This document shows, piece after piece, positions 1 to 64,000 of a DNA stretch of 64,000 nucleotides. The DNA is taken from assembly GCA_965222605.1 (NCBI GenBank), contig OZ244960.1:3392001-3456000 (forward strand). Reading direction: 5' to 3'. The stretch's first letter is position 1; every line of letters begins with the position of its first letter. Made by a program: the position numbers and the translations under genes. This DNA comes from Candidatus Latescibacterota bacterium (lineage in GTDB: Bacteria > Latescibacterota > UBA2968). The notes under the pieces were generated by a model, which worked only from the letters and a program-made list of their open reading frames with translations, did no database searches and was not told where the DNA came from.

Positions 1-4
1 AACT

Positions 5-2014
5 ATGGATGTGCGTGTTGAATTAAATTTACAAGACCTTGCCCCAGACTTTGATGGGGATGGTCAGGTTGGTTTTTCGGACTTTTTGGCGTTTGCGGGT
101 CAGTTTGGGTCACGTCAGGGCGATGGGAGATATGAAGCGAAGTACGATCTGGACAGCGATGGTGCGATTGGCTTTGGCGATTTTCTGCTCTTTAGCAGTA
201 GCTTTGGCAAAGAGGTATCTACGTCTAACGATGGTGGCGGTGGACCGGAAACGCAGGTTACCATTCCGGATGCAAACCTGCGCACAGCAATCGAGACCGC
301 ACTGCGTAAGGCGGGGGGTGCGTCGATCAGTAGAGCAGAGATGGCGAGTTTGACACGCCTTGAGGCATCGGAATCGGATATTCGCGATTTAACCGGACTC
401 GAATTTGCAACTGGTCTGACATCGCTGATCCTTGCCGATAATATCATCTCGGACATCACACCTCTATCAGGCTTAACCAACCTGACATCGCTGATTCTTT
501 CCGATAATGTCATCTCGGACATCACGCCGTTGTCGGGCTTAACCAACCTGACATTGCTGATTCTTTCCGGCAATTTCTTCTCAGATATCTCGCCGTTGTC
601 GGGCTTAACCAATCTGACATCGCTGAACCTTTCCCATAATATCATCTCGGACATCTCGCCATTGTCGGGCTTAACCAACCTATCAGTGCTGATTCTTTAC
701 GACGACAGGATGATCAGGGACAGGTCAGTACTGTCGCGTCTGGCCAACCTATCAGAAGTAGATATCCCGGATGCCAACTTGCGTGCGGCGATTAAGATTG
801 CTATGGGCAAGGTATCAGATGATCCGCTCACCGATTTTGAGATGGCATTCTTGTCAGAGCTTGAAGCTCCGAACTCGAACATCAGCGACTTGACCGGGCT
901 TGAGTTGGCAATCAGTCTGACAAGTTTGGACCTCGGCACAGAGTTGGTGTCTGGTGAGGGTTATGTTAATAGTAACCATATTTCCGATTTCTCGTCCCTA
1001 TCAGGCTTGACCAACCTGACAAGGTTGGCTCTTGGCGGCAACTCAATCTCGGACCTTTCTGCACTATCTGGTGCTATATCAAGATTGACCAATCTGGAAC
1101 GGCTGTATCTTAACAACAACAGCATCTCGGATGTGTCCGTACTGTCCGGCTTGACCAGGCTGGACCGGCTGTATCTTTACAACAACAGCATCTCGAACAT
1201 CACACCTCTGTCGGGCTTGACCAATCTGGAATGGCTGTATCTTGACAACAACAGCATCTCCGACCTCTCGCCCCTGTCGGGCTTGATCAATCTGGCAAAT
1301 CTGTCTCTTTCCCTCAACAGCATCTCCGACCTCTCGCCCCTGTCGGGCTTGACCAATCTGGTACGGCTGTGGCTTCCCCGCAACAGCATCTCGGATGTGT
1401 CCGCCCTGTCGGGCTTGACCAGCCTGACATCGCTGATTCTTTACAACAACAGCATCTCGGATGTGTCCGCCCTGTTCGGCTTGACCAATCTAAGGTCGCT
1501 GTTGCTTCACAACAACAACATCTCGGACATCACACCTTTGTCCGTCTTGACCAATCTGATATCGCTGTTTCTTTCCAGCAACAGCATCTCGGACATCACA
1601 CCTTTGTCCGTCTTGACCAGCCTGAGATCGCTGACTCTTTACAACAACAGCATCTCGGATGTGTCCGCCCTGTCGGGCTTGACCAATCTGGAAGGGCTGA
1701 GTCTTTATAACAACAGCATCTCGGATGTGTCCGCCCTGTCGGGCTTGACCAATCTGGACCGGCTGTATCTTTACAACAACAGGATCTCGGATCTTTCGCC
1801 TCTGGTCGCAAATACGGGATTGGGCAATGGAGATGTGGTTGATGTACGGAATAATCCGTTGAGTGATACATCAATCAATACGCATATCCCAGCCCTTCAG
1901 AGCAGAAGAGTTGAGGTGCGCTTTGGCGCGTCCAAGCCCGTGGTGGAAAAGGAAGAGCAAGACATACTCGGTGAGATGATGGATTCGTTTGAGATTGAGG
2001 AAAGGAGAAACTGA
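5..2014 (+). CDS. Internalin-like leucine-rich repeat protein with N-terminal paired EF-hand/dockerin-like motif (possibly 5'-incomplete at window edge)
   Basis: DFDGDGQVGFSDFLAF...DLDSDGAIGFGDF head; two IPDANLR cap modules; about 20 22-aa repeats LTNLxxLxLxxNxISDxSxLSG; C-cap LSPLVANTGLGNGDVVDVRNNPLS; no signal peptide seen, unlike its paralogue. Confidence 0.9.
   Translation: MDVRVELNLQDLAPDFDGDGQVGFSDFLAFAGQFGSRQGDGRYEAKYDLDSDGAIGFGDFLLFSSSFGKEVSTSNDGGGGPETQVTIPDANLRTAIETALRKAGGASISRAEMASLTRLEASESDIRDLTGLEFATGLTSLILADNIISDITPLSGLTNLTSLILSDNVISDITPLSGLTNLTLLILSGNFFSDISPLSGLTNLTSLNLSHNIISDISPLSGLTNLSVLILYDDRMIRDRSVLSRLANLSEVDIPDANLRAAIKIAMGKVSDDPLTDFEMAFLSELEAPNSNISDLTGLELAISLTSLDLGTELVSGEGYVNSNHISDFSSLSGLTNLTRLALGGNSISDLSALSGAISRLTNLERLYLNNNSISDVSVLSGLTRLDRLYLYNNSISNITPLSGLTNLEWLYLDNNSISDLSPLSGLINLANLSLSLNSISDLSPLSGLTNLVRLWLPRNSISDVSALSGLTSLTSLILYNNSISDVSALFGLTNLRSLLLHNNNISDITPLSVLTNLISLFLSSNSISDITPLSVLTSLRSLTLYNNSISDVSALSGLTNLEGLSLYNNSISDVSALSGLTNLDRLYLYNNRISDLSPLVANTGLGNGDVVDVRNNPLSDTSINTHIPALQSRRVEVRFGASKPVVEKEEQDILGEMMDSFEIEERRN
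1090..1800 (+). repeat. 66-bp tandem coding repeats (LRR units)
   Basis: Recurrent aacaacagcatctcggatgtgtccgccctgtcgggcttgaccaatctg at 66-bp period; an analogous array lies at about 2515-3330; boundaries approximate. Confidence 0.85.
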
Positions 2015-3555
2015 TGCGTAAACAGATTCTGTTCATTCTATCAACACTTGCGCTTTTGATGTATCCGCTGTCTCTTTCGGGGCAGAATAGTACGGCGGGC
2101 GATCAAGAACTTACCCCGGACTTTGATGGGGATGGTCAGGTTGGCTTCCCTGATTTTTTGGCGTTTGCAGGTCAGTTTGGGTCACGTCAGGGTGATGGGC
2201 GTTATGATGCCAGATATGATCTGGACAGGGATGGCGAAATTGGATTTTCCGATTTTCTGATTTTTAGCAGCAGTTTTGGCAAAAGCGGCGACGAGGTGGC
2301 GCTTGTTGTCATTCCGGATGTAAATCTGCGTGCTATTATCGAGGGTCTTCTCGGCAAGGCGAGTGGTGCGCCGATCATGAGGAATGAGATGGCGCGCTTA
2401 ATGCGCCTTGAGGCACGGAATGCGAACATCGGGGATTTGACCGGGCTTGAGTTTGCCCCCCGTTTGACATTCCTGGATTTTGGTGATGAGAGAGTGGAAG
2501 GGCAATCTGTCAATAGCAACATCATCTCGGATCTTACGCCCCTATCGGGTTTGACCGACCTGATATATCTGTATCTTACCGACAACGACATATCGGATAT
2601 CACGCCCCTATCGGGTTTGACCAGTCTGGAGAGACTGGATCTTTCCAGCAATAGTATCTCGGACGTCACGCCCCTATCGGGCTTGACCGACCTGACGTAT
2701 CTGTATCTTACCGACAACGACATCACGGACCTCACCCCCCTATCGGGTTTGGACAATCTATGGTCGCTGCATCTTACCGACAACATCATCACGGATCTTA
2801 CGCCCCTATCGGGTTTGACCAACCTGAGAAATCTGTATCTTTTCTACAACATCATCACGGATCTTACGCCCCTATCGGGTTTGACCGACCTGACGTATCT
2901 GTATCTTACCGGCAACGGGCTCACGGACCTTACGCCCCTATCGGGTTTGACCAGTCTGCAAAAGCTGTATCTTTCCAGCAACAGCATCTCGGATATCACG
3001 GCCCTATCGGGTTTGACCAATCTAAGATGGCTGATTCTTTTCAGCAACAACATCTCGGATATATCTGCACTCTCAGGATTGACCAATCTGAGATTGCTGT
3101 CTCTTTCCGACAACATCATCTCGGACGTCACGCCCCTATCGGGTTTGACCAATCTGACAACATTGTCTCTTTCCGTCAACAGCATCACGGATCTCACGCC
3201 CTTATCGGACTTGACCAATCTGACAAATCTGTATCTTGATCGCAACAGTATATCGGACCTTACGCCCCTATCGAGCATGACCCGTTTGGAGAGGCTGATT
3301 CTTTTTGCCAACAGTATCTCGGACCTGTCGCCTTTGGTTGCAAACACGGGATTGGGTACTGGAGATTTTGTTGATGTGGAGAATAATCCGTTGAGTGCCA
3401 TATCATACAGAACGCATATCCCAGCCCTTCAGGATAGAGGAGTTATTGTGATTGTTGGCGCGTCCAAGCCCGCGGTGGCGGAGAAAGAACAAGACATACC
3501 CGATGGGATGATGGAATTTTTGGAGATGGAGGAAGAGAAGGGCGTGATCAGGTAA
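2014..3555 (+). CDS. Secreted internalin-like LRR protein with EF-hand/dockerin-like motif (paralogue of upstream gene)
   Basis: Signal peptide MRKQILFILSTLALL; same DFDGDG head, IPDVNLR cap, 22-aa repeats and C-cap; TGATG stop/start overlap with AAGGAG upstream. Confidence 0.92.
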   Translation: MRKQILFILSTLALLMYPLSLSGQNSTAGDQELTPDFDGDGQVGFPDFLAFAGQFGSRQGDGRYDARYDLDRDGEIGFSDFLIFSSSFGKSGDEVALVVIPDVNLRAIIEGLLGKASGAPIMRNEMARLMRLEARNANIGDLTGLEFAPRLTFLDFGDERVEGQSVNSNIISDLTPLSGLTDLIYLYLTDNDISDITPLSGLTSLERLDLSSNSISDVTPLSGLTDLTYLYLTDNDITDLTPLSGLDNLWSLHLTDNIITDLTPLSGLTNLRNLYLFYNIITDLTPLSGLTDLTYLYLTGNGLTDLTPLSGLTSLQKLYLSSNSISDITALSGLTNLRWLILFSNNISDISALSGLTNLRLLSLSDNIISDVTPLSGLTNLTTLSLSVNSITDLTPLSDLTNLTNLYLDRNSISDLTPLSSMTRLERLILFANSISDLSPLVANTGLGTGDFVDVENNPLSAISYRTHIPALQDRGVIVIVGASKPAVAEKEQDIPDGMMEFLEMEEEKGVIR

Positions 3556-3590
3556 ACCAGATGAGTGTCTGTCTTGATGAAGACGCTGTA

Positions 3591-3628
3591 ATAAAAAGAG
3601 CGAGTCAAAAAGGACTCGCTCTTTTTAT
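3591..3628. terminator. Bidirectional intrinsic terminator between convergent genes
   Basis: Perfect 16-bp inverted repeat ataaaaagagcgagtc-aaaaag-gactcgctctttttat. Confidence 0.85.
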
Positions 3629-3646
3629 GTCGATAAATCGACGCGA

Positions 3647-4396
3647 TTACCCAGCTAATGCGCGCATGGTTTCGACACATCGGGTCAGGGCGGGTACGGG
3701 GTTTTCGACGTCGGCTTCGTATTCGATGACGGCCATGCCATCAAAGCCGCCTTTTTCGAGGCCGGCGACAAAAGCGGGAAGGTCGAGCGTGCCTTCGCCG
3801 ACGACGGTGTCGTGCCATTGACCGTTGGGATCAAAGACGAAGTCTTTGTAGTGGATGCCGTAGATTTGCCCGGCGAAGTCTTCTGCCCATTTGACGGGGT
3901 TGCCCTGACGAGGGCCAATTTGTAAGGCCCAGGCTGTGTCGATGCACAGGCCTACTTCGGGCGCGCCAAGGCCGATGAGGTGTTTGAGTACGCCGGGTTG
4001 GCCGCCAAAGTGATATCCGCCGTGGCAGTGAATGCCCACGCGTATGCCGTATTCCCGACACCATGCGCGTACCTGTGTGATGGCTTTGGGATAGGATTCG
4101 AGCTGGAAATGGCAGGAGATATGTTTGGCGCCTGCAATGGCGGCGCATTCAAAGAAGGATTTTTCAGCGGGGCTGCCGGTGAAGGTTTGCACGCCGATGG
4201 AGATGACGGATACACCTGCGTCGTTGTAGGTTTTGACGATGTCTTTCCATGCGTCGGGGTTTTGGAAGTCGGCGTGGACCCCACAGACTTCGATTTTGTC
4301 GAGGCCAATGTCTTTTACTTTTTGGGCGACGTCGGCATTGTCTTTGAAGTAGCGAAAGCAAAAACTTTGGACTCCGTAATCCAGTGCTGCACTCAT
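3647..4396 (-). CDS. Sugar phosphate isomerase/epimerase (xylose-isomerase-like TIM barrel)
   Basis: GLCIDTAW, IHYKD, VGEGTLD, VIEYE motifs. Confidence 0.85.
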   Translation of the reverse strand: MSAALDYGVQSFCFRYFKDNADVAQKVKDIGLDKIEVCGVHADFQNPDAWKDIVKTYNDAGVSVISIGVQTFTGSPAEKSFFECAAIAGAKHISCHFQLESYPKAITQVRAWCREYGIRVGIHCHGGYHFGGQPGVLKHLIGLGAPEVGLCIDTAWALQIGPRQGNPVKWAEDFAGQIYGIHYKDFVFDPNGQWHDTVVGEGTLDLPAFVAGLEKGGFDGMAVIEYEADVENPVPALTRCVETMRALAG

Positions 4397-4477
4397 GCAA
4401 AACTCCTTTGTTGAGTGGTTATTCCTAATTGAGAAACGAATTAACCCTACGAACTAATCAGCCCCATCAATAGAGCC

Positions 4478-4509
4478 GTCATTGCGGCATGATGTTAGCC
4501 GCGATCCAG
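4478..4509. repeat. REP-like short palindrome
   Basis: gtcattgcggc-atgatgtta-gccgcgatccag resembles GTCATTCCNGC...GCNGGAATCCAG-type intergenic repeats; single copy in window. Confidence 0.4.
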
Positions 4510-4549
4510 TGGTTTTGCGTTTTTATCCGTAGTTGCTTTTGTCCATCAA

Positions 4550-5464
4550 TTAACCTGATCTTTCCAATTTTTTGAATACGTCGGCGAAGATGGCGTTGCG
4601 GTTGAGTTGCGTGGCAACGCGCATGAAATGCCGACCGGGGTCATAGCTCCATGTGAGTTGATCGGTGAGTATGGGGCTGTGTACCAGTTGGGTTATGACC
4701 CAGTTTGGGTTGACGAGATAAGCTGTTGCGGAGAGATCCCAGATTTCTTTTGCCCAGGCGTAGTGGTCTTTGTGATAGCCGCGGACGGTTTCGGTGAGGA
4801 AATCGCCTATGGCACTTTTGCCCGCCACATGGGTTTCGAGTTCGGACAATGTGGTGAGAAGGTGAGAGGCGACGTTGCGGCAGGGGATCTGGACGAGAGG
4901 TACGCCGCTGTCGAAGATGGTGCGCGCGGCGAGGATGTCCTGTCGCAGATTAAATTCGATGGTGTTGGCCCAACTATGTTCGTGTCCGCCGAGCCAGACG
5001 ACGATAATGCGTTTGATGATTTCGGGTTCGAGGAGGATGGCAGATGCCACGTTGGTAATAGCGCCGATGGCAGCGACATAGAGCGGTTCATGAGATGCCA
5101 TGGCTTTGTCGAGGAGGTCGCGCACGGCGTCGTTGTCTTGGGGTGTGTCTGGTCCTGTGAGATAGTTTGTGGAGCCGCGAAATACGAGGTTGTTGTTGGG
5201 GATGTTGAGGCGGTTGAGGAGGCGGATGATTTCTTCATAGCTTCGTTCCATGCCATCGCCCGGTCCGCTGGAGCGTTGGTTGTGAAAGGGCGCGGCATAG
5301 ATGGCTTCAACCGAGATTTTCTCGGGCGATAAGAGCGCGTGTGCCACGGCGAATTGATCATCGACTTCGTTATATGTGTCCGTGTCGAGCACCACGCGCA
5401 CTTTGCCTGATGGCGGTGCTAATCTGTCGAGGCGCTGAGCGTGTGTGAGAGTGGGGAAGTTCAT
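4550..5464 (-). CDS. Nucleoside hydrolase (inosine-uridine-preferring family)
   Basis: VLDTDTYNEVDDQFA, IGAITNVA, EFNL, EIWD motifs. Confidence 0.9.
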   Translation of the reverse strand: MNFPTLTHAQRLDRLAPPSGKVRVVLDTDTYNEVDDQFAVAHALLSPEKISVEAIYAAPFHNQRSSGPGDGMERSYEEIIRLLNRLNIPNNNLVFRGSTNYLTGPDTPQDNDAVRDLLDKAMASHEPLYVAAIGAITNVASAILLEPEIIKRIIVVWLGGHEHSWANTIEFNLRQDILAARTIFDSGVPLVQIPCRNVASHLLTTLSELETHVAGKSAIGDFLTETVRGYHKDHYAWAKEIWDLSATAYLVNPNWVITQLVHSPILTDQLTWSYDPGRHFMRVATQLNRNAIFADVFKKLERSG

Positions 5465-5478
5465 AGGTATCTGTGTTT

Positions 5479-6270
5479 TTACGCGATTTCTTTTAGTTTT
5501 TCGATATTTTCAGGTTCATGTCTTTCTTGCCATTTTATATAATCCGCTCCTCCCACCTTCAGCGCGTCTATATAATCCTGGTTGATGTTCTTGCCCTCGT
5601 CGTTGATAACTGCAAGTCCCGAGACCTGTTTGTCTGTCAACGTCTTTCTATATTCAAAAATATCTTTCCACATGAACAGAAAACTGGATAAAGACGCCCT
5701 ATTAATGCTGTTGAAGCACTTTAGAACAATTTCCTTTTCCCGGTACGCTACCTGAAAGTCAAAACTGAATTCAATACCCACAGACCCTCTGGAAATGAAT
5801 TCAGGTGTATAGACTATCATTTGCTCATCCAGGTACTCCCGCACGTCATCTTTGAAAATATTGACAACTGTGGGCTTGGCAAGTACGTAGAAGTTGCTGA
5901 CTTCCAACATCGCTTGAAGCAAATCATGCTTTCTCTGAGGGAAATCGGATTCTCTGTTGGCTTGTGTTACAAGTTCGTTGCTCTTATTGCTTACGCCATA
6001 ACTGGCTAAGACTCTGCCCAGAAGTTCTCTCCGAGATGACGAGCGAGAAAAAGAAACGCCCATTAACTCCAAATCGTGGAGTGTCTTGCCGTCATCGGAG
6101 AGCATGATTTTGTCCCCTTCTTTCTTGGCGTATATTTCCAGTGTGTCATTGAATAGACCAGTAAAGGGAGTAGAAATAAGACCCCAATCGCTTTCGTTTC
6201 CCATAGGAATATAAGTTTTCGACCTGAGCCAGGTATAATACTTGTCTTCTTGTTCAGCAAGCCAGTTCAT
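5479..6270 (-). CDS. DUF1828/DUF1829-like protein
   Basis: ISTPF..ND.LEIY, LSDDGKTL.DL, RGSVGIEFSFDF, AVIND; lower GC than neighbours. Confidence 0.75.
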   Translation of the reverse strand: MNWLAEQEDKYYTWLRSKTYIPMGNESDWGLISTPFTGLFNDTLEIYAKKEGDKIMLSDDGKTLHDLELMGVSFSRSSSRRELLGRVLASYGVSNKSNELVTQANRESDFPQRKHDLLQAMLEVSNFYVLAKPTVVNIFKDDVREYLDEQMIVYTPEFISRGSVGIEFSFDFQVAYREKEIVLKCFNSINRASLSSFLFMWKDIFEYRKTLTDKQVSGLAVINDEGKNINQDYIDALKVGGADYIKWQERHEPENIEKLKEIA

Positions 6271-6295
6271 GATGATACCCTTATCTCTTCAGCGG

Positions 6296-6490
6296 TCATG
6301 AAACCCGTCCAGGCTCCCCGCTCGCGCCTTGTCCAGCGGTTTCTTTCAAGGCGCGCAGATCCACAATTTGCTGACCTTCCATCCGCTTTTTGGTTTGGAG
6401 ATAGGCAACAAGTGCCTCGATATCATACCCATGTTCCTGTGCGATGCTGTCTTTGATCTGCCAGAGTTCTTTGATGATTTCGTCAGACAT
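6296..6490 (-). CDS. Small hypothetical protein (antitoxin-like)
   Basis: MSDEIIKELWQIKDSIAQEHGYDIEALVAYLQ; GGGAG upstream; resembles small helical proteins often found beside PIN toxins. Confidence 0.6.
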   Translation of the reverse strand: MSDEIIKELWQIKDSIAQEHGYDIEALVAYLQTKKRMEGQQIVDLRALKETAGQGASGEPGRVS

Positions 6491-6517
6491 CTTCGAATAC
6501 TCCCATAAGTTCTTGCG

Positions 6518-7330
6518 TTACACAAGCACAGCTACGCCCTCAACGTATTCTTCAAAGAGTGCGATGTCTTCTTTCATCATGTCGGGGTTGTCTTTGAGGA
6601 AGAAGCCGACGAGGGCCACGTCGTTTTCGCGCATGGCTTTGCCCATGGTTTCAAAGGCTTCGAGGATGGGTTTGTTGCCGCCTGCGAAGACTTTGTAATG
6701 TACGACGGGACAGGGGATGGTGGCGATTACGCCGAGCATTTTGGCGCGGTCTTCTTCTTCCCACTTTTCGCCTTCGTCACTGTGGTGCGCGCTGCGAGAG
6801 CGGTCCGTGGGGTTGTAATAACTGCACATCTGGAAATCGGGGTCGAGGTTGTCGCGCACCCATTCGTGTGCCGCGGGTTGATGGGCTGCAAATCCAGATG
6901 CGACGCCCGCATTGGACATTGTGTCGAGAGCTTCGTAAAAATTGTCCCACTGTTCTGCGGCATACCAGTTATCGACCACGCCGCCGTGGATATAGGTGCC
7001 GCTTGCGCCCAGTTCGATGGATGCACTGAGCCATTTGCGCCAGGCATTGGGGTTGCCGCGCTCGATGCATACCTGTGCAAACCACTGGATGCTGCCGCCT
7101 TCATCCCAGTATTCTTCGAGGAGTCCCATGATGTGATCGTCTGTGCGCCCAAAGAAGGTGTTGATGCCGAGTTCTTCGGCCTGTCGCCAGGTGTCTTTGA
7201 TGCAGTTGGGCGTGTAATAATCGGTCATTTTTTTGCTGCGTTCTCTGGTCTGGTGCGAAAACCCGCTGAACGGGTTGCCGCCAATACAAATGCCCGAGAC
7301 ACTTACTCCGCCTATGTTTGCGTATCGCAT
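6518..7330 (-). CDS. Hypothetical protein, aldo/keto-reductase-like fold
   Basis: VSGICIGGNPFSGFSHQ N-terminus, YKVFAGG; AGGAG RBS. Confidence 0.65.
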   Translation of the reverse strand: MRYANIGGVSVSGICIGGNPFSGFSHQTRERSKKMTDYYTPNCIKDTWRQAEELGINTFFGRTDDHIMGLLEEYWDEGGSIQWFAQVCIERGNPNAWRKWLSASIELGASGTYIHGGVVDNWYAAEQWDNFYEALDTMSNAGVASGFAAHQPAAHEWVRDNLDPDFQMCSYYNPTDRSRSAHHSDEGEKWEEEDRAKMLGVIATIPCPVVHYKVFAGGNKPILEAFETMGKAMRENDVALVGFFLKDNPDMMKEDIALFEEYVEGVAVLV

Positions 7331-7341
7331 GTTTTGCTCCT

Positions 7342-8961
7342 TTATGGACGCATAAAGCCCGAGAAAAAGTCGTTGCCTTTGTCATCGACGACGATGAATG
7401 CGGGAAAGTCTTCGACTTCGATGCGCCATATTGCTTCCATGCCGAGTTCGGGATATTCCTGGCATTCGACCTTGCGAATGGCGTCTTTGGCGAGGCGTGC
7501 GGCGGGTCCGCCGATGGAGCCGAGGTAAAATCCGCCGTGTTTTTTGCACGCTTCTGTTACTTGTCGCGAGCGATTGCCTTTGGCAAGCATGACCATGCTG
7601 CCACCTTCTGCCTGGAATGAATCGACATAGCTGTCCATGCGTCCCGCGGTTGTGGGACCAAATGAACCGGAGGCGTATCCTTCAGGTGTTTTGGCGGGTC
7701 CTGCATAATAGACGCACAGGTCTTTGAAATACTGCGGAAGCCCTTCGCCGTTGTCTATGCGTTCCTGGAGTTGGGCGTGGGCAATATCGCGTGCGACGAT
7801 CATGGGGCCGGAGAGGGATAAGCGCGTGCTGACCGGATATTTGCTAAGGGTTTCGCGCACTTTGTCCATGGGCTGGTTGAGGTTGATTTTTACGACGTCG
7901 CCGCCGAGGGCTTCTTCATCTACTTCGGGGAGGTATTTCGCCGGATCGCTTTCCAATTCTTCGAGGAAGATGCCGTCGCGCGTTATTTTTCCCAGGATTT
8001 GTCGGTCGGCAGAGCAGGATACGGCAATGCCGACAGGGCAGGATGCGCCGTGGCGGGGCAGGCGAATAACGCGCACGTCGTGGCAGAAGTATTTGCCGCC
8101 AAATTGCGCGCCAATGCCGATTTCGTGACTCATTTCGAGGACTTGTTTTTCCATTTCGAGATCGCGGAAAGCCTGGCCGTATTCATTGCCCTGTGTGGGC
8201 AGAGTGTCGAGATATTTGGCACTTGCGAGTTTGGCGGTTTTGAGGGTGTATTCTGCGGATGTGCCGCCAATGACGAGGGCGAGGTGATAGGGGGGGCAGG
8301 CGGCTGTGCCGAGTTCGCGCAGGCGCAGGTCGATAAAGTCTCGCAGTCGTTCGGGATTGAGCAGGGCTCTGGTTTCTTGATAGAGCAGGCTTTTGTTGGC
8401 GGACCCACCGCCTTTGGCCATGAACATGAATTTGTACGTATCCCCTTGCTCGGCATAGATCTCGATTTGGGCTGGCAGGTTGGTTTTTGTATTTGCTTCT
8501 TGAAACATGTCGAGTGGTGCCAGTTGGCTGTAGCGCAGGTTCGTTTCCAGAAAGGCTCTGGTAATGCCGTGTGCGAGCGCGGCTTCGTCGCTGCCATCGG
8601 TCCACACGCGATTGCCCTTTTTGCCCATGATAATGGCTGTGCCCGTGTCCTGACACATGGGGAGGACACCGCCTGCGGCGATGTTGGCATTTTTGAGCAT
8701 TTCAATGGCGACAAAGCGGTCGTTGTCCGAGGCTTCGGGGTCGTCGAGAATTTTGGTTAGTTGTTTTAAGTGTGCGGGACGGAGCAGGTGCGCGCTGTCT
8801 CGAATGGCGCGGTCTGCCAGCAGGGTCAGGCCTTCGGTTTCGACTTTGAGGATTTCCTGGCCTTCAAATTGCCCCGTTGAAATATAATCGGTTGTGAGCA
8901 ACTGGTAGGGGGTTTCGTCTTCTCCCAGGGGTATCATTTCGCGGTGTTCGTAGGTGTCCAT
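7342..8961 (-). CDS. fumA: Fumarate hydratase class I (Fe-S)
   Basis: [50 protein letters not shown]. Confidence 0.95.
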
Positions 8962-8982
8962 TTTTTCCTTTCTTTTTTGGCT

Positions 8983-10071
8983 TTATTGTTCCAGCCATTC
9001 GAGGTCGAAGCGGGCGACGGTGACATATCGCGTGTCGTTCTGTCGCGTGAAGATTTGGTTTTCGTAGATGCAGCATATTGTGCCATCGGCTGTTTGGGCG
9101 AGGTCGGAATAACTCGAGGGTCCCGGTTCGAGGATTTTGGAGATGGGCCAGGTCTGGCAGTCGTCGGTGCTCATTTTGACGGTGAGGCGTTTGCGGTCAT
9201 AAGAGACGCGGCCGGGTCTGGTAAATTCGCGTTCGAGGTTGTCGGGATTGGCAAAAACGATGTTGCCATTTTGGAGTTTGAGGATGCTGCCCATGCACAC
9301 GGGTTCGAGCAAGGCGTCGTCGAATTGCAGTTCTGACCAGTTGGTCGCGCCATCGGGGCTGGTGGTGATGAGGCGGCGGTGGCGTTTGGATTCTGTGCGG
9401 ATGTTGAATAAGACGCGCCCGTCGTTGAGTTCAACGGGGAGTGTTTCGCTGGGGTTGATGTATTCGCCTTCTGTGCGTACGATGATGTCACTGCGCTGCC
9501 AGGTCTGTGCGTGGTCGTCGCTGTAGATGCCCGCGACTGTGGAGGGGCGATGCCCGAGTTTGCCCGCACCAAATTCCGTGCCGCTGCCGTCCGACATCCA
9601 GATGGGTACGATGAGGCGTCCGTTTTGAAGTTGTATGCCGTGCCCGGGGCCAGTGGCTATGACGCGCCAGGGGTATTGTTCGCGGAAGGGTGTGAGTACA
9701 TCTGTGATTTCAGTGGGGTCGGACCATGTAGCGCCGTCGTCTTTGCTCTGCATGTAAAATACGCGGGCGTAGTTGTGGCAATAGAGGGCGTGAACCGCGC
9801 CGTCTTTTTGGTCGGAGATCATGACAAAGTTGCTGATGGGACCTTCGCCATACATGTCGCAATGGGCAACAACGGTGGGCGGTTCCCAGGTCTGTCCACC
9901 GTCCGCACTGCGCCGCATGACCACGTCATTGCCATCCCAATCGCCGCCTCTGCCGCGTCGAGCCTCTGCCGTGGCGAGGAGGATGTTGTTTTGCGTACAG
10001 ATAATGCCCGGTACGCGGTAGATGTAATACCCGTTTGTGCGGCCTTCAAAGAGGTGGGTTTTGTCAATCAT
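8983..10071 (-). CDS. Exo-alpha-sialidase (GH33-like)
   Basis: YRVP motif; five Asp-boxes (SADGGQTW, SKDDGATW, SDDHAQTW, SPDGATNW, STDDCQTW); GPGHGIQL; SSYSDL. Confidence 0.9.
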   Translation of the reverse strand: MIDKTHLFEGRTNGYYIYRVPGIICTQNNILLATAEARRGRGGDWDGNDVVMRRSADGGQTWEPPTVVAHCDMYGEGPISNFVMISDQKDGAVHALYCHNYARVFYMQSKDDGATWSDPTEITDVLTPFREQYPWRVIATGPGHGIQLQNGRLIVPIWMSDGSGTEFGAGKLGHRPSTVAGIYSDDHAQTWQRSDIIVRTEGEYINPSETLPVELNDGRVLFNIRTESKRHRRLITTSPDGATNWSELQFDDALLEPVCMGSILKLQNGNIVFANPDNLEREFTRPGRVSYDRKRLTVKMSTDDCQTWPISKILEPGPSSYSDLAQTADGTICCIYENQIFTRQNDTRYVTVARFDLEWLEQ

Positions 10072-10290
10072 GTGACGCTCCGTTTATGTCGAGGATTTGG
10101 ATCGGGAATCATTCATAATTATACCATAATCATGAAAAAAAGAAAAAGCTAAAAAATTGCGAATGAGTTGAAGATATGATATCTTGAATCTGTTCATAAA
10201 GTCTGTTATATTTGAAGGGATACAGAGCCTAACGTCTGTCAAACTTTTTCTTGTAAAAAAAAATTACTTCAACGAGAGCGAGGTTTCAAC

Positions 10291-10536
10291 ATGGATGAAC
10301 AAAAATATCTCGATAGAATTACAGTCAATCCAAAAATCTTTGGTGGCAAGCCAATTATCCGAGGGCGCCGTCTCGCTGTTGAGCATGTCTTGGGCAGGCT
10401 TGCGGTAGGAGATACACCCGAGATTATTCTAAAAGGGTATCCCTGGCTGGAGCCTGAAGATATTCAGGCATGTTTGGTATATGCATACCGGATTGTTGGA
10501 CATGAACGTGTCGAACCGCGAATTGTTGAAGCATGA
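10291..10536 (+). CDS. DUF433 antitoxin
   Basis: RITVNPKIFGGKPIIRGRR...YPWLEPEDIQACL.YA. Confidence 0.9.
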   Translation: MDEQKYLDRITVNPKIFGGKPIIRGRRLAVEHVLGRLAVGDTPEIILKGYPWLEPEDIQACLVYAYRIVGHERVEPRIVEA

Positions 10537-10892
10537 AAGTGTTGCTCGATACATGTGTCTATGGAGGAGGTGTTGAAATACTTGAGGCTGCTGGTTATGA
10601 TGTTATTTGGGCTGGCAATTGGCCTCGAGATCCAGGCGATGAAGAGATTTTGCGACGCGCATACAGCGAAGGTAGGATTCTGATTACACTGGATAAGGAT
10701 TTCGGAGAACTGGCAGTTCTTTTTCGCAAACCTCATTGTGGTATCATAAGATTGGTGGATTTATCATATACACAAGAGCCAAAAGTGTGTATGCAGGTAC
10801 TTGATAAATATGGTGAGGTGTTGCAAAAAGGCGCGATAGTTACGGCAGAATTGGATCGTCTGAGATTTAGGCCTCCTGATCCAGAAACGTAA
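10533..10892 (+). CDS. DUF5615 PIN-like toxin
   Basis: MKVLLD, PGDEEIL, RILITLDKDFGEL; ATGA overlap with DUF433 gene. Confidence 0.9.
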   Translation: MKVLLDTCVYGGGVEILEAAGYDVIWAGNWPRDPGDEEILRRAYSEGRILITLDKDFGELAVLFRKPHCGIIRLVDLSYTQEPKVCMQVLDKYGEVLQKGAIVTAELDRLRFRPPDPET

Positions 10893-10956
10893 AGGATAGA
10901 TGATATGGAAGCTTTTGGAATACCGGAAGATGTAGAGACGCAATACAGGAGGCAAT

Positions 10957-11796
10957 ATGTCTGCTCCACGTATCGATGACCGCGACTGGTCCGCCTTGAC
11001 TTCGGGCGAGCGCATTCGCCAGATTGAGGTCGAGGGCTACCTTATGATCCCCGATCTATTGACGCCCGAGCATCTGGCCCGGCTCAAGGCGATAACCGAC
11101 AGCCTGGAAACCACCCCGGTGGATTACAGCATCCACCAGCGGGGACGGAGTGATATCCAGTTCCTCGGCGGCGAAATCACCGACCTCATCGCCCATCCCC
11201 CAACGGTTGCCTTTCTGAGGGAACTCCTGGGGGAGGACATCATCCTGTCGCACTACGGCTATGCCCGCTCAGAGCCTGGGCACCCTGGCATCAGCCTCCA
11301 TACGGACGGCCAACCCTACGGTTCGCACATCTTTGGTTACCTGGGCAGCGTACCGATCATGGTCCGGGTGCTGTATTATCTGGACGACCTGACCCCGGAA
11401 GTCTCCCCATTCCGCGTAATTCCCCGATCGCACCTCTCCATGCACGCAGACGGCAATCCCTACCAGCGCTTCGAGTCCCATCCCGAGGAGGTCATGGTCA
11501 CCGCAAAAGCCGGTTCTGCCATGTTCATCAACCACAAGATTTTCCACGGCAACTTCCCCAATGTCGGCGACTGGCCCCGCTCGATGCTGGCTATTGCTTA
11601 CCGCCCGGCCTGGGCCGGTCCTGTCCAGAAAGTTGAAGGGTGGGATCCGCAGGCCGTCGCCGCGCTGCCCGATGCAGTGAAGTCCTTCTTCGGCGACCGC
11701 AACACCCGCCACTGGATCTTCGAAGGGGGCAACAAACCGCCCAACATGGCCAGCCACGCCCCTGGCATCAATCCCAGCCGATGGAAACGCAAGTGA
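10957..11796 (+). CDS. Phytanoyl-CoA dioxygenase (PhyH) family Fe/2OG enzyme
   Basis: EGYLMIPDLL, HTD, VIPRSH, distal H in KIFHGN. Confidence 0.88.
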   Translation: MSAPRIDDRDWSALTSGERIRQIEVEGYLMIPDLLTPEHLARLKAITDSLETTPVDYSIHQRGRSDIQFLGGEITDLIAHPPTVAFLRELLGEDIILSHYGYARSEPGHPGISLHTDGQPYGSHIFGYLGSVPIMVRVLYYLDDLTPEVSPFRVIPRSHLSMHADGNPYQRFESHPEEVMVTAKAGSAMFINHKIFHGNFPNVGDWPRSMLAIAYRPAWAGPVQKVEGWDPQAVAALPDAVKSFFGDRNTRHWIFEGGNKPPNMASHAPGINPSRWKRK

Positions 11797-11805
11797 GGAG
11801 AACGA

Positions 11806-12588
11806 ATGTATCCCAACCCCCTTAAACAGAAACTCAGAAAGGGCGAAATCGTGCTGGGGACCTCCCTGCCGGTCCCCTCATCCCTCGTCCTTGGAACCAT
11901 CATGCAGGCCCGGCCAGACTTTGTCTGGATCGATACCGAACACGCCCCGTTCGCCACCGAATCCCTTGACGCCATCCCCGTCCTTGCCAGGCAGAACGGC
12001 GTGGCGCCGATGATCCGTGTGGCCTGGAACGACCCGGCCCTGATCAAGAAGGCCTACGATGTTGGCGCCGTGGCTGTGATGGTGCCCCAGGTCAACACCG
12101 CCGAAGAAGCCGCCCGGGCAGTGCAATATGCCCGTTACCCCCCTGAAGGACAGCGCGGGCTTTCCCCCATGTGGACCCGCATAGCCGGCGAAGACTGGAA
12201 CCACGTCATCAAAACCGCAAACGCAGAAACCGTATTGATTCTCCAGGTCGAGAGCCAGGAGGCCTACGACAACATCGACGAAATCAAGCAAGTCGCAGGC
12301 ATTGACGTCCTGCTCGTAGGGCCGCTCGACCTGTCCGCATCGGTCGGAAAGATCACCGAAACCAGCGCCAGGGAAGTCCAGGAGATTATGCGGGATGTTC
12401 CCGGGCAGCTGGAAGGGTCCGGCATTGTCGCTGGCACCACACTTGTGGATCTCTCCGAAATCCAGGAAAAACTTCGCTGGGGCTACCGTTTTATGAACGT
12501 CGGCAATGTTCTCGCTTACGGCACGCAGCTCCTGACCCATAACCTCGAAACCCTACGCGCCAATCCAGGTGGAAGGACTGAAGAATGA
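11806..12588 (+). CDS. HpcH/HpaI aldolase family
   Basis: WIDTEH, YPPEGQRG, LQVES, LVGPLDLS. Confidence 0.92.
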   Translation: MYPNPLKQKLRKGEIVLGTSLPVPSSLVLGTIMQARPDFVWIDTEHAPFATESLDAIPVLARQNGVAPMIRVAWNDPALIKKAYDVGAVAVMVPQVNTAEEAARAVQYARYPPEGQRGLSPMWTRIAGEDWNHVIKTANAETVLILQVESQEAYDNIDEIKQVAGIDVLLVGPLDLSASVGKITETSAREVQEIMRDVPGQLEGSGIVAGTTLVDLSEIQEKLRWGYRFMNVGNVLAYGTQLLTHNLETLRANPGGRTEE

Positions 12589-13448
12589 CAGAATCACTAC
12601 GCCTGCTCTCCATCGGGGCGCATCCGGCCGATATCTTCGACCAATCGGGCGGCACCATGGCCCATCACGTCAGCCGCGGCGACGATGTGCGGTGTGCGGT
12701 GCTGACCCACGGCGCACGGGTGCATGATGCCGTGATCAGCGACGCGATGTTCCACCGTGAGGAAGTGCCGGACGGGGCCGAGCTTCTGAAGCTGATGCAA
12801 GAACGCTCCGACGTCAAAGCGGCGGAGGTTCGCGCGGCCTGTGCGTTTCTGGGTGTAGAAGAGATCTACTTTTTCGGCGCCGATGATTCGGTCCTGCTCG
12901 TCAAGGACGAGACGGTGAGACGCCTGGCAAGGCTGCTGCGGGAGCTCCGTCCCGATATCGTCCTGACCCATTTCCCCAAAGAAGGTGACGGCCTGACCAA
13001 CGCGCACGCCACCGCCGGGCAGATCGTGATGCACGCCATCGGGCTGGCCAACAGCGTCGACCCCGGTGACCGAAATCCCCCCCACCGGGTCGCGCAGGTC
13101 TTTTATTTTGGAGGAGGCGGTGCGAGGATTCCCCGGCAGGTCTGGGACTCCGAGGGGGGCTACTACAACGACGTCTTCATCGACATCACCGATGTCGTGG
13201 AAAAAAAGCTGGCGGCGCTGGACTGCCTGGTGAGCCAGGGATACGGCGGTGCCTATTCCCGGAAACGGATCGAGACCAGCGACGGCGCATTTGGCAGCGC
13301 GGGGCACTGCGCGTACGCAGAAGGCTTCATTTCCCTGCACGCCGAAACCCATTCATTCCTTCCGCTGACCGAGCACGCGCTCAGGGTTGCCCGTTCATCC
13401 GACCACGAGAATATCAGTCGCAGTTCCTACCGCATCCCGGTGGATTGA
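12585..13448 (+). CDS. PIG-L family deacetylase (atypical metal motif)
   Basis: IGAHPADIFD, LTHG, RPDIVLTH, FIDITDVVEKKLAAL, YAEGF. Confidence 0.85.
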   Translation: MTESLRLLSIGAHPADIFDQSGGTMAHHVSRGDDVRCAVLTHGARVHDAVISDAMFHREEVPDGAELLKLMQERSDVKAAEVRAACAFLGVEEIYFFGADDSVLLVKDETVRRLARLLRELRPDIVLTHFPKEGDGLTNAHATAGQIVMHAIGLANSVDPGDRNPPHRVAQVFYFGGGGARIPRQVWDSEGGYYNDVFIDITDVVEKKLAALDCLVSQGYGGAYSRKRIETSDGAFGSAGHCAYAEGFISLHAETHSFLPLTEHALRVARSSDHENISRSSYRIPVD

Positions 13449-13495
13449 GAAGCTCTGCGAATGGCCCACCGATCCGCCCCACACGGATGGACCCC

Positions 13496-14368
13496 ATGAT
13501 CAAACTCGGCTGCACCGCCATGCTGCGGGACAAAGAGAACGCCGGGCAGTTCATCGACGTCGAATCTCTGATCGACCTGATCCACAACCTGAGGCTGGAC
13601 ATTGTCGATCTGCACCTCTACAGAGGGTTCCGTTCCAGGAATTCTGAGTACCTGCGCCAGATTAAGGGAAAGTGCCTCAGGTACGGGCTGCCGATCGGCT
13701 ATGTGGGAATCGGAAATGGATTCGTGGGCGCGGCGACCGGCGCGAACCAGCGCGTGGTCGGCGTTCCTCTGCCGCCGGAGGAACTGCGCAGGCGGGTGGC
13801 AGAGGCGAAAGAGGCCGTGGATGTGGCGGCATTTATGGGTGCGCCCCTGGTCCGCCTGTTCGGGGGTGGCCTGCCAGAGGGGACAGAGGACCGGGAAGCA
13901 CTCTGGTCCTCGATGATCCGCAGTTTCCAGGAAGTCGCCGACTACGCGATCGACAAGGGTATCTTCCTGGGTCTCCACAACCATCCGCCCGCCGTGGCTC
14001 CCACCGGTGACGACATCCTCCGCATCCTGCACGACACCGACCGCGAGAACTTCACCTTCATACTGGACACTGGCCAGTGGTTCGGCTCACCCGGAACAAA
14101 CCTGGCGGGGAAATTCGATTCCGGCCTGGCGTTCTACCACTACATGGAACAAACCGCCCCGCACGCCGCCTGCGTGCGTGCCAAAATCTACAAAATCGAC
14201 AGTGGCCGGGAAGAATGGCTCGACTACGAGCGCATTGTGTCGATCCTGAAAGCCGTCAACTACAACGGCAATGTGTCGATTATCTTCGAAGACCGCAACA
14301 ACCGTTGCGGTTACGCCGAAGCGATCGGCCTGGCGGCCAGGTATCTGCGCGGACTGCTCGCGGATTGA
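13496..14368 (+). CDS. Sugar phosphate isomerase/epimerase family
   Basis: LVRLFGG, GLHNH, ILDTGQW, LDYERI; start chosen at MIKLG. Confidence 0.8.
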   Translation: MIKLGCTAMLRDKENAGQFIDVESLIDLIHNLRLDIVDLHLYRGFRSRNSEYLRQIKGKCLRYGLPIGYVGIGNGFVGAATGANQRVVGVPLPPEELRRRVAEAKEAVDVAAFMGAPLVRLFGGGLPEGTEDREALWSSMIRSFQEVADYAIDKGIFLGLHNHPPAVAPTGDDILRILHDTDRENFTFILDTGQWFGSPGTNLAGKFDSGLAFYHYMEQTAPHAACVRAKIYKIDSGREEWLDYERIVSILKAVNYNGNVSIIFEDRNNRCGYAEAIGLAARYLRGLLAD

Positions 14369-14488
14369 AGGCCGGTCGCAATACTTCATCCCAGGCGTTT
14401 CAATCACACGTCCCTCCGCCAAAGTCCCTTATCTCTCTATCCCTCCTTCGGACAATATATCATAGCGCATGTCCATGTTCCCGCCGCC

Positions 14489-15850
14489 CTAAGGTAGCAC
14501 GCGCACGCGTTGTAGTCGCTGTTCCTCTTTGATATGTGTGTACTGCGTCTGTTGAATCCGGTGCGTTAGCAGGCGTTGCACAAGATCCAATGTCACATGC
14601 TCGTAACCGGCTACTCCAGCCAGATTTTGCTGTTCATGCGAATCCACAGTCAGGTTATACAGGTGCTGTACGCCGCCCTGTTCCGGATCGAATACCAGTT
14701 TCCAGTTTCCGGTGCGCACCATCGCACATGTAGCCAGTTCGGCAAATACCGCGTCTCTTCCACTGTGCGGTTCTCCCCGCACCATCGCCGGGATATCCAG
14801 CCCGGGCCGGCGGCGGTCGAACGCGAGCCTGGCCCCCGCAAGCCGAAGCATTGTCGGATACAGATCCAGGTGAGACACCAGTGCTTTGCTCACCCGCGGC
14901 CCGTTCATCCTTTCCTCTTTGGGAATTCCCGGACCGCACATCAAAAGCGGCACGCCTGCACTGTTCTCGTAGAAATACCTTTTGTCCCATATCCCATAAT
15001 CGCCCAGGCAGTCTCCGTGGTCCGACGTAAAAATAATTACCGTATTATCGTATATCCCCTTTGCCTTCAGCGCCTCCACCAGCTGGCCCACATAAGCATC
15101 GATTAGCGCGCATTTGTCCATATAGTGTGCTCGCCTTAGTCGCACCGATGCTTCGTCCGGCGCTCCCAGAGGCGGCGGCATCGCCTCGGGATCGTGTTGC
15201 AACTCGCCCGGATGCCACAGTGGTGGATGTGGCCCGATAAATGACAGATTTAAATAAAAAGGTCGGTCTTCTATATAGTCCTCTACGAATCGGATCCCTT
15301 TTATACCTATAAACCCGTCGGCCGTCTCGTCTGGGTCGTCGAACAGGTGCCGGAATCCCCCTTTGCGAAGCACCTCCCGAAATGCCTTCAGTTTTCCTTG
15401 TTTTTTTAGATAATTCGTGTACTCATCGTCATTGTGTCCGTTTTCCCCGTCGTCCTGAACCTGAAATATATAGTCGAATCCGTATTGTCTCAATTCTTCG
15501 TCGTTCTCCGTTACATCAATGCAGAACCCGTAGCTGTCAATGTAATGGTGCTTACCAATCATTGCCGTATAATACCCCGCCTGCTGAAGGTGATGCATAA
15601 ACGTATCGTTCCGAAGCTCCGGGTGAATCACATCGGCCTGATTCCCGCATACTCCCGTATGCGATGGGTACATCCCGGTGATGATCGAGATCCGCGAAGG
15701 CCCGCACAGCGGCGTGGCGCAATACGCGTTGGTAAACTGCGTTCCTTCTGCGGCTAAAGCCATCAAATTGGGCGTGCTTTTCCCCAGCGCATCGCGCCGG
15801 AAATGGTCGGTCAGAATCAAAATAATATTGGGCTTGCGGTTCTCGGACAT
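14489..15850 (-). CDS. Sulfatase (Cys-type S1)
   Basis: KPNIILILTD, CGPSR, GKHH, GPHPP, SDHGD. Confidence 0.93.
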   Translation of the reverse strand: MSENRKPNIILILTDHFRRDALGKSTPNLMALAAEGTQFTNAYCATPLCGPSRISIITGMYPSHTGVCGNQADVIHPELRNDTFMHHLQQAGYYTAMIGKHHYIDSYGFCIDVTENDEELRQYGFDYIFQVQDDGENGHNDDEYTNYLKKQGKLKAFREVLRKGGFRHLFDDPDETADGFIGIKGIRFVEDYIEDRPFYLNLSFIGPHPPLWHPGELQHDPEAMPPPLGAPDEASVRLRRAHYMDKCALIDAYVGQLVEALKAKGIYDNTVIIFTSDHGDCLGDYGIWDKRYFYENSAGVPLLMCGPGIPKEERMNGPRVSKALVSHLDLYPTMLRLAGARLAFDRRRPGLDIPAMVRGEPHSGRDAVFAELATCAMVRTGNWKLVFDPEQGGVQHLYNLTVDSHEQQNLAGVAGYEHVTLDLVQRLLTHRIQQTQYTHIKEEQRLQRVRVLP

Positions 15851-15886
15851 GGAATTCTCCAACGTGGTTAAACGCCCTGCGCTGTG

Positions 15887-17095
15887 TTAGTCCTTACCTT
15901 TGGCGCGAATTACCTTTAGAGTCTCTCGTGCGATCATCAGTTCTTCGTTGGTTGGGATGACGAGGACGGATATGGGAGCGGTTTCTCGATGAATTGCTTC
16001 GTTCATGGGGTTGCCTTCGTTTTTTGCCTCGTCGAGATGTACGCCCAGAAATCCGAGTTTTTCACAGATGCGCGCCCGAATGAGTGGCGCGTTTTCCCCT
16101 ATTCCGGCGGTAAATACAAGCGCGTCTATCCCATCGAGAACCGCTGCGTATTTCCCGATATATTGGCGAATGCGGTAGCAGAAGATGTCGATGGCAAGTG
16201 CCGCACGCCGATTTTTCTCATAGACGGCGATTAGATCTCTGAGGTCTGATCCGATTCCGGATATGCCGATGAGACCGCTTTGATGGTTGAGCATCTGATC
16301 GATTTGATCTGGCGTCATCTGGTGTTCTCTGATCAGGTAGAGAATGATCGCCGGGTCGATGTCTCCGCTACGCGTTCCCATTACGAGTCCCTGAAGGGGT
16401 GTAAAGCCCATACTGGTGTCGATTGATTTTCCATTTGCGATAGCGGTGATGCTACAGCCGTTTCCCAGATGGCAGGTGATCAATTTTAGTATTTTCAAAG
16501 GTGAATCGAGAATTTCCGCTGCACGCCTGGCAACGTATTGATGTGATATGCCGTGGAAACCGTATTGTCGAATTTGGTATTGTTCAGAAATCGTGTAGGG
16601 CAGGGCATAAGTGTGGGCGTAGTCCGGGATGGTCTGGTGGAATGCGGTGTCGAATACCGCAACGTGTGGGATGTCGGGTAGTATTTTTTGGCAGGCGCGA
16701 ATCCCCCGCAGATTGAAGGGGTTGTGGAGTGGGGCGAGGGGGGCGCATTGTTCGATTATTTTTTCGACTTCGGACGTGATCCGGGTCGAGGCCGCGAAGT
16801 GGCTCCCGCCGTGTACAACGCGATGGCCGACTGCGTGAATTTCATCGGGCGTGCGGAGGATTCCCTTTTCCGGGTGGAGAAGGATTTCAAAGATGCGTTG
16901 AAAAACTGTCTCGTGAGCGGTTTGAGGTACAGGAATTTGATGGGTGACGCCATCCCGCCGCGTATAAAACAATTTTGCGGATGGAGAGAGTAGCCGGTCA
17001 ACGTGTCCTTTTGCGAGGCATTCTTCGCTGTCCATATCAAAACACTGATATTTAATCGAGGAACTGCCGGCGTTGATGGTGAGTATCACAGGCAT
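15887..17095 (-). CDS. ackA: Acetate kinase
   Basis: INAGSSSIK, GHRVVHGG, APLHNP, FDTAFH, TSMGFTPLQG, TAGIGEN, PTNEE. Confidence 0.96.
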   Translation of the reverse strand: MPVILTINAGSSSIKYQCFDMDSEECLAKGHVDRLLSPSAKLFYTRRDGVTHQIPVPQTAHETVFQRIFEILLHPEKGILRTPDEIHAVGHRVVHGGSHFAASTRITSEVEKIIEQCAPLAPLHNPFNLRGIRACQKILPDIPHVAVFDTAFHQTIPDYAHTYALPYTISEQYQIRQYGFHGISHQYVARRAAEILDSPLKILKLITCHLGNGCSITAIANGKSIDTSMGFTPLQGLVMGTRSGDIDPAIILYLIREHQMTPDQIDQMLNHQSGLIGISGIGSDLRDLIAVYEKNRRAALAIDIFCYRIRQYIGKYAAVLDGIDALVFTAGIGENAPLIRARICEKLGFLGVHLDEAKNEGNPMNEAIHRETAPISVLVIPTNEELMIARETLKVIRAKGKD

Positions 17096-17105
17096 GGTTG
17101 GTCCG

Positions 17106-17966
17106 CTATCTATGGCTCCACTTAAAGGATTCATCGCTGTTCGCCTTTAGCCAGGTACGCAGAGGTACGTCCTCTTCTGAAGGCAGATAGTAGCCAGCCT
17201 GTTCGGTTGCCGCTCCGAGGAGTTGTCGGCGAATCGGGTCTATACGCTCGAAGAGATGGTCAACTTCCATTATACACTTGGGCCGGATCCAGCGATATGC
17301 ATAGCCGTAGAAGAGGACTTTTCTCGGTCTATTTAAATAGTTGGGACTCGCGGCGTGCCACAGTCGTCGGTCGAACAGGACGGCCGACCCGGCGCCGACC
17401 CGTATGGGCATGCCATTGATAGGCATTTCGGGATCGTCATCGGAATAGGTGAGTTGCTTGTTTGCCTGCTGCTCTGGAGCAATATAGAAGTTCGCCACCC
17501 CAACATCGGTGGTATCGGTCAGGAAGAAGGCAACCTTCAGCGACAACATAGGATTCACCGGGAGTCCCTCCATATCGAGGTCGCCATTGGATCGATTCTG
17601 GTCCTGATGCCAGCCTAATTTTTGACCAGCAGGCGGGGACTTGCTCGTTGGCGGCGTAGCAATCATCTGCGTGTGGAATAGATATATATTCCATCCCATG
17701 AGGCCCCAGACCTTTGGGAAGGTGGTGGGATAGTCTATGAGATCCAGAAGCGATGCGTCCTTGCCAATGCAGTCGTGTACGTTTATCCGCTGCGCCGGAT
17801 TCATGCCCTCCTCTTGCCGAATTCGTGTGTCAATGCGATCGACTGCGGCTACAGCCGTCTCGAGTATCTCCTCGTCGAGTGCTTTTTCTATGACGAAATA
17901 GCCATCGCGCTGAAACTGCTGGCGTTCCTCGTCTGTGAGTCTGTGGTCCAGGCAGGATCTATCCAT
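17106..17966 (-). CDS. Phytanoyl-CoA dioxygenase family
   Basis: FQRDGYFVIE, WHQD, LFDRRLWHA. Confidence 0.9.
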   Translation of the reverse strand: MDRSCLDHRLTDEERQQFQRDGYFVIEKALDEEILETAVAAVDRIDTRIRQEEGMNPAQRINVHDCIGKDASLLDLIDYPTTFPKVWGLMGWNIYLFHTQMIATPPTSKSPPAGQKLGWHQDQNRSNGDLDMEGLPVNPMLSLKVAFFLTDTTDVGVANFYIAPEQQANKQLTYSDDDPEMPINGMPIRVGAGSAVLFDRRLWHAASPNYLNRPRKVLFYGYAYRWIRPKCIMEVDHLFERIDPIRRQLLGAATEQAGYYLPSEEDVPLRTWLKANSDESFKWSHR

Positions 17967-18015
17967 TCGTCAATCTCCTGTTAGGAGTTTCTCCTCTGCG
18001 GCAATCCCATCAACC

Positions 18016-20292
18016 TCAATCAGCCTTCAACTCCAGATCCAGAAACGCCTGTTTCTCTTCTCCCGAGTGCAGGTCTTTCACCCGCACATTCAGCCGGAAA
18101 TCTCCCTTCCCGGCATTGCTCAGGTCCAGCGCCAGATACTCCGCAGTATCGGGCGTATCTCCCAGATATTCTACTTCTACGGAGGTTGTGGGTTTGTCCT
18201 TGCTGCCGAAGATTCTGAGCAAATCCTTGAGCACCGTCTTGGTTTCTTTCTCAATTTTTGCCACCGTATATTCAATCACAAAAGACGTCGTCCCGAACTC
18301 ATCGGGTGTCAGATTATAGACCTCGAAATACACATACATCGGCCGGGCCGGGTCGAATCGCCGCGTCGGATTGGGCACCAGGCGGTGGTCCCGGAAGGCA
18401 AATCGGCCAGAATCCGAAGCCGCAATTTCATAGGCCGGTACAATGCTGCTCACATCCAGCCGCACCTGCGAAAATGCCGGTATCTCCAGTGTTCCCTTCC
18501 ACCCCCCGAAGCGTCCTTCTCGGGTCTGTTGAATAAAAAAGGCATTGTTATAGGTATCGGGCCTCACCCGAAATCGAACCGTGCCGAGTCCCATCCCCCC
18601 AAACCAGCGCATATCCCGCCGGATCACGCCTTCCCGCTGCCGGGCAACCCGGTTCCAGTCCCGATCGTGCAGCGTCATGCCATATTCGTAAACCGCAGAC
18701 GTATCGGCCAGATTCTCCAGATTCTTATTCGACAGCGGAACTCCGTAAAAACACACTGCATCCGTCTTTTCTTTTCCTTTGAAAAATCCGATATACATAT
18801 GAAAAGGGAGCGGGTCAACATCCAGCCATGTATGGCGGTCCGTACGCAGCGCCACATCCACCGCCTGCCGACTCTGCAGGGTAATCTCATTTTGAATCTG
18901 CATCTGGTAGAGCGGGTCCCGGAACCGATCCGGATACAGATAGGGCGGCCCCCACATGTCCCGGTCCTCCAGCGTGGGCGGATAGGGCGCCAACCGCCAG
19001 TTGTTCCGCGTCCCGTGCCGGTCGATATTAAAATGAAAAATCATCTGAGGCAGAGCGGGCGTCGGGTCGTAGAACCAGGACTCGTTTTGGATTAGATCCT
19101 GGTCGATGGTCCGGGCCCGGTCGGCCGGATCCCCGTGGCGAATATAGATCAGCCCTTTGTCGTTCAGCCGGTCGTTGAGCGCAAAAGCAGGCGGGAAATT
19201 GAACACGCTCAGTTTATCGGGATTGTTGAACCACGCGCGCAGCTCGTCATACCGGTAATACGTCTCAGCCACCATCAAACGCCTGTAATGTTCGGCCAAC
19301 CGGGCGTTATACGACAGGGCCGGTGTGGGGTCTCTGCGAAGCCAGAAGCGTCGAAAAAAGTCGGCATAGTCCTCCGGTGTGACCAGGGACAGGAAGTGCC
19401 GCAGTTCCTTATCCGTCACAACATACTTCACATCCTCGAAAATCAGCTCGGCATCCAGGCGGTTGCGGATATGATCGACCGCTTCAAAGAAATACGCCTC
19501 GGCCGTTCGCGGCGGACCCAGAGCGTAGTACACCCGGGCAAGAGACAACCTTGCCGGCGCCGGGCTGATGGCCGAATCCGATGCCAACCAGGCCTTCAAT
19601 GTCTCGCCAGCCTGCTCCAGATCTCCGGCCAGCCGTTCGGCTTCTCCCACAAAATAGTCCGCGTGCTCGGTCCCCTGAATCTCCAGCCAGCCTTTCGTCT
19701 CCACCGGGTCACCGTGGTCCAGCAGGTAGCGGTAGAGCCGGAACAGCCCCCGCTGGCTGGCCGTCAGATGCGGCTTTGCCGCCACCTGTCGGTGTCCAAG
19801 ATAAATCGCCTCCCGGTACTTTCGCCGGTACCGCTCTAACGTTGCATACTGGTAGAATCCGTCCAGGTAGAGCGAATCTGCCGCAATGAGCCGCTTAAAG
19901 TATCTCTCTGCCTTGTCCCATTCCCGCTTCCGAAACAGCGTCGCCTTAAACTTTCCCGTTTCGCGGTGGCTAAGAGCCAGGTGGTAAAGCGTCTCCGGGT
20001 CCTCTGGAATCGTTTTAAGGACTTTTTGGTACCACTTCTTCGCCTTGCCCCAGTCCTCCTGGAGAACCCCCACCTTCCCCAGACCCTTCATCGCCGGGAT
20101 CAGCTTTCGATCCCGTTTCAGGGCCCGCTCAAACGCATCCTCGGCCTCCCGAAACTGTTTCTGCACAATCAGTGCATGGCCTTCATCTACCAGCCGCAGG
20201 GCCTGAGAGTCTCCCGCCTCGTCGGCCGGTGCCGTGCCGGACGCCAGGATTAAAACAACAAACACACGAAACCAGAAGCGCCAGATATCCAT
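18016..20292 (-). CDS. TPR + GWxTD domain protein
   Basis: Signal peptide, TPR helices, FWLRRDPTP...NARLAEHYRRL, DKGLIYIRHGDP, C-terminal beta-sandwich YFEVYNL. Confidence 0.82.
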   Translation of the reverse strand: MDIWRFWFRVFVVLILASGTAPADEAGDSQALRLVDEGHALIVQKQFREAEDAFERALKRDRKLIPAMKGLGKVGVLQEDWGKAKKWYQKVLKTIPEDPETLYHLALSHRETGKFKATLFRKREWDKAERYFKRLIAADSLYLDGFYQYATLERYRRKYREAIYLGHRQVAAKPHLTASQRGLFRLYRYLLDHGDPVETKGWLEIQGTEHADYFVGEAERLAGDLEQAGETLKAWLASDSAISPAPARLSLARVYYALGPPRTAEAYFFEAVDHIRNRLDAELIFEDVKYVVTDKELRHFLSLVTPEDYADFFRRFWLRRDPTPALSYNARLAEHYRRLMVAETYYRYDELRAWFNNPDKLSVFNFPPAFALNDRLNDKGLIYIRHGDPADRARTIDQDLIQNESWFYDPTPALPQMIFHFNIDRHGTRNNWRLAPYPPTLEDRDMWGPPYLYPDRFRDPLYQMQIQNEITLQSRQAVDVALRTDRHTWLDVDPLPFHMYIGFFKGKEKTDAVCFYGVPLSNKNLENLADTSAVYEYGMTLHDRDWNRVARQREGVIRRDMRWFGGMGLGTVRFRVRPDTYNNAFFIQQTREGRFGGWKGTLEIPAFSQVRLDVSSIVPAYEIAASDSGRFAFRDHRLVPNPTRRFDPARPMYVYFEVYNLTPDEFGTTSFVIEYTVAKIEKETKTVLKDLLRIFGSKDKPTTSVEVEYLGDTPDTAEYLALDLSNAGKGDFRLNVRVKDLHSGEEKQAFLDLELKAD

Positions 20293-20309
20293 AAATATTT
20301 CCAAAGAAG

Positions 20310-21086
20310 TCAACGCGTTTCTGCAATCACCGGATTACGCAAGATTCCGATCCCCGAAATCTCAATCTCGATCGTATCGCCGGGGGCAAACGGCCCCACC
20401 CCGGACGGTGTTCCGGTCATGATCACGTCGCCCGGCAGCAGGGTCATCGCCTCGCTGATGTAGGAAATCAGCTGGGCAACCGAAAACAGCAAATCGGATG
20501 TATTGGCCTGCTGCCTGACCTCACCGTTCAGCCGGGTGGTCACGTCCAAATGGGTCGGATCCAGCCCGGTTGCAATCACCGGACCGAGGGGACAGAAGGT
20601 ATCGAACCCCTTCCCGATGAGCATACAGCCCAACGCCATTTCAGCCGCCTGAATCACGCGTTCGCTCACATCGTTGCCGCAGGTATAGCCCAGCACGCAG
20701 TCCAGGGCTTCCGCATCCGGCACCCTTCGGGCCGTCTTCCCGATGACAACGGCCAGCTCGCATTCGTAATGGATCTCCTTACCTTGATGGGGATAGACGA
20801 TCGGCTCTTCGGGGCCGATGACCCCGGTAGAAGGCTTCATAAACAGCATCGGAAACGGGGGCGGATCCTGGCCGCTTTCGCGGGCGTGTTCTGAGTAGTT
20901 CAAACCCACCCCGATGACCCTGGGGGCTTCGACCGGTGCGAGCACACGCACCCGATCCAGATGTGTAACCACATCGCTGGTATCCAGGCTTTCGAAGGGA
21001 GAACCGGTCAGCCTGCGAACCGTACCATCCTCCTCCAGAATGCCATAATGGATTTCCCCATCGGCACTATACCGTAGAATCTTCAT
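20310..21086 (-). CDS. Fumarylacetoacetate hydrolase family
   Basis: VGLNYSEH, YECELAVVIG, NDVSER, GDVIMTGTPSGV. Confidence 0.93.
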   Translation of the reverse strand: MKILRYSADGEIHYGILEEDGTVRRLTGSPFESLDTSDVVTHLDRVRVLAPVEAPRVIGVGLNYSEHARESGQDPPPFPMLFMKPSTGVIGPEEPIVYPHQGKEIHYECELAVVIGKTARRVPDAEALDCVLGYTCGNDVSERVIQAAEMALGCMLIGKGFDTFCPLGPVIATGLDPTHLDVTTRLNGEVRQQANTSDLLFSVAQLISYISEAMTLLPGDVIMTGTPSGVGPFAPGDTIEIEISGIGILRNPVIAETR

Positions 21087-22039
21087 TTTTTTCTCCTTTC
21101 AGACATTCCCTGTCCAGACCGGTCAGCGCTTTCCACAAAAGACCGGTAGCATGCGTTCATATCTGCTTCCTCCGCATCGCCGTCGTGAACAACAATCCGC
21201 ACCGCCAGATCCAGGACCCCATTCCGTTTGATTGCCACTTGCTTTTTCGCAAACGGATTCAGCGCCAGGATGCCCCAATCGGAAACGTACCAGGTCTTGC
21301 AGGCATCAGACGGATAGGAAAACAGGGCCACACCTGCCCGCCTGTTAGCTGCAACCGTTCCCGAACAGTCCACCCAATCGGCGCATTCTCCCGAAATCAC
21401 CTCGCTGCTGGAACGGCCGGCAGAATCGGTCAGCCTCCCCCCGCTGGTTACCCGCAACGCCTCTGCTATGCGGACTCCGAAATAGGCGTGCCGCGTAGGA
21501 CCAATATGGATATCCCAATCAGTCGGCCGTAACTGCGAGCGGATGTCGATCTGATTATTTACTTCGCCGGGATAGATATTGATCGTCCTGTTTTCGACGA
21601 GCAGGATGCGCCCCTCGGGAGCGGCCCACTCGGAGGGCCCCTGCCAGTTGAGCGTCTGAATCAACCGGAGGTGCGCTTGCGAGACTTCTATGCTTTCGAC
21701 CGACACGCTCAGGATGCGTCCGGGAGCGCGTCCCTGGAAGGTCTCGTTGACGTAAAAGTTATAGGTAGCCTCCTCATAGGCGCCTGTGGAGAAAGGCAGG
21801 TGGCAGTGCACATGGTCGGCGCCGATCCAGAGCGAATTGTGGTGCGGGTGATCCACTGGACTCTCGGTGGTCACGGCAAAGCCGGAAGGCGTGTACACCG
21901 GGAAGAGATAAGCGCGGAATGCCCCCTGGCTCAGGGACGCAATATCCCGTCCGCGCCAGCGCACGTTCAGCCGATGGGACTTGGCCCAGGCTCCACTGGA
22001 CAGAGAGACGATGTCGTCTTCAACGGAAAAGAACGGCAT
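21083..22039 (-). CDS. DUF6807 (PmoA-like) protein
   Basis: YLFPVYTPSG, DHPHHNSLWIG, ADWVDCSG. Confidence 0.75.
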   Translation of the reverse strand: MPFFSVEDDIVSLSSGAWAKSHRLNVRWRGRDIASLSQGAFRAYLFPVYTPSGFAVTTESPVDHPHHNSLWIGADHVHCHLPFSTGAYEEATYNFYVNETFQGRAPGRILSVSVESIEVSQAHLRLIQTLNWQGPSEWAAPEGRILLVENRTINIYPGEVNNQIDIRSQLRPTDWDIHIGPTRHAYFGVRIAEALRVTSGGRLTDSAGRSSSEVISGECADWVDCSGTVAANRRAGVALFSYPSDACKTWYVSDWGILALNPFAKKQVAIKRNGVLDLAVRIVVHDGDAEEADMNACYRSFVESADRSGQGMSERRKK

Positions 22040-22052
22040 GTTTACCCCTTCA

Positions 22053-23318
22053 TTAGTCCACTTTTTCCACTTCCAGATTTCCTTCGACTTCGACCTTGAT
22101 CACGGGAAGCCAGGCCGATTTCAACTCCTCGGAGATGGGTATGGTAAGGGTCTGAACACCGGGTCGCTCCAGATAAGCAGTACTGAAATTCAATGCTTCT
22201 CCTGTCGTGAGCAAAGAAAGCGTTTTCACGCGGTTTCTGAGATTGAATAAGGTAATGGTCTCCGAGGAAGTATCGAATAACGTCAGATAAAGCGTCGACT
22301 GCTTGCGGGTAACCCGTCCCCAGTCGAACTCCTGGAACCAGGGACTGCACTGGGTTTCATAAATAGCCTCTCCGTGAACCTGCATCCACTCGCCGATCTG
22401 CACCAGCCGGTCCACACTTGCCTGTGGGAAGGTTCCATCGGCCTTCGGGCCGACATTGAGCAGGTAATTCACACCTTTGGAAGTCAGATCCACCAGTGTT
22501 CGCAGCAAGGTATCGGTCGATTTCCAATCCTCATCGTATGAACAATAACCCCACGTATGATTCATCGTCCCCGGGCACTCCCAGGCTCCGTCCATACGGG
22601 CGGGCGGAATTTGATTGTCGCCCGTCACCCCATAGTCCCCCAGGCCACAACCCAATCTGGTCGTGGTCAGGCAGTCCGGTTGATATTCCTTGACCAGTTC
22701 GTAGAGTTCTCCAGCCTGCTTTTTCGTGATCCACCCCGGCGTATCGAACCAGACCAACAGCACATCTCCGTATAAGGTAAGCAGTTCGCGCAACTGGGGC
22801 TTTACTTTTGTATCCAGGTAGATATCGAGGTTGCGGTCTTCACTGTCGGGCCAATCCCACGTATTTCCGTGCGGATCCCGAGAGTGATAGTCGTCCCAAT
22901 CTCGGGCATGGGAATAATAGAAGCCGATCTTCAGACCCGCTTCTCTGCACGCCTCGCAAAGCGCTTTCAGAATATCCTTCCCATAAGGCGTGCTATCTAC
23001 AATGTTATAATCATCGTAGCCGGACGCAAACATGGCAAACCCATCGTGATGTTTGGCCGTGATCACAATGTACTTCATCCCGGCATCTCTGGCGATTTTC
23101 ACCCACTGATCGGGGCGGTATTTCACAGGGTTGAAATGCTCTGCCAGTTTGTGGTATTCGACGCGAGGAATTTTAAGTTCTCTCATGATATGTTCTTTGA
23201 CCGGCCCGCGTTGTCGCGTGCCGCGATATTCACCGGCGAGAACCGCGTACAGTCCCCAGTGAATAAACAGGCCGAATTTCATATCCTGAAATGCGTCGAG
23301 ACGCTTCTCCTCAGCCAT
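22053..23318 (-). CDS. Alpha-L-fucosidase (GH29)
   Basis: KFGLFIHWGLY, TAKHHDGF, VWFD nucleophile, WECPGTMNHTWGY, LLNVGP. Confidence 0.93.
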   Translation of the reverse strand: MAEEKRLDAFQDMKFGLFIHWGLYAVLAGEYRGTRQRGPVKEHIMRELKIPRVEYHKLAEHFNPVKYRPDQWVKIARDAGMKYIVITAKHHDGFAMFASGYDDYNIVDSTPYGKDILKALCEACREAGLKIGFYYSHARDWDDYHSRDPHGNTWDWPDSEDRNLDIYLDTKVKPQLRELLTLYGDVLLVWFDTPGWITKKQAGELYELVKEYQPDCLTTTRLGCGLGDYGVTGDNQIPPARMDGAWECPGTMNHTWGYCSYDEDWKSTDTLLRTLVDLTSKGVNYLLNVGPKADGTFPQASVDRLVQIGEWMQVHGEAIYETQCSPWFQEFDWGRVTRKQSTLYLTLFDTSSETITLFNLRNRVKTLSLLTTGEALNFSTAYLERPGVQTLTIPISEELKSAWLPVIKVEVEGNLEVEKVD

Positions 23319-23359
23319 TCCAATACACGCCTTTCTTTTTATAAACGCAATGTCTCTAC

Positions 23360-24853
23360 TCAGAGCACTTCTACTGTCCGTCGCTCCACTTCCTCCTGGT
23401 GGACCTGTCGCAAGCGGTCGCAAATGATGCGTTTTCTGTCTTCGGGGTCTTCTGTCGGGAACTGCATGCCGATGCGGGTGAACAGGGGTTTGTACCCGCG
23501 GGCGTGATTGAGTTGCGTGTCGGTGAGAAATGTTAGCAGCCTGTTGCGGAGACGCTGGGCTGTGTCTGCATGTGCGGACGACTGGGCAAGGTTCTGTATT
23601 TCATGCGGGTCGTTGTGCAGGTCGAACAGGCGTTCATTTTGGGCCTGGATGGACCATTTCCACCGGGCGTCGCGCACCATGTAGCAGAACTGGTCGTTGC
23701 GGGAGATTTCAGAGAAGACGGCATCGTGAACGCGGTCGGTCTCGCCGCTGACGATGGGGAGGAGTGAAACTGCCTGACAGTAGTCCGGGATTTCTGCGCC
23801 CGCCAGATCCAGGAAGGTTGGAAACAGGTCCAGGAAGGAGACCGGTGAGGCGTTGCGGTGTCCAGCAGTGCCGACGGGTGCGGCTGGTCCGCCGATGATG
23901 AGTGGTACGCGCGCCGATCCCTCTTCGAAGCCGGTTTTGGAGACGAGGCCGTGCTCACCCATGCGTTCTCCGTGGTCGGAGATAAATACGATGACGGTGT
24001 TTTCCCAGTTGCCGCGTTTTTTCAGGGCGGCTACGATTTCTCCAACGCGGTCGTCGAGATGGATGATCTTGCCCATGTACTGAGCGGTCATTTCGGCGAT
24101 GGCCTGGCGACCGTATTTGCAGCGTTTCTCGTTGTAGTTCTCTGGCAGGACGACATCGGCCGGATCGTACATTTTGGCGTATTTTCCGGGTGCGTCCAGA
24201 GGTGGATGAGGTCCGGGAAAACTGGCGCAGAGGAATAGGGGTTTGTCGGTGGGCGCGCGATCGAGGTACGCCAGGGTTTGTCGGCAGACATAGCCGTCCG
24301 GAGTCATGTCCGGTGGTAGCGGTGAGGGCCGGGGGGTGTATTGTCCATCTACGTAGCGGTCGCCGATGTCGGTGATAAAGGTGTCGAGGAGTCCCTCTTC
24401 TTTTAGCAGGCGGCTGTAGCCCGTTTTCAGGAAGGGTCCTTGAAATGGCGTTGAGGTTTCTTCAGCCCAGTCCAGGCCGAGTTGGTCGTAATAATCGCGG
24501 TAGTCTTCATAATCCTGACCCCATTCCAGGCTGAAGTAGTGGTATTTCCCGATTTTCGCGGTGGTATAGCCGGATTCTTGCAAGCAGCGGAAGAGTGTGA
24601 CTTGTTCGGGCGGGAATAGCATGCCGGTGTAGTTGCAAAAGAATCCGTGTGCGTGCGGGTAGAGGCCGCTGGCGAGCGATGCGCGCGCCGGCATACATAC
24701 GGGCGATGGCGTATAGGCCGCGTCGAAGATACAGCCGCTGGCTGCAAGCGCATCGAGGTGCGGGGTCTGGACCTGCGGGTGTCCCGCGCACCCCAGATAG
24801 CGCGCGTTCCACTGGTCGGAACAGATGAAGATGATGTCGGGTTGGGTATTCAT
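23360..24853 (-). CDS. Sulfatase (Cys-type S1)
   Basis: PDIIFICSDQ, CMPAR, GKYH, GPHPP, SDHGE. Confidence 0.93.
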   Translation of the reverse strand: MNTQPDIIFICSDQWNARYLGCAGHPQVQTPHLDALAASGCIFDAAYTPSPVCMPARASLASGLYPHAHGFFCNYTGMLFPPEQVTLFRCLQESGYTTAKIGKYHYFSLEWGQDYEDYRDYYDQLGLDWAEETSTPFQGPFLKTGYSRLLKEEGLLDTFITDIGDRYVDGQYTPRPSPLPPDMTPDGYVCRQTLAYLDRAPTDKPLFLCASFPGPHPPLDAPGKYAKMYDPADVVLPENYNEKRCKYGRQAIAEMTAQYMGKIIHLDDRVGEIVAALKKRGNWENTVIVFISDHGERMGEHGLVSKTGFEEGSARVPLIIGGPAAPVGTAGHRNASPVSFLDLFPTFLDLAGAEIPDYCQAVSLLPIVSGETDRVHDAVFSEISRNDQFCYMVRDARWKWSIQAQNERLFDLHNDPHEIQNLAQSSAHADTAQRLRNRLLTFLTDTQLNHARGYKPLFTRIGMQFPTEDPEDRKRIICDRLRQVHQEEVERRTVEVL

Positions 24854-24941
24854 GGGTGCTCCTCTGTTGATCTGGGTTCTTATCATTGGGGCTTATATAT
24901 TTAAATAACAAACGACCAATACACAATTACATTATTCTAAT

Positions 24942-24968
24942 CCCGTTATTTAATAACGGGGTTTTTTT
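24942..24968 (+). terminator. Terminator-like hairpin
   Basis: cccgttatt-t-aataacggg followed by gttttttt. Confidence 0.5.
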
Positions 24969-24988
24969 GTAGTTATATCCGAAACACG

Positions 24989-25017
24989 TTGACTTGCCTA
25001 CCAATACCCTTTATCTT
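24989..25017 (+). promoter_or_regulatory. sigma70-type promoter
   Basis: TTGACT-17 bp-TATCTT; predicted start near 25023-25024 coincides with the 5' arm of a long stem. Confidence 0.65.
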
Positions 25018-25023
25018 TTACAC

Positions 25024-25185
25024 GTCTATTGTCAAGCAAACCCGCTATGTCGGGTAGCTTGCTGAATATAATAGCCTTGTGCTTACATGGGGTAGCTCCC
25101 TATGTACAGGCAAATAGGCAAGATTTCCCGCACATCGTTTGCGCGACAATAGACCTGCCCGGCACTTTTCGGAGCAGGTTATTTT
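25024..25185 (+). ncRNA. Candidate structured small RNA of unknown family
   Basis: Perfect 10-bp closing stem GTCTATTGTC(25024-33)/GACAATAGAC(25145-54) enclosing three hairpins, then CCTGC-CCG...CGG-A-GCAGG-TTATTTT terminator; no plausible ORF. Confidence 0.55.
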
Positions 25186-25293
25186 AATATAAACAGGACT
25201 TACGCAAATCAATAGACAAAAGGGTATTCCATCCTTAAACTTCCCGCATAGGCGCGTAACGTGAACGAGGAGGAGTTTTGATGGACAAACCGA

Positions 25294-25323
25294 CCTGTCT
25301 GCGTGCGTACACGCACAGGCAGG
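25294..25323 (+). repeat. 30-bp hairpin mini-insertion (type C), in-frame
   Basis: cctgtctgcgtgcgtacacgcacaggcagg adds CLRAYTHRQA between MDKPT and SLDYCQY. Confidence 0.85.
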
Positions 25324-25379
25324 CCAGCTTGGATTACTGTCAGTATTTGCTCAGCAGTCCGATCAACTATACGCTGACG

Positions 25380-25431
25380 CCTGCCTGCTTGCCTGCGCGT
25401 TGCGCGCAAGCAGGTGCAGATGGCAGACAGG
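25380..25431 (-). repeat. 25-bp mini-insertion (type A) with a nested 27-bp mini-insertion (type B, 25388-25414)
   Basis: cctgcctg[cttgcctgcgcgttgcgcgcaagcagg]tgcagatggcagacagg splits the codons for TLT|HFADH. Confidence 0.85.
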
Positions 25432-26128
25432 CATTTTGCAGACCACAGCGAAGGCTTCAGCCATGATATGATCAATCGGTATCTGGCCGGAGATCGCATT
25501 GCCCCGCGCTTGGTCTGGGAACATGTCAAGTCGGCTATCGCATTAACGCCAAAGGGCTATGTGATCTTCGATGATACGGTCTTGGACAAACGCCATGCGC
25601 GAAAGATAGGACTTGTTCGTCGTCAATATAGTGGCAATGCCAAAGGGGTCATCAATGGCATCGGCGTGGTCACTTGCGTTTATGTCAATCCCGAACAAGA
25701 CCGGTTTTGGATCATTGACTATCGCATATATGACCCGCAAGGCGATGGCAAGACCAAGTTAGATCACGTCGTTGAGATGCTCTCCTTGTTGGTCTATCAA
25801 AAACACTTGCCTTTTCAGACGGTATTGATGGATAGTTGGTATGCGACCAAAGCTGTGATGCTACACATTGAGAAGTTGCAAAAAATCTATTATTGTCCCC
25901 TCAAGTCCAATCGGCGTGTGGACGATTCTTTAGGGCAATATCCCTATCAGCGAATAGATAGCCTGACTTGGACAGATAGCGAATCTCACGCAGGCAAACA
26001 CATTAAAATCAGAGGCTTTCCCAAAGACCACAAGGTGAAATTATTTCGGGTGGTGTCCTCTACCGGGCACACGGAACATGTCGTGACCAACGACAAGGCT
26101 CAAAAGGATACCCAAGTGGCACAACAGG

Positions 26129-26153
26129 CCTGTCTGCCAGAAGCACAGGCAGG
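26129..26153 (+). repeat. 25-bp hairpin mini-insertion (type A)
   Basis: cctgtctgccagaagcacaggcagg equals the reverse complement of the left type A except 3 central nt. Confidence 0.85.
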
Positions 26154-26157
26154 CGTG

Positions 26158-26184
26158 CCTGCTTGCGCGCCCCGCGCAGGCAAG
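26158..26184 (+). repeat. 27-bp hairpin mini-insertion (type B)
   Basis: cctgcttgcgcgccccgcgcaggcaag equals the reverse complement of the nested type B except 2 central nt. Confidence 0.85.
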
Positions 26185-26437
26185 TCACTGGCGCTGGAAA
26201 ATTGAGCAATTCCACCGAGAGGCAAAACAAGTCACAGGGCTTGAAAAATGTCAATGCCGCTTGGCACGCATTGTGCGAAATCACATTGGGTGTGCCTTCC
26301 TCGTTTGGCTACGCCTTGAGCAGGTCGCCTATCAAACACGACAATCCGTTTATCAGGTCAAATACGGCTTGTTGGATGACTATCTCAGACAACAACTCAA
26401 AGATCCCTCTATTCTCATGACCCTTGCGTAAGTCCTA

Positions 26438-26476
26438 ATAAAAATAGCGCGTTGGTTTGTGGAGAACCAACGCGCT
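26438..26476 (-). terminator. Intrinsic terminator-like hairpin (minus strand)
   Basis: agcgcgttggtt-tgtggag-aaccaacgcgct preceded on + by an A-run. Confidence 0.6.
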
Positions 26477-26830
26477 GGATCGGGGGTTTTGTTTTTACAC
26501 ATCTCACCAAGGATAGACGGATAATTTTTACCCGTCTCGCAATTTAAAAGCCTCCTATTTTCCAAAAAATAATAAAGTAATATTTTTGCGTCAAGTAAAA
26601 ATTGCTCATGGATAACTACCTTAACTTGTTTGTTTAATGGCAGTTATATTTAAAATAATCTTAACTTAGGAGAATAGTGTGGCTAAATCTTTATACGCAC
26701 AATACTTCGGACATTTTTTAAAAAAGGGATAGACAAAAAAGTGCCGTTCACACAGATTGGATGTCAAAGATTTTCCCAGTCAAAGGGATCTGTAACCCAA
26801 AATTTGAACCAGTTAGCAGGCTAATTCACG

Positions 26831-27732
26831 CTAAGGATCAGTCGTGATATTTCTCATAAGAATTGCCTGCACCACTTCTTGTGGCGTCTGGTAGCTCAGG
26901 GCAGAATGCCGTCGGCCCTGATTGTAATACGTCATTTGCTTGTCTATCACACAGATAAGTTCTGCCAAAGCGTCTGCTTGCATCATCAAAGTTTTGTTTT
27001 CGGTTTTGAAACGTCCCAGAAGGACTCAATCCACGGATTATCTTTTGCTCCGTTCATCGCAAAAGAAATCCCTGCACGTTCTTTGATCAACACACGATGT
27101 AACCAGTCGTATGAGGTATAAACTGAATCGCGGTCATGATGGATGAGGATGTCCGAAAGTCTCCTGTCCAAACAGGCCAAGTTATTTTGCAACTGATCCA
27201 AACAATAAATCGCCAGGGCACGATTGCGATGTGCGCCCACGCCAAAGCCTGCGATCCATCTGGTGTGGATGTCCAAAAAGGCCATTAACCACGCTTTTTT
27301 CTGTCCCTGGCAATAGCGTACTTCGGTAAAGTCGGTGCAAAAGACACACAGCGGATCAACGGTGCGGTTCTGAACTAAATTGGCGTCTTGTCCCACCTCG
27401 CTTATCAGCTTCAATACCGGATTCTTGCCACGTTTTGGCAGATGACGAGGTAAGTCCAACTCATAGGTTGACAAGAGCTTACGCAACCGCTTATGATTGA
27501 CCACGATGCCAGTACGGGCTTTTATATCTTCCTTGATGCGGCGATACCCATAACCAGGATGATGCCGGATCGTGGTTATGATCTCGTCCTTTATCTGCTC
27601 ATCTGATCTCGAACAAGATGCCTGACCGCGACGATAATGAAGCGTCCCTTTGGACAAGCCTAAGGCACGACAGCACATATTCAGACCATACCTGTCTTTA
27701 TGCCTTTCGACCAGTTCTACTTTCTCAGACAC
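26831..27732 (-). pseudogene. IS3 OrfB integrase core with 1-bp deletion near C-terminus
   Basis: YGYRRI, CTDFTE, HHDRDSVY, DNPWIESFW; a frame change near 27015 restores GRFKTE...YYNQGRRHSALSYQTP to a stop at 26831. Confidence 0.85.
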
Positions 27733-27734
27733 GT

Positions 27735-28020
27735 TCAGCGGGTGCCTAAAAAATTTTTGAGCAGAGCCAGTTCTACTTCTTTTTGACCCAGCAGGCGCTC
27801 CAGATCAGACACACGCGCTTCATACGTCTTGACGGTATCATTGCCAGAGAAAATCTCGGCACCGCTGTCTATAAACTGACGCTTCCATTTGGATAGACTC
27901 ACGGGATGCACATCGTAAGCACGAGCGACTTCTGCATCCTCTTTGTCCGAGGTCAGTGCCTCTAATACGATCTGGAACTTGAGTTTAGCGGAATAGGACT
28001 TCTTGGATCTCTTCGACATG
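27735..28020 (-). CDS. IS3 OrfA (HTH)
   Basis: MSKRSKKSYSAKLKFQIVLE...VARAYDVHP..LSKWKRQF; ends over AAAAATTTTTTAG, a potential -1 slippery site. Confidence 0.88.
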
Positions 28021-28181
28021 GTATCTCCTCCTGTTAGGTGAGAAAATACCACGCTGATACCCAATGTCAATTAGCCTTTATACCGGGTCAACTTTTGGGG
28101 CGCACCTCAATTTTCCATCTTTGGATCCGTTGGAGTCGTTCATATTTTCAGATTGCCTTCCCAGTTTGCTGCTTATACATC

Positions 28182-29762
28182 TCAGGGATAAAGCGCCAGC
28201 TCCATACGCGTGAACGTAACCGCCTCGCCACGGTCTTCAAATCCAAACTCAAACGCATTCCACCCCTTTTGCAGTAAATTCAACGGAACCAAAAAATCTT
28301 TATAGACCGCTTGTGTCTCAGGAATGCCTCCCTCGTACGGCGTTTCAAATAGTTCGCCCTCGTGCGCGGTTTCATCCAGACAAACCGAGTGGAGAAAGGC
28401 TGCAATGCGCCTCGTTTTGATTGCCTGTTTTGCCATCAATCTCAGAATCGCACGGGAGAAGGTGTGCGCCGGGTTGGCATCAGCCAGGTGAATCTGAAGG
28501 ATCACAGGTCGATCCCCTGTAAGCGTTGCATCGAGCTGCTTAGAGAACGAGAGATCCGAATCAATTTGATTGTCCCCGATGAAATAGTGTTTCGGCTGTC
28601 TCGCCAGAAACTCGCAATCCGCGATGTGCTGCAAAGGCGAATAATCTGGCCACCTCTGCCCGCGGGGATTCGCATAGGGCAAGTTAAAAAGGCTGATGCC
28701 GTCGGCCCCTCGTTCCAGAAAACTGTGAGCGGTTGCATGAAACATCTCCCGAGTCATGATCCTCCGCCCGTTCGGATCGGAAGAAATGCAGTGCCCTATT
28801 TCTGCATGGAGGGTGGTCTCGGGGTAGGCCTTGCGAAACGCCTCGATCTCGCCGTCTGGTTGCGTGTGAAACAGTGCCGAAATATTGATGGAATTGATCA
28901 GGCCGCGTTCGACCCAGTTCATCAGGTCCAGCCCGATGTCGCGCAACAGATCCAGCCGATTGGGAACTCTGGCGATGATCGGAACGTGTTTTCCACCTGT
29001 CTGGTCCACCATCTCCCTGATGCGCTGCACAAACGCCGTCATAACAGGCGCCTTCTCTTCAAAAGGCATCTCGTCCGGAAAAAACCACGGCCACCGCAGA
29101 AAGTCCAGCTCGAGACCATCAATTTTATAGCGTCGGCACAGTTCTTCGACAAACCCAAACTGATAATCGCGCACTTCCTGGTGCAAGAAACACAGAGCAA
29201 GGCGTTTGCGACACGTCCGATTCGTCCCTTTGCCTTCGGGGGCCAATGGAGCCGAAGGCCCCCCGATCCGGTACTCCGGGTGCTCCCGCCAGAAACGCGA
29301 AGTCGTGTCGCTGCCCGGGATTTCGACGAACTGGCTCTCATTCATCCGCCACGAGAAAAGGAAGGCGATTCCTCTTTCCTGCGCCCGGTTCTGCGCGATC
29401 TGAATCACATCAAATCCGTCCAGGATCAGCTCGCCCGCTCGCTTGTAGTTGTTGCAGCCAAAGCCTTCGAATTTCCTGGTATGGAACTCCTCCCGCCAGA
29501 AGGGATCGTGGTCCGAATCCCATCCTGGAACCTGATACAGGCTATTTGGACACAGGGCCAGTGCATCACAGCCGGCATCTGCCACCAGATCCACATGACA
29601 CTGCACGGTTTCCATATCTGTCAGAGCCGATCCGCCGGGTGCTGTGCCGAGACTGCGCCACAGGTAATCTTGATTGAAGAGCACATCATAATCGGTCTTT
29701 CGAATGGATCGCTTCATGTTTTTTACACAGTTTTCAATATTTGGCTCTGGTTGTTGGATCAT
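28182..29762 (-). CDS. Glycoside-hydrolase-like TIM barrel (GHL10-like)
   Basis: FSWRMNE, FWREHPEY, EVRDYQF..VEELC.RY.IDGLELDFLR, GADGISLFN; start placed after AAGGAAC rather than the ORF-track start inside the neighbour. Confidence 0.75.
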   Translation of the reverse strand: MIQQPEPNIENCVKNMKRSIRKTDYDVLFNQDYLWRSLGTAPGGSALTDMETVQCHVDLVADAGCDALALCPNSLYQVPGWDSDHDPFWREEFHTRKFEGFGCNNYKRAGELILDGFDVIQIAQNRAQERGIAFLFSWRMNESQFVEIPGSDTTSRFWREHPEYRIGGPSAPLAPEGKGTNRTCRKRLALCFLHQEVRDYQFGFVEELCRRYKIDGLELDFLRWPWFFPDEMPFEEKAPVMTAFVQRIREMVDQTGGKHVPIIARVPNRLDLLRDIGLDLMNWVERGLINSINISALFHTQPDGEIEAFRKAYPETTLHAEIGHCISSDPNGRRIMTREMFHATAHSFLERGADGISLFNLPYANPRGQRWPDYSPLQHIADCEFLARQPKHYFIGDNQIDSDLSFSKQLDATLTGDRPVILQIHLADANPAHTFSRAILRLMAKQAIKTRRIAAFLHSVCLDETAHEGELFETPYEGGIPETQAVYKDFLVPLNLLQKGWNAFEFGFEDRGEAVTFTRMELALYP

Positions 29763-29782
29763 GTTCCTTTTGTTCCTTTTGC

Positions 29783-31783
29783 CTACCACGAATAGACATG
29801 GTGCCCGCGTTCTGGGAACCAGATGACATCGACCAGGCAACTGCACCCCACCGCGAACACGTATCCCACGATTAGTCCGTAGCAGCAGGGCAATACACGC
29901 CGGTAAAGCTCGATCCCGCCCAATCTCAGCACCACCAGCTTGGAAATCCACACGAGAAATACGTTCAGCATGTAAAACTGCAAATAAGGCATCCCAAAAA
30001 GCATCAGTCCCAGCGGATGTGCCGGCCACCACAGCACCCGGGTCTGCAGCACCCCGAACAGCACGACCAGCAGTCCTCCCGTCAACCAGATCCCCATCTT
30101 ATAAGGATCGAATACCGTTCGCTCTGTTTCGGTTAACATACCTGCGGCTCGGTTATAGACGTTCCGGGCCGCGCCTTCCGTGTTCCAGTAATCCAGATTG
30201 GCACCCCCGTCCGCGTAACAGAGCCAGATGGTGGAAAGTGCCGAGGTCAACAGCCCTACCAGCAGGCCGATGCAGATCAGCCGCACGCTTCCCTTTGTCT
30301 CGCCCCAAATTCTGGCTACCTGGGGCAGCGCTGGCGGCACACGCCAGCCAGCCAGGCTGCGGGGGTGAACTACCTGTATTCCAATCAGGCTCGAGTCCGA
30401 CATTCCGGTTGTGCCCAAAAGCGTCATTGTGTTGGTTTTGGACAGGCCGCTCCAAAAGGGATGCACAAAGGCGTATCCGCTGACCGCCAGAAGCTTCATG
30501 GTCGCAAGCAGCACCATGCAGAAGCTGAGTAGAAAGAACGCGATCACCAGAGGATCGTAGCCTACATTGTGCAGCCAGGAAGCCATGTAGATCAGGCCAC
30601 CGGCCAGGACTACCACCGCCATCCTGGGAGGAAGTACCGCCGTCTCTGATGCCTCGCCCGGAATGGGTGCGACGATTTGCCGGAACACGCGTTTCAGATG
30701 ACCTCGCGCGGTCCAGATCGCCCAGACCACCAGTCCCGCGATTGCGCCGTTTGCAAAGATGGGTGCCGCCCCCCAGTAATCCACCTGTTGTCCACTCAAT
30801 CCCACAGCGGTCCCGGTTCGGTTCATCCAGTACTGAATGGCGCATCCCACGACGTACGGCGCCCAGATTCCAAAAAGGATATCCAGATTGCACAGAAACG
30901 TAAATGCGGTCAGCGTGGGCAGAATGCGGTAGGTTAGCGCGTGAATCGAGAGATAGCGAGACAGATGAATTTTTCGCCTCGCGTGGTGGTCGTAAATGGA
31001 AATCCGGGGAAAACCCGGCACCCAGTATGTCGCGATATTCCAGAGTACCGGAAATGCCGAGACCGCAAATCCCACCCAGAACGCCCGGGTTCGCACAAAC
31101 GGCGGCCAACCTCGGCGCCGGTCAAATCCCTCGGTCAGCGACAGGGAGATATCCGCCAGAGGGAATGCCAGGCGCTCGTGCTGCACCCAGTGTTTTTGAA
31201 ACAGTGCCGTCAGCCCCAGGCCAATCGCGGTAATCGCCAGTGCCGTGGAGACTGACCAGAAAAGCGGCATTGACCAGGCTCCCCAGGGGACGCTTCCGCC
31301 AGGCCCCAGACCCTGGTAGAATCCCTCCAGTACTCTGGGGGCGTTGATCGGGTACATCCACCAGGGCAGGTGATCGAAAATCAACTCTTCCCAGCGGTTC
31401 TCGGGCGACGCCAAATACCTCGGTCCGGCCATTTGTCCCACCCATTGGCTCGCCCAATTGTACCCGACGAATAGTCCGCCGATCCAGAGCACGCAAAGCA
31501 ACAACCGAAGTTCCGCAGAGGTCAGCGATAACCGCGGCATGAACCGCTTCAACAGTGTATTGCCCAGGAGCCAGAACACAAATGGCAGCAGCGCGGTCAT
31601 CGGCAGGTTGGACACGGCCATTCGCACAGACCGGGTTCTCATTTCCAGGTACATAGACGCTATGCAGCCCAGAGCCAGGGTGACTACCGCAATCAGCACC
31701 ATCCACCACCGCACGCGCTCGGCCTCGGTCACCGCTTCTGCCGCTTGAACTTCGTGGCTCAACGCTCCAGATAGCTGTGCCAT
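29783..31783 (-). CDS. DUF6785/DUF6784 polytopic membrane protein (putative transporter)
   Basis: Many TM segments; YLASPENRW, VPWGAW, W..HERLAFPL, WWPAHPLG, GGIELYRR. Confidence 0.8.
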   Translation of the reverse strand: MAQLSGALSHEVQAAEAVTEAERVRWWMVLIAVVTLALGCIASMYLEMRTRSVRMAVSNLPMTALLPFVFWLLGNTLLKRFMPRLSLTSAELRLLLCVLWIGGLFVGYNWASQWVGQMAGPRYLASPENRWEELIFDHLPWWMYPINAPRVLEGFYQGLGPGGSVPWGAWSMPLFWSVSTALAITAIGLGLTALFQKHWVQHERLAFPLADISLSLTEGFDRRRGWPPFVRTRAFWVGFAVSAFPVLWNIATYWVPGFPRISIYDHHARRKIHLSRYLSIHALTYRILPTLTAFTFLCNLDILFGIWAPYVVGCAIQYWMNRTGTAVGLSGQQVDYWGAAPIFANGAIAGLVVWAIWTARGHLKRVFRQIVAPIPGEASETAVLPPRMAVVVLAGGLIYMASWLHNVGYDPLVIAFFLLSFCMVLLATMKLLAVSGYAFVHPFWSGLSKTNTMTLLGTTGMSDSSLIGIQVVHPRSLAGWRVPPALPQVARIWGETKGSVRLICIGLLVGLLTSALSTIWLCYADGGANLDYWNTEGAARNVYNRAAGMLTETERTVFDPYKMGIWLTGGLLVVLFGVLQTRVLWWPAHPLGLMLFGMPYLQFYMLNVFLVWISKLVVLRLGGIELYRRVLPCCYGLIVGYVFAVGCSCLVDVIWFPERGHHVYSW

Positions 31784-31826
31784 GGCACAATCTCCGGTGG
31801 TACTTCTCGACACGCTATGCCGTCGG

Positions 31827-32675
31827 CTAATCCCTGGGTACTCCTGCTTCTTTGAAAGCGTTGCTCAGGGCCGTGTAGGAACGGCGTGCGGTATCCACTG
31901 TATCGAATCCCTCCTGTGACCAGATACGGGCGCTGACCTCCAGGGTGATATAATCGTCCCAGCCGGCTTGCGCCATGGCCCGCATATAGGCGGTAGAATC
32001 GAGTTCGCCGTCACCCAGAACGCGGAAATCAAACGAACCATCCGCATGGCGTTGCGCATCGGTGATGTGGGTGTGGCCGGTGATGGGGACCAGATCCCTA
32101 ACGCACGCTTCGATGGAATCCCCGGCCAGGTAAAAGTGAACAATATCAAAATGGAGGCGCAGGTGGGGGCTATCCACTTTTTGAATGACCTCCAGCGCCC
32201 GCACCGACCGGTCCACGGCCGCGCCGCAGTGAGCCTCCCCCGCAATGACAATCCGTTCCTTCTCGCCCAACTCTGCGTAATCCCGGAGTCGGGCGACGAT
32301 TCCATTTTTGTCCCTGTCCCAGGCTTCCGTCTTCCCGCCAATGCCAATGGAAATGACGACGGGTTCGCGGTATCCGAAGTCCCGCGCCAGCTGCACGGTC
32401 TCCCGGGTTGTCTCCAGATTTCGAGCGTGGAGATCCGCATCGGGCTCCCATGCCCTGGGGCCCACCAGCATCAATGCTGGCACACCGAGTTGTTGTGCTT
32501 CGAGAATTTTCCGAACGTTGCTTCGTCTGGTAGAATCGCAATCGGCGGGAAGTGCATTCTTGTGCTTATCTCCAATGTAGATCTCAACACCGTCATACCC
32601 AATGGACCGAAGCAGCGGAATGGACTCCTCCAGGGGCATATCGGGCATGGCGTAGGTGCCGTAGGCAATTTTCAT
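31827..32675 (-). CDS. Sugar phosphate isomerase/epimerase
   Basis: GYDGVEI, GEAH, HFDIVH, HTHITD, ITLEVS. Confidence 0.88.
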   Translation of the reverse strand: MKIAYGTYAMPDMPLEESIPLLRSIGYDGVEIYIGDKHKNALPADCDSTRRSNVRKILEAQQLGVPALMLVGPRAWEPDADLHARNLETTRETVQLARDFGYREPVVISIGIGGKTEAWDRDKNGIVARLRDYAELGEKERIVIAGEAHCGAAVDRSVRALEVIQKVDSPHLRLHFDIVHFYLAGDSIEACVRDLVPITGHTHITDAQRHADGSFDFRVLGDGELDSTAYMRAMAQAGWDDYITLEVSARIWSQEGFDTVDTARRSYTALSNAFKEAGVPRD

Positions 32676-33772
32676 GGCGTTCCTTCAATTAAAGGCACCT
32701 TCTCCACATTCCCGCTCGCCATAGAAGCTTCGATGGCATGGAGCAGTGCTGTGGTGCGGGCCGCATCTGTAAAATCCGATCGGATCGCAGAGGTCAACGA
32801 CGGGTTGCGGATGGCGTTCAAAAATACTTCTATTTCCTCAAAATGTGGGGGGTCGGGTGGATCTTGCGGTTGTCGATTGGGATGGATTTCGCCGCTTCGC
32901 CCCATGGCTGGTCCCTGCGGAAATTGTTCGGAAATATTTCTAACTATTTCATCCGGCGCTCCAACCGAGCCTTCAATTCTGGGTGGGATGGTAGAAAGCG
33001 AAAGCCGAATATCCCTGCCGAAGAAGGTGAGGTCGTTCCGCCTTTGTGCGCAGGCCCAGGATAGGAGAACACAGCCGATTGCCCCGGAGGAAAATTGAAG
33101 GTTGATCGACATACTGTCTTCGATTGTGAAGCTGTCGCTGATCGGAATCGTCAGGTTGCTGCCAAAAGCGTGTACTGCGTCAATATCACCGGCAATATAG
33201 CGGATTACATCGAGGGTGTGGATGGTATTGTCGAATAGCGATCCGCCTTTTTCTTTGAGGTAAAACCAGTCGGCTCCGAGATTGCGGGTCAGCCCCGGAT
33301 TGGTGATCACCGCGGCATCCACCAGATTGATCTGCCTGCCTTCCAATAGCTCCAGGCACCGATCTACAGAGGGCGCGTAGCGCTGGTTAAAGCCGACACT
33401 GTGAATTAGATTGGTGTTCTGCAGGAGCGCGACGATTTCACGCGCTTCTTGCAGGGATTGGGCGGGGGGTTTTTCACAGAGGAAGGGCACGTTGTATTGC
33501 ACGGCGGCCTGTATGACCGGCTTGCGAAGAACGGGAGGCGTGCAGATGAGTATAGCGCCCAGGTCCTCGACTTCCTCAAAGATTTTTTCCCAATCCGCGT
33601 ATGCCTGCGCCCCGTAAGCAGCGGCCTGGGAGCGCGCCAGGTTTTCGTTCAGGTCGCATATTGCGGCGATGCGATTGCCACCGAGAAATACGAGGTTTTT
33701 CAGGTGTCGCGTGGCGATGTTTCCCGCGCCTATTACAGCTATGTTGATGGGTCTATTTGTCTCTCGTTCCAT
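32672..33772 (-). CDS. Gfo/Idh/MocA oxidoreductase
   Basis: IGAGNIA, CEKP, GFNQRY, DNTIHTLD. Confidence 0.92.
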   Translation of the reverse strand: MERETNRPINIAVIGAGNIATRHLKNLVFLGGNRIAAICDLNENLARSQAAAYGAQAYADWEKIFEEVEDLGAILICTPPVLRKPVIQAAVQYNVPFLCEKPPAQSLQEAREIVALLQNTNLIHSVGFNQRYAPSVDRCLELLEGRQINLVDAAVITNPGLTRNLGADWFYLKEKGGSLFDNTIHTLDVIRYIAGDIDAVHAFGSNLTIPISDSFTIEDSMSINLQFSSGAIGCVLLSWACAQRRNDLTFFGRDIRLSLSTIPPRIEGSVGAPDEIVRNISEQFPQGPAMGRSGEIHPNRQPQDPPDPPHFEEIEVFLNAIRNPSLTSAIRSDFTDAARTTALLHAIEASMASGNVEKVPLIEGTP

Positions 33773-33782
33773 AGTTCTACCT

Positions 33783-34562
33783 TTATATTAGCGCGGCCTC
33801 CCGCACGCCTTCAAATTCTCGCCAGATATCTGTTAGCACTTCTGTCCCATTTTTTTGGATATCCACATGGTTTAGACGGAAGATCACTGCATACCGGATA
33901 TGCGGCGACAGATTGGGGCCAGCAGCGTGAACCATCTGGTGATGCACCAGTACCGCATCTCCCGCCTTTCCAGTGATCTGCACCGGTCCGTGGGGCAATT
34001 CTTCTCTCAGTCTGGGAAGGTCCTCGAATAATTGGCCGTGCCCATTTGTTTGAAAATACGATTCCAAATAACGGTGAGACCCCGGCCATACCGTAAAATT
34101 GCCCATATACGGCTCGGGCAAGTCGGACAGCATTACCACGCAAATAGCGGTAAAGTTTCGCCAGAATTCTCCCTCGGGCACTTTGGTCTTTTTTCCACCC
34201 ATCCCGTCGATGTGTCCCGATAGAGTCACAGATGCCCGGTCCTCCATCTTTGGGAATGGCAACGCGATCTGTCCGCTACTAACAGGTCGGAGTTTTCTTT
34301 TTCCCATCAGGGATTCGGCGATCTCGAAGATCGGCGTTTTATTCACCAGCCCGGCGAAAAACGGATCCGGATGGTTTTTATAACTGTAATACCCATTGTA
34401 CAGCGTAAGCGGATAGTCTCCCCCTGGAATCATCCCTTCGCTGCCCAGCAGGTGGTTGATTTTTTTTATTGCTTGCGCCACCCTGTGTTCTGGAATCACG
34501 CCTTCCAACTTGAGATAGCCCTGTTCTTTGAAAAGTGCCTTCTTCTCGGCGGTCATTTCCAT
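33783..34562 (-). CDS. Phytanoyl-CoA dioxygenase family
   Basis: FKEQGYL, HIDG, VWPGSH, GDAVLVHHQMVH. Confidence 0.88.
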   Translation of the reverse strand: MEMTAEKKALFKEQGYLKLEGVIPEHRVAQAIKKINHLLGSEGMIPGGDYPLTLYNGYYSYKNHPDPFFAGLVNKTPIFEIAESLMGKRKLRPVSSGQIALPFPKMEDRASVTLSGHIDGMGGKKTKVPEGEFWRNFTAICVVMLSDLPEPYMGNFTVWPGSHRYLESYFQTNGHGQLFEDLPRLREELPHGPVQITGKAGDAVLVHHQMVHAAGPNLSPHIRYAVIFRLNHVDIQKNGTEVLTDIWREFEGVREAALI

Positions 34563-34577
34563 GTTATAGTCTCCTTG

Positions 34578-36428
34578 TTATGGACATCCCGCGTGAAAAT
34601 TTCCAATGGCTTCCGATGTGCGCAAGTATCGGTTATAAATCCGCAGGGCTTGAAGTCCAGGACCGATTTGAAGCGTTTCAGCTCCGTTGGCGTGTCTCAG
34701 ATTCGGGCTGAACCGCCCCCAGCCAAACTGGCGATTTTCACCCCCATCGCAGAGTTTGCCATCTACCACAAATGTGATGATCCTGGGGCCGCCATCTACA
34801 ATCGCCGCAATGTGGTGCTGTTCGCCTGTGCACAGTAAACCGGAATCGCAGTCCCAACGGTTTTCGGTTCGCCCGTCGTTCAATACAATCTCGACTGTGC
34901 CTCGCTCTGTGGTCTGCACGCACATCCCCTGTCCGTTCTCCAGCCGACTGTCCAGCAGTACCTGTCCAGCATGCAGTGATGGTAGTCTTAGCCACAGATC
35001 AATGGTAAATCCCTGTCTCAGGTCTCGCGTTGCATAAGGACTGGCGCTGTCTCGCTCGTTGAATGCTGGCAGTTCCGGCATTTTTGCCTCGCCCGGCTCT
35101 GGCAGGGGCAGGTTCAGTACGAGGCTTTCGGTGGCTATTTCCCTATTTTCAGCCTGTTCCCACAAGCCTTTTAGGAGTGTGGTGTTCAACTCGTGTACGC
35201 GGGCAATATCCTTCTGGGTTTCCGTAAGATAATACTTACCGCTGTCTTCCGCCAGGTCTGGATAACTCATGCGGATGTACGGGTCGTCGTCATAAAGCGC
35301 GATCTCTGGCTGTGACCACTGGATTATACGGCCTTCTGGCGCGTCTGCTTCGATCCCGCCGCACAACCACACCGGGTTGCGGTCCTGATAAGATATTGAG
35401 CGCCGGTCCGGGTGTTCTCCGATAAACCGCCCTCCGTGGTTGTGAAACCAGTAGAGAAATTTTCCGTTCTCGCATTGCCACGCGAAATTAGCTGCCCTCG
35501 GATGTTTCATGTGTCGTCCGTCCGCAAAGCACTGATATACCGGCTCTGTCCATGTATGCCCGTTGTCCCGGCTGTACGCGCATACCGGGTATCCATCAAT
35601 CGAACGGTACACGCTGTAAAACGATCCGTCGCTCAAGCGGCTGTAGCTGTGTTCTTCGGAAACTGGACCGCCCCCCGGTGGCGTGCGTAGCCCTGCATCG
35701 CCATCCGGAAGCGTCTCCCAGGCAATTTTCTGCGGGTCCTGTTCCGTCAGGATATTCTCGCTTTTTAGAAGCACGCCCTCCGAACGGGTGAAAAATCCCA
35801 CCCCGAATCCTCCCACTTTGTGCAGCGATACGTACGCGGCTCGATCATCGGCAATTGCTTTGCCGACATTCCAGAAATACCGCAGCTTGCCCCCGTCCGC
35901 ATTCTCCCGGTCAATCGCCATTTCTCTCACCGCAATCGGGTAGTGCTGTGTCGACCACGTCCGCCCGTGATCGTCGCTGTATTTGAACACAAAATGTCCC
36001 AGTGAATCTACCCGGGTACAATACCCATCTTTATAAGGTGGATTGTCTCCTTTTACTTTTCGGACATTGTCCGTGTTGTGATTGTAAAATACGTAAATCC
36101 GTCCGTATGGGACCTTTAGCACCACTGCATACGATGCTTCAGGTCCGTGTGCAGGCTCCACATCGACCAGATCTGCCCAGGTCTGTCCTTTGTCGGTACT
36201 GCGCGTTGCCACTACATGCTGCCCTTGCGCGCCTTCTCGACCCGTTCCCGTTGTCATAATGCACAACCAGGCCCCGTCGTCCGTTTTTACGACATAGGGC
36301 TGATCGCAATATCCTTTGCTGGGAATTTCCCAGCCGTTTGCAATGTGACGCCAATCCGGAATCTCAGAGATGGTTTCCTCGGTCAGGCTCTGATCTGCAA
36401 GTGCTGCTGCGTTCTGATTTTTAGCCAT
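34578..36428 (-). CDS. Sialidase-like beta-propeller with C-terminal LamG-like domain
   Basis: Asp-boxes STDKGQTW, SDDHGRTW, SRDNGHTW; SYPD; HHIAAIVDGG...FVVDG. Confidence 0.8.
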   Translation of the reverse strand: MAKNQNAAALADQSLTEETISEIPDWRHIANGWEIPSKGYCDQPYVVKTDDGAWLCIMTTGTGREGAQGQHVVATRSTDKGQTWADLVDVEPAHGPEASYAVVLKVPYGRIYVFYNHNTDNVRKVKGDNPPYKDGYCTRVDSLGHFVFKYSDDHGRTWSTQHYPIAVREMAIDRENADGGKLRYFWNVGKAIADDRAAYVSLHKVGGFGVGFFTRSEGVLLKSENILTEQDPQKIAWETLPDGDAGLRTPPGGGPVSEEHSYSRLSDGSFYSVYRSIDGYPVCAYSRDNGHTWTEPVYQCFADGRHMKHPRAANFAWQCENGKFLYWFHNHGGRFIGEHPDRRSISYQDRNPVWLCGGIEADAPEGRIIQWSQPEIALYDDDPYIRMSYPDLAEDSGKYYLTETQKDIARVHELNTTLLKGLWEQAENREIATESLVLNLPLPEPGEAKMPELPAFNERDSASPYATRDLRQGFTIDLWLRLPSLHAGQVLLDSRLENGQGMCVQTTERGTVEIVLNDGRTENRWDCDSGLLCTGEQHHIAAIVDGGPRIITFVVDGKLCDGGENRQFGWGRFSPNLRHANGAETLQIGPGLQALRIYNRYLRTSEAIGNFHAGCP

Positions 36429-36433
36429 ATCCT

Positions 36434-37798
36434 CTATTGACTCTCTTTCCAGTTCGGGTTGTACAGTTCTCCCGGCATTGTCGAGTGTATCAACTCATAC
36501 ACGCCGTAGCGTCGCCGGTCTTGAAATACGAAGAGATACCGCTTTGACCGATCGTAAGTCCATTTTTCTATTGCGCCTGCAAAATTCTCAGATGATTGTT
36601 CGAAATCCCGATCGTCGGGTGGGCCGTATTTGATGTACACGCGGCCCTTGTCCGTATCTGACCCTCGTTTATGAGCTTCTGACCCAAAGTGTTCATCGGC
36701 AAACTGTACCCGTGTCATGTGTTCTCGCAATCGTTCGTTCAACGGCGTGCCGGGCGTTGGATCCATCTTACGCCAGAATGCCTTTAAGAAGTCCATGCGT
36801 TCCGCCTCGGTGGTCAGTGCTGCATAGCTGGTGAGATCCTTGTTTGATGCTATATACCGGATATCCTTAAAATATCGGAGCTGATCCTGTGTCTCTTCAC
36901 TCAACTCATCGGATAATAGAAAGATCGCCCTGCGTTGTCGCACATGCTCTCGAGTGCTCCGGTCAAATGCCTCTACTTGAAAAAAATAGACGCCCGCATT
37001 TAGTCCATCCGTCTCGATTGTCTCCGTCTTGGCAAAACTTTCTCCCGGTACCCGAATCCGTCGAGAGGGAAATTTTTTTATCTGCATTCCGGACGAATCC
37101 GTAAAGCTGTATCCCAAAATCAGCGGCTCTGTGGGCCGGTCCTTTTGGCGCTTCAAGTTGTAAATTTCAAAATAAACGCGCACAGGTTCGCCCACCCGGT
37201 ACAGGTGGCTGGGATTGGGCACCATTTTCCACCCGTTTTTCACAAATTTTCCAGCCTCCTTTTCCGGCGTGATTTTTGTAGCAAATAACAAATCGCTGAT
37301 CAACAGGTTCTTTCGATCAAAATTCCGCACCTGGATCCACGCCTCAAAAATTCCCGTTTTTCCGCTGTAAATATCCTCGGCGGACAGCTTGAGCTGATAC
37401 GTTTTTGACGGCAGGTCCAGTCCCACCATCTCTCGAACCACGGCACCTGCTTGTCGGGGCGCGTTCATATTTGGAACCGAAATATTCTGCGTCCAGGTCT
37501 CGACCTTTGCCTCTTGTCCAGCCGAGTCCGATAGGGTCACTGCATACTTCAACTGAGCCACAAATGCGTCTTCCTGGGGTACAAATTGGAGCGACTGGGC
37601 ATCTACTACTGTGCAGATATCTACCCGTGTAAATCCCTTTGGACCTCGAAACCCCGTTGTTTCCACAGCAATCTGCAACACCTCCTGGTCCTTCAACGGC
37701 AGGTCTCGAATATCCTCTGCCCAAATGGGCGAGATACCCGGCAGATGGATGAGTATGGTCGCGACGATTGTAAACCAGACCAGATAACAGAGTTTCAT
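36434..37798 (-). CDS. GWxTD domain protein
   Basis: Signal peptide; FWRKMDPTPGTPLNE, GSDTDKGRVYIKYGPPD, EKWTY. Confidence 0.87.
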   Translation of the reverse strand: MKLCYLVWFTIVATILIHLPGISPIWAEDIRDLPLKDQEVLQIAVETTGFRGPKGFTRVDICTVVDAQSLQFVPQEDAFVAQLKYAVTLSDSAGQEAKVETWTQNISVPNMNAPRQAGAVVREMVGLDLPSKTYQLKLSAEDIYSGKTGIFEAWIQVRNFDRKNLLISDLLFATKITPEKEAGKFVKNGWKMVPNPSHLYRVGEPVRVYFEIYNLKRQKDRPTEPLILGYSFTDSSGMQIKKFPSRRIRVPGESFAKTETIETDGLNAGVYFFQVEAFDRSTREHVRQRRAIFLLSDELSEETQDQLRYFKDIRYIASNKDLTSYAALTTEAERMDFLKAFWRKMDPTPGTPLNERLREHMTRVQFADEHFGSEAHKRGSDTDKGRVYIKYGPPDDRDFEQSSENFAGAIEKWTYDRSKRYLFVFQDRRRYGVYELIHSTMPGELYNPNWKESQ

Positions 37799-37834
37799 GG
37801 CTTACCTCCAGCGCTGAGCAGATACGGGTCGAAA

Positions 37835-39817
37835 TCACCAACTATGAATCAAGTGCCCCTGGTCCGGGAACCAGATAAAATCGATCAGTGCCCCCACAGA
37901 TAGGGAAAAAACAAATCCCACAATTAGACCATAGCAGGCCGGTTTGAGTCGTCGGTAAAGCTGAATTCCCCCGAATCGCAAAACGATAAACTTGACCAGC
38001 CACACGAGGAAGATATTCAGCATGTACACGCGGATCGGATACAGCGTAAATAGCATCAGTCCCAGGGGATGGGCCGGCCACCAGGGCAGTCGCGCCTGTA
38101 AAAGTCCAAATAGTACGGCTACCGCACCCCCTAAAATCCAGGTCGTCGCTTTGGCCAGGTCAAATACTGGACGCTGCGTATTGGCCACCTCGCCGGCAAT
38201 GCGGTTGAGGGTGCTTCGGGGCGCCCGCCGCATCAACCATTCGTCCATGTGAATTCCGCCGAACTGATAACATAGCCAGACTGCGTATATAATGGTGATC
38301 AGCATGCCCAGGATCACCCCGCCCCAGATCAATCCCGATGTGTTCCGGACACCTTCTCGGAGCCTGGCTACGTGGGGGATGGCCTGTGGCACTCGCCAGC
38401 CGGCCAGCAGATGGTTGTTCACCAGGCCCTGCCCCACCAGTGATGATTCCGAAAATCCCCGCGTGCCCAGCAGGTTCAGGCTGTTCGCGGGAAAGGGGGG
38501 ATAAATATAGGGGAATCCACTGGCTGCCAGAAACTTCATCGCCGCAAATAGTCCCATCGCAAATAGCCCCACCCACAGAAGTGCCAGATGCGGTTCGTAG
38601 CCTGCGTGCATTACCCAGAAGAACAAATACAAAAGGCTCCCTATCAGGATAGCCAATGCCATCCGGGGCGATAGTATTGCTGTTTCGGCCTCTTCCCCCG
38701 GTACCGATGCCCGCGCCTGCTGGAATACGCGCTTCAAGTGTCCTCGGGCTACCCACACGGCCCATACCACCAGTCCCACCATCGCTCCGCTGGTAAAAAT
38801 ATTCAGAATTTCTGCGCCATCGGCCGTTTGCCCGGCCAGCCCAATGGAAAATCCCGTGCGGTTCATCCCATATAGCGCCGTCATTGCTATTGCATAGACC
38901 GACCATATCCCGAAGAGGATGTCTAAGTTGCACAAAAACGTAAATCCCATCAAGTTGGGCAGCAGGCGAACCTGAAGCGTATTGGGCGGCAAATGCCGCG
39001 ATATGTCGATCAATCTCCGCTGGTGAATTACCCACAGTTCGTTGCGGGGAAAATCCGGCACAAACCACGATACCATATCCCACAGTTCCGGCAGGGCCGC
39101 AATAAAAAATCCCACCCAGAATGCCCATGTACGCATAAAAGGCGGCCACCCCCGGCACCGGTCAAACCCGGCGGTCAGTTCCAGCGCTACCTCTGATAGG
39201 GGAAAAGCCAGTCGCTCGTGTCGCGCCCACTGTTTTTGAAAAATCGCCGTCAGTCCCAGTCCGATGCCGGTAATCGCCAGTGCGGCCGATATAGCCCAGA
39301 AAGATGGTGCCACCCACGCGGCCCACGGCACGGCTTCGCCGTATTCCAGTCCTTCGTAAAATCCCCGCAGGACTCCGGGCGAGTCCGCCAAAAACATCCA
39401 CCAGGGCAGATCGTCAAAGATCAACTCCTGCCACCGGTTCTCTGCCGATGCGAAATACCGCGCCGCCCCTACTCGTCCAGCCCAGGCCGTGGCCCAGTTT
39501 GTGCCCGGAAACACGCCGCCTACCCACAGGGTGCAAAATAACAAGCGAAGCTCTGCCGAAGACAGCGATACCCCCGGCGAAAGCCGTTTGAGCAGGCTGT
39601 TGCCCAGCAGATAGAAGACAAATGGAAATAGTACGGCCATTGGCAATGTCGCCATTCCCATTCGCACTGTGCGAGGCTTCATCTCCACATACGTCGCCAT
39701 TACGCATGCGAGAATTAGTGTGATACCTGCCACCAGCCAGACTTGCTTGCGCACGCCCAGAGATTCAGAAGGCGCGGTGGCGGCATTGCGTCTCAGCGTT
39801 TCAGAAGGTTGAGCCAT
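37835..39817 (-). CDS. DUF6785/DUF6784 polytopic membrane protein (paralogue of 29783-31783)
   Basis: YFASAENRW, VPWAAW, W.RHERLAFPL, WWPAHPLG. Confidence 0.8.
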   Translation of the reverse strand: MAQPSETLRRNAATAPSESLGVRKQVWLVAGITLILACVMATYVEMKPRTVRMGMATLPMAVLFPFVFYLLGNSLLKRLSPGVSLSSAELRLLFCTLWVGGVFPGTNWATAWAGRVGAARYFASAENRWQELIFDDLPWWMFLADSPGVLRGFYEGLEYGEAVPWAAWVAPSFWAISAALAITGIGLGLTAIFQKQWARHERLAFPLSEVALELTAGFDRCRGWPPFMRTWAFWVGFFIAALPELWDMVSWFVPDFPRNELWVIHQRRLIDISRHLPPNTLQVRLLPNLMGFTFLCNLDILFGIWSVYAIAMTALYGMNRTGFSIGLAGQTADGAEILNIFTSGAMVGLVVWAVWVARGHLKRVFQQARASVPGEEAETAILSPRMALAILIGSLLYLFFWVMHAGYEPHLALLWVGLFAMGLFAAMKFLAASGFPYIYPPFPANSLNLLGTRGFSESSLVGQGLVNNHLLAGWRVPQAIPHVARLREGVRNTSGLIWGGVILGMLITIIYAVWLCYQFGGIHMDEWLMRRAPRSTLNRIAGEVANTQRPVFDLAKATTWILGGAVAVLFGLLQARLPWWPAHPLGLMLFTLYPIRVYMLNIFLVWLVKFIVLRFGGIQLYRRLKPACYGLIVGFVFSLSVGALIDFIWFPDQGHLIHSW

Positions 39818-40125
39818 GTCGTAAAAAAAGAAGCGTATCCCCTGCGATAGCGCATACCAGGTATGGCTCAGGATACGCTCTGGCTGTGATTTATACAAAG
39901 GAAAATCCAGAGGACCAGCGCCAATATCTGGAAATTTTATTGCAATCGCAACTATTTATTATCTAATCTATTAATAAAACTCTTGCATAGTGTAATAATG
40001 TGAAATATATTATTGGCATGCTATCATTATTTTATTAGTTATATATGCTCTTTTTCAAGTATTAAAGGAAATATAATGTATCCGCGATATATTATTTATT
40101 TTTCATTTTTTCAGGAGGAAATCTT

Positions 40126-43100
40126 ATGAAAAAGATTGCAATAGTGTTTCTCGTTATTCTGTGTTCGGCATCGATGGTATATGCCGGCACAACCGGTAAA
40201 CTTACCGGGACCGTCAAAGATGCAGCCGGACAAGTTTTGCCCGGTGCAAATGTCGTCGTACAGGTAGAGGGCATTCTGGTGGGTGCTTCTACCGATGCGA
40301 AAGGACAGTTCTTCATTCTGGCCGTTCCGCCGGGCCTGCATACTGTCAAGGCATCGATGGTCGGATACCAGGATGTCACGCAGACCGAGGTTCGCGTGAA
40401 AATTGACCAGACATCGACGCTGTACTTTAGCCTCCGCGAAGAGGTCCTCGCTGCAGAAGAATTGGTTGTTGTGGCCGAACGGCCACCCGTCGAAGTCGAT
40501 TTGACCGGTAGCAAAGCCGTCATGTCATCTATCGAACTCGATCGGAGCTTTGTCGCCAGTATCAAGGAGGCTGTAGATACGCAGCAGGGCGTCAACTACA
40601 ACGGCGGCATCCGCGGTGGGTTCGGGCTGGATGTTTCATATTATGTAGATGGTATGGAGTTGCGCGATGGAGCGTCCAACTCCAACTGGACGGGTATCAA
40701 CACTTCCACGGTGCAGGAACTGGAGGTCCTGTCGGGCGGGTACAATGCCGAATACGGCCGCGCCAATGGCGCTGTGATCAATATGGTGACCAAATCATCG
40801 AGGACCAGGGTACACAGTACGCTCGATTACAAAATGCGCCCCGCTGGCATCTATCACTGGGGCGGGCACATTTACGGCCCTGAGCGCTACGAGAACCGCG
40901 TGATGAGCAACCCGGACTGGTGGAATAATCACCCACCACCCGGCTGGTTTGGGACGGGCCACGTCACTGCGGCAGACGAGTATAAGAAGGGACTTCGCGA
41001 TAACCGCGATGGCGTGAATACGACCCTGGCGCAGCACTGGATCATGAACTACCTGACTTTGCCTTGGATACAGGACTTAAAAGAGTACGACAAACGCACG
41101 CAGCACGGATATGAAGGCACGCTCTACGGTCCCCTGACCAAAAGGGCTTCTTTTATGGCGTCAGGCAGGTACCACAAGGGCGTTCCCAAGTATCCTTCCG
41201 CATTGAATTACAACCCGGAATGGAACTTACAGGGATCCCTGACTTTTGATGTCACTCAAAATTCGAGGGTCAAACTTCAGGGGATGCACGGCGGGTTTAA
41301 CAATACGGATCAGTTCCGCACGCTGTACGGTTCCAGCGAGGACAACGGCCTGTGGCAGAACCGCAGCGGTGCGCATATTGCGTATCCCTCCAATAGCTGG
41401 AAATTTTTTCCCTTTGTGGCTCAGGGCACCCCGAGTCCGACCCCCCGATCGCCCGAATACGTGCGGATGTGGAGCGGACAGGCAAAGCTGATCCATATTT
41501 TTGACCCCAGAACATTTCTGGATGTCAATTTGAGCTACTTCTGGTATTTCCGCGAAGCCAATTACAGGCGGGACAATTTGTGGAAGACCAGCCACGCCGC
41601 CTATTCGAAGGGCTTTGATTGGAACGAAGTGCTGGTGGAGGAGGAAAACAAGCGCCTGACCAGGGGTACGCCATTTCGCGGTGTCGGCAGAATCTCTGGG
41701 GTTCCCGGTTGGGGCCTCAACTACCCGGGCGACCACGCCCAGGATTACGCCAAGGCCTATAACTATACCATCAAGGCCGACTTTACCAAGCAGGTCGATG
41801 AAGTGCATCAGCTGAAGGCCGGGCTATACGGATCTTACCAGTTTTTCGACCGGTACTTCCACTTCGGGTACATCAGCACAGCCTGGGTCACAGATCCGAT
41901 CGCCCGGGATACCAATCCCTACGAGGGTGCGATCTACATTCAAGATAAGATCGAGACCCGGGGCATGATCGTAAATGCCGGGCTGCGGGTGGATATGTAC
42001 AATGTCAACGCCTATGTCGGTGATGATGTCTTCGACCCGCTGCGGATCGATGAGGATACGCCGGGCAATGTCAAACAGAGCGAGATATCCATCGGCGATC
42101 CCTATGGGTATAAGAATATTTCCAGTACTGACGAGTTTGCAGTACACACCCCCACGCAGTGGGCGATTTCGCCCAGAATCGGCATTTCCCATCCCATTAC
42201 AGATAAGACCGTGCTGCACTTTATGTACGGACATTTCAATCAGCGGCCTTCGTGGCAGAAGATGACCAACACGCCCTTTATGCAATTGAGGCCCTATCCC
42301 GAGACGGACCCCATCCTCACACCGCTGCCGGCGGACTATGGGCAGAAGTACGGCTACTCGTACACGCACTGGGCCGGCGCCGGGAATCCTGGACTGGAGT
42401 TTGAAAAAATGATCCAGTATGAGGTCGGCTTTGATCAGAACATCGCCGAATTGCTCAATCTGGACGTGACTCTGTATTACAAGGATGGCAAGAACCTGAC
42501 GGCCGCCGGATTTAAGAACGATGAGAGTTTTCTCGCCTATTACGGAACATATACCGGTACGGGCCACCGCTTGTTCCCCGATTTTAACGGCCTGGGGTCC
42601 AGGGGACCGGGCAAGAGCGGGAGTCTGGTGGTTAACGGCAATATGTTTTTCCAGGATGTGCGCGGGCTGGAAATAACGATGGATAGCCGCTTCCGACAGT
42701 ATGCCCACTTCAAGTTCCACTACAATCTGTCTTACTCGAATACCGGCATCTATGGACTGCGGAATGTCTATCGCGTCCAGCCGGATGGCCAGAAGGCGCG
42801 TCCGGACAGTCGTCACGGCGCGAACAACAGGGATAAGGGGGTATCTGGTAGAGACAACGCGTACTGGAACCCTCGGAACAGTGCCAAATTGACGGCTACG
42901 GTGTTTACACCGGCGAATTTCGGACCTGTGGTGGGCGGTTGGAGACCTCTGGGTGATTGGAACGCGAACCTGCATTCCACCTGGAATCAGGGCTTCAAAT
43001 ACACCTATCACTCGCCGGGCGATCCATCTACTGAGCCGTTGAACATGCGGTGGAAACCCATGTGGAATACCAACATGATGGTCTCGAAGGGATTTGACAA

Positions 43101-43335
43101 TATTATTCCGGGCACGCGAACGGAAATCAATGTCACGGTGATCAATCTCTTCAATCAGAAACAACTGCGCCTCCCCTCGGGCAACAATCTGCAGCAATAC
43201 CACGAGCAGGGCAGGCTGCCATTTGTCGTGTATGGCATCGGCGACTTCCGGGAGGAAGAGGACGATGTCTGGCGTTGGTACAACCAGCGGCAGATGCCGC
43301 GCGAGGTGATATTTGGCGTTCAGGTGAGGTGGTAG
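40126..43335 (+). CDS. TonB-dependent receptor with N-terminal carboxypeptidase-regulatory-like domain
   Basis: Signal peptide, GTTGKLTGTVKD, plug IRGG / GGYNAEYG, SPRIGISHPI, C-terminal W. Confidence 0.93.
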   Translation: MKKIAIVFLVILCSASMVYAGTTGKLTGTVKDAAGQVLPGANVVVQVEGILVGASTDAKGQFFILAVPPGLHTVKASMVGYQDVTQTEVRVKIDQTSTLYFSLREEVLAAEELVVVAERPPVEVDLTGSKAVMSSIELDRSFVASIKEAVDTQQGVNYNGGIRGGFGLDVSYYVDGMELRDGASNSNWTGINTSTVQELEVLSGGYNAEYGRANGAVINMVTKSSRTRVHSTLDYKMRPAGIYHWGGHIYGPERYENRVMSNPDWWNNHPPPGWFGTGHVTAADEYKKGLRDNRDGVNTTLAQHWIMNYLTLPWIQDLKEYDKRTQHGYEGTLYGPLTKRASFMASGRYHKGVPKYPSALNYNPEWNLQGSLTFDVTQNSRVKLQGMHGGFNNTDQFRTLYGSSEDNGLWQNRSGAHIAYPSNSWKFFPFVAQGTPSPTPRSPEYVRMWSGQAKLIHIFDPRTFLDVNLSYFWYFREANYRRDNLWKTSHAAYSKGFDWNEVLVEEENKRLTRGTPFRGVGRISGVPGWGLNYPGDHAQDYAKAYNYTIKADFTKQVDEVHQLKAGLYGSYQFFDRYFHFGYISTAWVTDPIARDTNPYEGAIYIQDKIETRGMIVNAGLRVDMYNVNAYVGDDVFDPLRIDEDTPGNVKQSEISIGDPYGYKNISSTDEFAVHTPTQWAISPRIGISHPITDKTVLHFMYGHFNQRPSWQKMTNTPFMQLRPYPETDPILTPLPADYGQKYGYSYTHWAGAGNPGLEFEKMIQYEVGFDQNIAELLNLDVTLYYKDGKNLTAAGFKNDESFLAYYGTYTGTGHRLFPDFNGLGSRGPGKSGSLVVNGNMFFQDVRGLEITMDSRFRQYAHFKFHYNLSYSNTGIYGLRNVYRVQPDGQKARPDSRHGANNRDKGVSGRDNAYWNPRNSAKLTATVFTPANFGPVVGGWRPLGDWNANLHSTWNQGFKYTYHSPGDPSTEPLNMRWKPMWNTNMMVSKGFDNIIPGTRTEINVTVINLFNQKQLRLPSGNNLQQYHEQGRLPFVVYGIGDFREEEDDVWRWYNQRQMPREVIFGVQVRW

Positions 43336-43368
43336 AGCCGTTTATAGCCGAAAGGAGAGAAGTGATTT

Positions 43369-45486
43369 ATGCGCTCAGATTTCAGGCGGTTTAGATGGGC
43401 ACTGTTGACCTCGCTGCTCGGGTTGGCGGTTGCCGCGTCCGCGGTGCGGGCACAGAATGTGAATAACGAGGCCCTGACACGGGCGAAAATGTGGATGGAA
43501 TCCTATGAAGCGGGCATTCCGGTTTCGGGCAGTATTGCAGGATGCGGACAGATCTCGTATCCCGGTTATCAGGGGAGTCTCAAAAATTCTTTGAATGGTG
43601 CGGGTTCCTGGACCACAGGCTCGGTGCGGGCGGTGCGGAACGACAGCTCTTTCGTGCATGGGTTTGATGGCAACCAGTACCAGCCTCCCTGGGTCAGCAT
43701 CGGTGAACCCACGAGGATTATTAAGAATTACAATTTTGTTGAAAGGGGTATCCATTTCCCGGAAGAGGTTATGGAGGGGGGGCTGATTTCGAATCATACC
43801 GGGTGGCCCCCTGGAACCGACGCAGACAACCTGAAGTATATCCTCAGGTCCCGAAGTATGGTCTGGAGCATTCCCAAATATGACGATTTCGTCATTACGG
43901 AATACACGATTATCAATGACGACGCAGCCCCTTTTCGCAACATGTTCTTCATCCACAGCTTTACGGTGCAGGTCACGCGGCAGGGCCGCGTTGGAGAGTT
44001 GAAAACCCAGTATGATACCGAATATATCTGGGATGAAAAACGAGAGGTCTTCGTGTTCTACGATGATAACTCCATTCCGATCAATACCGAGCGGGCAGTC
44101 GTTTACGATATCGCACCGGGTAATGTCACGGGAGATGTTGGAGATCCGGGCAATATCAAGAGCCAGGGATCGATCGACTATCAGCTCTATTCTCCCCAGG
44201 TCGTCGGACACGGGTTTGTGGATGTGCCGCCCAATGCGTTCGGCGAGTCTAAGGTACACCACTCAATCACCAATTACGACTGGAGTCTTTCCCCCACTGG
44301 CGTACATCCGACGGCGCCAGAGGCGGAAAATGCAAAATGGGTGTGGGGAACAGGCCGTCCAAATGTGTTAAACCTCGATATCCGTTCGGATATGCCCAGT
44401 CCGTTCGCCTATTCCCAGTCGAAAATGAGCTATCGGGCAGCCGCACAGGATCCAACGACTACAGATGGTGGCATCTACGAACGATGGCCGGTCTATGCTA
44501 TGGCCATTGGACCGTACAATCTGGCCCCCGGAGAGTCGATCACATTTACCCGGATCATGTGTGCCGGGGAAATGGACCGCAACCTCGCTATGCTGGGCGG
44601 CGAAGCGGCCACGCAACTGATCGACATGGACTTTGCAAGTGAGGTGGAAGGAGCGAGTAATGAACACGCTTCCATCAAGGAATTTCGCAAGAACTGGGAC
44701 GCGGCCCTGGAATTGATCGAAACCAGGAACGCGACGGGCTTTTACACCCCGGCTGTGGTTCCCCCGCCTACCGTGGGCAATCCGCCCAAGATGCTTTTGG
44801 GTGATGAACTGGAAGCGGAGATTTTCAAATCCGAGGAAGGCGGGTCGTTCAAGTCCGGCGTCGAACTCCGGTGGATACCCGTTGCGAGCAATTATGTAGA
44901 TCCGCTCACGGGCGAAGCCGATTTTGCAGGCTACAAGGTGTATTCGTCCCCCGTCGGCATCGAAGGTCCCTGGGAGTTGCGGGCCACCATCAACAAAGGC
45001 CAGGAGAACATCCAGGACGGGCGGGTGGTTTTCCCACTTGAAACCGATCCCGGCATTCCACTGCGCTATGGCGTGACCAGTTTTGATACGCAAGGACTGG
45101 AAAGCGGCATGACGGCTTATACCTACGATTCGATCACGTCGAAGCGAGCACCCTCAAACGTTTTTGAAGATGTGCGCGTGGTGCCCAATCCCTTCCGACA
45201 GGTCAGTGGACATCCCGATCCCGGGCAGGCCAAGCGGTTGACATTTGTGAATGTGCCGTCGCAATGTACTGTTCGTATCTACAATCTGGCGGGAGATTTG
45301 ATTCGCACCATCCAGCACAATGACGGATTCGGCGAAGAAGCCTGGGGATCGACCACGGATAACGATTATATGCTCACGCGGTTTTTCCACAATGTGATGC
45401 CAGGGCTTTATATTTATCAGATAACTTCGGAAGTGCCCGGACATGAAGGCGAATCTGCTACGGGCAAATTCGTCGTCATCAAATAA
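43369..45486 (+). CDS. Secreted protein with T9SS-type C-terminal sorting domain
   Basis: Signal peptide; DFAGYKVY; CTD VRVVPNPF...FVNVPSQCTVRIYNLAGDLIRTI...GLYIY...GKFVVIK. Confidence 0.8.
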   Translation: MRSDFRRFRWALLTSLLGLAVAASAVRAQNVNNEALTRAKMWMESYEAGIPVSGSIAGCGQISYPGYQGSLKNSLNGAGSWTTGSVRAVRNDSSFVHGFDGNQYQPPWVSIGEPTRIIKNYNFVERGIHFPEEVMEGGLISNHTGWPPGTDADNLKYILRSRSMVWSIPKYDDFVITEYTIINDDAAPFRNMFFIHSFTVQVTRQGRVGELKTQYDTEYIWDEKREVFVFYDDNSIPINTERAVVYDIAPGNVTGDVGDPGNIKSQGSIDYQLYSPQVVGHGFVDVPPNAFGESKVHHSITNYDWSLSPTGVHPTAPEAENAKWVWGTGRPNVLNLDIRSDMPSPFAYSQSKMSYRAAAQDPTTTDGGIYERWPVYAMAIGPYNLAPGESITFTRIMCAGEMDRNLAMLGGEAATQLIDMDFASEVEGASNEHASIKEFRKNWDAALELIETRNATGFYTPAVVPPPTVGNPPKMLLGDELEAEIFKSEEGGSFKSGVELRWIPVASNYVDPLTGEADFAGYKVYSSPVGIEGPWELRATINKGQENIQDGRVVFPLETDPGIPLRYGVTSFDTQGLESGMTAYTYDSITSKRAPSNVFEDVRVVPNPFRQVSGHPDPGQAKRLTFVNVPSQCTVRIYNLAGDLIRTIQHNDGFGEEAWGSTTDNDYMLTRFFHNVMPGLYIYQITSEVPGHEGESATGKFVVIK

Positions 45487-45516
45487 CCCTGTTACGGATA
45501 ATTGGAGGGCATAATA

Positions 45517-46584
45517 ATGAATCGCCATTTCTACATCTTATTCGCAATATTGGCCGTATTCGTCCTGCCGCACAGGGCCAGCGGGCAGAGCACCTACGGC
45601 GAACAGGCATTTGGCCTGGGCATTTCGCCAGCGCCTTTTGAACGCGTTGGCATGTCCGGTTGGCAGTTTCTGAAAATTCCGACCAGTGCCCGCATCGCTG
45701 CTATGGGCGGTGTGGCTACCGCCATCAGCCACGGCGATGCCAGTTTTGCATTCAACAATCCGGCTTCTACAACAGATGTTGAAGACTTAGATATTTTCGT
45801 GGGTAGAATCAACTGGATTGCCGATATCGGATACAATGTGGGCAGTGTTGTCAAAAACCTGGACCAGTGGGGCTATGTGGGGATCAACGCGACCGCTCTG
45901 GATTACGGCACAATGTACCGCACAGAAAATATTGAAGTTCTGGATGCTGCGGGCAGGCGCACTGGCAACGTATCCATCAATCTGGACGAAGGCACATTTA
46001 GCGGCGGCAATCTCTCCATTGGCCTGACTTATGGCAGGAAAGTGACAGACCGGCTGCAAATCGGTGGTAACCTGCGCTATATGGAAGAACAATTAGACGA
46101 TGTGCAGGGGGCAAAAACGTCCAACTGGGCACTGGATATCGGCACTGTGTATTACACGGGGATCAAAAGCTTGCGGATTGCAATGGTCGGTCGGAATTTC
46201 GGTCCGGATACGCAGTTCTCCCAATACGACGAACGCATCCAGACGCCTCCGGTCAATGTCCGCATGCCCATGACATTTTCACTGGGCGCCGCCATTGATT
46301 TGTTCGAGGATGAAGAAGATCCGCATTTCATGACCGTCGTGGGCGAATTTGTACACCCGAACGATGGTCGGGAAAAATTGAATTTTGGTGCGGAGTACAC
46401 TTATAATAATATGGGGATTTTACGGGCTGGATACAGGTACAACTACGATGAGGAGGGGTTGACGATTGGGGCGGGTGTTCGGCACAGCACAGGACAACTG
46501 GGCCTGCGCGTGGACTATGCCCTCGTGGATTTCGGGCGGTTGAACTATGTGCATCTCGTAACCCTCGGTATTACCTATAAGTAG
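45517..46584 (+). CDS. PorV/PorQ-family outer-membrane beta-barrel
   Basis: QFLKIPTSARIAAMGG, NNPA, DIGTVY, NFGPD, GAEY, LRAGY, VDYA. Confidence 0.88.
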   Translation: MNRHFYILFAILAVFVLPHRASGQSTYGEQAFGLGISPAPFERVGMSGWQFLKIPTSARIAAMGGVATAISHGDASFAFNNPASTTDVEDLDIFVGRINWIADIGYNVGSVVKNLDQWGYVGINATALDYGTMYRTENIEVLDAAGRRTGNVSINLDEGTFSGGNLSIGLTYGRKVTDRLQIGGNLRYMEEQLDDVQGAKTSNWALDIGTVYYTGIKSLRIAMVGRNFGPDTQFSQYDERIQTPPVNVRMPMTFSLGAAIDLFEDEEDPHFMTVVGEFVHPNDGREKLNFGAEYTYNNMGILRAGYRYNYDEEGLTIGAGVRHSTGQLGLRVDYALVDFGRLNYVHLVTLGITYK

Positions 46585-46610
46585 AATCGTTCTGAGATTC
46601 GCAAGTATGG

Positions 46611-46652
46611 AACCGCCAGTGCAATAAAACCTTGCACTGGCGGTTGTTTTTT
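46611..46652 (+). terminator. Intrinsic terminator of TBDR operon
   Basis: aaccgccagtgcaa-taaaacc-ttgcactggcggtt followed by gtttttt. Confidence 0.88.
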
Positions 46653-46719
46653 GTCTGCGGTGAAGAGTGTCTTGAATTGGGTGAATCGGACGGGATACGG
46701 TTGAGCGGTTTAAAGGCTA

Positions 46720-46991
46720 TCAAGCCGGGCTGTGATGTTCTGTTCGAGAGACTACAGGGGCAACCTCTCGAATGGCATCCCAATCAATCACAGCAACCCA
46801 CAAATTTTCTTTTTTCGAGTATCTAACCACACCATCAACTTCTAAATCCTCGCTGTAAAGGATCGGTGATTGCCCTTCTTCCAGAAAAATTTCTGACATG
46901 CAAGGTCTTCCACGGTCCCAACGCAGTTTAAACGCAACCTGCCTTGTGCATCCGCGTTGTGAAAGTCTGTGAACACTCTTGGTTTGTTCAT
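46720..46991 (-). pseudogene. Small hypothetical gene with 1-bp frameshift
   Basis: MNKPRVFTDFHNADAQGRLRLNCVGTVEDL continues after a shift in an A/T run as IFLEEGQSPILYSEDLEVDGVV...IDWDAIRE. Confidence 0.55.
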
Positions 46992-47030
46992 TTTTAATTC
47001 TCCCGTGCAGGAAAGGAAATATAGCCCCTG

Positions 47031-47343
47031 TCAGGCATCTGTCAACACCTGACGCTCTAAAACGCGCACCTCGGCCCTCCAATCGCTCACCGAGGCGATC
47101 TTTCTCCAACTCCAAATTGTAGCGCGTCTGCAGATTGAGCCAGAACTGATCTGTGGTCCCGAAGTATCGCGCCAGCCGAAGTGCTGTGTTTGCCGAAATA
47201 GCGCGTTTGCCGTGAACAATCTCGTTAATCCGGCGAGGGGGAACTGAAATGTCCTTTGCCAGACGATATTGGCTAATACTCAGAGGCTCGAGAAATTCCT
47301 CGAGCAGGATCTCTCCCGGATGAATTGGGGGCATTGTAGGCAT
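47031..47343 (-). pseudogene. higA: HigA family antitoxin with 1-bp insertion near C-terminus
   Basis: PPIHPGEILLEEFLEPL...RINEIVHGKRAIS.NTALRLARYFGT..QFWLNLQ; natural tail AEVRVLERQVLTDA* lies in another frame, so the 207-aa ORF is a chimera. Confidence 0.85.
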
Positions 47344-47352
47344 AGATACCTC

Positions 47353-47398
47353 CTAATGGTAATCGACGATCCCCACCTGTTTCTGTGGTATTTCCATC
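47353..47398 (-). pseudogene. C-terminal remnant of HigB/RelE toxin
   Basis: ...QVGIVDYH* immediately upstream of higA matches the VEIVDYH* end typical of HigB toxins. Confidence 0.65.
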
Positions 47399-47756
47399 AC
47401 GTCTCATATTCCCTTGCCAGGAGCGTTTCGACTTTTTGTAAAACCGCATCCACTATCTCCGTGGGCAAAGGACATATCAACGATGCATTTCTCGCCTGCC
47501 AATCCATGTTCTTGACCTGATCTGACAGAATAACACCCGTCACATCTAACCCCGCAGGAATGGCGACCTCAAAGGGATATCCCTTCACTTGATTGGTAAT
47601 TGGGCAGAGTATTGCCAAATGGGTCTTGCCATTATAAGCGCCCGGTGAGAGTACAACGGCGGGGCGACGTCCGGCTTGCTCATGTCCGGCTTGTGGATTG
47701 AAGTTAATCCAGACCGCATCGCCACGCTGTGGGACGTACTCGTCTGGCTTCACCAT
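47397..47756 (-). CDS. mazF: MazF/PemK endoribonuclease toxin
   Basis: YVPQRGD.VW.NFNPQAGHEQAGRRPAVVLSP, CPIT, GYPFEV, DQVK. Confidence 0.93.
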   Translation of the reverse strand: MVKPDEYVPQRGDAVWINFNPQAGHEQAGRRPAVVLSPGAYNGKTHLAILCPITNQVKGYPFEVAIPAGLDVTGVILSDQVKNMDWQARNASLICPLPTEIVDAVLQKVETLLAREYET

Positions 47757-47992
47757 ATTTCACCGCCTATCGCAGGTCCAGTATCTACTTCACCGTGTAA
47801 GTTGTGTTCAGTCACCTGAGATAGAAGGTCGTCCAATTTCAATTTAGACGGTTTCACAGGTTCAATGACCAACTCCTTACCACGCAGCGATAATTCGACC
47901 GGTGAATTGGGTTCAAGCCCGATCTGGATAGCGAGTAGTTTGGGAATACGCAGGGCTAAACTATTGCCCCATTTTTGCACACGGGTTTCCAT
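47750..47992 (-). CDS. mazE: MazE/AbrB antitoxin
   Basis: VQKWGNSLALRIPK...LDDLLSQVT..NLHGEVD.G.AIGGEIW. Confidence 0.92.
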   Translation of the reverse strand: METRVQKWGNSLALRIPKLLAIQIGLEPNSPVELSLRGKELVIEPVKPSKLKLDDLLSQVTEHNLHGEVDTGPAIGGEIW

Positions 47993-48011
47993 ATTTTTCC
48001 TCCTTTGAGTA

Positions 48012-48031
48012 GTAGATACAATGAAGATACA
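48012..48031 (-). promoter_or_regulatory. Probable MazE operator
   Basis: Tandem TGTATCT boxes including GTATCTAC just upstream of the mazE RBS. Confidence 0.45.
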
Positions 48032-48291
48032 TTGAGAATCGAATTTATCAAGACCGATTTTGCATATCGCGCAGTGGTAATGCGCGGTATTGCGTGCCAT
48101 ATACCAATGACAGAGAACGGCAAAAGATCGACGATCAATTTGTATTGCTCCTCGATTTTGTCACCTTTTGCTGTAATGCACAAAAACATAATCTGCCCGC
48201 ATTCTGAATGAGTAACCTTGCTTTTTGCAAATTCCGTCTTATTTTCTCAAAATCTCAAGCAAACGATTGTGAATAATAGGGGGAAATAAGA

Positions 48292-49379
48292 ATGGCTGAG
48301 CAGGTCAGCATGACGGTTCTGGTGGTCGATGACGATGCACATATTCGGTCATCGATTGGGAAGTTTCTCATTGCGAGGAGGCATACGGTTATCGAAGCGG
48401 CGGATGGCGAGAATGGCGTGGAGGTAGTGGAGAGCTAGGCCGTTGATATTGTGATTACGGATGTGAAAATGCCAGGCATGGATGGGCTTGAGGTACTCCG
48501 GCGGGTGCGATCCATTGCCCCTGAGACCGAGGTGATTGTGATTACCGGGGTAAAAGAGTCTGAGAATGCGTTTCGCGCGCTGCGAGAAGGGGCGTTTGAT
48601 TTCTTCAATAAACCCTTTAAGGTAGAGGATCTGAATGCGGCTATCCAGCGCACGGTGCGCTATCAGGTGCTTCGAAAAGAAAAGGATAGGTGGTGCAGGC
48701 GAGGCTGGATCAGCTCGAGGCGCAGGAGCGAGAGAGAAGCGGTTTGAATGCGCTGATAGGAGAGAGCTAGGCGGTTGTGAAGATGAAGGCGGAGATTCAG
48801 CAGGTAGCTGCGACTGATCATACGACGGTGCTTATTGTTGGGGAGACGGGTACGGGGAAAGAACTGGTTGCTCGAGCGGTGCATAGTGAGAGCGATCGCG
48901 CGCGCGGTCCATTTATTCCCGTGAATTGCTCTGCTATTCCAGGCAATTTGTTTGAGAGCGCGTTCTTCGGGCACAAACAGGGCGCGTTTACGGATGCGAA
49001 GACAGATCAGAAAGGCCATTTTGAACTGGCACACGGGGGTACGCTGTTTCTGGATGAGATCGGGGATATGCCGCTCGAGATGCAGGTGCGTCTATTGCGT
49101 ACGCTGGAGGATCGATGCATCCGCCCCGTGGGGGGTAGCCGAGAGATTGACGTGGATGATCTGGGTTTTGAACCGGTTGAGTGCGCCCCGATCGTAGATA
49201 GCGGCGTTGAACATGTGGTGCAATCTCTACCAGAGGCACAAATGGACCTCCCTGCGTTTGAGAGGGCACTAATTCAAGAAGCATTGCGACGAACAGAAGG
49301 GAACCAGGTCCGCGCGGCCGAGCTCCTGGGGATCTCGAGAATGGTCTTGAGATATAGAATGAAAAGGTGCGGATTGTGA
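48292..49379 (+). pseudogene. NtrC-type sigma54-dependent response regulator, decayed
   Basis: Receiver VLVVDDD / TDVKMPGMDG; AAA+ GETGTGKELVAR, GAFTDA, LFLDEIG; Fis HTH GNQVRAAELLGISR; two in-frame TAGs, a frameshift near 48690 and an internal deletion after REIDVD. Confidence 0.9.
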
Positions 49380-49425
49380 CCCATCTCGCGCTGCGCCGTT
49401 GAATTTTTTGCGGAGGGAAAACAAA

Positions 49426-49629
49426 ATGGCAACTGGCGTAAATCAAGCAGCTTTCGCCAATCTGCGAAAACAGATCGCAAAACTAAGTCATGACCTGGTG
49501 AAATTCAGGATTGATCATGTTTCCACCATAGACTACGATACGTTGACCAAATTGACGGAATATGAGCACCGACTCCACGACCTTGATGAAGAACTAAAGG
49601 CACTTGAGGAGCCAATAGTGAGGCATTAA
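49426..49629 (+). CDS. Small coiled-coil hypothetical protein
   Basis: GGAGGG RBS; amphipathic helical sequence. Confidence 0.55.
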   Translation: MATGVNQAAFANLRKQIAKLSHDLVKFRIDHVSTIDYDTLTKLTEYEHRLHDLDEELKALEEPIVRH

Positions 49630-49703
49630 CAGGCAAATGAGGCAGCGCCCTCGGCGGGGTTAGCCCAGTCGCGCATTAATTGACGTCGATGGGAAACACT
49701 GTG

Positions 49704-50726
49704 TCAGCTTGCCTTGCCGGGCCATCCAAACGTCTCGAAAGTTTCGACTTCATCGCCCATTGGGAAGAACATCGCACCCCACTCTATCCCCCCATAACCC
49801 GAGGCTTCTTTCTCCGGAAGTTGAAGGTAGTAGGCGTATGCCCCGCCCGGCGCAATAACGATCCGCCCTGTCGCCTTCAGTTTTTCCGAATCCTTGAGGT
49901 GAATAACCACAAATCTTTGCCGTTCTATCCATACGCTCTCCACGATATCACCAAGCCGCGCGTAAATGTTGCGGATACATCGCATTGCATGCCAGCCCGC
50001 GCTTGCAACGTCCTTCCGATATTCCTCCTTGATATGAGCCATTTTTGTCACCAAAATATCGATTGTTCCATAAGTCTTGGCTATCTCCTCTGGGCTACAC
50101 GCTGATTCCTGCCAGGTCGTCTCCACCGGGCTCATCGGTAAGGCCGGATCGTTAAGCATTTCTTCAAACGACTTGTAGGCACGGCCTGTCCCGCTGTGTA
50201 TTGCAACGGATCTATCATTGTCCCCGTGGCGTCCTCCATTCCATCCACGTTCTTCCAGAGCAAGCTCTTGGACGGCTCCTTCGTCGCTGTGTTCTTGATC
50301 TTGTTTCCAAGAATCCTGTACAAGATCAGACGCCGACGATTCCTCTTCTATCCTATCATCATCTCGATCCGTGCGAAGCTTTTCCTGCGAATCCTCATCT
50401 GCTGGTTCATGGTCTTGGGTAACGGTCCTTTCCTTGGCTTGTTCCCACCCTTCGATATCTAAAGACATCACCTGTCCGTCCGAAGTTCTTGTCTCCCTGC
50501 GTCTCTCCTCCCGTTCTGTCAGACGTTCTGTCACCGTGGTCCGCTCGGAAACCGGCACTCTGGTTTCATTCATCCGTGGCGATGGCTTACTCTGGTCATC
50601 CCCAGCTTCCGCTGGCGGGGGTGCGGAACGCACCAAGCCCCCTTCCGTCCGTCTCCCTGCGTCTCTCATCATGCCCGAGATTTGCAGACTGACGGTTTCC
50701 TCATCAGCTTCTTCATTTAGAATCAT
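49704..50726 (-). pseudogene. Hypothetical protein, probably 5'-truncated by IS982
   Basis: 340-codon frame whose ATG lies within the IS982 left IR; acidic low-complexity region then a globular-looking C-terminal domain. Confidence 0.55.
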
Positions 50727-51709
50727 GCGAATAAAGAGTTGAAAACATCGCGCTCTTGCCTATGATTGAGGTGTCAAATAATCCTCAATCCTCAAAAATA
50801 GGAGCAAGAACGCGATGGACTGGCAAGAGCGACTAATCGGTTTGTATCTGTATATTTGTGATCATTACGAGACCCATCTGTGGGTGCATGCCCAACGCTT
50901 GAGCAATAACGATGATCCCAAATTTAGCGATGAAGAAGTCCTGACCCTCTACTTATTCGGCATCATGCAAAAATACACGACGATTAAAGCCATTTACACT
51001 TATACCCAAGACCATCTCCACGACTGGTTTCCAACCTTGCCGACGTATGAAGGCTATGTGCAGCGGTTGAACCATCTGGCGGCAACCTTTTCTCCGCTCG
51101 TCGAACAAATCGTGGCGGATTGTCCCTCCTCTGAGTGCTTTTGGCACAGTCACTTAGTCGATTCCTTCCCCTGTGTCATGGCCAATGCCAAACGCAGTGG
51201 CAAGGCGTGTGTCGCCGCGCACTTAGCCAACAAGGGCTTTTGCGCCTCCAAAGGGATGTGGTATTATGGCGTCAAGCTCCATATCGTCGCAAAACGGTCA
51301 GTCAAAGGACTTCCGAAACCCGATTATATTAGTCTCACAGGCGCAGCAGACCATGATCTTTCTGCCCTGAGACCCCTCTTGCCCTATTTACACAATGGAC
51401 AACTCTATGGGGACAAAATCTACTCTGATCAGACCCTAAAAGACACCCTTTATTCAAAGCAGAACCTCGCATTTTATACACCCGTAAAAAAAAAGAAGGG
51501 GCAAGAAATCCTGCCAGCGGCCGATCAAGTCCTGTCTCGTACGGTTAGTCGAATACGGCAGCCGATTGAATCCTTGTTTCATTGGATTGATGAAAAAACC
51601 GGCATCTCAATGGCATCTAAGGTGCGCTCCTATAACGGCTTACTCGTTCATGTCTTTGGCCGTTTGGCCGCCGCTTGCTTCTTACTCGCTTTTAACTCTT
51701 AATTCGCGT
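50725..51709 (+). mobile_element. IS982-family insertion sequence
   Basis: IRs atgcgaataaagagttgaaa / ttttaactcttaattcgcgt; no flanking duplication seen. Confidence 0.88.
50815..51702 (+). CDS. IS982-family transposase (intact)
   Basis: FSDEEVLT, VDSFP, YYGVKLH, YGDKIY, RQPIESLF. Confidence 0.92.
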   Translation: MDWQERLIGLYLYICDHYETHLWVHAQRLSNNDDPKFSDEEVLTLYLFGIMQKYTTIKAIYTYTQDHLHDWFPTLPTYEGYVQRLNHLAATFSPLVEQIVADCPSSECFWHSHLVDSFPCVMANAKRSGKACVAAHLANKGFCASKGMWYYGVKLHIVAKRSVKGLPKPDYISLTGAADHDLSALRPLLPYLHNGQLYGDKIYSDQTLKDTLYSKQNLAFYTPVKKKKGQEILPAADQVLSRTVSRIRQPIESLFHWIDEKTGISMASKVRSYNGLLVHVFGRLAAACFLLAFNS

Positions 51710-51992
51710 TATCAATAAAAAAGTTCCAGCGGTTGTCACCAAACTCCCTTAAAAAAAATTTGTCCGCCGGGGCTTTTAATAGTCACAAAAATCTTCAAGA
51801 TATTTTATGCGTTTGGTGACGGAAATATCATATCCAATTCAGTGTGTTTTGTCAACGGGCTATCCTCAACAACAAAGGCTTTTATGTCACAGTACTTTTC
51901 GCGACAGTTATTTGCTTTAAAGTATGGAAATTTTGTCTGAAAATGTTTATATTTAGATGTAAACACCGACAATTTGTAACATCAGGAAGGCT

Positions 51993-52595
51993 ATGGACAA
52001 ATCACAGAAACCCAGCGTTCTCGAGCTTGTAAAACAGGCAGGTATGCTGAGGCCGCGGGATCTGGACCGGTATGGGATTCCGCGCGAATACCTCAGCAGG
52101 CTCAGAAACCAGGGCCTGCTGCGTCAGGTGGGACGAGGACTTTACACCCTCCCCGATGCCGAGTGGACCGCGCATCACAGCCTGGCGGAAGCCTGCAAAA
52201 GGGTGCCTCAGGGCGTCATCTGTCTGCTCTCTGCGCTGCAGTTCCACGAACTGACCACGCAACTCCCATTTCAGGTGTGGATGGCGATTCCAAACAAAGC
52301 ACGTCAGCCCAAAGTGGATGGGCTACAGATTCGGTTTGCTCGTTTTTCAGGACCTGCCTTTGATGAGGGCATCGAAACACACACCATTGAACACATACAG
52401 GTGCGGATCTACAATCCGGCCAAGACCGTAGCGGACTGCTTCAAATACCGGAACAAAATCGGCCTGGATGTGGCTATCGAAGCCCTGCGAGACTGCATGC
52501 GAGAACGGAAAGCCACACCGGATGACCTCTGGCACTTCGCACAAATCTGTCGGATGACCAATGTGATGCGGCCCTATATGGAGGCAGTGGTATGA
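51993..52595 (+). CDS. Type IV TA antitoxin, AbiEi family
   Basis: GRGLY, GVICLLSALQFHELTTQ, PAKTVADCFKYRNKIGLDVAIEAL. Confidence 0.92.
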   Translation: MDKSQKPSVLELVKQAGMLRPRDLDRYGIPREYLSRLRNQGLLRQVGRGLYTLPDAEWTAHHSLAEACKRVPQGVICLLSALQFHELTTQLPFQVWMAIPNKARQPKVDGLQIRFARFSGPAFDEGIETHTIEHIQVRIYNPAKTVADCFKYRNKIGLDVAIEALRDCMRERKATPDDLWHFAQICRMTNVMRPYMEAVV

Positions 52596-52675
52596 GTCTC
52601 GGGGCGAGAAAGCACCTGCCGGTCTCGGTACGCCAGCGCTTGCGAAATCTCAGGGACAAAACCGGGGACGCCATA
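52592..52675 (+). pseudogene. N-terminal remnant of AbiEii toxin
   Basis: ATGA overlap; MSLGARKHLPVSVRQRLRNL...TGD resembles the AbiEii N-terminus (SVRQRL.N), then similarity ends. Confidence 0.7.
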
Positions 52676-52736
52676 TTGATGAACCATCCGCGGTTTGTTA
52701 TCTTAATTGGTCTGTTATTGGTAGATAAGGAGAACT

Positions 52737-53633
52737 ATGTCTGAGCCATGTTACTTTATCTCTGCCGGCGAACTGCGCGCTATTATTGGAGACGATACAG
52801 ACCACGGCGCTGGCCAGGATCAGCACAGCGGGGTCTGGTTTCTGACTTCAATCAAAGACGGTCACACTGCCGTGTCTCGGGGAAATGGGGTGTTGCTTTT
52901 CGGTCACCATCGGGGAAAACGGCCCGCGGTGCGGCGGGTAGATGAGACTGCAGTGGAATTGTTTAAGGAGGCGTCAGAGGCCAATAACTTCGTGGAGACG
53001 CGGGGGGTCTATCGATTGGTTCCACCCCACTATATCGACTATGAAATGACTGCCACGGCTCGAAAGGGACACAGGCCACAGGAAGACTATTCTTTTGGAT
53101 GGTGTTGCTATGTCAACTCTCCACTGGATGGCGGCATTCATTTTATCGAGAAGGGGTTGTGGACCTATTATTACAATCCGATTCACGGACAGGGGGCGAT
53201 GATTTTTCCGACCGATCTGCCGGTGGATGAACGCGAACCCTGGGGGCGGGATGCAGCTACGGCATTCCTGGATGGGAAGCGGAACTTCAGCCATTCGGAC
53301 TCGGGGCATACTTTCGATCATCCCTTCTATTTTGGCATTATCCGTAGCATGATGTTTTTGATTATGGCAGACGACTATCCGGGGTTCCGGTTCTATCTCT
53401 CTCCATCGGGTGCTGGCGGGTCAATTGTTCCGGGGCAGAGTAGCCCTGCATGGGATTTTAACTGGCAGGTGAACGCGCTTCCTGTGGATGAACCGCAGGT
53501 GCTGCATGTGCGTGTGGCGTACAAGCGGCTGGAAAAGACAGAGGAAGTTCCAAACGGATACGCGGCAGACCACGCCTATTGGGAGTTCCAGAAGTTTCGA
53601 GAGATTCATCCAGTCCGGGGAGCACGCGATTAA
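52737..53633 (+). CDS. Hypothetical protein (possible galactose-mutarotase-like beta-sandwich)
   Basis: AAGGAG RBS; PHYIDYE, WCCYVN, SPSGAG, PAWDF. Confidence 0.7.
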   Translation: MSEPCYFISAGELRAIIGDDTDHGAGQDQHSGVWFLTSIKDGHTAVSRGNGVLLFGHHRGKRPAVRRVDETAVELFKEASEANNFVETRGVYRLVPPHYIDYEMTATARKGHRPQEDYSFGWCCYVNSPLDGGIHFIEKGLWTYYYNPIHGQGAMIFPTDLPVDEREPWGRDAATAFLDGKRNFSHSDSGHTFDHPFYFGIIRSMMFLIMADDYPGFRFYLSPSGAGGSIVPGQSSPAWDFNWQVNALPVDEPQVLHVRVAYKRLEKTEEVPNGYAADHAYWEFQKFREIHPVRGARD

Positions 53634-53666
53634 GGGGTCACAGCCCAGGCTCCGGGAGGATGCGTT

Positions 53667-54500
53667 CTACGCGCTGGCCAGAACCGGGTGCGACCGCAGA
53701 AAGGTCAGACTCTGGTCCATCCAGTCGGCGTGCTCGGCGCTGCCGGGCGGCAGCCGCAATTTGATGCAGGCAGTGGTCTTTTCCGGATCGGGAAGCCGTT
53801 CGGACAGCATCGGCAGAAGCGTCTCGAAATCGACCGAGCCTCGCCCGATCGGCGTTCCCCAGATTGTCACGTCGTTCGAGCGATCGGGATAGATCTGCAC
53901 ATCCTTGAACGCCACCGCCACCGCGTGGGGCAACACCACCTTCGCGGCCGCCACTGGTTCTTCGCAGACCGGAAAGGGATTGGTGGTATCGAACGCCATC
54001 ATCAGGTTCGGGTGGCACACCTTTTCCATCACCGACACCATCTCGTGGCCCCGGTAGTCCAGGTGGGGCAGCAAGGCGAGTTGGATGTCTCTCTCCGACG
54101 CCGCTTCCGCCACCGGTCTCAGGTGATCGGCCGCCAGGCTCAACTGGTCAGCCAGCGGGGGCTGGCGCGTAAACCGGTTGTGAAGGCTCCCTCTCCCAAA
54201 GATCACGACCGTTTTCACCCCGCCGATACTGGCCCGGTCAAACGCCCGCTCCGCCCGCTCTCGCAACCGGATTCCACCCCCATCCGGCGTTACGAAATCC
54301 TCGTTCCAGTAGCCCACCCACGTCACCCCCAGATCGGCCGCCTTCTCTTTGACCTCCTTCGGATGGTCCGCCCCCGACAGGGGCAACGGCGCCTCCATGG
54401 CCTTCAGGTCGTATTCCGCGCAGCGGTCCAGCAACCACAACAGCGGCGCCTGCTCAGGGAGAATGCCGCTGTAGGTTGGCGATGCCAGTCCCAGGATCAC
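53667..54500 (-). CDS. Sugar phosphate isomerase/epimerase TIM barrel
   Basis: HLDY, AFDTTN, EEPVAA, FKD, GRGSVDF. Confidence 0.82.
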   Translation of the reverse strand: MILGLASPTYSGILPEQAPLLWLLDRCAEYDLKAMEAPLPLSGADHPKEVKEKAADLGVTWVGYWNEDFVTPDGGGIRLRERAERAFDRASIGGVKTVVIFGRGSLHNRFTRQPPLADQLSLAADHLRPVAEAASERDIQLALLPHLDYRGHEMVSVMEKVCHPNLMMAFDTTNPFPVCEEPVAAAKVVLPHAVAVAFKDVQIYPDRSNDVTIWGTPIGRGSVDFETLLPMLSERLPDPEKTTACIKLRLPPGSAEHADWMDQSLTFLRSHPVLASA

Positions 54501-54529
54501 CGTTTTTCCCCTTTAGATTTCCAAATGCC

Positions 54530-54622
54530 AGCCCGCCCGTGCAGGCTCTCTGTATATCGCGGCCTCGGGTAGGAGCCGACAATGGCAGTGTGCAAAAGCC
54601 TGTTTTTCGTGAGGGTTAGCAT
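54530..54622 (-). pseudogene. N-terminal fragment of a cobalamin-independent methionine synthase II-like gene
   Basis: MLTLTKNRLLHTAIVGSYPRP motif; truncated after about 30 codons; 3' limit approximate. Confidence 0.6.
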
Positions 54623-54846
54623 GGCTTTTCCCAGGGTCGCGTTTTTCGATTGCGTGCCCGTAAAGTACAGGTGTGACAAAAGGATGTCAACGGAAATCCT
54701 CCCTTGTTTTTGCAGACACGACACACTATCTTGCCCCTGGATTCTTCCATCTATGCCCAAATGGAAAACGCTTATGACTGCACGCCGGTTGAGCGATTGG
54801 ACCTCCCCCCTACGGCGATTTCATCCTATCTGTCAAGGAGCATTCT

Positions 54847-55884
54847 ATGCGACCCCTATCCTTTGAAGACGATCTTTCTCGTTTGATTGATCAGGCGCAG
54901 CCGTCTCTTCTGTTTGAGGGTGCGACTCCGGAGGAATTTTGCGCCTGGCAAGAGCGGTTTCGAGATGTGCTGACCGGGCTGATCGGTCCGCGGCCCGAAC
55001 GGGCTGCGCTTTGTCTTGAATTTGAGGAAGAGATCGACTGCGGTCTGTACGTGCGCAGGCGGATCTCCTATCAGACGGAGCTTGGAGTTTTTGTACCGGC
55101 TTATCTCTTAGTGCCGAAGGGTCTGGGGCAGGGGGAAAAAGCACCGGGTCTTCTCTGTATTCACGGTCACGGCCATTTTGGGAAGGATAGCGTGATCGGA
55201 CTTAACAATACTCCTGAACGGCAGGCTGAGATCGACAAATGCAATTACGATTTCGGGCACGGGTTTGCAGAACAGGGCTATGTGGTTCTCGCTCCGGATC
55301 TTCGGGGGTTTGGGGAGCGTCGGCCCGGCTATCCGGGTCCACGGACCGATTTTTGTCCCCGGAATTATATGTGTGCCACTTTGCTGGGTACTACTGTCGT
55401 GGCGCTCCATCTCTGCGATCTGGAGGCTGCTCTGGATGTTTTACAGGGGCTCGATTTTGTCGATGGAGACCGGCTGGGGTGCGCGGGGCTGTCGCTGGGG
55501 GGGCGGATGACGATGATGATTTCGGCATTTGATTCCCGGATCAAAATTGCGGTTCCGTCCGGGTGTATGAATCTGTATCAGGAACGCTATCAGGCTCTGA
55601 GTCAGTGCGGTGCGCAGTTGATTCCCGGTCTGCTCCGCTACGGCGATACCCCGGAGATTTTTTCTTTGATTGCGCCCCGGCCTATGGTTATTGAGATTGG
55701 GACGCAGGATCGGCTTATTCCCCACGATTGGGCAGAGCGCGGTCTGGCGCGTATTCGGAAGGCGTACCGGGCCGCAGGTGCCACAGAGCATTTGTTTGTG
55801 GATCGGTTTGACGGGGGGCATCAGTTCCATATGGATGTGGCTCAGAAGGTCCTGGGAAGGTTGCACAACGGTTCGGTTATATAG
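54847..55884 (+). CDS. Alpha/beta hydrolase (dienelactone hydrolase-like)
   Basis: PAYLLVP, HGHG, DLRGFGER, GLSLGG, LIAPRP, GHQF. Confidence 0.88.
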   Translation: MRPLSFEDDLSRLIDQAQPSLLFEGATPEEFCAWQERFRDVLTGLIGPRPERAALCLEFEEEIDCGLYVRRRISYQTELGVFVPAYLLVPKGLGQGEKAPGLLCIHGHGHFGKDSVIGLNNTPERQAEIDKCNYDFGHGFAEQGYVVLAPDLRGFGERRPGYPGPRTDFCPRNYMCATLLGTTVVALHLCDLEAALDVLQGLDFVDGDRLGCAGLSLGGRMTMMISAFDSRIKIAVPSGCMNLYQERYQALSQCGAQLIPGLLRYGDTPEIFSLIAPRPMVIEIGTQDRLIPHDWAERGLARIRKAYRAAGATEHLFVDRFDGGHQFHMDVAQKVLGRLHNGSVI

Positions 55885-56001
55885 TAAGCACCTGGCCCGC
55901 GCCATCTTCTCTATCCCCTCCAAGTAGTCTTGCATCAGGCGGAGTCTTTGCTATATTTGCAAGATCTATGCAGGGCACTGCGAAAAAACAGGACAAAAGG
56001 G

Positions 56002-56889
56002 ATGACGCGACTCCAACTCCTCTGCACCGGCACTCCCGCCCCGCTCGCGCACCGAGGCGGCTCCAGCTATCTCGTCCAGACGGGTGACGAGACCCTGATC
56101 TTCGATTGCGGTCCGGCGTCGGTGCGGCGCATGCTCGAAGCTGGCCTTGCTCTACCCTCGATCGATCATTTGTTCCTCACCCATCTGCACTACGACCACT
56201 GCATTGACTTCGCCTATCTGGTGCTGACGCGCTGGGATCAGGGCGTTGGCCAGATACCGGAACTGCAGGTGTACGGCCCGGTGCCAACAGCGCACATGTC
56301 GCACCGGTTGTTCTCTGCCGATGGCGCCTTTGGCCCGGATCTGGCTGCCCGCACCTTGCACCCGGGCAGCCACTTCGTGTACGAGGCGCGCGGCGGTGTC
56401 ATGCCGCGGAAGAGACCCAATCCACAGGTGCGCGAGGTCGGATCCGGAGATCGGATCGAGACCGACAACTGGCAGGTCGATGTGGCAGAGGTGGTACATG
56501 TGCAGCCCCAACTCACCTGTCTGGCATACCGTCTGACCACACCTGACGGCACCATCGTGTTCGGCGGCGACACAGCGCCAGTAGATCGGCTCACGGACCT
56601 TGCAAGAGGTGCGGATGTGCTGCTGCACATGTGCCACTTTATCAATGGCGCGGTCGATGATGAACGCCTGACAAATTGTTGCTCTGGTCACCTCGATGCG
56701 GCGGCCACAGCGCGGGATGCGGGCGTCGAGACGCTGGTCCTCGTTCATCTGACGGAGCAGCTGGAAACGCCCGGCGTGCGGGAGCGAGTGCTGTACGAGG
56801 TGGGAGAGGTATTCGACGGTCAGGTGATTCTCGGAGAGGATTTGCTCGAGGTGCCGATGGGTACTATTGATACGGAGCCGGTACGATGA
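56002..56889 (+). CDS. MBL-fold metallo-hydrolase (RNase Z / arylsulfatase-like)
   Basis: FDCGP, THLHYDH, GDT, LVH. Confidence 0.88.
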   Translation: MTRLQLLCTGTPAPLAHRGGSSYLVQTGDETLIFDCGPASVRRMLEAGLALPSIDHLFLTHLHYDHCIDFAYLVLTRWDQGVGQIPELQVYGPVPTAHMSHRLFSADGAFGPDLAARTLHPGSHFVYEARGGVMPRKRPNPQVREVGSGDRIETDNWQVDVAEVVHVQPQLTCLAYRLTTPDGTIVFGGDTAPVDRLTDLARGADVLLHMCHFINGAVDDERLTNCCSGHLDAAATARDAGVETLVLVHLTEQLETPGVRERVLYEVGEVFDGQVILGEDLLEVPMGTIDTEPVR

Positions 56890-58625
56890 ATAATGCTATG
56901 GAGATCCTCACTGAGCCCAGCGTGTGGGTGCCGATGCGCGACGGCGTGCGGATGGAGGCGCATGTGTTCCGCCCCGATGTAGATGGGCGCTTCCCCGGGA
57001 TCCTGCTGCGCACGCCATACGGTCGTCCGAAGTCCGGATTTGAGCGTTACGTGCGCGCCGGTTACGCCGTGGTGACTATGGACTCGCGCGGGCGCTACGG
57101 ATCTGAGGGCAACTGGGTACCGTTTACCGTGGCGCACACCGGGGATGCCGAAGACGGTTACGACTCTGTAGAGTGGCTGGCGGCGCAGCCCTGGTGCAAT
57201 GGCAGGGTCGGCACTCTCGGAGCCTCTTATAACGCCTGGATGCAGTGGCAACTGGCCAAATTGCGCCCGCCGCACCTGATGGCGATGTGTGCGTACACCA
57301 TTCCACTGGAATTGACAGAGGTCGATTGGCCGGGCGGGTTCCGCCCGGGACGGCGCATCAAGTGGTGGCTCACCTCCATGGCGCCGGACCTTCGGCGACG
57401 CCAGGGATTGCCGCCGCCGCACACGCCAGCGGAAGCGCTACAGGAATGGAACGAGAATGGCGAGAGCCAATGGCTCGACTACCTGCCGTGGCTCGACTTC
57501 CCGCGCCACCTGCCGCCGGGGCTGGCGGAGTACGCGAGAGACTGGCTTGAGCACCCAAACCGGCGGGCATGGAGGTTCGACGAGGTACACGGGGAAGTCG
57601 CGGTGCCAAATCTCGACTTCAGCGGCTGGTACGACCACTGCAACGGCTCGATGCGGCATCTGCAACTGATGCAGCGCAACGGTCGCACCGAGCGTGCGCG
57701 GTCGCAGACAAAGCTGGTCGCCGGTCCGTGGAACCATCCGAGTCTCGGTAGCCGCCAGGTGGCCGGGTTCGATTTCGGCCCGCAGGCCGAGCTCGACCTG
57801 CCGGACCTGATCATTCGCTGGTTCGACTACTGGCTCAAAGAAGCCGACAATGGCATCGACCGCGAGCCAGCAGTGCGCTATTTCGCGATGGCAGGGCAGC
57901 GGGGATACTGGCGCTCGGCCGATACCTGGCCGCCGGATGACACGACACCTTGCGCGTATCTGTTGAGCAGCGACGGCAATGCCGGGTTTGGCGGCTCCGG
58001 GCGGCTCTCAGTTGACGGTGGAAATGACGGTGTCGAGATCGATCGCTTCGACTACGACCCTCACAACCCGGTGCCAACCTTGTGGACGAAGGAGTTGTTT
58101 ACGGGTCCGTCGGACCGGCGCCGGGTGGAGGATCGCGATGACATCCTCTGCTACCGCTCTGAGCCTCTGACCGAACCCGTGGAGATTGCTGGCTATCCAG
58201 AAGCTGTCCTCTTTGTCAGTTCGTCAGCGCCAGATACGGACTTCTTTGCGCGCCTAATTGACGAGCACCCGCCCACAGACGGAGACCAGGCTCCCGCGCT
58301 GGAGATATGCTACGGCATGGTGCGCGCGCGTCACCGCAACGGCCTCGATACTGAAGAGCTGTTGGAATTGGGGACGGTGGTGGAATTGCGCATCCAACTC
58401 GGACCAACGGCCTGCCGTTTCGAGCCGGGCCATCGCATTCGTCTGGAGATCACATCCAGCGACTTCCCCAACCACGACCGCAACCACAACACGGGAAAAA
58501 ACGATCTGGCCGATACCGAGCTGGTGAGGGCGACGAATGCCGTACATCACTCGGCAGCCCATCCTTCTCGGCTCGTGCTCCCCGTCGCTTCCCACCCACC
58601 CCCGGCAATCCCAACGGCCGACTGA
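56886..58625 (+). CDS. CocE/NonD family serine hydrolase
   Basis: MRDGVR, RTPY, RGRYGSEG, GASY, GWYD, GPWNH, YDPHNPVPT. Confidence 0.93.
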   Translation: MNNAMEILTEPSVWVPMRDGVRMEAHVFRPDVDGRFPGILLRTPYGRPKSGFERYVRAGYAVVTMDSRGRYGSEGNWVPFTVAHTGDAEDGYDSVEWLAAQPWCNGRVGTLGASYNAWMQWQLAKLRPPHLMAMCAYTIPLELTEVDWPGGFRPGRRIKWWLTSMAPDLRRRQGLPPPHTPAEALQEWNENGESQWLDYLPWLDFPRHLPPGLAEYARDWLEHPNRRAWRFDEVHGEVAVPNLDFSGWYDHCNGSMRHLQLMQRNGRTERARSQTKLVAGPWNHPSLGSRQVAGFDFGPQAELDLPDLIIRWFDYWLKEADNGIDREPAVRYFAMAGQRGYWRSADTWPPDDTTPCAYLLSSDGNAGFGGSGRLSVDGGNDGVEIDRFDYDPHNPVPTLWTKELFTGPSDRRRVEDRDDILCYRSEPLTEPVEIAGYPEAVLFVSSSAPDTDFFARLIDEHPPTDGDQAPALEICYGMVRARHRNGLDTEELLELGTVVELRIQLGPTACRFEPGHRIRLEITSSDFPNHDRNHNTGKNDLADTELVRATNAVHHSAAHPSRLVLPVASHPPPAIPTAD

Positions 58626-58633
58626 GCACACCC

Positions 58634-60016
58634 ATGCCCCAAATCGGATCGGCTTCCCGCAGCCCTACAACTCCCATAGATCAGGCTCCTGTCCTGCGCC
58701 ATGTCTGGGCTATTGCCTGGCCAGTGGTGGCTGCTTCGATGCTCGATGCAACGGAGGGCCTCATCGATATCTCCATGGTCGGGCAGCTGGGTCCGGCTGC
58801 GATTTCAGCGGTGGGACTCAGTCGGCAAATTTTGTTTCTGACGATGGTAATGGCGATGTCGATCAGCACCGGGTCGCGTACCCTGGTCGCCCAATTTTAC
58901 GGGGCCGAGCGCCACAAAGACCTCAGTCATACGGCGCAACAGGCCATTCTGATGGGGGCACTGCTGTCCGTTGTCCTGGCTTTGCTCGGGGGCTTGATCG
59001 CCCGCCCCACGTTGATCTTGTTGGGTGCACAGCCCGATGTGCTCGGCCATGCCGTGCCCTTCCTGCGCATCTATTTTGGCGGCGTCATCTTCATGATGCT
59101 CAATTTTATCATCAGCGCGATTTTTGGCGGTGCCGGTGATACTCGAACGCCGTTAAAAATTTCGTGTCTCATCATAAGTTTGAAGATCCCCCTCACCTAT
59201 GGCTTGATCTTTGGTGTCTGGGGGCTACCGCAGTTGGGGGTTTGTGGCGCTGCACTTGGTACGCTCGTTTCGCGGGCTGTCGGTTGTATTGTCGGTTTCT
59301 GGCTGCTTACTTCCGGGCGCTCGCGTGTGCGTATGCGCTGGACCTGGCGGGTGTCTATTAACCGCGATATTATCGGGCAGATGATGCGAATCGGGGTGCC
59401 AGCGGGAATTCAGGGATTTTTCCGCAATGGTGCTCGCATCCTGTTTTATCGGGTGGCGGGTTGGACCTCGCAGCCCACTACTGCAGTCGCCGCGCTGACG
59501 ATCGGCCTGCAAATGCGGATGATCGGCATCATGCCAGCTCTGGCTTTCGCTGTAGCAGCAACCGCACTGGTTGGCCAACGATTGGGCGCAAAGCAAATAC
59601 TGCAAGCGGAACGCTTTGGGGCCAGCACGATCCGCCTCTGCATGATGTTTATCGGTTTTTGCGCCATTATTATCTGTATCTTCGCCCGTGAAATCGTCGA
59701 TCTGTTCACCGATTCGGTAGCCGTTATTGATATGGGCTATATCATGCTCTGGTTTTTTACGATTGCGCAGGTTTTCTCCGGGTTGTCCATCGTGGCCGGA
59801 GGCGTCCTGGCGGGTGGTGGTGAGACCAAGCCCCCGCTTTACTACACGATTGTGGCGCAATGGATGGTCATGCTGCCGTTGTCCTATGTTCTGGCTTTTC
59901 TGTTTGGGATGGATACCCTCGGCATCTGGATTGCCTGGCTGCTTGGTGGCATCATCCAGGGCGTTTTGGTCTGGGCGCGCTATCTAAAGGGCATCTGGAA
60001 ACAGACAGTGATATGA
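58634..60016 (+). CDS. MATE family transporter
   Basis: DISMVGQLG, GAGDTRTP, LGVCGAALGT, VGQRLGA; about 12 TM segments. Confidence 0.93.
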   Translation: MPQIGSASRSPTTPIDQAPVLRHVWAIAWPVVAASMLDATEGLIDISMVGQLGPAAISAVGLSRQILFLTMVMAMSISTGSRTLVAQFYGAERHKDLSHTAQQAILMGALLSVVLALLGGLIARPTLILLGAQPDVLGHAVPFLRIYFGGVIFMMLNFIISAIFGGAGDTRTPLKISCLIISLKIPLTYGLIFGVWGLPQLGVCGAALGTLVSRAVGCIVGFWLLTSGRSRVRMRWTWRVSINRDIIGQMMRIGVPAGIQGFFRNGARILFYRVAGWTSQPTTAVAALTIGLQMRMIGIMPALAFAVAATALVGQRLGAKQILQAERFGASTIRLCMMFIGFCAIIICIFAREIVDLFTDSVAVIDMGYIMLWFFTIAQVFSGLSIVAGGVLAGGGETKPPLYYTIVAQWMVMLPLSYVLAFLFGMDTLGIWIAWLLGGIIQGVLVWARYLKGIWKQTVI

Positions 60017-60042
60017 GGATTACTGGCAACTCCTCGACCGCT

Positions 60043-60870
60043 TCACTTTCTATCTGGGATTTCGTCGCCATCGGGACGGGGGATGTGTTGCCAGTAGCCC
60101 GAAGGATCAATGCCGCGGCATAAGACCGCGGGTGCGCGGTTGGTTTCTCGGGTGCGGACTTCGGGGGGCATGTAGCGCAGGGTCAGGCCGCAGCGACGCC
60201 GTTGCGAGGTGTTGGGTCTGGAGCCGTGTAGCAATAAGTCGGAGTGTATGGAGATTTGTCCGGCTTTCATGATTAAGGGTACGGGGTCGCCAAATTTTTC
60301 GGCGTGGTGAACAGATTGTCCAAGGACGTTATTTTCTTCTAATTTGCTGCGTTCAAAAGGTATTTGTCCGTGGAGATGCGAGCCGGGTATGACTTCCATG
60401 GGGGCGTTTGCCAGGTCAACATCGTCGATGGCGAGCCAGACAGTTGCGGTTTTGGATGGTGTGAGTGGCCAGTAAGATGCGTCCTGGTGAAAGGCGACTT
60501 TTTTCCCATCTCCGGGCATTTTGCTGAAGTAGTGGGTCATGCGCGAGACGAGATTAGGGCCGAGGAGGTCTTCGACATAGTCGAGGATGCGATTATCGAC
60601 GAGCAGGTCGTAGATGCCTTTACAACTGCGGTGCCATCCGTTGATTGAGTAGCTGTTTTTGCCCGCTGCTTGTGCTTTGTTCATGAGTTTGTCAAAATAC
60701 GCGCGATTGGCTTCGGCTTCTTTTTTCGTGAAGACATCGAGGGGGAAGATGTATCCCTTTTCGTTGAATTGCTGGATTTGCTCTCGCGTCAGTTTTTTGG
60801 GCGCGTCAGTTTTTGCTGGGTAAAATTTTAGTTCCCGTTTCATGTTGGGAAGGGCGTCGGTTATGGGCAT
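60043..60870 (-). CDS. Phytanoyl-CoA dioxygenase family
   Basis: FHQDASYW, VWLAIDD, IPGSH, LLHGS, RRCGLTLRY. Confidence 0.92.
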   Translation of the reverse strand: MPITDALPNMKRELKFYPAKTDAPKKLTREQIQQFNEKGYIFPLDVFTKKEAEANRAYFDKLMNKAQAAGKNSYSINGWHRSCKGIYDLLVDNRILDYVEDLLGPNLVSRMTHYFSKMPGDGKKVAFHQDASYWPLTPSKTATVWLAIDDVDLANAPMEVIPGSHLHGQIPFERSKLEENNVLGQSVHHAEKFGDPVPLIMKAGQISIHSDLLLHGSRPNTSQRRRCGLTLRYMPPEVRTRETNRAPAVLCRGIDPSGYWQHIPRPDGDEIPDRK

Positions 60871-60883
60871 GGTTTCTCCTTTG

Positions 60884-63304
60884 TCATCCTGATCCGCCGT
60901 AAAAAAAGACTACTTCTCGCGTTGCCTTTTCTCCGCTTACTTTGTCCTGTACGGTGATTTCTACCACATTTACCCCTGGTTTGGCCTTTTTCAGATCCAG
61001 TTCTACGTATTCGCGTTCTTCTTCGTCGGTTCCCACCTGTTCGTAGGTTACGGAGATTTGGGGTTTTCGCTGCCGTAGAAGTGTGCGGATTCCCGAGGTG
61101 ATGACGCCTGCGAGGCCTATGGTGTTGCGCGGGTTAAATTGTACGCGGTACTGCACTTTGTAGCGGGTTTGCCCGAAGGTGTCGCGCTTCAAATTGTAGA
61201 TTTCAAAATAGGCAAATACCCGACTGCCCAGAGGGTAGCTTCGGGAGGCCATTGGGGATACGTAGATGTCTTTTTTTTGCAGGCGGTCGTTGGTGCCTGT
61301 CTCGGTGATTGAGGAGGCCAACTGGATGCCGCTGATTTTTACGCCTGCGGAGTCAAAATTAGAAACTGTGAGTTCCTGTTTATAAGCGCCCACGCGCCCG
61401 GATAATTCGTCTTCTAACTGGACTTGAAGCTGATATTTTTCTCCGGGAGATGCCTCAATGCGTATCACATCGGGAATGAAGACGCCCCGGTTTTTAGGGA
61501 ATTCCCGGCTGTTTTGATAGGATAGTACCTCGTGTGCGCGGTAAATATTTTCGTGGCTTAGATCCGATAGGGCAAGGGTGGCTTTTGTGTGTATGAGATA
61601 ATCGCTATCGCCTTTCCCCACTGTGACTTCTGCTGGTGGTACCCCGTAATATACCTCTATAATGGTCTTGCCATTCGTTCCGCGGAAATCCGCGACGTCG
61701 TAAAAGAAATGGAGGGCGTCTTTGCCCACGCTGGGGCGATAATAGTCGGGTACGACGGAGATTGATTGCTGATAGATTACCCCGGGCGCGTATTCCATCA
61801 TCCGCGCCACGCTGGCGATGCGGTTGTCGCTTTGGGGCAAGGGCGGCATGGGCGCGAAATCAAAATGTCCGTTTCCGACTTCGTCGGTAAAGGTAAATTC
61901 TACGCCGCCTTGCAGTTGTGTATATGTCCAGGTTTCCCAGGGTACGGTTTCGAATTCGCGGTCTGATGTTACGGGGCTGTAATTCAAAAAACGTTGCTCT
62001 GTTCGGGGGGCAACGGATAGATCAAATGGACTGGATGCGACCAGGTCGGGTATTTCAAATTGAAATCCCAGAGTTTCTGCCTCTTCTCCGGGGTTCAGGG
62101 CGAGGATGGCGTCGTCTTCTCCTGCGTCTGTGCCAAATACGCCGGTGTTCAGACTTTGGTTTGTGATATTGCCTTCAAACGGCTTGCGCTGGCTGCGTAT
62201 GGGAAAGACCGGTCCCGTGAATGTGTAATAGGTTGCCGCTGGTCCCCAGATATCGGCTGCCATTCGGTTGCGAACGGCTTCTACTTCTGGCGATGTTACA
62301 AATTCGCGCTGGTTGGAGCGAGACCGATAATCGGGTTCGCCGTACCGGATATAGACTTCGCCCCTCTGGTCCCAGGGGCTGATTTTTTTAGAAAGAAAAG
62401 TGCGCGCATACCATACACGCCGGTAGTGTTCTACGATGCGTTCGTTGATTTGGGTCAGGATATCCGAATCTCGCCGCCGCCAGAACTTGTGCAGATAGTC
62501 CAGTTTTTCAGATTCCTCGGATAGGCTCTGAAATGCGTGCCATTCTTTTTCCGAAGCTACGAGAGATATGTCGGTGTAATAGGCGCGTTCGCTTTCGTCA
62601 ACGCGCTGTAAATAGCGTTCGAAATAGTTCAGGGATAGGCGGTGTTCTTTTTGATAAAAATGGCCTATGGCTGCCAGAGGTAAGAGGCGGAGTTCGGGGT
62701 CGTGCGCGTTGATATAGGGGATGATGTGCGCCGCAATCAGGTCGTGTTGATCGGCCTGTACGCAGGCCAGGCCGAAATAGTACAGTCCGTCGGGATTATC
62801 CGATTCCACCTGGATATATTTTAGATAGTAATCTACGGCTTTCTGGTGGTCTTCCCGAAACCGCTCGTACAATTCGCCCAGGAGCCGGTACGCAGGCCCA
62901 TAAGTCGAGTCGAGTTTGGTCGCTCGTTTGGCCTCGCCTATGGCTTTGCGGAAATTGCTATAAGCCGATAGGCCCGAAGCCGGGCGTTCGGCATAAACCA
63001 GTCCCAGCCCCACATACGCTTCTACCAAATTTTGATCCAGTTTTTTGGCTGTTTTGAAAGCGGCTTCCGCTTTTTCAAAGTCGCGGTTTTTTAAGTACGC
63101 ATAGCCCAGGCGAGATTGGAGTTGGGCGTCTTTGGGGAAGGCTTTGGTTAAGTTCGAGAATGTCGCAACGGCGGCTTCTGCCTGCCCTTCCCGAAGGTAC
63201 TTTTGCCCCAGGGTCAACAGGGAGTCCCGCTGGTCTGCTGCTGCCTGATTCCAGCACAGGATACATAGAAGCGCGTAGAGAATACAGATTCGAGATCGTC
63301 TCAT
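60884..63304 (-). CDS. TPR + GWxTD domain protein
   Basis: Signal peptide, TPRs, FWRRRD..NER.VEHYRRVWYA, WDQRGEVYIRYGEPD, YFEIYNL. Confidence 0.87.
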   Translation of the reverse strand: MRRSRICILYALLCILCWNQAAADQRDSLLTLGQKYLREGQAEAAVATFSNLTKAFPKDAQLQSRLGYAYLKNRDFEKAEAAFKTAKKLDQNLVEAYVGLGLVYAERPASGLSAYSNFRKAIGEAKRATKLDSTYGPAYRLLGELYERFREDHQKAVDYYLKYIQVESDNPDGLYYFGLACVQADQHDLIAAHIIPYINAHDPELRLLPLAAIGHFYQKEHRLSLNYFERYLQRVDESERAYYTDISLVASEKEWHAFQSLSEESEKLDYLHKFWRRRDSDILTQINERIVEHYRRVWYARTFLSKKISPWDQRGEVYIRYGEPDYRSRSNQREFVTSPEVEAVRNRMAADIWGPAATYYTFTGPVFPIRSQRKPFEGNITNQSLNTGVFGTDAGEDDAILALNPGEEAETLGFQFEIPDLVASSPFDLSVAPRTEQRFLNYSPVTSDREFETVPWETWTYTQLQGGVEFTFTDEVGNGHFDFAPMPPLPQSDNRIASVARMMEYAPGVIYQQSISVVPDYYRPSVGKDALHFFYDVADFRGTNGKTIIEVYYGVPPAEVTVGKGDSDYLIHTKATLALSDLSHENIYRAHEVLSYQNSREFPKNRGVFIPDVIRIEASPGEKYQLQVQLEDELSGRVGAYKQELTVSNFDSAGVKISGIQLASSITETGTNDRLQKKDIYVSPMASRSYPLGSRVFAYFEIYNLKRDTFGQTRYKVQYRVQFNPRNTIGLAGVITSGIRTLLRQRKPQISVTYEQVGTDEEEREYVELDLKKAKPGVNVVEITVQDKVSGEKATREVVFFYGGSG

Positions 63305-63514
63305 TAGAAAACCCTCCGACTGTGCGTCGCATTACTATAATGCAAGTTTATGAAAAATTGTTTATAAGCGCAACCCTATCCTTGATAAAAGTATTAATCA
63401 ATGGTGCGGGTTATTCATGCCGGAATAGGTTTTTATCCGGGCGATGAGCCTTCTTCGATATCGAGTTCAACACATGCTTTGATTGCCAATGGGGTTGAAA
63501 TAGACGTTGAACAG

Positions 63515-63636
63515 GTGCATCCTGCTGTATGCAGTGCATCCCATCGGATGCATCTTACTTATCTTTATATAAATCAGGTATTTATTTGTATTTCACTTAA
63601 ATAAGCGGTTATAAGTGCATCCTGGCGGATGCACTT
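63515..63636. promoter_or_regulatory. Three copies of palindrome GTGCATCC-N4-GGATGCAC (candidate activator/operator sites)
   Basis: 63515 gtgcatcc-tgct-gtatgcag; 63534 gtgcatcc-catc-ggatgcat; 63615 gtgcatcc-tggc-ggatgcac. Confidence 0.65.
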
Positions 63637-63743
63637 GCGCCAGAATCTCGCAGGTGTAGCACAAATAATTCTTAATTTTTATCTCTTTGTTTTTCAAGCA
63701 CTTGAAGACATTCAAGGGCTTTTTTTTTGTACCGAATGGTTTT

Positions 63744-63758
63744 TGGCACGCATTTTGC
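63744..63758 (+). promoter_or_regulatory. sigma54 (-24/-12) promoter
   Basis: TGGCAC-GCATT-TTGC with exact spacing; IHF-like tttcaagcacttg at 63692-63704. Confidence 0.75.
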
Positions 63759-63969
63759 GACATTTGCGACATGGAAATCCTATTGACCACGGCCTCATCT
63801 CGCATACCTGAAAAATCACCAGGTACAGCAAGCGTGTGAATTGTGTGAAAAGAGGTTCTTGACAAAGAGCATTGAATTATGCAGATTAGTTCCCAAATTA
63901 AAACAAACGTATGTTTGATCTGTTTTTCATCAATTCCACCCTCGATCTTTCATGAAAGGAAAGGTAAAG

Positions 63970-64000
63970 ATGGTTCGTACAGAAACTTCCGTTTTCACCG
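63970..64000 (+). CDS. Start of a gene running off the window
   Basis: GAAAGG upstream, ATG GTT CGT ACA...; only 10 codons visible. Confidence 0.4.
   Translation, partial: MVRTETSVFT

Follow-up and report, generated by a model that had tools for sequence, protein, structure and literature searches.

Why should a single transposase gene carry five insertions of 25–30 nt and no other lesion? This question is raised by a 64-kb stretch (hereafter the window) of a Latescibacterota genome, in which the gene of an IS701-like insertion sequence (IS) is interrupted by short inserts with hairpin-like symmetry. A reading made from the letters of the window (the sequence-only reading) had proposed that a trans-acting enzyme writes such hairpins preferentially into mobile genes. 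We found that the inserts are members of a previously undescribed family of tiny mobile repeats in uncultured, sponge-associated Latescibacterota. In our assessment, with a probability of roughly 0.68, this is a REP-like family of mini hairpins that is moved in trans, persists where it is tolerated and clusters locally, and the inactivation of the IS is a by-product.

Five hairpins in an IS701-like transposase gene

Re-reading of the window together with a pattern search confirmed the five inserts, in both position and sequence (Table 1). The two A copies differ solely in 3 central nt (TCT vs GAA) and the two B copies solely in 2 nt (AA vs CC), exactly as first described; B2 begins 4 bp downstream of A2. 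A strict pattern (CCTGYYTG-N9-14-CAGGCARG) was matched four times in the window, always inside the transposase gene, compared with a mean of 0.01 in shuffled sequence (0/100 shuffles reached four), which bears out the earlier impression by eye that the window holds no further copy. The fifth element, A1, is not matched because it is split. When the inserts were folded as single-stranded DNA, the claim that each forms a hairpin stood for C and both B copies (z -2.5 to -2.8) and did not stand well for type A, whose fold is weak (-4.6 kcal/mol, z about -1).

Deletion of the inserts (30 + 52 + 25 + 27 = 134 bp) restored the predicted 1017-bp frame of 338 aa without an internal stop. An intact paralog elsewhere in the genome matched the Pfam models PF13546 (DDE_5; 37.8 bits, cut-off 27) and PF01609 (DDE_Tnp_1; 35.2 bits, cut-off 23), and aligned with the window protein, inserts removed, over its whole length except for a 9-aa insert. 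Similarity to the paralogs and to the copies in a sister genome, G002 (1107–1115 bp), begins and ends at the terminal inverted repeats. Judged by its domain, its inverted repeats and its multiple copies (8 in G002, with two further genomes contributing at least 75 related ones), the host gene is a predicted IS701-type DDE transposase. The branch leading to the window IS has 23 synonymous and 13 nonsynonymous changes, compared with 20 and 15 on the active G002 branch, and the window copy has no lesion other than the hairpins. Both intact IS701 paralogs have in common an insert of an unrelated mini-repeat, D.

Table 1. Coordinates of the IS701-like element, its transposase gene and the hairpin inserts (window positions; ^ marks the insertion point).
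Feature	Position	Strand	Description
IS701-like insertion sequence	25194..26438	+	~1245 bp, of which 134 bp are hairpin inserts
Terminal inverted repeats			AGGACTTACGCAA and TTGCGTAAGTCCT
DDE transposase gene (predicted)	25281..26431	+	split into three frames by the inserts; 338 aa with 134 bp taken out
Hairpin C	25294..25323	+	30 nt, keeps frame; site AAACCGA^CC; fold -9.2 kcal/mol, z -2.8
A1+B1 composite	25380..25431	-	52 bp, frame-shifting; site in gene orientation CTGACG^CATTTT
Hairpin A1	25380-25387 + 25415-25431	-	25 nt, split by nested B1
Hairpin B1	25388..25414	-	27 nt, nested in A1 in the same orientation; -10.5 kcal/mol, z -2.6
Hairpin A2	26129..26153	+	25 nt, shifts frame; site CAACAGG^CGTG; weak fold, -4.6 kcal/mol, z -1.0
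Hairpin B2	26158..26184	+	27 nt; site CGTG^TCAC; -10.5 kcal/mol, z -2.5

Empty sites and independent assemblies

Empty sites were seen for all five inserts. Two intact paralogs in the window genome (347 aa from MDKP) are seamless across every junction and lack all five, as do 8/8 copies of the same IS in G002, which have 90% CDS identity and an open frame (340 aa stop-to-stop; a 1017-nt CDS of 338 aa from the MDKPT start). Alignment with other IS701 copies, as the sequence-only reading had advised, thus yielded empty sites, and among these paralogs and G002 copies no intact homologue with the insert peptides was seen. A truncated copy in the window genome (G000:C1:2120921-2121474) contains C and A and lacks the nested B, and so provides the empty site for B in A; its unsplit A lies at G000:C1:2121269-2121293, the same site as that of A1 in the window. 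Target duplication was absent at the five filled/empty pairs of the window. Together with four pairs from the genome G029, nine precise filled/empty pairs are available.

The inserts were also present in contigs from four sequencing runs of four separate studies. A DNA contig of run X3 covers the entire stretch with 1 difference, and contigs from X7, X13 and the RNA-library run X16 also cover the inserts. No joint in these contigs precisely skips an insert, which is uninformative on excision since contigs drop rare variants; the three joints that were reported are unrelated skips of 245–530 bases. The RNA-library contigs keep the inserts, and, as this library may contain DNA, they bear on neither transcription nor splicing. 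The precise empty sites, the contigs of four studies and the genome-wide pattern counts, with identical sequences in unrelated flanks of many genomes against 0–1 matches for reversed controls, refute the reading that the inserts are assembly artefacts or locally generated palindromes and leave it next to no probability.

Comparison of the window IS with the truncated copy at 2.12 Mb revealed that C and A1 are identical (55/55 bases) at identical sites, while the surrounding CDS differs in 32/142 codons (20 synonymous, 12 nonsynonymous). The changes show a third-position bias (24:12:6), and neither copy has a stop. Mostly synonymous divergence and the lack of stops indicate that both copies were still functional while they diverged and that the frame-shifting A was gained later. 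Simple random insertion fails to explain the identity of C and A1 amid diverged coding sequence.

A dispersed family in Latescibacterota

The scan of the genome and its relatives that the sequence-only reading had called for revealed a dispersed family. With the pattern CCTGYYTGC...CAGGCARG, and its reversal as a control, the window genome gave 10 matches vs 0; matches were found in 33/41 relatives and in 47/168 Latescibacterota genomes, where reversed-pattern controls gave 0–1. Eight genomes with 28–124 matches all come from two families within one order. The spread is patchy even inside genera, and a distant genome, G047, has 6 typical copies. Identical C, A and B variants were found in genomes of the other family (f2). 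The exact 30-mer of the window C is present in G026, G040, G025, G028 and G008, and identical hairpin sequences occur in unrelated flanks across many genomes.

The elements are 24–32 nt long, chiefly 27 or 30 nt, and share a two-part architecture. All 55 distinct variants start with CCTG and end with CARG. The conserved outer stem is formed by CCTGYCT and AGGCARG, and one strand usually has a single T.G wobble in it; this stem is accompanied by a two-base GC bulge (GC at positions 8-9 in 52/55 variants), a variable inner stem of 4–6 bp and a free loop. Pairing of the inner stem is kept by compensatory changes: among 16 distinct 27-mers, 93.8% of cells pair, double compensatory changes occur at 3/4 inner-stem pairs, and the observed covariation score was reached by 0/500 shuffles. 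Six-frame translation meets a stop codon in only 10/55 variants. A cyanobacterial origin was rejected, the motif HIP1 not being enriched in the genome (163 copies vs ~97 expected).

Target preference, nesting and clustering

For the analysis of targets, 133 unique instances were collapsed to 81 independent flank contexts. The consensus target is R^Y-S-N-G in element orientation, and insertions occur in either orientation. The purine-pyrimidine junctions noticed at the five window sites generalize: position -1 is a purine in 69/81 contexts, +1 a pyrimidine in 68/81, and +4 a G in 48/81. There was no excess of 2–4 bp target duplications in the 81 contexts; together with the five empty sites, this upholds the earlier description of hairpins that keep their outer stems, vary in their loops and insert without duplication. 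In 42/81 contexts the bases at -1 and +1 complement each other, vs 29.2 for shuffled flanks (4/2000 shuffles reach 42), and this partly symmetric target (G^C or A^T) could be equally compatible with a double-strand mechanism. Subfamily-specific targets were rejected, as the A(TCT) variant is present in five different flanks.

Nesting is not confined to the B within A of the window. Element-in-element contexts recur in G029 and G040, and hairpins were found within the D mini-repeat, which is flanked by tandem octamers. The hairpins also cluster: among 83 sites in G029, 20 adjacent pairs lie <1 kb apart, compared with a random mean of 1.8 and maximum of 8 in 5000 trials. Clusters outside IS include an OMP gene hit at three sites by three elements, of which one matches in two registers, and an uncharacterized 434-aa ORF with 3 elements. 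In a pair of ISKra4 copies in G029 that are ~99.5% identical, four hairpin insertions were counted vs ~9 substitutions in ~1.9 kb (hand count), and two further in-frame hairpins are common to both copies. A MITE in G040 carries a 27-mer in 18/30 instances. Since many copies in G001 and G040 ride larger repeats of this kind (the D element, the MITE), raw copy numbers overstate independent hairpin transposition. With replichores taken from dnaA position only, hand counts of orientation were 40:27 in G029 and 25:18 in G001.

Locations in ordinary genes and insertion sequences

Hairpins were located in intergenic DNA, MITEs, other mini-repeats, ordinary genes (including housekeeping genes) and transposase genes. 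The inserts seen in ordinary genes were 27 or 30 nt long and kept the frame; in-frame carriers include a TPP enzyme (in a linker), a xanthine-dehydrogenase-like subunit, sigma-54 regulators, an OMP barrel protein, Cas4/Cas1, a RecD2-like helicase and a C5 methylase. Copies that break the frame (25, 28 or 29 nt) lay in IS genes, in intergenic DNA or in a DUF5131 gene. The transposase genes hit, in four genomes and with 1–6 hairpins each, represent ten or more IS families or model types: IS701-like (G000, with a relic in G001), IS1634, IS982, DUF4096/IS5, IS3, ISKra4 (two copies), IS1182, NF041680, DDE_Tnp_4/IS5 and DDE_Tnp_1_4. Among the G029 loci inspected, multi-hit clusters were more often borne by IS (IS982, DUF4096/IS5, ISKra4, DDE_Tnp_4/IS5, IS1182 + NF041680, and IS3 + ISKra4) than by other DNA (about four). 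This is a raw tally, not scaled to the amount of IS DNA in G029, so a true preference for IS DNA may exist. In samples taken in genome order, transposase ORFs held 5/25 sites in G029 and 2/27 in G001, both within the range expected from ~10% repeats plus tolerance.

A dedicated IS-directed system, in which the enzyme of a host defence or of a hyperparasite would recognize transposase genes or transposing DNA and write inactivating hairpins into them, could be suspected from the many unrelated transposase families with 1–6 hairpins, from the five of the ~ten family members of the 6.3-Mb window genome that lie within one 1.15-kb gene, from the four new insertions that separate the two ISKra4 copies, and from a window gene free of other lesions. 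The wider distribution renders it quite unlikely. Repeated DNA, counted from 400 bp upwards, accounts for ~605 kb (9.55%; 364 segments) of the window genome, yet the hairpins among this repeated DNA are confined to the window IS and one related relic, and hairpins were found in 0/75 related IS copies from two further genomes of Latescibacterota and in 0/8 G002 copies. Many IS-borne hairpins are in-frame 27-, 30- or 36-mers that leave the frame open, and an ISKra4 copy with two in-frame hairpins still multiplied; members of the family also occupy housekeeping genes, intergenic DNA, MITEs and mini-repeats, and just the above 5/25 and 2/27 of sampled sites fall in transposase ORFs. Because only the window IS and its relic are hit despite 9.6% repeats, the IS share fits tolerance plus local clustering and not dedicated silencing, and the proposal that the tags are preferentially written into mobile genes is not sustained; nothing demonstrates that hairpins serve to silence jumping genes. 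A variant of that proposal, a trans-acting non-canonical (not Y1/RAYT) enzyme that would write 25–31 nt hairpins at R^YSNG with a preference for IS or hairpin-bearing DNA, at favoured loci rivalling point-mutation rates, is in our view improbable; on this variant, the variable inner stem might help to choose targets or to guide homing from copy to copy. If true, such an enzyme would in effect be a transposon hyperparasite or a host transposon-disabling mechanism, and a preference of this kind would amount to a new kind of mobile-element interaction.

Spread by homology deserves somewhat more weight, although it too is unlikely. Hairpins would then be copied among paralogs by short-tract gene conversion or homing-like repair and would also hitch-hike with IS and MITEs, so that IS families would be enriched because they are repeated and not because they are recognized. 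The identity of C and A (55/55) at the same sites in two diverged copies speaks for such copying, as does A(TCT) in unrelated targets, which makes strict site-specificity unlikely, and hitch-hiking is seen directly in the ISKra4 pair, the G040 MITE and the D insert of the IS701 paralogs. The tracts, however, would have to be very short, as the two copies already differ 9 nt before C and 3 and 5 nt after it; the local comparison has little power (~8 differences in ~116 flanking bases vs 0/55 hairpin bases, hand count); and first insertions and clusters in single-copy genes would be left unexplained. Very unlikely, finally, is the import of a damaged element, whereby the IS would have gained its hairpins in a highly active genome and arrived already broken by horizontal transfer, in which case the local pile-up would say nothing about the window genome. 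The ~10 members in this genome vs 28–124 in some relatives, the identical C, A and B variants in f2 genomes and the patchy distribution, including the distant G047, are in keeping with import. A search of 40 relatives, however, gave no member of this IS subfamily with any of the inserts, the closest copies (G002) being empty, and two of the inserts recur in another, diverged copy within the window genome.

Search for a mobilizing enzyme

Mobilization in trans, as proposed by the sequence-only reading, is supported by our results, and the enzyme's suggested absence from the window agrees with the positions of the three Y1_Tnp matches in the window genome (C1:354399, 3942318 and 5722963), all outside 3392001-3456000. 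The attribution to HUH/Y1 enzymes has remained a guess. Among the genomes compared, the presence of Y1_Tnp does not track hairpin copy number: G040 has 77 hairpins (most of which ride the MITE) and 0 Y1 matches, G021 has 75 Y1 matches and 0 hairpins, and G001 has 55 hairpins and broken Y1 matches only. The expectation of a Y1 or RAYT gene flanked by the same hairpins was likewise disappointed, as no flanking CCTG hairpins were found at the 9 Y1/RAYT loci examined. Seven of these have no hairpin within ~2 kb; the remaining loci are a broken Y1 with a hairpin ~150 bp off and a RAYT locus with two hairpins in unrelated repeats. The RAYT-like genes inspected in G000 and G028 have GTAG REPs of their own on their flanks, with a different sequence. 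Given no copy-number correlation and no flanking hairpins, Y1/RAYT was rejected as the enzyme. Homology among the uncharacterized hairpin-bearing ORFs was limited to one related pair (L180/L185), with no shared candidate gene.

The favoured reading, a REP-like family tolerated rather than aimed at IS, would operate as follows. Non-coding mini hairpins would be mobilized in trans by an enzyme encoded elsewhere and inserted between a purine and a pyrimidine, in either orientation and without target duplication, frequently inside or next to an existing hairpin or other small palindrome. Copies would persist where they are tolerated, that is, in intergenic DNA, in other repeats, in frame within proteins (as 27- or 30-nt, mostly stop-free copies), and at any length in dispensable IS. 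Fresh insertions would favour the vicinity of old ones, and certain loci would be hit repeatedly; the window IS701-like copy is one such locus, probably inactivated recently as a by-product, with no dedicated IS silencing involved. For the chemistry behind the insertions, target bias, nesting and clustering that we observed, we tentatively infer, at somewhat short of even odds, that a single-strand DNA nuclease of the HUH type acts on hairpins which become exposed at replication forks. Hairpins that stall forks would leave further single-stranded target open close by and would in this way account for the clustering.

The mobility of REP-like and SDR-like mini-repeats has been a question for decades, and clean filled/empty pairs together with signs of recent activity are rare. 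The present case offers nine such pairs, a measurable target motif and a defined hairpin architecture, while genomes with apparently current activity and their hairpin-free sisters provide the contrast needed for a comparative enzyme search. Elements of 25–30 bp can inactivate or decorate genes of uncultured symbionts, including those for transposases, DNA methylases and Cas4/Cas1, and gene callers will misread the genes hit, taking them for pseudogenes or for genes of proteins with strange inserts.

Comparison with known elements

A literature search of limited coverage turned up no publication that describes such hairpins in Latescibacterota, nor any in which REP-like elements strike IS genes. 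CRISPR repeats and integron attC sites had been set aside on the sequence itself, as no array is formed and R-box ends are absent, and a serine-recombinase dinucleotide crossover was dropped because the shared boundary bases number 0-2 and are not a constant dinucleotide.

Among known elements, REPs come closest, together with the SDR elements of cyanobacteria. The REPs of REP/REPIN-RAYT systems are imperfect palindromes of 20–40 bp with tens to hundreds of dispersed copies, patchy among related genomes, often clustered, sometimes within small target palindromes, occasionally in ORFs (even twice per ORF) and thought to be moved in trans (PMC3733652, PMC3116915). The hairpins described here share the short imperfect palindrome, the dispersed, patchy, clustered and intragenic occurrence, the occasional location within small palindromes and the presumed movement in trans, and differ in their precise filled/empty sites and defined R^Y target and in a unit that appears to be a single hairpin, whereas a REPIN is an inverted doublet. 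They lack the unpaired GTAG tag, their flanks show no GTAG/CGTC consensus, and no RAYT gene flanked by these hairpins was seen among the loci examined. CGTC-tagged REPs have 8-9 bp stems, 4-5 nt loops, intragenic copies and no known dedicated transposase (PMC3733652). The likeness extends to small hairpins and intragenic copies; the elements studied here lack the CGTC/TGTC tag, the A/T-first stem and the CCA tail, and their two-part stem is bulged, with an inner helix that varies.

The SDR elements of Nostoc and relatives, reportedly described by Elhai and co-workers in 2008, are said to be 21–27 nt long, with a conserved predicted hairpin and compensatory changes, and reportedly occur nested in one another, in tandem short repeats and in mini-transposons, and inserted in conserved genes. 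On this description they would resemble our hairpins in nesting, in the D element flanked by tandem octamers and in the MITE carrier; they differ in host, Latescibacterota not being cyanobacteria, and probably in sequence.

IS200/IS605 elements and their hairpin-only derivatives are moved by HUH Y1 TnpA on single-stranded DNA. Points of likeness are hairpin recognition, the lack of target duplication, hairpin asymmetry (wobble, bulge) and perhaps insertion beside a short motif; on the opposite strand the hairpins sit 3' of C-N-S-R. IS200/IS605 elements, by contrast, have distinct left and right ends where we observe a single hairpin; here the target is degenerate, the replichore orientation bias appears weak in the hand counts (weaker than that of IS200/IS605), and there is no co-occurrence with Y1. 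MITEs are also non-autonomous, moved in trans and terminally symmetric, but the hairpins are ten-fold smaller and make no target-site duplication, and no IS with CCTGYCTG ends was seen among the loci examined.

Rickettsia RPEs are palindromic elements inside genes, and the short RPE-4 and RPE-6 are classed among CGTC REPs (PMC3733652). RPE-1 is longer than the hairpins described here. The GC-cluster or byp hairpins of yeast mitochondria are palindromes inside genes as well, and byp elements are skipped by the ribosome. Nothing in our data suggests bypassing or splicing, the inserts being retained in contigs of an RNA library that may contain DNA. What the Latescibacterota hairpins have in common with RPEs and byp elements is that they are selfish palindromes tolerated in coding sequence, with lengths and sequences that keep reading frames open.

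Hairpin insertions in an IS701-like transposase gene

The five hairpin inserts that the sequence-only reading had described as breaking a transposase gene were borne out in full: the coordinates hold, and removing 134 bp (30 + 52 + 25 + 27) leaves 1017 bp with a 338-aa frame and no stops. The strict hairpin pattern (CCTGYYTG-N9-14-CAGGCARG) has four matches in the 64-kb window, every one within this gene, against a mean of 0.01 in window shuffles (0 of 100 reached four). The two copies of hairpin A differ by only three loop bases and those of hairpin B by only two bases. Folded as single-stranded DNA, C (-9.2 kcal/mol) and B (-10.5 kcal/mol) form good hairpins (z -2.5 to -2.8), and A a weak one (-4.6 kcal/mol, z about -1). 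The protein of an intact paralog matches Pfam DDE_5 and DDE_Tnp_1, both above cut-offs, so the insertion sequence (IS) appears to fit an IS701-like element.

Features of the window and of related loci. Coordinates without a genome are window positions; G000 is the genome holding the window and C1 its contig, other G numbers are relatives, and L numbers are loci fetched from them.
Feature	Location	Strand	Remarks
IS701-like IS	25194-26438		inverted repeats AGGACTTACGCAA and TTGCGTAAGTCCT at ends
Transposase gene	25281-26431	+	spread across three frames
Hairpin C	25294-25323	+	strict-pattern match
Hairpin A, 25 nt, split by nested B	25380-25387 plus 25415-25431	-	fifth element
Hairpin B, nested	25388-25414	-	strict-pattern match; splits A
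Hairpin A	26129-26153	+	strict-pattern match
Hairpin B	26158-26184	+	strict-pattern match
Mini-repeat D (examples)	G000:C1 233210-233226, 3012205-3012221, 3723866-3723882		outside the window
Mini-repeat D	G001 loci L086, L095, L097, L100, L102, L103, L112		
In-frame hairpin			TPP enzyme linker
In-frame hairpin			xanthine-dehydrogenase-like subunit
In-frame hairpins			two sigma-54 regulators
In-frame hairpins			outer-membrane barrel protein, three elements (one matching in two registers)
In-frame hairpin			purD C-terminus
In-frame hairpin			TolC-like N-terminus
In-frame hairpin			RecD2-like helicase
In-frame hairpins			two DNA methylases
In-frame 30-nt hairpin	L183 (G029:C1:2491000-2499500), 7225-7254		Cas4 part of Cas4/Cas1 fusion (NF049935, 740 bits)
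Transposase with hairpin	G001		IS1634
Transposases with hairpins	G029		IS982, DUF4096/IS5, IS3, ISKra4 (two copies), IS1182, NF041680 (IS701-like), DDE_Tnp_4/IS5
Transposase with hairpins	G025		DDE_Tnp_1_4
Relic of window IS	G001		independent 30-mer at CGCATA^TATGAC

Alignment with other IS701 copies, the check proposed in the sequence-only reading, found empty sites at all five positions. The genome, a single contig of 6.34 Mb with 51% G+C (window at C1:3392001-3456000), holds two intact paralogs (3.01 and 3.72 Mb) that do not differ from each other and are 76% identical in DNA to the window IS; their 347-aa protein aligns over every junction with the inserts absent. At 2.12 Mb, a truncated copy carries C and A in the positions they occupy in the window IS but without the nested B, and so provides the empty site for B-in-A. 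Eight copies of the window IS in the sister genome G002 (1107-1115 bp, 90% CDS identity) have an intact 338-aa gene and 0 of the five inserts. The empty sites read AAACCGA^CC for C, CTGAC(G)^CATTTT for the split A and CAACAGG^(C/T)GTG^TCAC for the downstream A and B, with no target duplication.

Contigs from four sequencing runs, belonging to four studies, carry the inserts, so that the hairpins are not private to this assembly and an assembly artefact is ruled out. The runs holding the stretch include sponge metagenome libraries, and a single DNA contig covers the whole stretch with one difference, A>C at 25326. There, 4/4 runs have C; the restored codon then reads CGC instead of AGC and encodes Arg, as in all paralogs, rather than Ser. 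Over hairpin C (25288-25333), contigs are about 8 to 70 times deeper than over the flanking IS (663 vs 78 in run X3; 5782 vs 84 in run X13), with length variants that have 3 bases fewer or GCC/CCC added in the loop. The communities sampled therefore hold many other copies and subfamilies of this hairpin.

Architecture and distribution of the hairpin family

The CCTG hairpins are a dispersed family, with 10 pattern matches in G000 (0 for a reversed control). The pattern was found in 33 of 41 relatives; a slightly stricter version is present in 47 of the 168 genomes searched across the phylum. Counts are high in eight of these (28, 29, 38, 52, 55, 77, 83 and 124 matches), which together represent two families within a single order. 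Their sister species from the same genera score zero or one, and six typical copies occur in the distant genome G047. Our sample of fetched loci comprised 133 unique instances, 81 independent flank contexts and 55 distinct variants, the commonest lengths by context being 27 nt (n = 30), 30 nt (n = 25) and 25 nt (n = 10). An outer stem of 7 bp (CCTGYCT with AGGCARG), which on one strand usually contains a T.G wobble, encloses GC at positions 8-9 (52/55 variants), a variable inner stem and a free loop. Among 16 distinct 27-mers, 93.8% of cells pair, compensatory double changes occur in three of the four inner-stem pairs, and 0 of 500 shuffles reached the observed covariation score; the hairpin, with its asymmetric bulge and wobble, is under selection for pairing. 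Over all six reading frames, only 10 of the 55 variants contain a stop codon.

PMC3733652 describes REP elements as palindromes of 20-40 bp that have intragenic copies (including double hits) and can land within small palindromes at the target; one class, with CGTC tags, has no transposase. REP elements are the closest known kin of the CCTG hairpins, which differ in lacking the defining GTAG or CGTC tags and RAYT association. Identity with MITEs was rejected, since the hairpins make no target duplication and are ten times smaller. SDR elements of Nostoc, reportedly 21-27 nt long (Elhai, in 2008), are also similar. Within the limited collection searched, no publication described elements of this kind in Latescibacterota or a build-up of REP-like hairpins in IS genes. 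The CCTG hairpins provide unusually clean filled/empty pairs together with signs of current activity.

Insertion sites and genomic contexts

The insertion motif is R^Y-S-N-G, directional relative to the element. A purine stands before the junction (-1) in 69 of the 81 contexts and a pyrimidine after it (+1) in 68, so the purine-pyrimidine junction rule read from the window inserts is general; A at -2 (5/81) and T at +2 (4/81) are rare, and G occupies +4 in 48. In 42 contexts, vs 29.2 expected, the bases at -1 and +1 complement each other (G^C or A^T), a count that only 4 of 2000 shuffles reached. In the same 81 contexts, complementarity of flank pairs beyond -1/+1 was absent and direct repeats of 2-4 bp were not in excess.

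Insertions often lie within other small palindromes. Hairpins recur inside hairpins, after position 8 (TG^CG) or in the loop, and also sit within an unrelated mini-repeat, D (..GGTGTA^CAACTGCGNNAGCAGTTCAT). D is about 27-30 nt long (..GGTGTACAACTGCGNNAGCAGTTCAT), forms a 6-bp hairpin, has at least 25 copies in G000 and is a favourite landing site (GTA^CAAC) of the CCTG hairpins. Tandem octamers (ACGAATAG) flank D in G001. In both intact IS701 paralogs D forms a 27-bp insert that keeps the frame (ERGTTAPAV) and is missing from the window IS and from the G002 copies.

In G040, 18 of 30 instances lie within one MITE (inverted ends CAGYCCGTTGAAAAAGTC) carrying a 27-mer, so the high count of this genome is largely hitch-hiking. 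This MITE (loci L147-L176) has several internal deletion variants and four copies with B nested in the 27-nt hairpin. About 13 of 27 instances in G001 are carried by D or one other repeat. Other sites are intergenic or at gene ends. The elements seen in ordinary or accessory genes are 27 or 30 nt long and keep the frame; the frame-breaking copies found (25, 28 and 29 nt) belong to transposase genes, a DUF5131 gene or intergenic DNA. By our reading, about 17 of 72 contexts outside G000 are in or beside transposase ORFs in a sample that includes chosen cluster loci, and samples in genome order gave 5/25 in G029 and 2/27 in G001. Two G029 ORFs that carry hairpins and match no family (L180, 932-1561; L185, 1361-2110) share 53% identity and might represent a repeated gene not yet recognised.

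Proposed targeting of IS, clustering and mobilisation

The sequence-only reading proposed a dedicated system, either hyperparasite or host silencing mechanism, that writes hairpins preferentially into mobile genes. Transposase genes do carry hairpins often, but such a system is not supported. Repeats 400 bp or longer account for 9.55% of G000 (605 kb, 364 segments), and among them only the window IS and a related relic in that genome bear hairpins; related IS copies in two other genomes (0/75) and the G002 copies (0/8) have none. Many IS-borne hairpins are in-frame, and an ISKra4 element with two (36 and 27 nt) stayed in frame and still multiplied. With about 10% dispensable repeat DNA, the share of surviving insertions that fall in IS, between a fifth and a quarter, is the one expected from tolerance alone. 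Homology-driven spread between paralogs is a rival or contributing process: C and A are identical (55/55 bases) at the same sites in the window IS and the truncated copy, although 32 of 142 codons differ (20 synonymous, 12 nonsynonymous). The changes fall at third (24), first (12) and second (6) positions, with no stop in either copy, a pattern that argues against inheritance of the frame-shifting A from a common ancestor. C and A probably entered both copies after their divergence, through either parallel insertion or the copying of short tracts from one paralog to the other. Elsewhere this A variant also occurs in unrelated flanks, which argues against strict site specificity.

Clustering goes beyond what tolerance explains. 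G029 has 20 adjacent pairs less than 1 kb apart among 83 sites (random mean 1.8, maximum 8 in 5000 trials), five of about ten family members in G000 lie within 1.15 kb, and clusters are present in non-IS genes too. The clusters are young, since the window gene has no other lesion, its branch (23 synonymous and 13 nonsynonymous changes) resembles the active G002 branch (20 and 15), and two G029 ISKra4 copies show four hairpin insertions, all A^T, against about nine substitutions in roughly 1.9 kb by our count. In the simplest reading, insertion would favour the surroundings of hairpins already there and dispensable loci would let clusters persist; stalling of forks by hairpins would be a plausible cause of the clustering. 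The C and A elements shared by the window IS and the truncated copy call for a further process.

Because the hairpins encode nothing, they are mobilised in trans. They insert without target duplication, in either orientation, with R^YSNG bias, nesting and clustering, and the view of them as trans-mobilised, duplication-free hairpins was right. Their attribution to HUH/Y1 enzymes is a guess: taken together, these features, the selected pairing and the asymmetric bulge plus wobble resemble those of HUH substrates (IS200/IS605 TnpA, RAYT), but Y1_Tnp matches do not track hairpin copy number across genomes and RAYT-like genes have their own GTAG REPs. An HUH single-strand nuclease would be our best guess for the enzyme, at somewhat under even odds (about 40%). 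A double-strand cut could fit the symmetry at the centre (G^C or A^T) equally well, and orientation relative to dnaA-inferred replichores is no more uneven than 40:27 for G029 and 25:18 for G001, both counted by hand.

Two islands (L188, G025:C2:152500-172400; L189, G026:C1:3066000-3076000) contain giant DUF1156/D12-class DNA methyltransferase ORFs of 1098-1441 aa, each with an embedded half Y1_Tnp-like domain (profile positions 40-121), beside SNF2/ResIII helicase-NOV_C and AAA_15/AAA_21 genes. Between two such ORFs lies a DDE_Tnp_1_4 transposase with two hairpins. The RAYT-like genes (180-199 aa, weak Y1_Tnp) lie at G000:C1:3941600-3943300 and 5722300-5723900, outside the window, and at L144 (G028:C7). 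The classical GTAG REPs that flank them are GTAGGGGCGACGCATGCGTCGCCC in G000 and GTAGGGGCAGGTTTSAAACCTGCCC in G028, and one GTAG REP sits in-frame within the RAYT gene itself.
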